Below are positions 1 through 13,474 of a stretch of DNA of 13,474 bases, piece by piece. The first letter of the stretch is position 1, and each line of letters starts with the position of its first letter. Position numbers and translations under genes: made by a program. The notes under the pieces are model-generated. The model was not told where the DNA came from. It was given only the letters and a program-made list of their open reading frames with translations, and ran no database searches. Source of the DNA: Nitrospinales bacterium. GTDB lineage: Bacteria > Nitrospinota > Nitrospinia > Nitrospinales > JAJDAT01. The DNA lies in NCBI GenBank assembly GCA_046757665.1, contig JBHHYO010000071.1, positions 1-13,474 on the forward strand, read 5' to 3'.

Positions 1-43
1 AATATATAGTGTATATTTTTATAGCGGGTACAAAATGTTGTAA
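1..43 (+). promoter_or_regulatory. Tandem NrdR boxes upstream of nrdJ (first box cut by the window edge)
   Basis: 1-12 AATATATAGTGT equals the last 12 positions of the NrdR consensus acaCwAtATaTwGtgt. 28-43 gtaCaAaATgTtGtaa keeps all the strongly conserved positions. The inferred start-to-start distance is 31 bp, the canonical tandem spacing, and the boxes lie directly upstream of an RNR gene. Confidence 0.85.
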
Positions 44-82
44 AACAGTTTATTTATCAATCCTCATTTTCGGTCAATCCCC

Positions 83-3000
83 ATGGTTGTCTCCCGCATT
101 TTCACGAAAAACCTCGAAGACCCCTTCCAAGCGTTTGATTTTATTGAGCAAACGTCGAAAATCACCAATGCCGACGGTTCCGTAGTCTCGGAAATCGACA
201 AGGTCATCGTACCGGATTTCTGGAGCCAGGTGGCGGTGGACATCATGGCGCAGAAATATTTCCGCAAGGCGGGGATTCCCCTCCGCCTCAGGAAGAAAAA
301 GGAGAAGAGCGTTCCCGCCTGGTTGTGCCCCTCGGAGCCCGATGAGCGGGCGTTGGAGATGTTGCCGGAGTCCGAACGCTACACCCGCGAAACCGACTCC
401 CGGCAGGTGTTTCGCCGTCTGGCGGGATGCTGGACTTACTGGGGCTGGAAGAACGGCTATTTTGACAACGAAACCGAGGCGAAAAATTATTACGACGAGA
501 TGTGTTACCAGTTGGCGGGGCAACTGGCGGCTCCCAACTCTCCGCAATGGTTCAACACCGGGTTGAACTGGGCGTACGGCATCGAGGGGCCGGCGCAGGG
601 CCATTATTTTTACAACCCGGCCACCTCGCAAGTGGAAAAATCCAAATCCGCGTACGAGCGGCCGCAACCGCACGCCTGCTTTATTCTTTCGGTGGCCGAC
701 GACCTGGTGAACGATCAAGGGATTATGGATCTCTGGCGGCAGGAAGCCCGGCTGTTCAAATACGGTTCCGGTAGCGGCACCAATTTTTCCAACCTTCGCG
801 GCGAGGGCGAACCCCTGTCGGGCGGCGGCAAATCCTCCGGGCTGATGAGTTTCCTCAAGATCGGCGACCGGGCCGCCGGCGCCATCAAGTCCGGCGGCAC
901 CACCCGCCGGGCCGCGAAAATGGTTACCCTCGATATCGACCATCCCGACGTTGAGGCTTTCATCGAATGGAAAGCCCGGGAGGAACGCAAAGTCGCGGTG
1001 CTGGTTGCCGGCAGTAAACTGTGCCGCCGCCATCTCAAGTCCGTTATCAAGACCTGCTGTAACGGCGAAACCGGAGAGATCCGGTTCGACGTCAAACAAA
1101 ACAAGAACCTCAGAAAAGCCATCCGCAAGGCCCTGGAAGCGGGCGTACCGGAAAACTACATCTTCCGCGTCATTCAGCTCGCCAAGCAAGGAGTTGAGGA
1201 TATCGAATTCGAGGAATACGACATCAACTGGAATTCGGAGGCCTATGCCACCGTTTCCGGGCAAAACTCCAACAACTCCGTGCGCCTGACCAACGAGTTC
1301 CTGCAAGCCGTCCGGGCCGGTGGCAACTGGAATTTAATCAACCGCATCGACGGCAAGGTCAACCGCTCCGTGCCGGCGGCGGAATTGTGGGACAAAATCA
1401 ATGAAGCGGCGTGGGCGAGCGCCGACCCGGGACTGCAGTTCGACACCACCATCAACGAGTGGCACACCTGCCCGGAAGGCGGCCGCATCCGCGCCTCCAA
1501 TCCCTGCTCGGAATACATGTTCCTCGACAATACCGCGTGCAACCTGGCGTCGCTGAACCTGATCAAGTTTTACGACTGGGAAAGCGGAGAGTTTGACACG
1601 GCCTCGTTCCGCCACGCCTGCCGCCTGTGGGCGCTGACGCTGGAGATTTCGGTCACCATGGCGCAATTCCCCAGCCAGGACATCGCCTTGAAAAGTTTTC
1701 AATATCGGACCCTGGGGCTGGGATATGCCAACCTGGGGGCTTTGCTGATGGTTTCCGGAATCCCCTACGACTCCGAGGAAGCCCGGGCCATCGCCGGCGC
1801 CCTGACGGCGATTCTCACCGGGGCGTCTTACGCCATGTCCGCGGAAATGGCCCGCGACCTGGGGCCCTTCTCCGAATACCGCAAAAACAAAACCCACATG
1901 ACGCGCGTTCTGCAAAACCACGAAAGAGCCGTCCGTAACTGCCCGGCCGGGGAATATGACGGATTGACCATTTTCCCGCGAGGCATCCAGCCGGAGCACT
2001 GCCCCGCCTACCTCCTGGAGGCCGCCAAAAAAGAATGGGCGGATGTCTTGCAGAAAGGCAAACAGTACGGGTTCCGCAATGCCCAGGTGACCTGCATCGC
2101 GCCGACGGGAACGATCGGCCTGCTGATGGATTGCGACACCACGGGAATCGAGCCCGATTACGCCCTGGTGAAATACAAGAAACTCGCCGGCGGCGGATAT
2201 TTCAAAATCATCAATCAATCCGTTCCCGCGGCCCTCAGGCGGCTGGGATATGCAGAAGATGAAATCAAGGCTATCGTGGATTATTGCGTGGGAACGGGCA
2301 GTCTGGAGAACGCGCCCCATATCAACCACCAGTCCCTGACGGAAAAAGGATTCACCGACGAAATCCTCGACAAGATAGAAGCCGAACTCCCCAAGGTCTT
2401 TGACATCAGCTTCGCTTTCAACAAGTACAGCATGGGCGAGGCGTTCTGCAAAAGCGTTTTGGGAATCCGGGAGGAACAACTGAATGCCTTCGACTTCAAC
2501 ATCCTGGAACATCTGGGCTTCACGCAGGAAGAAATCAAGGAAGCCAATGACGCGATTTGCGGCACCATGACGGTGGAAAACGCGCCGCATCTTAAAGAAG
2601 AGCATTATCCGGTATTCGACTGCGCCGGGAAATGCGGCAAATACGGTCAACGGTTCATCCGCCACGAGGCCCATATTCGCATGATGGCCGCGGCGCAACC
2701 GTTTCTCTCCGGCGCCATTTCCAAAACCATCAACATGACCAACGATTCCAGCATCGAGGACGTCAAGGCGGCCCACGCACTGTCCTGGGAGTTGATGCTG
2801 AAAGGCACCGCCATTTACCGCGACGGGTCAAAACTCAGCCAGCCCTTGAACAGCGTAGCCGGAGAGGTTTTCAGGCTGGTCGAAATGGAAGAAGAGGAAT
2901 CCATCCCCTTGAAACTGGCGGAAACGGTTGTTCGCCGCATGGGCGACCGCGCCCGGTTGCCCTACCGCAGGAAAGGCTATACGCAAAAAGCCATGATCGG

Positions 3001-3673
3001 CGGTCACAAGGTTTACCTGCGCACCGGGGAATACGCGGACGGACGCCTGGGAGAAATTTTCATCGATATGCACAAGGAAGGCGCCGCTTTCCGTAGCCTG
3101 ATGAACTGTTTTGCCATTGCCATCTCCCTGGGCCTGCAACATGGCGTGCCCCTGGAGGAGTTTGTCGACGCTTTCGTTTTCACCCGGTTCGAGCCCAACG
3201 GCATTGTGACCGGCAACAAGAGCATTACCATGTCCACATCCATGATCGACTACATCTTCAGGGAGCTTGCCATCAGTTATCTGGGGCGAAACGATTTGGC
3301 GCAAGTCACCAAAGAGGACCTTCGCGCCGACGCCTTGCAAAAGGAAACGGAGTTGAAGTCCGAGGAAATTATTTCCTCCGAATCCAGCGCGACTATTCCG
3401 GCGATTCCCGGCAACGCGCACGGCAACAACGGTAATGGCAATGGGAACGGCAACGGAAGCGCCGCCCGGCATACCGAGATTGGCGGCAATGGAAACACAT
3501 CCGTTCATTCGGCGGTGCAAACACAGATGCAAGCCGGGGTCATCGCGGCGCAAATCGCAAAACTCAAAGGCTACGAAGGCGACCCTTGCAACGAATGCGG
3601 CCAGCTCACCCTGGTACGCAACGGCACCTGCCTGAAATGCCAATCCTGCGGTGCCACTTCGGGTTGCTCGTAA
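83..3673 (+). CDS. nrdJ: Adenosylcobalamin-dependent (class II) ribonucleotide reductase, 1196 aa
   Basis: Motifs [40 protein letters not shown] (radical Cys475, codon 1505-1507), [15 protein letters not shown] and [10 protein letters not shown]. There is a TSCPD-like domain ([16 protein letters not shown]...FTRFEP), a C-terminal Zn-ribbon CNEC...CQSC and a terminal GCS. No ATP cone or intein is evident. ATG 83, TAA 3671-3673. Confidence 0.97.
3410..3496 (+). repeat. Gly-Asn low-complexity linker within NrdJ
   Basis: [17 protein letters not shown]...GGNGN lies between the TSCPD-like domain and the Zn-ribbon. It is an imperfect GGNAAY hexamer repeat in DNA. Confidence 0.75.
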
Positions 3674-3738
3674 GCCGCTCCGCGCCTGTCCGAGCAAGCG
3701 CCGGCGTAGTGGTTCACTGACCGAAAGCTCAACAACCT

Positions 3739-4641
3739 TTAACTGCTCGGCGCCTGGACATCGAGTTTACCGCCGACAGGCTTGACGCAACGGACACCGA
3801 AAGCCGGATTTTTCAATTCCGGATCGACAAAGTTGCGAAAGGTAATGGTGGCGGTTTCAAGGCCGGAACTCCATCCACCACCTTTCACAATACGCCGGTT
3901 CGTTTCCTCTTTTTCGGAAACCTTGCCGGGAGGCCGTTCGACCCATTCCCAAACATTGCCGATCATGTCCAGCGCCCCGTACGGGGAAGCGCCCAAAGGG
4001 AAGGACCCCACCGGCGCCGCCCGGGCATAACCGTCGTCATCTCCGAGAATGTTAGCGCGGTCGGGAAGAAAATCGTTTCCCCACGGCAGGCGGCTGGAAG
4101 CTCCGCCCCCGGCGGCAGTCTCCCATTCCCGCTCGCCGGGCAGGCGTTTCCCCGCCCAAAGACAATAACGGCGGGCATGTTTCCAGTCGATCCCCATTGC
4201 CGGACACGCGGGACATTTCTTGCCGTCCGTGTAAGGTTTTTCGTCATAAGACGGATCAAACCGTTTGTACTGCTCCACCGTTATTTCCAGGCGGTCAATA
4301 TAAAACGCCGGAAGGCCGCGGGCCGGGTGGCTTTCATGGGCAAGCCGGTTCCGGGAATCCGGGTTGCCTCCCGCGCTCACCAGCACCATTTCGCTTTGGT
4401 CTTTGGGATGGATGATGGAAGGCAACAAAATTTTTCCATGCGAGAAAGAAAACCGCGAGGCAGGAGTGGCCCGCTTTTGCCGCAATCCCCGGGAGAGCCC
4501 GCGCGACGGGCCTTTCTCAATATTTTTTTTCTGTAACCCGTGAGACTTGGAACCCGACGCGCGTTTCTTGAGCTTGCCGGTTCCGCCGGCGCAGGCAAAA
4601 ATCATCAGGAAAAGCAGGAAAAACGCAAGAATTCGGATCAA
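3739..4641 (-). CDS. Formylglycine-generating enzyme (FGE-sulfatase/SUMF1) family lipoprotein, 300 aa
   Basis: Family motifs AFYIDRLEIT, YCLWAGKRLPGEREWETAA, PWG, APVGSFPLGASPYGALDMIGNVWEWV, KGGGW and FGVRC. The N-terminal hydrophobic stretch ends in lipobox IFA-C. The TTG start overlaps the TGA of the upstream TPR gene and has AGAGGA upstream. Confidence 0.88.
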   Translation of the reverse strand: MIRILAFFLLFLMIFACAGGTGKLKKRASGSKSHGLQKKNIEKGPSRGLSRGLRQKRATPASRFSFSHGKILLPSIIHPKDQSEMVLVSAGGNPDSRNRLAHESHPARGLPAFYIDRLEITVEQYKRFDPSYDEKPYTDGKKCPACPAMGIDWKHARRYCLWAGKRLPGEREWETAAGGGASSRLPWGNDFLPDRANILGDDDGYARAAPVGSFPLGASPYGALDMIGNVWEWVERPPGKVSEKEETNRRIVKGGGWSSGLETATITFRNFVDPELKNPAFGVRCVKPVGGKLDVQAPSS

Positions 4642-5060
4642 GAGTCCTCTCGTTCGCCGCGATTGACCAAATCGTCCAGCCTTTTCTTCAAAGACCGGTA
4701 TTTTCGATACCTTTTCTCCGCCTGTTCCATATCGCCCATCATCTCATAGCTGTAACCCAGGCTGTAATAAGCATCGACGTAGGTGGGATCAATCCGCAGG
4801 GCGGTGTTGAAAACTTCCACCGCCCGGTCATACATTTTCTTCTGGTTGTAAATGCCGCCCAACCCCACATAAGCTTGCGGATTCTTCTTGTCGGCTTCAA
4901 TGGCCATGAGAAAGGATTCCATGGCCTGGGCATAATTTCCGTCCCTACTGTTTGCAATTCCCTCTTGCACGTAATCGTTGCTGGTTTTTTCGACGCATTG
5001 CGGTAGAATCAAGAGGGTCGCCAGGGAAAGAAACAGCAGAATCCGTTGTGGCGGTCGCAT
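4638..5060 (-). CDS. Tetratricopeptide repeat protein, probably exported or lipid-anchored, 140 aa
   Basis: About three 34-aa TPR units (YVQEGIA..., AYVGLGGIY...ALRIDP, AYYSLGYSY...AEKRY). The N-terminal basic-hydrophobic signal ends in LPQC, a non-canonical lipobox. Confidence 0.88.
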   Translation of the reverse strand: MRPPQRILLFLSLATLLILPQCVEKTSNDYVQEGIANSRDGNYAQAMESFLMAIEADKKNPQAYVGLGGIYNQKKMYDRAVEVFNTALRIDPTYVDAYYSLGYSYEMMGDMEQAEKRYRKYRSLKKRLDDLVNRGEREDS

Positions 5061-5195
5061 TGGACGATTGCTTTCAGAGCAAAGATTGCAAAAACGGCTT
5101 CGCGGCTGACAAAAGCTCGTTTAACCAATTTCCAATATACCATCAAGCCGGGAATTACGCCAGCAGAGCAACCTGAGCGGCCTACGAAATTTCAA

Positions 5196-6497
5196 ATGGA
5201 CCACATCGTTATCTGGAGCGTCCTGGGAACGGCGCTGATTCTGTGCCTCGGCTATTCGATCCTCAAGAGTTTCCACCTGCTCAAACTCCAATGGTGGAAC
5301 CTTTCCCGCCTGAGCGACCTGAAAAAACGACATGAAGAATCCGCCATCGACCCCGCGGACAAAAAGGCGGTGGGACGGATCATCGACTGTTGCGAATCCT
5401 TGCGAGCCAAATGGATTTTAAGCGAATCCGATCTGCGGCTTTTGGAAAACACGCACCAGTTGGCAATGGACATTGCCGGCGCGTATCACCCCAGCGCGCC
5501 GGCGCCTCTCGCCGAAGCCCGAATCGGCCCGCTGTTGCGCGCATTTCTCGACCTGAAAAACCGCATAACCGGGGCGGCAGAGGCCAAGAGCCTTCAGGCT
5601 TTTACCCAGTTCCGCCTGCGGCACATCCTGTTTCTTGCCCAAGCGTGGGAAAAAAAGAAAGAATGGGAGTCTTCCGCCCCAGGAACTTTTCTAAAAAAAT
5701 ACCGGATTTATGTTCTCGTCCGATGGGCGTATTTTCTGGTTCGCTGGATGGACATCAGTTTTTGGTCCATGAAGATGCTGACTTATCTTCTTTACAATGT
5801 CGTCTTCAAGATTTTTTTGGTCCGCTGGTACTTGATGGTGGGCGAGTTGTCCATAACGGTTTACCGCGAGCGCGGCAAGGGAACGGATATCCAACAGGAA
5901 ATAATCTTTGAAGATTTTGAAGCCATGCCGGACCTCGAGGAAATCAAAATCCCCGATTTGCCGCAGGGAGTCCGAAACATTGTTGATGTTTCCCGGAAAC
6001 AGATTTTATTCAATCCCTGGGCTCTGGAATGGCAAAAGACCCGGGAAATCTACCGCCGGATGGTCGAGGATATCGCCCATTTCCACCACCCCAACGCCGA
6101 TCGGCCAATCTATGAAGCAAAACTTTCCAGTCTGATGGCCGCTTCGGCGCGGTTTGCCGGGAAAGTTTTTTCTTTGCAAAACCTTCCCTTGATCAACAAG
6201 GCGCTGGACCTCAAGGTATCGCATATTCTGTGGGTCAAGGATACCGCGGATATTTTCAAGGACAGCCAATTGGCGGCCTGGCTGAAAAAATATAAACTCC
6301 AGCAGGTGATCAAATATTCATCCCTGATTTTCAAAGCGGTCAAGAAAAGGCATCCCGGATTAATTTTCAAAGATTTTGCTTTTTCCCTGGTCAAGGAAGG
6401 CGGCAAGAGATGGGTCTATCTGTATCTTCACGAAAAAATCGCCGGCGAGGCGAACGCCACTTACCGTGAGGAATCCCGATTTTCTCCAATCACCTGA
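5196..6497 (+). CDS. Hypothetical membrane-anchored protein with an internal 200-aa duplication, 433 aa
   Basis: Long ORF filling the gap. ATG 5196 is preferred to TTG 5046, which overlaps the divergent TPR gene, and it places a TM segment (IVIWSVLGTALILCLGYSIL) at the N-terminus. The internal protein repeat supports coding status. Confidence 0.8.
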   Translation: MDHIVIWSVLGTALILCLGYSILKSFHLLKLQWWNLSRLSDLKKRHEESAIDPADKKAVGRIIDCCESLRAKWILSESDLRLLENTHQLAMDIAGAYHPSAPAPLAEARIGPLLRAFLDLKNRITGAAEAKSLQAFTQFRLRHILFLAQAWEKKKEWESSAPGTFLKKYRIYVLVRWAYFLVRWMDISFWSMKMLTYLLYNVVFKIFLVRWYLMVGELSITVYRERGKGTDIQQEIIFEDFEAMPDLEEIKIPDLPQGVRNIVDVSRKQILFNPWALEWQKTREIYRRMVEDIAHFHHPNADRPIYEAKLSSLMAASARFAGKVFSLQNLPLINKALDLKVSHILWVKDTADIFKDSQLAAWLKKYKLQQVIKYSSLIFKAVKKRHPGLIFKDFAFSLVKEGGKRWVYLYLHEKIAGEANATYREESRFSPIT

Positions 6498-6903
6498 GCC
6501 TGCCCTTGGGGTCGGCGCCTTCAAGGAATCCGTTTAAGTGAGCGACTTTTTCCGGTTCCCCGTAATGGTAAATTCGCACCACTTTTTTGATGAGTTCCTT
6601 TAGCCTTTGGTCTTGACCACTGGATGAATCATCTTGATACGCTATGGATTGATCATTGGATGCGGACTTTCCCCTCAGCATCGTCCCTACACCCGTCAGC
6701 AACCAAATGATATCGATGTCGGTATGAAAATATAACTTTGAAAGCGTATCGGCAGAGGGCAGGGATTTGTCATTTTCCAATTCAGACAAAGAGCTTGCCG
6801 CCACATTGATTTTTTCCGACAAATCCATCAGTTTCATTCGCGATGATTTTCTCCAGGTTCGTAACCGTTGCCCTGCCGTAAAATGTCCTTCTTTAGTAAT
6901 CAT
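6490..6903 (-). CDS. XRE/Cro-CI family helix-turn-helix transcriptional regulator, 137 aa
   Basis: GQRLRTWRKSSRMKLMDLSEKINVAASSLSELENDKSLPSADTLSKL...DIIWLLTG is a typical HTH_3 domain with the WLLTG cap. GGAGAGGTG lies upstream. There is no S24 peptidase domain. Its 3' end overlaps the convergent gene by 8 nt. Confidence 0.9.
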   Translation of the reverse strand: MITKEGHFTAGQRLRTWRKSSRMKLMDLSEKINVAASSLSELENDKSLPSADTLSKLYFHTDIDIIWLLTGVGTMLRGKSASNDQSIAYQDDSSSGQDQRLKELIKKVVRIYHYGEPEKVAHLNGFLEGADPKGRLR

Positions 6904-6991
6904 TTGACCTGCACCTCTCCAAACATTCTGTTAATAGTAATTGTATCAGGGAACCATCATTTAAATCCCTCTCTTTAAGAATAAAAGCGCT

Positions 6992-7022
6992 TTGTCACAA
7001 AATGGTTAAGAGATTGTCACAA
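6992..7022. promoter_or_regulatory. Pho-box-like 11-bp-phased direct repeats (candidate OmpR/PhoB-family binding site)
   Basis: TTGTCACAA occurs at 6992-7000 and 7014-7022 (22 bp apart), with degenerate TGGTTAAGA in phase at 7003-7011. TGTCAC matches the pho-box half-site. The site is upstream of the XRE gene and next to a PhoB-like gene. Confidence 0.5.
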
Positions 7023-7122
7023 TTGCGTGAACTTATTCCGGTTTGGCGAAAAATGCGAGGAATGGAAAATTAAAGAGAATCAGCCGGAGGGAAGAAACAC
7101 TGATGGCTGGAAAGCAAACCTC

Positions 7123-7806
7123 TTAATAAAAACGATACCCAACGCCGCGCACCGTTTGAATATGACTGCCGGCTTCTTTTAACTTGGTGCGTAGTCTTTG
7201 AATATGCGTATCCACGGTTCGAGAATACACTTTGTCATTATAATCCCAAATTTGTTCCAGCAGGAAATCCCGCGATTTCACCTGGCCGGGCTTTTTCATC
7301 AACCCGGCCAAAAGCCTTAATTCCGTAGGCGTCAATTGAACCGCGCGGCCTTTCACCTTGACCTCGTGGGAATCCAGGTCCACGGACAAAGTTCCAAAAT
7401 GAAACCGGTTGTTGTTTTCCGGTTTTTGATAAACTCTCCTTAAAATATTTTTCACCCGTAAAACCAGTTCACGAGTATTAAACGGTTTGGTGATGTAATC
7501 GTCCGCACCGAATTCCAAACCCAGAATCCGGTCCACCGCCTCGCTTTTTACGGTCAACATAATGATGGGAATATTTCTGGTTTTTTCATTTGATTTTAGA
7601 GCCTTGCAGGCATCCAGGCCATTCATTCTAGGCATGTTGACGTCCAGGATAATGAGAGCGGGGTGTTTAGCTTTTGCTAAATCAACCGCCACTTCTCCAT
7701 CCGCGGCTTTCAGAATCCGGAACCCCTCGGCACAGAGTTTGAAATCCAGCAAATTCAACAGGTCCGGATCGTCATCTACAATAAGTATCTTTTGTTTGCA
7801 AGTCAT
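7123..7806 (-). CDS. OmpR/PhoB-family DNA-binding response regulator (227 aa; alternative start 7845 gives 240 aa)
   Basis: Receiver motifs ILIVDDD, LIILDVNMP (phosphoacceptor Asp), PIIMLT and GADDYITKPF. Winged-helix motifs LTPTELRLL, SRTVDTHIQRLRTKL and TVRGVGYRF. The start codon is ambiguous. Confidence 0.93.
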   Translation of the reverse strand: MTCKQKILIVDDDPDLLNLLDFKLCAEGFRILKAADGEVAVDLAKAKHPALIILDVNMPRMNGLDACKALKSNEKTRNIPIIMLTVKSEAVDRILGLEFGADDYITKPFNTRELVLRVKNILRRVYQKPENNNRFHFGTLSVDLDSHEVKVKGRAVQLTPTELRLLAGLMKKPGQVKSRDFLLEQIWDYNDKVYSRTVDTHIQRLRTKLKEAGSHIQTVRGVGYRFY

Positions 7807-7851
7807 GGTGTTAGAAGATTTTTTTTCACAGGCTGAATAACTCATTTACTT

Positions 7852-7881
7852 ATTGTAACGAAAATGAAACCTATTGATCAA
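7852..7881 (-). promoter_or_regulatory. Putative sigma70 promoter of the response regulator with an overlapping 11-bp direct repeat
   Basis: Minus strand TTGATC-N18-TACAAT. The plus-strand hexamers TGTAAC (7854-7859) and TGAAAC (7865-7870) are 11 bp apart. Confidence 0.4.
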
Positions 7882-7916
7882 GCCAGGAAATTTTTGTGGA
7901 AATCGGAACCCGGCGC

Positions 7917-7947
7917 AAAACCATGCGGAAAATAAATCCGGTTATGG
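7917..7947 (-). terminator. Possible weak intrinsic terminator after ampG
   Basis: Minus strand CCAT-aac-CGGA-tttattt-TCCG-c-ATGG followed by TTTT, just after the ampG stop. The stem is interrupted. Confidence 0.25.
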
Positions 7948-7950
7948 AAT

Positions 7951-9204
7951 TCAGTGTGGTTGTTCCCCGTCATGTTCCAGACCGCGCACCCGGTTGCGTA
8001 CGGCCCAAAGCAGACCCAGGCCGGGCAGGGCTCCGAGAAAAGTGATAAAAAAGAACGCCGCCCAACCGACTTCCTCGACCAGAAAACCGGAAGGTGGGCC
8101 GACAAAAACCCGCCCCAGGGACGCCAGCGCGGACAACAGCGCAAATTGGGTCGCGGTGAATCGATGATTACACAAGGCCATGAGAAACGCCACGAAGGCG
8201 GCGGTTCCCATTCCGCCGGACAAGTTCTCGAAAGCAACGGCGAAGATCATCATGCCATAGCTCTTGCCCCACCAAGCCAGCACCATAAAGGAAAGGTTTG
8301 AAAGCGCCTGCAAGATACCGTAAAGCATCAGGGACCGGTACAAGCCCAGATTTGCCATGAGCGTACCGCCCGCCAGGGCGCCGATGATGGTGGCGGCCAG
8401 CCCCATGCCTTTGTTGATGGCCCCTACTTCGCCCACGGAAAATCCTGCGCCGCGGATCAAAAACGCCGTCGTCAAACTGCCGGCAAACGCATCTCCCAGT
8501 TTGTACAGGACAATGAGCGCCAGCATGGCCCAGGCTCCGGAACGCGAAAAAAAGTCTTTCAGAGGTCCCCGCACGGCTTCGTCCAGGCTACGCGGCGGCT
8601 GGGCCGGTTCTTCCGGTTCCGGACCCAACAGGGTTCCCAAAATGCCCACAAGCATAAAACCAGCCATCAGCAAATATGTCAAACGCCAGCTCATGAACTG
8701 TGACAGGATAAGAGCCAGCGCACCGGAAACCAGCATGGCAATACGGTAGCCGGTAACCGAAACCGCGGCTCCCAGGCCTCGTTCCCTCTCCCGCAACACA
8801 TCGGTGCGATAAGCATCAAAGACAATATCCTGGGACGCGGAGGAAAACGCCACACCCAGGGCCAGTGCCGCCAGAGCCCAGGGCGCACGGTCTGGCGAGG
8901 ACAGCCCCATGGCCACAATAAGGACCGTCAGGACAGCCTGGGTGATTAACAACCATCCCCGGCGCCTGCCCAGCAAGGCAGGCACATAACGGTCCATCAG
9001 CGGCGCCCATAAAAATTTCAAGGTATAGGGCAAACCCACCAGGGTGAAAATACCAATGGTCCGCAGATCGACCCCCGCAACCGTCATCCAGGCTTGCAAG
9101 GTGCCGCCCGTCAACGCCAAAGGCAAACCCGAGGAAAACCCCAGGAGCACCATGACACCGATTCGCCGGTTGGCAAGGCTTTGAAAAGTGGCGGCAAAAG
9201 ACAC
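7951..9204 (-). CDS. ampG: AmpG family muropeptide MFS transporter, 417 aa
   Basis: LLGFSSGLPLALTGGTLQAWM, LKFLWAPLMDRY...GRRRGWLLITQ, FSSASQDIVFDAYR, GYRIAML, LYKLGDAFA and FTATQFALLSAL closely follow E. coli AmpG as I recall it. GTG start with GGGGAGAG upstream. Confidence 0.95.
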   Translation of the reverse strand: MSFAATFQSLANRRIGVMVLLGFSSGLPLALTGGTLQAWMTVAGVDLRTIGIFTLVGLPYTLKFLWAPLMDRYVPALLGRRRGWLLITQAVLTVLIVAMGLSSPDRAPWALAALALGVAFSSASQDIVFDAYRTDVLRERERGLGAAVSVTGYRIAMLVSGALALILSQFMSWRLTYLLMAGFMLVGILGTLLGPEPEEPAQPPRSLDEAVRGPLKDFFSRSGAWAMLALIVLYKLGDAFAGSLTTAFLIRGAGFSVGEVGAINKGMGLAATIIGALAGGTLMANLGLYRSLMLYGILQALSNLSFMVLAWWGKSYGMMIFAVAFENLSGGMGTAAFVAFLMALCNHRFTATQFALLSALASLGRVFVGPPSGFLVEEVGWAAFFFITFLGALPGLGLLWAVRNRVRGLEHDGEQPH

Positions 9205-9580
9205 TTGTTTTACTCTCCCCGCCCTGCTTGTTTCAATCTCCGAACCCGGTTTCGCATTGTCTCTCTGAAAATTCGGTTGCTCAAATGCCCGGTTTCCTGT
9301 TCCGGTATTTTTTATTTTGCCAAAAAATCGCCCAAACCGTTCTGTTTGTTATATTATAAAGAGGGGGTTTATAGCTAATTTTTTTAAGAATTAAAATTTT
9401 TCAAGGAAATCCGTTGTAAAGAACTTGTTAAATAGCCCCGGCAGGCCGATATTATATTTACCAGCCGGAGGAAGCCGACCTTGCGGGCTGACAAGCGTCA
9501 AAAATTCGCTGGGTGGCGCGGTTTTTTCGACTGATTTTAATGAAAAACTCACGTTATCGGTAAAAATCCGGTTAGTTATA

Positions 9581-9653
9581 AAAATTTGACCGCAACTCCG
9601 GAGCGTCTTCCCGCACTGGAGTAAAACTTGGTTTGGGTCAATCTTTTTTTTTT
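9581..9653 (+). promoter_or_regulatory. Nested stem-loop followed by T10 in the leader of the MotB-like gene (candidate attenuator/terminator)
   Basis: Inner stem ACTCCGGAGCG (9595-9605) pairs with CGCACTGGAGT (9612-9622), 10 of 11 pairs, around a TCTTCC loop. Outer stem TTGACC (9586-9591) pairs with GGTCAA (9636-9641). The T10 run is at 9644-9653, 35 nt before the ATG. Confidence 0.4.
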
Positions 9654-9688
9654 GATTTCTTTGCAAAGCTGGGAGTCGGACGATCATC

Positions 9689-11305
9689 ATGCTCAATGGG
9701 GAAAACATTCAATTGGTCAAGGAACAGCTCAGAATCAGGACCCGCGAGCTGAGAAAGCAGGAAGAAGAAAAAATAAAAATCAGCGAAAAGGTGAAGAGTG
9801 TTCTGGCTTTGAACCAGAAGAAAATGCAGGAATTAAAGACCCTTCTTGAAGAAAAAAACGAGGCGCTGGCAACCGCCCAGGCGCGCATGGAAACCATTGA
9901 GGTCTCCGATACAGGCGACGACGCGGGCACCGGCACCCGAGTCAAAGAAGTCGTAGTGCAAGACCCTGCCCTGCTGGCGGAATTAAAGGAACTCCGGGAA
10001 AAAGACCGGCAACTGGCCTTGCAGGTCAATGCCGCATCGACGGAAAAAAGCCGCCTGGACAAGGAAAAAAAGTTGCTCCTCAAAGAAATCAAACGGATGC
10101 GGAAAGACCCCGTCACCACCGAGAACCTGAAAAAACAAATCAAAAAGCTCAAGGGAGAATTGGAGGATCTGCAAACCCGTTCCGGAGAATCCGCCGCCAA
10201 TCTGGAACAGCTCCTCAAGGAAAAGGATGAGATCATCGCTTCCTACGAAAAGATGCTTTACGGTGAAACCGAAGCCGGTCAGGAAGGGATGCTTCCGTCA
10301 GAAATCATCGCCGACCTGAAAACCGAACTGAAGGAACGGCTGGAAGAAAAGAAGCAGATGGTGCAACAAATCGAAGAGTTGACGGAAATGGCGCAAGACC
10401 TGGAAGTCCGGCTTTCCATGGCCAAGGAAACCGACGCGGCGGCCGCTCTCGCCGGCTCCGGTGGGAGAAGCGAGGAAAGCCGGAGCGCCCAAACCGCCGA
10501 ATTCTCCGCCGGCCTGGAAGCTTTCCTCATCACTTACAGCGACATGATCACCCTGATTCTCGTTATTTTCGTGCTCATGTATTCGGTTTCCAAACTCGAC
10601 GAAGAAAGGCTGGCCCAGGCGTTGTCCTCTTTCCAATCCAAGGAATGGCGCGTCGAACACCTGAATGTGCGGCTTAGCAAAAAGGAATTTTCCATGCTGG
10701 AGCGCGTCCGTGAGCTGGTCAAGGACAACATCGATCCCGAGATGTTGAAACGGGGCGACACCCGGACCATCTTGAAACGCCTGCCCAACGAAGAATTGTT
10801 TCTTCCCGGCGAAGCTACTTTTGTGGACGGCGCAGAAAAAACCATTCGCGGCGCTATTCAGGAAGATTTGAAAGACGGCGTAAAACAGGTCATCGTCGAG
10901 GGCCATACGGACGACGTGGATATCAAGTCGGCCAAATTCCCTTCCAATTGGGAGCTGTCATCGGCGCGGGCCGCAAGCGTGGCACGCTTCATCATCGAAA
11001 AAATGCGTTTCCCGGCCAAGTTCGTGATGGTTGCCGGGTTTGGCAAATACCGCCCGCTCAAACCAAATACCAGCGACGAAAACCGCGCGATCAACCGCCG
11101 GGTGGAAATCAAGATTTTAAAAGACGTCAAAGTTCTGGAAGCGGAAGAGAAAGCCAGAAAAGCCAAAGCCCAGGCGGAGGGGAAAACGACGCCAAAAACG
11201 GCAACCGGCAAGAGCCCGGGCAAGACAGGACCGCCCGCAAGCTCTCCGCCAAAAAGCTCCTACGCTCCCCGCCCGACAGGCAGGAGTTCCGGCGCTTCCA
11301 AGTGA
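9689..11305 (+). CDS. MotB/OmpA-family protein with long N-terminal coiled coil, 538 aa
   Basis: Residues ~1-245 are a K/E/L-rich coiled coil. The MotB-type TM FLITYSDMITLILVIFVLMYSVS carries the ion-binding Asp285 (10541-10543). The OmpA-like peptidoglycan-binding domain has VEGHTDD...FPSNWELSSARAASV...GFGKYRP...NRRVEI. The tail is K/P/S/T-rich. GGGAG lies upstream. Confidence 0.9.
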   Translation: MLNGENIQLVKEQLRIRTRELRKQEEEKIKISEKVKSVLALNQKKMQELKTLLEEKNEALATAQARMETIEVSDTGDDAGTGTRVKEVVVQDPALLAELKELREKDRQLALQVNAASTEKSRLDKEKKLLLKEIKRMRKDPVTTENLKKQIKKLKGELEDLQTRSGESAANLEQLLKEKDEIIASYEKMLYGETEAGQEGMLPSEIIADLKTELKERLEEKKQMVQQIEELTEMAQDLEVRLSMAKETDAAAALAGSGGRSEESRSAQTAEFSAGLEAFLITYSDMITLILVIFVLMYSVSKLDEERLAQALSSFQSKEWRVEHLNVRLSKKEFSMLERVRELVKDNIDPEMLKRGDTRTILKRLPNEELFLPGEATFVDGAEKTIRGAIQEDLKDGVKQVIVEGHTDDVDIKSAKFPSNWELSSARAASVARFIIEKMRFPAKFVMVAGFGKYRPLKPNTSDENRAINRRVEIKILKDVKVLEAEEKARKAKAQAEGKTTPKTATGKSPGKTGPPASSPPKSSYAPRPTGRSSGASK

Positions 11306-11310
11306 AAATT

Positions 11311-11339
11311 TTTATGCTACCGGCGTTTTGTAATATAAT
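11311..11339 (+). promoter_or_regulatory. Putative sigma70 promoter for the cyclase gene
   Basis: Perfect TATAAT at 11334-11339 with a weak TTTATG 17 bp upstream, in an AT-rich intergenic gap. Confidence 0.35.
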
Positions 11340-11414
11340 TTGTATGCTAGGAATAAATGGATCGGCGCGGGAACGAGCGCTTCCCGACGGCGGAATCAAA
11401 CCCTGTCTCAAACT

Positions 11415-13472
11415 ATGACCGACGACAAACAATCCATCTCCGAAATCCTGTTCCATAACCGTCAGGCTTTTTTGCGCTTCAACCAGTTTAAAATCAGCCA
11501 GACGCTGAAAACCCTTTCACAAATCGACCGGCTGATCTATATCGCCATCCCCCGCCTTCTGCATGTCAACCACAAGGATTTGCCGGGATACATCAACGAC
11601 AAGGTTCCATGCGGGATTTACAACTATGTCCTGAACCGGGAAACGGAAGAGGTATTGGAAAAACTGTTTCCCGGAGCGATTATTCGAAAAACCAATAACC
11701 GCCCGGCCATCATTCAAACCATGCTGTTAATGGGTAGCGTGGGATCGATCGCGCAAACCAAAAAATCGGACCTGGACTACACCCTGCTGATTCACAAAAA
11801 CGATTACTCCGCCGAAGAGATGGAACTTTTTTCTAAAAAGTTGCGGCTCATCGAAAATTGGACCTGGGACAACTACCACCTGGAAACCCATTTCTTCGTC
11901 AATGATATTGATGAAGTGAGAGAAAACAACTTCGGCGAAAGCGATAGCGAAAGCACCGGCACGGCCATGGCAAAACTCCTGAAAGAGGAAATGCTCCGCA
12001 CCCTGGTCATCGTCGCCGGGAAAATCCCCTTCTGGGCCATTGTCCCGGTGGGCACCAATGATGACTACTACGCCGAACTGCAAAAACAGGTGGTCGAACA
12101 TCGAACCTTGTTGGACCGTGAAGAGTTCGTCGACATGGGAAACGTAGACGACATTTCCCCCGGCGAATTTTTCGGAGGCTCCATTTGGGCATTGATCAAG
12201 GCGTTTGGTTCGCCTTTCAAAACCCTCATGAAAATGGGAGTGCTCGAGGAATACATGTTTAACAACTCCAAGTCCAACTTGTTATGCCATGAAATCAAGA
12301 GAGGCGTGTTTTCCAACAACAAGCCCTTCCTGGAAATCGATCCCTATCTCACGATGTTCGAACGGGTGCAGAAATTTTTTATAGATACCAAAACGCAAAA
12401 CGAAGTTGACGCCCTGCGAACGTCTTTTTATTTGAAAGTGGGAACCCAGATCAACGCGGAGGAGCTGGAGTATGGCTCTTCCAGAAACCAGAAGAAAAAC
12501 ACTTTGATCCAAATGATCAAGGGATGGGGGTGGCCGCCTTCCAAAATCGAGGATCTCAATGACTATAAAAACTGGCCCATGAACAAGAAAGTAGCCCTGG
12601 GAAACCGCATCAACAAGATTCTCATGGCCTCTTACAAAAACATCTCCGATAAAAACAAGAGCCTGGTCTCCAGCGAAAGCCTGATCAACGAAAAAGACAC
12701 CAACCTCCTGGGCCGCAAGTTGTTCAGTTATTACCACAAAGCCAATTACAAGGTCGATAACGTCGGCGGCTTCGTGGACGGCGCCCTTGGAGAAAAGGAA
12801 CTGACCATTTTCTATGATCAATTCAACGTCCGGGCCAAGGGCGTTTGGTACCTGATCCGCGGAAAGACCCTGGCCAACCGGGACCAACTGGACACCGATT
12901 TAATCATTAAAAAAGCCTCCACATTGGAATTTCTTCTGGCTTTCGCAACGTTTAATCAACTATACAAGAAGGACACCTCGATCCTCCTGAGAGCCGACCA
13001 AATGTCCTTCAATGATAAAGACGTTTACAACGCCCTGGAAAAGCTGTCTTCCTTTATTTCACAAGTCAACATCGCCCATATTTCCAATGAAGACCTGATG
13101 GCCGGCGCCCAGGTCAAACAGCTTTTCATCTTCGCCGATTTCGGCAATCCCTTTCCCAAGGACCTCATGATGGCCGATATCCGCGAATGCAAGACCGCCA
13201 AGGAATATTCCGCTTTTATCAATAAACGGCTGGAGCGCCTCAAAAGTACAACCTACGTTTATTTGAATACCTGGGGAGAACTTTTCTGCAAAACCTTTTC
13301 CGGATTGGAAAGTATGGCCCGGTGCACCAGGGAACTTTCCGAAAAAGTGAGCCTCCGGTTTCTGGAGGAACAAAATTTCCTTAAGGTTTTTATTCCCACG
13401 GGCCGAAAAGAGGACCTGGAATTACCCTGGATGAACAGTTATATTATGTCAGTAGTGTCCGGGGAAAATTAA
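11415..13472 (+). CDS. cyaA: Class I adenylate cyclase (CyaA-like, pol-beta nucleotidyltransferase fold), 685 aa
   Basis: Motifs IPRLLHVNHKDLPGY...VPCGI, MGSVGSIAQTKKSDLD (GS...SDxD), ETHFF, LLKEEMLRT...AGKIPFW, WALIKAFGSPFKTLMK, IDPY, RTSFYLKVG, LGRKL and YLNTWGELF occur in the order known for class I cyclases. ATG 11415 is preferred to TTG 11340. TAA 13470-13472. Confidence 0.88.
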   Translation: MTDDKQSISEILFHNRQAFLRFNQFKISQTLKTLSQIDRLIYIAIPRLLHVNHKDLPGYINDKVPCGIYNYVLNRETEEVLEKLFPGAIIRKTNNRPAIIQTMLLMGSVGSIAQTKKSDLDYTLLIHKNDYSAEEMELFSKKLRLIENWTWDNYHLETHFFVNDIDEVRENNFGESDSESTGTAMAKLLKEEMLRTLVIVAGKIPFWAIVPVGTNDDYYAELQKQVVEHRTLLDREEFVDMGNVDDISPGEFFGGSIWALIKAFGSPFKTLMKMGVLEEYMFNNSKSNLLCHEIKRGVFSNNKPFLEIDPYLTMFERVQKFFIDTKTQNEVDALRTSFYLKVGTQINAEELEYGSSRNQKKNTLIQMIKGWGWPPSKIEDLNDYKNWPMNKKVALGNRINKILMASYKNISDKNKSLVSSESLINEKDTNLLGRKLFSYYHKANYKVDNVGGFVDGALGEKELTIFYDQFNVRAKGVWYLIRGKTLANRDQLDTDLIIKKASTLEFLLAFATFNQLYKKDTSILLRADQMSFNDKDVYNALEKLSSFISQVNIAHISNEDLMAGAQVKQLFIFADFGNPFPKDLMMADIRECKTAKEYSAFINKRLERLKSTTYVYLNTWGELFCKTFSGLESMARCTRELSEKVSLRFLEEQNFLKVFIPTGRKEDLELPWMNSYIMSVVSGEN

Positions 13473-13474
13473 AA

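Follow-up and report, generated by a model that had tools for sequence, protein, structure and literature searches.

In E. coli, the class I adenylate cyclase CyaA is under the control of the sugar phosphotransferase system, exerted through the C-terminal domain of the enzyme. Signalling by a motor of the MotAB type is found in the anti-phage system Zorya, where the 5:2 motor ZorAB bears a long cytoplasmic coiled-coil tail on its A subunit which signals to cytoplasmic effectors. In P. aeruginosa, the stator MotCD stimulates the diguanylate cyclase SadC and a load-associated rise in cAMP is described (bioRxiv 10.1101/483339).

The window analyzed here, a stretch of 13,474 nt which is the whole of one contig (C71) of a Nitrospinales MAG, contains only the first half of a unit in which a gene for a MotB-type protein (motBcc) is followed by a gene for a class I adenylate cyclase (cyaA). 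The original prediction had compared this pair with stators that feed second-messenger enzymes, and the comparison is apt. The likeness would lie in flagellar stators that feed into, or respond to, a nucleotide second messenger; in P. aeruginosa the genes for the enzymes are located elsewhere and SadC makes c-di-GMP, whereas the Nitrospinales have a class I cAMP cyclase inside the predicted stator operon and a B subunit with a dedicated arm. In contrast to Zorya, the arm of the Nitrospinales motor is on the B subunit, and both the type of MotA and the setting in the genome are flagellar. The stators PomAB, MotPS and MotAB (6ysf, 8ucs, 8brd, 8bri and, for MotS, 9ljk) share with the Nitrospinales proteins a full-length MotA alignment and a B subunit with a transmembrane (TM) Asp, a plug and an OmpA-like domain. 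However, the gene order here is B then A with the cyclase gene in between, and the TM helix of MotBcc runs from residue 278 instead of residue 18 as in C. sporogenes MotB, giving about 260–270 extra cytoplasmic residues.

The enterobacterial CyaA has the Adenyl_cycl_N and Adenylate_cycl domains and the GS...DxD motif in common with the Nitrospinales cyclase. The latter differs in its length of 685 aa, in the presence of stator and pentapeptide-repeat protein (PRP) partner genes and in its C-terminal regulatory part, which is unrecognisable because only positions 1–404 of the 601 positions of the Adenylate_cycl profile are matched, with 405–601 unmatched. The same pairing of modules occurs in fusions of pentapeptide repeats to class I cyclases, the PRP of the Nitrospinales being a separate gene within the same predicted operon. 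Literature searches for a class I adenylate cyclase with MotB, a Nitrospina adenylate cyclase or a coiled-coil N-terminal extension of MotB found no description, and searches for MotB/stator/cyaA operons found nothing relevant, by title or opening of the abstract, among the papers listed, the cyaA in the matching passages of PMC11323537 being that of a two-hybrid strain. This agrees with the original prediction, which knew of no such system, and within the literature searched the stator–cyclase operon is undescribed.

Domain content of the stator subunits and the cyclase

The gene motBcc (9689..11305, plus strand) begins with ATG and encodes a stator B subunit of 538 aa (MotB/PomB/MotS-like) with a long N-terminal cytoplasmic extension. 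It matches the solved structures of C. sporogenes MotB (8ucs, E 4.4e-28; 6ysf, E 1.8e-27) as well as MotS and PomB, and among the best 120 of 410 homologues, which were the ones listed, every named one is from the Nitrospinota. The features by which a stator B subunit is recognized, a single TM helix with the channel Asp and plug and an OmpA-like periplasmic domain, are all present. The TM helix and plug are located at aa 275–317 (10511..10639, plus strand; MotB_plug, Pfam E 3.6e-13) in a stretch aligning with C. sporogenes MotB residues 18–56, which includes the TM channel Asp D285 (codon 10541–10543). This residue is invariant in 45 sequences and is presumably the ion-binding residue of the stator channel. 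The OmpA-like peptidoglycan-binding domain (aa 371–470; 10799..11098, plus strand; OmpA, Pfam E 1.3e-13) aligns with its counterparts in solved MotB, PomB and MotS and is followed by a Pro/Ser-rich tail. It should also be noted that 277 residues precede the TM helix in place of the usual short cytoplasmic N-terminus, that the gene does not directly follow motA as is usual (the order being motB-cyaA-motA) and that even the best NCBIfam scores of MotBcc are below the equivalog cut-offs, with 127.8 bits against 264 for MotS and 121.8 bits against 283 for MotD.

Residues 1–270 (9689..10498, plus strand) are predicted to form a segmented cytoplasmic coiled-coil arm with conserved blocks at aa 1–50, 126–147 and 178–210, and K11, E12, E133, K179, P203 and L210 are invariant among 45 orthologues. 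In an AF2 model of the whole of MotBcc (pLDDT 68.9, pTM 0.31), the arm helices were placed at residues 3–72, 93–139, 141–164, 168–191 and 203–252. No Pfam family was detected on residues 1–270, and a protein atlas search with the arm gave generic coiled coils only. A search with the arm alone returned 25 proteins, all of which have MotB_plug and all named ones of which are from the Nitrospinota.

The partner MotA is encoded outside the window on another contig (C1) and matches 8ucs, 6ysf and 8brd with E values of about 4e-44 over residues 24–272. It shows both the full-length similarity to solved MotA/PomA and the charged loop pair by which a stator A subunit is recognized: its cytoplasmic loop keeps an Arg/Glu pair, eight residues apart, that aligns with C. 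sporogenes MotA residues and that we take to be the rotor-contact residues. Its NCBIfam PomA score is 199.5 bits, below the cut-off of 341. The sequence features point to MotBcc and the PomA-like MotA being a flagellar-type ion-driven stator unit.

The cyaA gene (11415..13472, plus strand; ORF 11340–13472) codes for a class I adenylate cyclase of the short kind. Its start is most likely the ATG at 11415, as the N-terminus then agrees with the orthologue consensus. The protein has Adenyl_cycl_N (residues 15–207, E 1.9e-48) and Adenylate_cycl (residues 237–646, E 6.6e-69) domains together with a nucleotidyltransferase motif, G107-S108...D119-x-D121, which is invariant in 39 cyclase sequences; these are the features that define a class I cyclase. 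The identities originally assigned to the two genes, a MotB-type protein with a coiled coil and a class I adenylate cyclase, were confirmed. All nine NCBIfam models for class I cyclases scored below their cut-offs, the best being NF006981 (442 bits against 802). The protein is laid out as a nucleotidyltransferase core, a middle part made of helices and a C-terminal domain of the alpha/beta type. A Foldseek search with the structure model of the cyclase (pLDDT 77.1, pTM 0.61) gave only weak nucleotidyltransferase-fold matches (ANT/AadA-type) and none for the C-terminal domain, and a sequence search of the PDB with the cyclase profile had no hits. Within the genome there are 14 cNMP-binding domain matches, possible receivers of the predicted cAMP.

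Gene order and transcription signals

The cyaA gene lies on the same strand as motBcc, with a gap of 109 bp (11306..11414) between the motBcc stop (11305) and the cyaA ATG (11415). A consensus scan of the plus strand found no terminator-like site in 9150–13474. Co-orientation, the 109-bp spacing and the lack of a terminator between the genes, as originally described, were therefore confirmed by the ORF coordinates and the signal scan. The suggestion that cyaA may also have its own promoter held in part: the TATAAT at 11334–11339, a possible internal promoter, is present and recurs in the gap at all five same-family loci and at 9 of 15 loci overall, but a consensus scan detected no sigma-70-type site in the gap. 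The conserved TATAAT may be the promoter of cyaA itself.

Upstream of motBcc, 237 nt from its start, a sigma-28 (FliA)-like −10 box, GCCGATAT, was found at 9445..9452 on the plus strand. Canonical sigma-28 spacing was not found in the window, the distance to the nearest TAAA being non-canonical. The motif CCGATA, which we take to be the sigma-28 consensus, was present upstream of motBcc on the motBcc strand at 11 of 15 loci, against a mean of 0.96 and a maximum of 6 in 2000 shuffles, and on the opposite strand at 1 of 15. The full promoter form, TAA[AC]-N15-17-CCGATA, was present at four of the 15. A small ORF on the minus strand (9391–9708), overlapping the start of motBcc, matched no family and was treated as spurious.

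Past 13474, where the original prediction had proposed to look, cyaA was found to be nested between the stator B and A genes, as relatives have a PomA-like motA and then a pentapeptide-repeat gene (prp) downstream of cyaA. In this MAG, motA and prp are located at the end of contig C1, and the genes that come after them are those found at this place in the relatives. No exact overlap joins the ends of C71 and C1, which have only a 12-nt inverted repeat; the join is supported by synteny. The public contigs of the sample end where the window ends, and the final 27 nt are at two to four times depth.

The order motBcc-cyaA-motA-prp is widespread: MotBcc upstream and MotA downstream of cyaA, both on its strand and within 1 kb, were found in 56 of the 82 cyaA-bearing Nitrospinales genomes, these being related genomes whose counts are not independent events. 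In a further eight of the 82, one side only was present with the other side lost to contig ends. MotBcc lies directly upstream of cyaA in four Nitrospinales families. Conservation of the pair across genomes had been set beforehand as a refutation test, and the outcome was strongly in favour of the pairing, with its recurrence in dozens of genomes placing the adjacency beyond chance. Among 16 mapped loci, 15 of which hold cyaA, the arrangement AmpG(−)|MotBcc-CyaA-MotA-PRP(+) was found in 13. By ORF spacing, cyaA and motA are separated by 9–34 nt in 13 of 14 loci, and at the motA-prp junction in 14 loci the two ORFs overlap by up to 8 nt or lie up to 10 nt apart. One locus (G059) is rearranged to MotB-like, MotB-like, MotA, CyaA, PRP, with the stator genes still beside cyaA. 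An early sample of 12 related loci had given the MotB gene at only four of them, a low count due to sampling bias towards the over-represented genus g10, and was corrected by the wider surveys. The stator–cyclase gene arrangement is real and conserved, and we infer that motBcc and cyaA are the first half of a co-transcribed four-gene operon, motBcc-cyaA-motA-prp.

Flagella and the possible role of the cyclase

The genome encodes a flagellar set of FliL, FliM, FliO, FliP, FliR, FlhB, FlhA, FlhF, FlhG, FliA, FliG and three flagellins. With one MotB_plug protein and one MotA that is neither Tol nor Exb, MotBcc/MotA is its only stator. At the sites where a family relative has its two other stator sets, the sequence of this genome runs on uninterrupted with neither set present, and the absence of other stators is therefore genuine and not the result of assembly gaps. 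In most relatives there is a regular MotAB set as well, 15–20 kb from FlhA, so that elsewhere MotBcc/MotA is an extra stator set. A cross-tabulation by hand of cyaA against FlhA in 102 genomes gave 76 with both, 15 with neither, six with cyaA only and five with FlhA only. In seven genomes that are at least 90% complete, belonging to three genera, FlhA, cyaA, MotBcc and MotA are all absent together.

Gene content, conserved order, the flagellar nature of the stator and the joint occurrence of cyaA and flagella are thus shown. To these the reading we favour, with a little over even confidence, adds a coupling mechanism: the operon would link the making of cAMP to the flagellar motor, with the cyclase produced along with the stator and working beside it. 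MotBcc/MotA would act as an ion-driven stator whose peptidoglycan-anchored B subunit bears the conserved cytoplasmic coiled-coil arm of approximately 270 residues. With the cyclase and PRP genes interleaved with those of the stator, and PRP probably the cyclase's own partner, the cyclase would be produced together with the stator. Its cAMP output could serve as a readout of ion flow, load or stator engagement; alternatively, it could tune the stator. A physical contact of the cyclase with the MotB arm, which the original prediction proposed as a possible recruiter or regulator of the enzyme, is, like the direction of signalling, something we infer. In a more specific form, the conserved arm of the stationary, wall-anchored MotB dimer, reaching out from the middle of the MotA ring as this rotates, would dock the cyclase and PRP, with cAMP synthesis gated directly by stator engagement or ion flow; this is rather doubtful and is offered tentatively. 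If true, the locus would be a one-operon mechanochemical sensor turning motor load or ion-motive force into cAMP.

It is possible, if on the unlikely side, that the genes are only co-expressed, with an autonomous cyaA-prp module placed in a FliA-timed stator operon such that cAMP is made during motor building with no contact between the proteins. Loci in the genera g9, g10 and g21 and in G108 keep AmpG|cyaA-prp with the stator genes absent; that of G061 is reduced to a decayed remnant of MotBcc and lacks MotA, and that of G097 is without MotA. The g10 cyclases differ at one of 192 columns invariant in the stator-linked cyclases and those of other lineages at 0–9, and over these columns neither relaxed constraint nor a visibly released interaction surface was found in the stator-less clades. 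Since these clades keep an equally constrained cyclase, the cyclase works without the MotBcc/MotA stator, and in g10, too, cyaA accompanies flagella. The partner of the cyclase also bears on this explanation. The prp gene follows cyaA or motA in all 29 Nitrospinales loci with downstream DNA present, and pentapeptide repeats are fused N-terminally in six of six long class I cyclases tested (about 1250–1400 aa), whereas a stator domain was fused to none of 14 class I cyclase relatives tested. The fusions point to PRP, not MotB, as the direct partner; a literature search on pentapeptide repeats with adenylate cyclase or cyaA found nothing relevant. The TATAAT box in the motBcc-cyaA gap would likewise fit simple co-expression. 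Against it, the interleaving of the cyclase gene between those of the stator, with its tight spacing to motA, is held across four families, the rearranged locus retains its stator genes beside cyaA, and the MotBcc arm is conserved with invariant residues and has no assigned partner.

The original prediction had proposed a module that could link ion flux, load or wall stress to cyclic nucleotide output; read as a general envelope or wall-stress sensor, it would make MotBcc/MotA a non-flagellar ion-driven envelope motor or sensor with cAMP output. The regular MotAB near the flagellar cluster of most relatives is consistent with this, as are the muropeptide permease AmpG adjoining the locus in every family, an arm of 270 aa unlike that of any solved flagellar MotB, and NCBIfam scores under the equivalog cut-offs. 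However, no other stator accompanies MotBcc/MotA in this flagellated genome, the Arg/Glu pair of the MotA loop is retained, a sigma-28-like box lies upstream of motBcc, and cyaA tracks flagella, the whole set being absent from genomes without them; the envelope reading is accordingly improbable. That the gene order is a historical accident, synteny inherited within one order and functionally meaningless, is very improbable indeed: the arrangement is confined to the Nitrospinales (the neighbours of cyaA are different in the other Nitrospinota classes) and counts from related genomes overstate independence, but the order and tight spacing persist where protein identities across the clade fall to 42–57%, both stator genes are missing together where the locus is without them, cyaA and flagella are jointly absent in at least three genera, and the linkage survives even in the rearranged locus.

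How flagellar motors signal load, surface contact or energy state to second-messenger networks is an open question. Most work on it has been done in Pseudomonas and Caulobacter, in which the enzymes are encoded away from the stator genes and their contacts are difficult to establish. The compact operon favoured here, in which the cyclase would work beside the stator, provides a defined set of four proteins for reconstitution in E. coli, so that control of the cyclase by stator ion flow could be studied there. The locus also suggests that class I cyclases have pentapeptide-repeat proteins as partners, and that the state of the motor and cAMP signalling may be linked in a way not yet described. 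For the marine Nitrospinales, the main nitrite oxidisers of the ocean, it suggests that cAMP signalling is tied to motility.

The genes of the window and the break after cyaA

The window spans all of contig C71 of a metagenome-assembled genome (2.97 Mb, 160 contigs, 97.6% complete) whose relatives are Nitrospina and Nitrospinaceae MAGs. The gene motBcc (9689–11305, forward strand, 538 aa) encodes a MotB-type stator B subunit with the Pfam domains MotB_plug (residues 275–317) and OmpA (371–470), while residues 1–270, its N-terminal coiled-coil arm, match no Pfam family. Downstream on the same strand lies cyaA (11415–13472, 685 aa), encoding a short class I adenylate cyclase with the Pfam domains Adenyl_cycl_N (15–207) and Adenylate_cycl (237–646), the latter match spanning only profile positions 1–404 of 601. 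This protein fell below the cut-off of every NCBIfam class I cyclase model (top score 442 bits vs 802). Within the 109 bp between the two genes, TATAAT is found at 11334–11339, with no terminator-like site on the forward strand and no sigma-70-type match. The original prediction had described this gene pair correctly in its ORFs, domains, TATAAT-bearing gap and lack of a forward-strand terminator.

Upstream of motBcc, Pfam and NCBIfam searches identified genes on the reverse strand for the muropeptide permease AmpG (7951–9204, divergent from motBcc), an OmpR-type response regulator and an HTH protein. In every Nitrospinales family examined, AmpG is transcribed away from motBcc (from cyaA at loci missing motBcc), and the response regulator and HTH genes stand behind it. 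It should also be noted that an ORF of 483 aa (5046–6497, forward strand) lies between a TPR gene and an HTH gene; it matched no family in Pfam or NCBIfam, and the genome contains no paralogue of it. An FGE-sulfatase-like protein encoded at 3739–4641 on the reverse strand has about 28 further tblastn matches on 24 other contigs of the genome; one copy is a constant downstream neighbour of the operon described below.

The assembly breaks immediately after the cyaA stop codon. Public contigs from two DNA runs stop at exactly the last base of the window, and in both contig sets the last 27 nt (13448–13474) have a depth two to four times higher, as expected of a repeated word. A search of sequencing runs gave no RNA run containing this DNA. 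As to the genes past position 13474, in relatives a motA gene and a gene for a pentapeptide-repeat protein (PRP) lie directly 3' of cyaA, and the corresponding copies of the present genome are found at the end of contig C1. Of its four MotA_ExbB genes, three stand alongside TolR/TolA/TolB or ExbD/TonB, and the fourth lies at this contig end, followed only by a PRP gene. The best matches of the C1 MotA were PomA and MotP, and solved MotA/PomA structures were matched at E about 4e-44. Genes for FGE-sulfatase-like, Lcl_C and alanine racemase proteins come next, identically in relatives and on C1. The ends of C71 and C1 share no joining sequence overlap; only a 12-nt inverted repeat (TGTCCGGGGAAA / TTTCCCCGGACA) was detected across both ends (window 13448–13474; G000:C1:113660–113787). 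The cyaA–motA spacer would be at least 131 nt, vs 23–27 nt in four loci of the same family. On account of the C1 MotA and PRP, the synteny with relatives and the contig ends, the locus is read as motBcc–cyaA–(assembly break)–motA–prp, an order which rests on synteny.

Conservation of the predicted operon within Nitrospinota

A survey of 120 Nitrospinota genomes detected cyaA in 94, MotBcc in 79 (E ≤ 1e-30) and the operon-type MotA in 70 (E ≤ 1e-55). The 82 genomes of the Nitrospinales families f1–f4 that have cyaA were compared for gene positions by script; in 56 of them MotBcc lay upstream and MotA downstream of cyaA, on the same contig and strand and within 1 kb, so that the motBcc–cyaA adjacency on which the original prediction was built is syntenic elsewhere. 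In eight genomes one side only was present, each of these loci either reaching a contig end or having its cyaA in fragments, and 18 had neither, namely ten of genus g10, one of g9, two of g21 and G059, G061, G097, G108 and G091. An initial sample of 12 loci, which was biased towards g10, had given a MotB gene in four. With tblastn mapping, 13 of 16 fetched loci showed the order AmpG(−)|MotBcc-CyaA-MotA-PRP(+)|FGE(−). The spacing was 24–241 nt for motBcc–cyaA (ORFs, 14 loci) and 9–34 nt for cyaA–motA (13 loci), with motA and prp overlapping by up to 8 nt or separated by up to 10 nt (14 loci; a 1-nt overlap in the present genome). PRP follows in all 29 Nitrospinales loci having downstream DNA. 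These genes form a real, conserved arrangement, a predicted operon in which genes for a class I cyclase and a PRP are interleaved with those of a flagellar-type stator.

The loci of g9, g10 and g21 have the arrangement AmpG|cyaA-prp; the g10 genomes carry elsewhere a coiled-coil MotB paralogue (31–33% identity) after its own MotA, together with a regular MotAB. Only MotBcc fragments (aa 341–363 and 380–471) and no MotA were detected at the G061 locus, G097 is without MotA and G108 without MotBcc. The locus of G059 is rearranged yet linked: a pair of genes for MotB-like proteins of 530 and 500 aa comes first, then MotA, cyaA and prp. In either protein the plug lies at about residue 280–340, and the N-terminal part is unrelated but of similar length. 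In G061 (L057, G061:C12, 1440–5005) a FliG gene adjoins a divergent MotB-MotA pair, the MotA being 53% identical to that of the present genome, and a pair of this type also stands upstream of cyaA in G059.

In the cyaA loci examined from other Nitrospinota classes no stator was detected, and the neighbours encode thioredoxin-reductase-like, metallo-beta-lactamase-fold, GT2 glycosyltransferase and cNMP-binding proteins. One of these classes has a locus (L066, G011:C80, 1485–5350) in which genes for a PilZ protein and then a YcgR-like protein (PilZNR + PilZ) come after that of a class I cyclase, a further hint of a cyclase-motility neighbourhood.

Flagellar character of the stator

Contig C15 of the present genome encodes FliL, FliM, FliO, FliP, FliR, FlhB, FlhA, FlhF, FlhG and FliA, and the genome also has FliG and three flagellins, with MotBcc as its sole MotB_plug protein. 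G020, a relative of the same family, has in addition a regular MotAB set accompanied by a response-regulator/HD gene, and another set (MotA'-MotBcc') with a coiled-coil MotB. The genes flanking these sets are directly contiguous in the present genome (C49, about 5823–5903; C4, about 23286–23426), and the missing sets are therefore truly absent rather than lost in an assembly gap. This smaller genome (3 Mb vs about 5 Mb) thus lacks two of the three stator sets. In most relatives an additional regular MotB of about 270 aa is encoded 15–20 kb from FlhA, and MotBcc/MotA is therefore an additional stator set there.

MotBcc retains the invariant transmembrane Asp (D285), the plug and the OmpA domain. 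In the cytoplasmic loop of MotA, an Arg/Glu pair with a spacing of eight residues aligns with its counterpart in C. sporogenes MotA; we take these residues to be rotor contacts. The motif CCGATA, which corresponds to the core of the −10 box in sigma-28 promoters, was found upstream of motBcc on the same strand in 11 of 15 loci (shuffle mean 0.96) and on the opposite strand in one; the full TAA[AC]-N15-17-CCGATA was present in four of the 15. Within the window a sigma-28-like −10 box (GCCGATAT) lies upstream of motBcc at 9445–9452, with its −35 spacing off.

Occurrence of cyaA and FlhA was cross-tabulated by hand in 102 genomes of f1–f4, which are related, so the figures serve as counts and not as a test. 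Both were present in 76 genomes and both absent from 15. Six genomes had cyaA without FlhA, five of them less than 90% complete and G018 at 91%. The reverse was seen in five, including G057, whose FlhA is truncated and holds a stop codon, and G054 and G075, where parts of the module lie at contig ends. FlhA, cyaA, MotBcc and MotA are missing together from seven genomes of three genera that are at least 90% complete (G044, G058, G076–G079 and G085).

Probable and possible partners of the cyclase

G107, S108, D119 and D121 of CyaA are invariant. The present genome encodes 14 cNMP-binding proteins, among which a receiver of the cAMP may be sought. The structural model of the cyclase (pLDDT 77.1, pTM 0.61) shows a core of nucleotidyltransferase type and a helical middle, with an alpha/beta domain at the C terminus; Foldseek gave weak nucleotidyltransferase matches only, and no sequence relative with a solved structure was found. 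Of 1120 family representatives, the best 150 include 28 in which the cyclase begins after residue 360, and all six tested of these (P0269, P0279, P0281, P0299, P0359 and P0309) have pentapeptide repeats N-terminal to the cyclase, one with HEAT repeats as well. A stator domain was detected in none of 14 cyclase proteins tested. The sequences thus suggest a general PRP-cyclase partnership, on which a literature search gave nothing relevant. Due to this fusion pattern and the constant linkage, PRP is the likeliest direct partner of the cyclase.

The original prediction was that the MotB coiled coil could recruit or regulate the cyclase. Conservation across 45 MotBcc orthologues is lower over the first 270 residues than over the remainder, yet K11, E12, E133, K179, P203 and L210 are invariant there, and conserved blocks lie at 1–50, 126–147 and 178–210. 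The AF2 model of MotBcc (pLDDT 68.9, pTM 0.31) shows the arm as five long helices with low-confidence linkers between them. As a query, residues 1–270 retrieved 25 proteins, all with MotB_plug and every named one from Nitrospinota. The g10 cyclases, from loci lacking the stator genes, differ at one of 192 columns invariant in stator-linked cyclases (0–9 in other lineages), which argues against a large obligate cyclase-stator interface; this is weak evidence, since the invariant columns are mostly catalytic core. It is possible that the cyclase docks directly on the MotB arm.

Literature searches found no paper joining a class I cyclase with MotB, nothing relevant joining Nitrospina with adenylate cyclase and no N-terminal coiled-coil extension of MotB, nor was a description of the stator/cyclase/PRP operon found in print. 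The closest systems are in P. aeruginosa, where stators are reported to stimulate SadC (bioRxiv 10.1101/483339) and cAMP to be associated with load (PMC6855561). A functional tie of cAMP to the flagellar motor is likely in the Nitrospinales that carry this operon.

What the first reader, a model, noticed from the sequence alone, without database searches (positions are those of the whole stretch)
9689..11305. Solo MotB-like protein with a ~275-aa cytoplasmic coiled-coil extension
Seen: an intact MotB-type TM with Asp285 and a MotB-type OmpA domain (SNWELSSARA), preceded by ~278 residues, mostly coiled coil, with no signal peptide and no motA/tolQ/zorA-like neighbour in the window. Known: flagellar MotB has only ~30 cytoplasmic residues and is normally encoded after motA. 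In Zorya the long cytoplasmic tail is on ZorA, not ZorB. T6SS TssL-OmpA has a globular DotU domain instead. Inference: a variant stator B subunit that borrows MotA from another locus and projects a long rod into the cytoplasm, as a tether, a mechanosensor output or a non-flagellar motor.
Basis: partly seen in the sequence, partly recalled or inferred. Interest (0 to 1): 0.72.

Follow-up and report, generated by a model that had tools for sequence, protein, structure and literature searches.

The report
Long-tailed MotB in adenylate-cyclase stator operon
This is a real flagellar-motor-type MotB protein with an unusual long coiled-coil tail inside the cell, but it is not a loner: its MotA partner lies two genes downstream, just past the end of the contig, in a conserved operon that also encodes a cAMP-making enzyme.

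Summary
The ORF 9689-11305 (538 aa) is real. It has one TM helix with Asp285, a MotB plug and an OmpA-like domain, preceded by about 265 cytoplasmic residues of segmented coiled coil.

The extension is translated. It is conserved from residue 1 in Nitrospinota orthologs, with invariant motifs.

"Solo" is an assembly artefact. The contig ends 2 bp after the next gene, a class I adenylate cyclase (cyaA). In relatives the order is motB-long, cyaA, motA, pentapeptide-repeat gene: 34 of 34 loci with enough flank. In this genome that motA and pentapeptide gene sit at the end of contig C1.

This motA/motB pair is the only one found in the assembly (97.6% complete), which also encodes FliG, FlhA and flagellins. 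MotA keeps the Arg/Glu pair that contacts FliG in PomA.

Most relatives also carry a canonical motAB and a second long-MotB pair followed by a PilZ gene.

Best reading: a flagellar-type stator B subunit whose two N-terminal tails hang below the MotA ring as a static stalk, probably a regulatory or docking platform linked to cyclic-nucleotide signalling. The tail's function is inferred only.

It is a new variant of a known kind. My literature searches found no description of it.

The parts
9689..11305 (+). motB-long: complete ORF of 538 aa. The ATG at 9689 is preceded by GGGAG at 9671-9675.
   Evidence: Orthologs align from residue 1.
9689..10477 (+). Cytoplasmic N-terminal extension, residues 1-263. 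It has five helical segments with heptad periodicity, separated by low-confidence linkers at 74-92, 192-202 and 250-263.
   Evidence: AF2 secondary structure. Heptad test, 0 of 200 shuffles reach the observed value. No Pfam or PDB sequence match. Fold search matches only the periplasmic domain.
10220..10318 (+). Most conserved motif of the extension, residues 178-210: EKDxxIxxYEKMLYG...EGMLPSEIIxxL. It spans the break between helices 4 and 5. P203, I206, I207 and L210 are also invariant in the second long paralog.
   Evidence: Alignments A1 and A2.
10478..10594 (+). Juxtamembrane helix plus the single TM helix, residues 264-302. The codon of the invariant Asp285 is 10541-10543.
   Evidence: Hydropathy, AF2 helix 264-302, invariant D285.
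10511..10639 (+). Pfam MotB_plug match, residues 275-317 (TM plus plug helix).
   Evidence: Aligns to the TM/plug of Clostridium sporogenes MotB, 8ucs/6ysf.
10799..11098 (+). OmpA-like peptidoglycan-binding domain, residues 371-470, including SNWELSSARA.
   Evidence: Pfam. PDB sequence hits to MotB, MotS and PomB. Foldseek hits to MotS, PomB and H. pylori MotB periplasmic domains.
11129..11302 (+). Periplasmic C-terminal tail, residues 481-538. It is rich in Lys, Pro, Ser and Thr and is not conserved among orthologs.
   Evidence: Alignment A1. pLDDT below 50 for residues 500-538.
11415..13472 (+). cyaA, class I adenylate cyclase, complete. The ORF opens at TTG 11340; conservation starts at Met 11415, giving 685 aa. 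Stop codon at 13470-13472.
   Evidence: Pfam Adenyl_cycl_N and Adenylate_cycl. NCBIfam class I adenylate cyclase, 442 bits, below the equivalog cut-off. Stop codon seen. Found downstream of motB-long in 38 of 42 ortholog loci; the other 4 are cut by a contig end.
13441..13470 (+). Left arm of an imperfect inverted repeat. The right arm lies in the first ~120 nt of the reverse complement of contig C1, upstream of motA. This is the probable cause of the assembly break.
   Evidence: Contigs from two public DNA runs stop at the same place, and a 31-mer unitig over 13448-13474 has about twice the depth of the flanking contig.
9445..9452 (+). GCCGATAT, a sigma-28-type -10-like element 244 nt upstream of the start codon. 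No correctly spaced -35 element was found, so this is a weak candidate only.
   Evidence: Relatives carry CCGATA[AT] upstream in 24 of 40 loci.
7951..9204 (-). Divergently transcribed AmpG-family muropeptide MFS transporter, a conserved neighbour.
   Evidence: NCBIfam TIGR00901, 507.7 bits, cut-off 350. Synteny.

Best explanation
The gene encodes the B subunit of a flagellar-type MotA5-MotB2 ion-driven stator unit of a Nitrospinales bacterium.

Its partner MotA (273 aa) is encoded two genes downstream, in a conserved cluster of motB-long, class I adenylate cyclase, motA and a pentapeptide-repeat protein. In this assembly the cluster is split over contigs C71 and C1.

Proposed working of the motor, following established stator mechanics:
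- Ions pass Asp285 in the MotB TM helix.
- The MotA ring turns around the MotB dimer.
- The dimer is fixed to peptidoglycan by the OmpA-like domain once the plug is released.
- MotA Arg111 and Glu119 push on FliG.

In this genome it is the only stator found, so it most likely drives the flagellum.

The new part is the roughly 265-residue N-terminal extension. Two copies leave the TM helices on the rotation axis. I infer that they thread the MotA cytoplasmic ring as a short juxtamembrane helix plus a flexible Gly/Ser linker (residues 250-263). Below the ring they would form a segmented, probably parallel, two-stranded coiled coil that stays static while MotA rotates.

Its most likely role is a docking or regulatory stalk beside the C-ring. 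It would tie stator assembly or activity to cyclic-nucleotide signalling: cAMP through the co-encoded cyclase here, and c-di-GMP through the PilZ protein in the paralogous operon.

Shown: the domain anatomy, the conservation, the operon, and the distribution across genomes. Inferred: the 5:2 assembly, the flagellar role, the path and dimeric state of the tail, and any link to cAMP.
For: 1. MotB core: MotB_plug and OmpA domains score above Pfam cut-offs. The best NCBIfam hits are flagellar MotS, MotD and MotB. The best PDB hits are MotB, MotS and PomB.

2. Own MotA.
- C1:112837-113658 aligns over its full length to flagellar MotA/PomA structures, E 3.5e-44 to 3e-19. NCBIfam names it PomA or MotP.
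- PomA R88 and E96 align to Arg111 and Glu119, and both conserved prolines are kept. The role of these residues is recalled from the literature.

3. Gene order motB-long, cyaA, motA, pentapeptide-repeat gene.
- It is seen in G012, G077 and G023.
- Of 42 ortholog loci, 38 have cyaA downstream; the other 4 are cut by a contig end. Of those 38, 34 have motA next; the other 4 are cut. All 34 then have the pentapeptide gene.
- Gaps are 10-35 bp or overlaps.
- The flanks of the C71 end and the C1 end match this order gene for gene.

4. This genome.
- It has 1 MotB_plug gene and 1 MotA-type gene beside TolQ and 2 ExbB.
- tblastn with a canonical MotA/MotB and with paralog-2 proteins finds nothing else.
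- FliG, 3 flagellins plus an FlgL-like protein, and FlhA are present.

5. Distribution in 120 Nitrospinota genomes.
- 72 have a long-MotB hit at E<=1e-40. Of these, 68 have FliG and 71 have class I cyaA.
- The high-quality genomes without FliG (G039, G052, G053, G071-G074) have no MotB_plug, no long MotB and no cyaA.

6. Genus g20: three FliG-positive genomes, 83-88% complete, carry only the two long-type pairs and no roughly 270-aa MotB.

7. A sigma-28 -10-like CCGATA[AT] lies within 400 nt upstream of motB-long in 24 of 40 loci, against a background of 0.1 per 410 nt. In 20 loci it sits at -26 to -32. This genome's flagellin gene has TAAAGTTT-N11-TCCGATAA.

8. The extension is conserved, helical and heptad-periodic. 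It is homologous in the second long paralog, which follows its own motA and precedes a PilZ gene in 9 of 9 other loci.
Against: - The assembly has 160 contigs and is 97.6% complete, so a canonical motAB could be unassembled. Most relatives do have a canonical motAB, so the long form may be accessory there.
- The protein scores far below the NCBIfam equivalog cut-offs for MotS, MotD and MotB: 127.8 bits against a cut-off of 264. The same holds for MotA as PomA: 199.5 against 341.
- PomA K89 and E97 are Ser in this MotA.
- The order B, cyclase, A is not the flagellar norm.
- cyaA is lost together with the flagellum in the same lineages. Co-distribution therefore cannot separate a flagellar role from a cAMP-signalling role.
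- cyaA also occurs without the long MotB: in genus g10 and in families f5-f9.
- In the window itself the sigma-28-like -10 has no well-spaced -35. The loci counted are related, not independent, and 9 of the listed motif sites (about -366 to -382) lie upstream of the intergenic region, probably inside the ampG coding sequence.
- Nothing shows that a two-stranded rod can pass or sit under a turning MotA ring.
- No expression data were found.
Confidence: 0.55

Rival explanations
1. A non-flagellar signalling motor. MotB-long and MotA3 form an ion-driven 5:2 unit that does not drive the flagellum. It would act as an envelope, ion-flux or load sensor whose cytoplasmic MotB stalk controls the co-encoded class I adenylate cyclase, possibly with the pentapeptide-repeat protein. 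That would resemble the logic of Zorya, but with the tail on the B subunit.
For: - cyaA and a pentapeptide-repeat gene are embedded between and behind the stator genes in 34 of 34 loci with enough flank, with very short gaps.
- Most relatives already have a canonical motAB for swimming.
- Both proteins fall below the flagellar equivalog cut-offs.
- The paralogous long MotB is likewise tied to a second-messenger protein, PilZ.
Against: - In this genome and in genus g20 no canonical stator was found although flagellar genes are present.
- MotA3 keeps the full flagellar-type cytoplasmic domain and the Arg/Glu pair.
- PilZ proteins next to stator genes are classically flagellar brakes (recalled).
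- The homologous extension exists in the paralog without any cyclase, so the tail cannot be cyclase-specific.
- cyaA occurs without the long MotB in other Nitrospinota.
Confidence: 0.27
2. A peptidoglycan-anchored cytoplasmic scaffold without motor activity. The TM and OmpA part only anchors a long coiled coil that organises a polar or flagellar landmark, similar in role to FimV or HubP. MotA would be incidental.
For: - The extension is a long coiled coil with conserved short motifs, typical of scaffolds.
- Structural neighbours in the Atlas are generic coiled-coil proteins only.
Against: - Asp285, the TM helix, the plug and the juxtamembrane AEFxxGLExFL motif are invariant or nearly so in 28 of 28 orthologs. 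That is the signature of a working ion channel partner.
- A dedicated motA is co-encoded in all loci with enough flank.
Confidence: 0.08
3. Mis-called start or fusion artefact. The real protein would start near the TM helix (Met244 at 10418 or later), and the upstream frame would be non-coding or a separate gene.
For: - The Shine-Dalgarno-like GGGAG lies 13 nt from the ATG, which is rather far.
- No RNA run was available.
Against: - Residues 1-249 are conserved from the first residues in orthologs at 42-85% identity, with invariant positions.
- The frame is open in 42 ortholog loci from GTDB genomes, and most of the phylum hits have no internal stops.
- The homologous extension is present in the paralog.
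Confidence: 0.02

Closest known systems
Flagellar stator MotAB / PomAB / MotPS (MotA5B2 ion-driven rotary units)
   Same: - The B subunit has one N-in TM helix with the conserved Asp, a plug helix and an OmpA-like peptidoglycan-binding domain.
- The A subunit aligns over its full length with solved MotA and PomA structures, including the torque-interface Arg/Glu pair and both prolines.
- It is found in genomes with flagellar genes.
   Different: - There are about 265 extra cytoplasmic residues of coiled coil before the TM helix.
- The gene order is motB, cyaA, motA, pentapeptide-repeat gene, not motA followed by motB.
- MotA has a conserved extra N-terminal tail of 23 aa.
- Scores are below the NCBIfam equivalog cut-offs.
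Zorya ZorAB anti-phage system (paper PMC11946911, seen only as a search listing with the start of its abstract; other details recalled)
   Same: - A MotAB-type 5:2 membrane unit with a long cytoplasmic coiled-coil tail on the rotation axis, co-encoded with soluble cytoplasmic proteins.
- ZorB models hit the TM-to-OmpA part at E 2e-17.
   Different: - The tail is on the B subunit (static part), not on the A subunit.
- MotA3 is 273 aa and has no ZorA hit. No ZorC, ZorD or ZorE-like genes are present.
- The cluster sits in a fixed core-genome context across a whole order, not in a defence island.
PilZ-type c-di-GMP brakes acting on stators (YcgR, FlgZ, MotI; recalled from the literature)
   Same: Second-messenger components are genetically and functionally tied to stator units. 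The paralogous long MotB operon carries a PilZ gene directly after motB.
   Different: Here the linked gene is a cAMP synthase, not a c-di-GMP receptor. No binding was shown.
Flagellar surface sensing feeding into cAMP in Pseudomonas aeruginosa (PMC6855561, seen only as a search listing with the start of its abstract)
   Same: A conceptual link between flagellar or stator activity and cAMP signalling.
   Different: In that system the components are not co-encoded with the stator, and MotB has no cytoplasmic extension (recalled). No homology is claimed.
T6SS TssL long form / DotU with an OmpA domain
   Same: One TM helix plus a C-terminal OmpA-like domain, with a cytoplasmic N-terminal part. 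TIGR03350 matches residues 341-476.
   Different: There is no DotU domain. The cytoplasmic part is coiled coil. A MotB plug and the conserved Asp are present.

Membership tests
MotB/PomB-type stator B subunit | A single N-in transmembrane helix carrying the conserved ion-binding Asp. | tested here: met
   One hydrophobic segment at about 278-300. Asp285 is invariant in 28 of 28 orthologs and aligns with the TM helix of solved MotB.
MotB/PomB-type stator B subunit | A plug helix directly after the TM helix (Pfam MotB_plug). | tested here: met
   PF13677, E 3.6e-13, 49.3 bits against a cut-off of 24.
MotB/PomB-type stator B subunit | A C-terminal OmpA-like peptidoglycan-binding domain. | tested here: met
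   PF00691, 51.6 bits against a cut-off of 27.2. Foldseek probability 1.00 to MotS, PomB and MotB periplasmic domains.
MotB/PomB-type stator B subunit | A short cytoplasmic N-terminus of tens of residues. | tested here: not met
   About 277 residues precede the TM helix. In the representative scan, canonical MotB proteins of 220-300 aa match only residues ~265-480.
MotB/PomB-type stator B subunit | Encoded directly downstream of its motA. | tested here: not met
   The order is motB-long, cyaA, motA. A dedicated motA is nevertheless present in the same cluster.
MotB/PomB-type stator B subunit | Reaches a curated NCBIfam equivalog cut-off for MotS, MotD or MotB. | tested here: not met
   The best hit is MotS at 127.8 bits against a cut-off of 264.
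MotB/PomB-type stator B subunit | A partner A subunit with the flagellar-type cytoplasmic torque domain and its charged residues. | tested here: met
   MotA3 aligns to residues 1-240 of PomA and 5-254 of C. sporogenes MotA. PomA R88 aligns to Arg111 and E96 to Glu119, while K89 and E97 are Ser. The residue roles are recalled from the literature.
MotB/PomB-type stator B subunit | Assembles as MotA5B2 and drives flagellar rotation. | not testable with these tools
   A 5:2 model exceeds the size limit of the complex tool.
Zorya ZorB | A partner ZorA with a long C-terminal coiled-coil tail, plus ZorC/ZorD (or ZorE, ZorF/ZorG) effectors. | tested here: not met
   MotA3 is 273 aa with no PADLOC hit. 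CyaA and the pentapeptide-repeat protein have no PADLOC hit.
T6SS TssL (DotU) long form | A cytoplasmic DotU domain before the TM helix. | tested here: not met
   TssL and DotU models match only residues 289-488 and 341-476, i.e. the TM-to-OmpA part. No Pfam family is found in residues 1-270.
PRK09039-type coiled-coil peptidoglycan-binding proteins (NCBIfam NF006542-NF006546) | A match over the coiled-coil part as well as the OmpA domain. | tested here: not met
   Only residues 389-476 match, at 82 bits against a cut-off of 388.

The most novel reading that the evidence does not exclude
A flagellar stator unit that is also a signalling device. The static MotB axle would protrude through the turning MotA ring into the cytoplasm. 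There it would hold or gate the co-encoded class I adenylate cyclase, with the pentapeptide-repeat protein as a partner. Stator engagement, ion flow or load would then be converted directly into cAMP. A sister system would do the same with c-di-GMP through PilZ. That would be a hard-wired mechanosensor built into the motor.
Probability: 0.15. Interest if true: 0.85.

Novelty: new variant of a known kind. Interest (0 to 1): 0.62.

Why it matters
- **An unmodelled stator architecture.** Structural models of MotAB and PomAB treat the cytoplasmic end of MotB as a short, dispensable stub. A conserved tail of about 265 residues on the rotation axis raises two questions: how does a static rod coexist with a rotating MotA ring beside the C-ring, and what does it reach?
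- **A mirror image of Zorya.** In Zorya the tail is on the A subunit; here it is on the B subunit.
- **A direct genetic link to second messengers.** Both long-MotB operons of the Nitrospinales carry a cyclic-nucleotide gene: a class I adenylate cyclase in one and PilZ in the other. This offers a testable link between stator units and second-messenger signalling, a connection so far inferred only indirectly in surface sensing.
- **A practical lesson.** The "orphan" status came from a contig break at an inverted repeat. Solo stator genes in draft genomes should be checked against relatives.

Tried and rejected
- Complex prediction with full CyaA (685 aa, alignment A3) and MotB-long residues 1-275 (alignment A1) gave the verdict "no answer", score 0.00 in both runs; the controls were not run. 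This is not evidence either way.
- The look-up of sequencing runs listed no RNA holder. It listed two DNA runs that may be the source of this DNA. Laying their contigs showed only that they stop at the same place as the window.
- The protein-atlas search on residues 1-270 gave no usable hit by features and only generic coiled-coil neighbours by structure, TM 0.32-0.43.
- Foldseek against the PDB matched only the periplasmic domain.
- phmmer against PDB sequences gave nothing for residues 1-260.
- The listing of cluster members on ten long-form representatives gave no organism names.
- A strict sigma-28 pattern (TAAA, 10-17 nt, then [GC]CCGATA[AT]) matched 0 of 40 relatives' upstream regions. 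It matched only a mis-spaced site in the window. The looser -10 count is reported with its caveats.
- Zorya, TssL/DotU and PRK09039-type readings were rejected on domain content.
- A start near Met 10418 was rejected on conservation.
- Literature searches found no description of a MotB with a long cytoplasmic coiled-coil extension, nor of a motB-cyaA-motA operon:
  - searches returned papers on other matters;
  - searches returned nothing;
  - one search returned only the Zorya paper;
  - in the MotAB evolution paper PMC12505986 I read only the passages returned by a term search. 'Nitrospin', 'coiled' and 'adenylate' occur 0 times. Its supplements were not seen and may list such proteins.
Full report
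**1. The observation**

The window is one whole contig (C71, 13,474 bp) of a 2.97-Mb draft genome with 160 contigs, 97.6% complete.

ORF 9689-11305 on the + strand gives 538 aa.
- Pfam places MotB_plug at residues 275-317 and OmpA at 371-470, both above their cut-offs. Nothing reaches a cut-off in residues 1-270.
- Hydropathy shows one TM segment at about 278-300 and no N-terminal hydrophobic segment. With the MotB topology, residues 1 to about 277 are therefore cytoplasmic.
- AlphaFold2 on a 28-sequence alignment (mean pLDDT 67, pTM 0.31) predicts helices at 2-73, 93-138, 144-163, 169-191 and 203-249. A low-confidence linker at 250-263 follows, then a helix at 264-302 that contains the TM segment.
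- A simple heptad a/d contrast is 0.403, against 0.255 +/- 0.026 in 200 shuffles; none reaches the observed value.
- The extension's composition is 16% Glu, 13% Leu and 12% Lys.

**2. The extension is real protein**
- The word-indexed protein search returned 410 hits. Most of the 120 listed are 498-579 aa (five shorter, 353-461 aa), carry the same two domains and cover 84-100% of the query (three shorter ones 65-70%). Where named, the names are Nitrospina or Nitrospinae 'OmpA family protein' or 'chemotaxis protein MotB'.
- In an alignment of 28 orthologs at 42-85% identity, the N-terminus aligns from residue 1. It has invariant K11, E12, L102, E126, E133, K179, D180, P203 and L210, and a conserved motif KEKDxLIxxYEKMLYG...EGMLPSEII.
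- The exhaustive scan of 1.84 billion representatives found 45 proteins at E<=1e-30. Long forms that align from about residue 3 fall into an ortholog group and a second group at 27-33% identity. Ordinary MotB proteins of 220-300 aa match only residues ~265-480.
- A start at Met244 (nt 10418) is therefore rejected.

**3. It is not solo**

cyaA is complete. Its stop codon is at 13470-13472 and the contig ends 2 bp later.

In relatives a MotA-family gene follows cyaA:
- The coordinates in G012, G077, G023 and G019 show it.
- tblastn on 14-kb regions of G012, G077 and G023 gives this order: response regulator, ampG (-), motB-long (+), cyaA (+), motA (+), pentapeptide-repeat gene (+), FGE-like gene (-).

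The last three genes are the orthologs of the genes at the end of this genome's contig C1, at 76%, 65% and 62% identity to G012. motA on C1 starts 129 bp from the contig end.

A scan of GTDB genomes with the extension alone gave 50 loci, all titled Nitrospinota.
- 42 are orthologs.
- 38 of the 42 have cyaA next; the other 4 are cut by a contig end.
- 34 of those 38 then have motA; the other 4 are cut.
- 34 of those 34 then have the pentapeptide-repeat gene.
- Gaps are 10-35 bp between cyaA and motA. motA and the pentapeptide gene overlap or lie less than 25 bp apart.

The two contig ends share an imperfect inverted repeat. Contigs of two public DNA runs, which may be the source of this DNA, stop at the same point. 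A 31-mer unitig over 13448-13474 has about twice the neighbouring depth. That is what a repeat breaking a de Bruijn graph looks like.

**4. What else the genome holds**

PF01618 finds four loci:
- TolQ with TolR, TolA and TolB;
- ExbB with ExbD;
- a second ExbB with two ExbD and TonB;
- the PomA/MotP-like MotA on C1.

I named the Tol and Exb neighbours by eye from gene order and the first residues. The MotA was named by NCBIfam.

MotB_plug finds only the target. tblastn with a relative's canonical MotA and MotB, and with the second long pair, finds only these two genes. FliG, FlhA, three flagellins and an FlgL-like gene are present. In this assembly the target is therefore the only stator B subunit of a flagellated organism.

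**5. The family picture**

In 120 Nitrospinota genomes:

| Feature | Genomes with it |
|---|---|
| MotB_plug | 97 |
| FliG | 95 |
| Class I cyaA | 93 |
| Long-MotB hit at E<=1e-40 | 72 |

- All 72 long-MotB genomes are in families f1-f4 of the window's order. None of the 18 genomes in f5-f9 has one.
- Of the 72, 68 have FliG. The exceptions are G009, G083 and G084 (61-84% complete) and G032.
- Of the 72, 71 have cyaA.
- The high-quality genomes without FliG (G039, G052, G053, G071-G074) lack all three.

Complete relatives typically carry three stator pairs:
1. canonical motA followed by motB of about 273 aa;
2. motA2 followed by a second long motB of about 490-540 aa, whose N-terminus is homologous to the target's;
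3. the target's cluster.

The second long pair is followed by a PilZ-domain gene and a conserved unknown gene. The PilZ gene is present in 9 of 9 other loci and the unknown gene in 8 of the 9; the ninth ends inside the PilZ gene.

In genus g20, three FliG-positive genomes (83-88% complete) have only the two long-type pairs.

**6. The MotA partner**
- It aligns end to end with solved flagellar MotA and PomA structures, E 3.5e-44 to 3e-19.
- Against Vibrio PomA, R88 aligns to Arg111 and E96 to Glu119, while K89 and E97 are Ser. The two prolines are kept. That these residues contact FliG is recalled from the literature, not tested here.
- It carries 23 extra N-terminal residues (MATAVK...), conserved in orthologs.
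- It has no PADLOC (ZorA) hit. The target hits ZorB models only at 2e-17, weaker than flagellar MotS and MotD at about 1e-35 to 1e-37.

**7. Promoter hint**

This genome's flagellin gene on C96 is preceded by TAAAGTTT-N11-TCCGATAA. That is the sigma-28 consensus as I recall it.

CCGATA[AT] occurs within 400 nt upstream of motB-long in 24 of 40 ortholog loci, against a background of 0.1 per 410 nt.
- In 20 loci it lies at -26 to -32. In most of these a TAACCTTT-like element lies 12 nt upstream.
- Nine further sites near -366 to -382 lie upstream of the intergenic region, probably inside the ampG coding sequence, and should be ignored.

The loci are related, so this is a conserved motif, not 20 independent events. 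In the window the element (GCCGATAT, 9445-9452) has no well-spaced -35.

**8. Mechanism**

Established stator mechanics, combined with the conserved Asp285, plug, OmpA domain and a dedicated flagellar-type MotA, make a MotA5B2 ion-driven unit the best reading.

The tail must start at the cytoplasmic mouth of the MotA ring, on the rotation axis. The 14-residue Gly/Ser-rich linker varies in length among orthologs, and a short juxtamembrane helix carries the invariant AEFxxGLExFL motif. Together they fit two thin chains threading the ring, with the coiled coil forming below it. This is inference.

About 210 helical residues would give up to roughly 30 nm if extended. That is my arithmetic, at 0.15 nm per residue.

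The homologous tail also occurs in the paralog that has no cyclase. The tail's partner is therefore probably common to both systems: itself, MotA, C-ring proteins or another shared factor. The operon partners (CyaA and the pentapeptide-repeat protein here, PilZ there) point to second-messenger control. The single complex prediction I could run, CyaA with the tail, gave no answer.

**9. Novelty**

My seven literature searches found no description of a MotB with a long cytoplasmic coiled coil, nor of a motB-cyaA-motA operon. The passages I read of the 2025 MotAB evolution paper do not mention one either.

It is a new variant of a known kind. The core is an ordinary stator. The tail, the gene order and the cyclase linkage are new. 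The function of the tail remains inferred.

Noticed in passing
L084:5166-8662; also L041/L093 (G077) and L094 (G023): A second long-MotB system in Nitrospinales: motA2, motB-long2 (about 490-540 aa, with an N-terminal extension homologous to the target's), a 155-aa PilZ-domain protein and a conserved 208-aa unknown. The PilZ gene is present in 9 of 9 other loci and the unknown gene in 8 of the 9; the ninth ends inside the PilZ gene. This system is absent from the window's genome.
   Followed up: partly
window 13441-13474 and the first ~120 nt of the reverse complement of contig C1: An imperfect inverted repeat of about 30 nt spans the two contig ends between cyaA and motA. Public contigs break at the same place, and a 31-mer unitig there has about twice the depth. 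It could also be a regulatory hairpin between cyaA and motA. Relatives have only 10-35 bp there.
   Followed up: partly
G000 contig C1:111977-112837 (-), L005:7978-8838: A 286-aa cytoplasmic pentapeptide-repeat protein whose start overlaps the stop of motA3. It is conserved in 34 of 34 loci. Its function is unknown, and no PADLOC hit was found.
   Followed up: partly
G000 contig C1:113590-113658 (MotA3 residues 1-23): MotA3 has a conserved extra N-terminal cytoplasmic tail of 23 residues (MATAVK...). The canonical MotA, MotA2 and the solved MotA/PomA structures lack it.
   Followed up: no
window 5046-6497 (+): A 483-aa ORF with no Pfam or NCBIfam family. It is a hydrophobic-looking protein lying between a TPR gene and an HTH gene.
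   Followed up: no
window 83-3673 (+): A class II (B12-dependent) ribonucleotide reductase of 1,196 aa. It has a TSCPD domain, a Gly-Asn repeat (GNNGNGNGNGNG) and a Cys-rich C-terminal end.
   Followed up: no
G000 contig C96, about 125 nt upstream of the flagellin gene at 6850: A textbook sigma-28-type promoter, TAAAGTTT-N11-TCCGATAA. It shows that this consensus applies in this organism.
   Followed up: partly
window 3739-4641 (-) and C1:111110-111961 (+): FGE-sulfatase-family paralogs flank the region on both sides. The one on C1 is a conserved neighbour of the cluster in relatives.
   Followed up: no
phylum scan: Flagellar genes, all MotB genes and the class I adenylate cyclase are missing together from several complete or nearly complete Nitrospinaceae genomes (G052, G053, G071-G074). 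This suggests a joint loss of a motility and cAMP module.
   Followed up: partly
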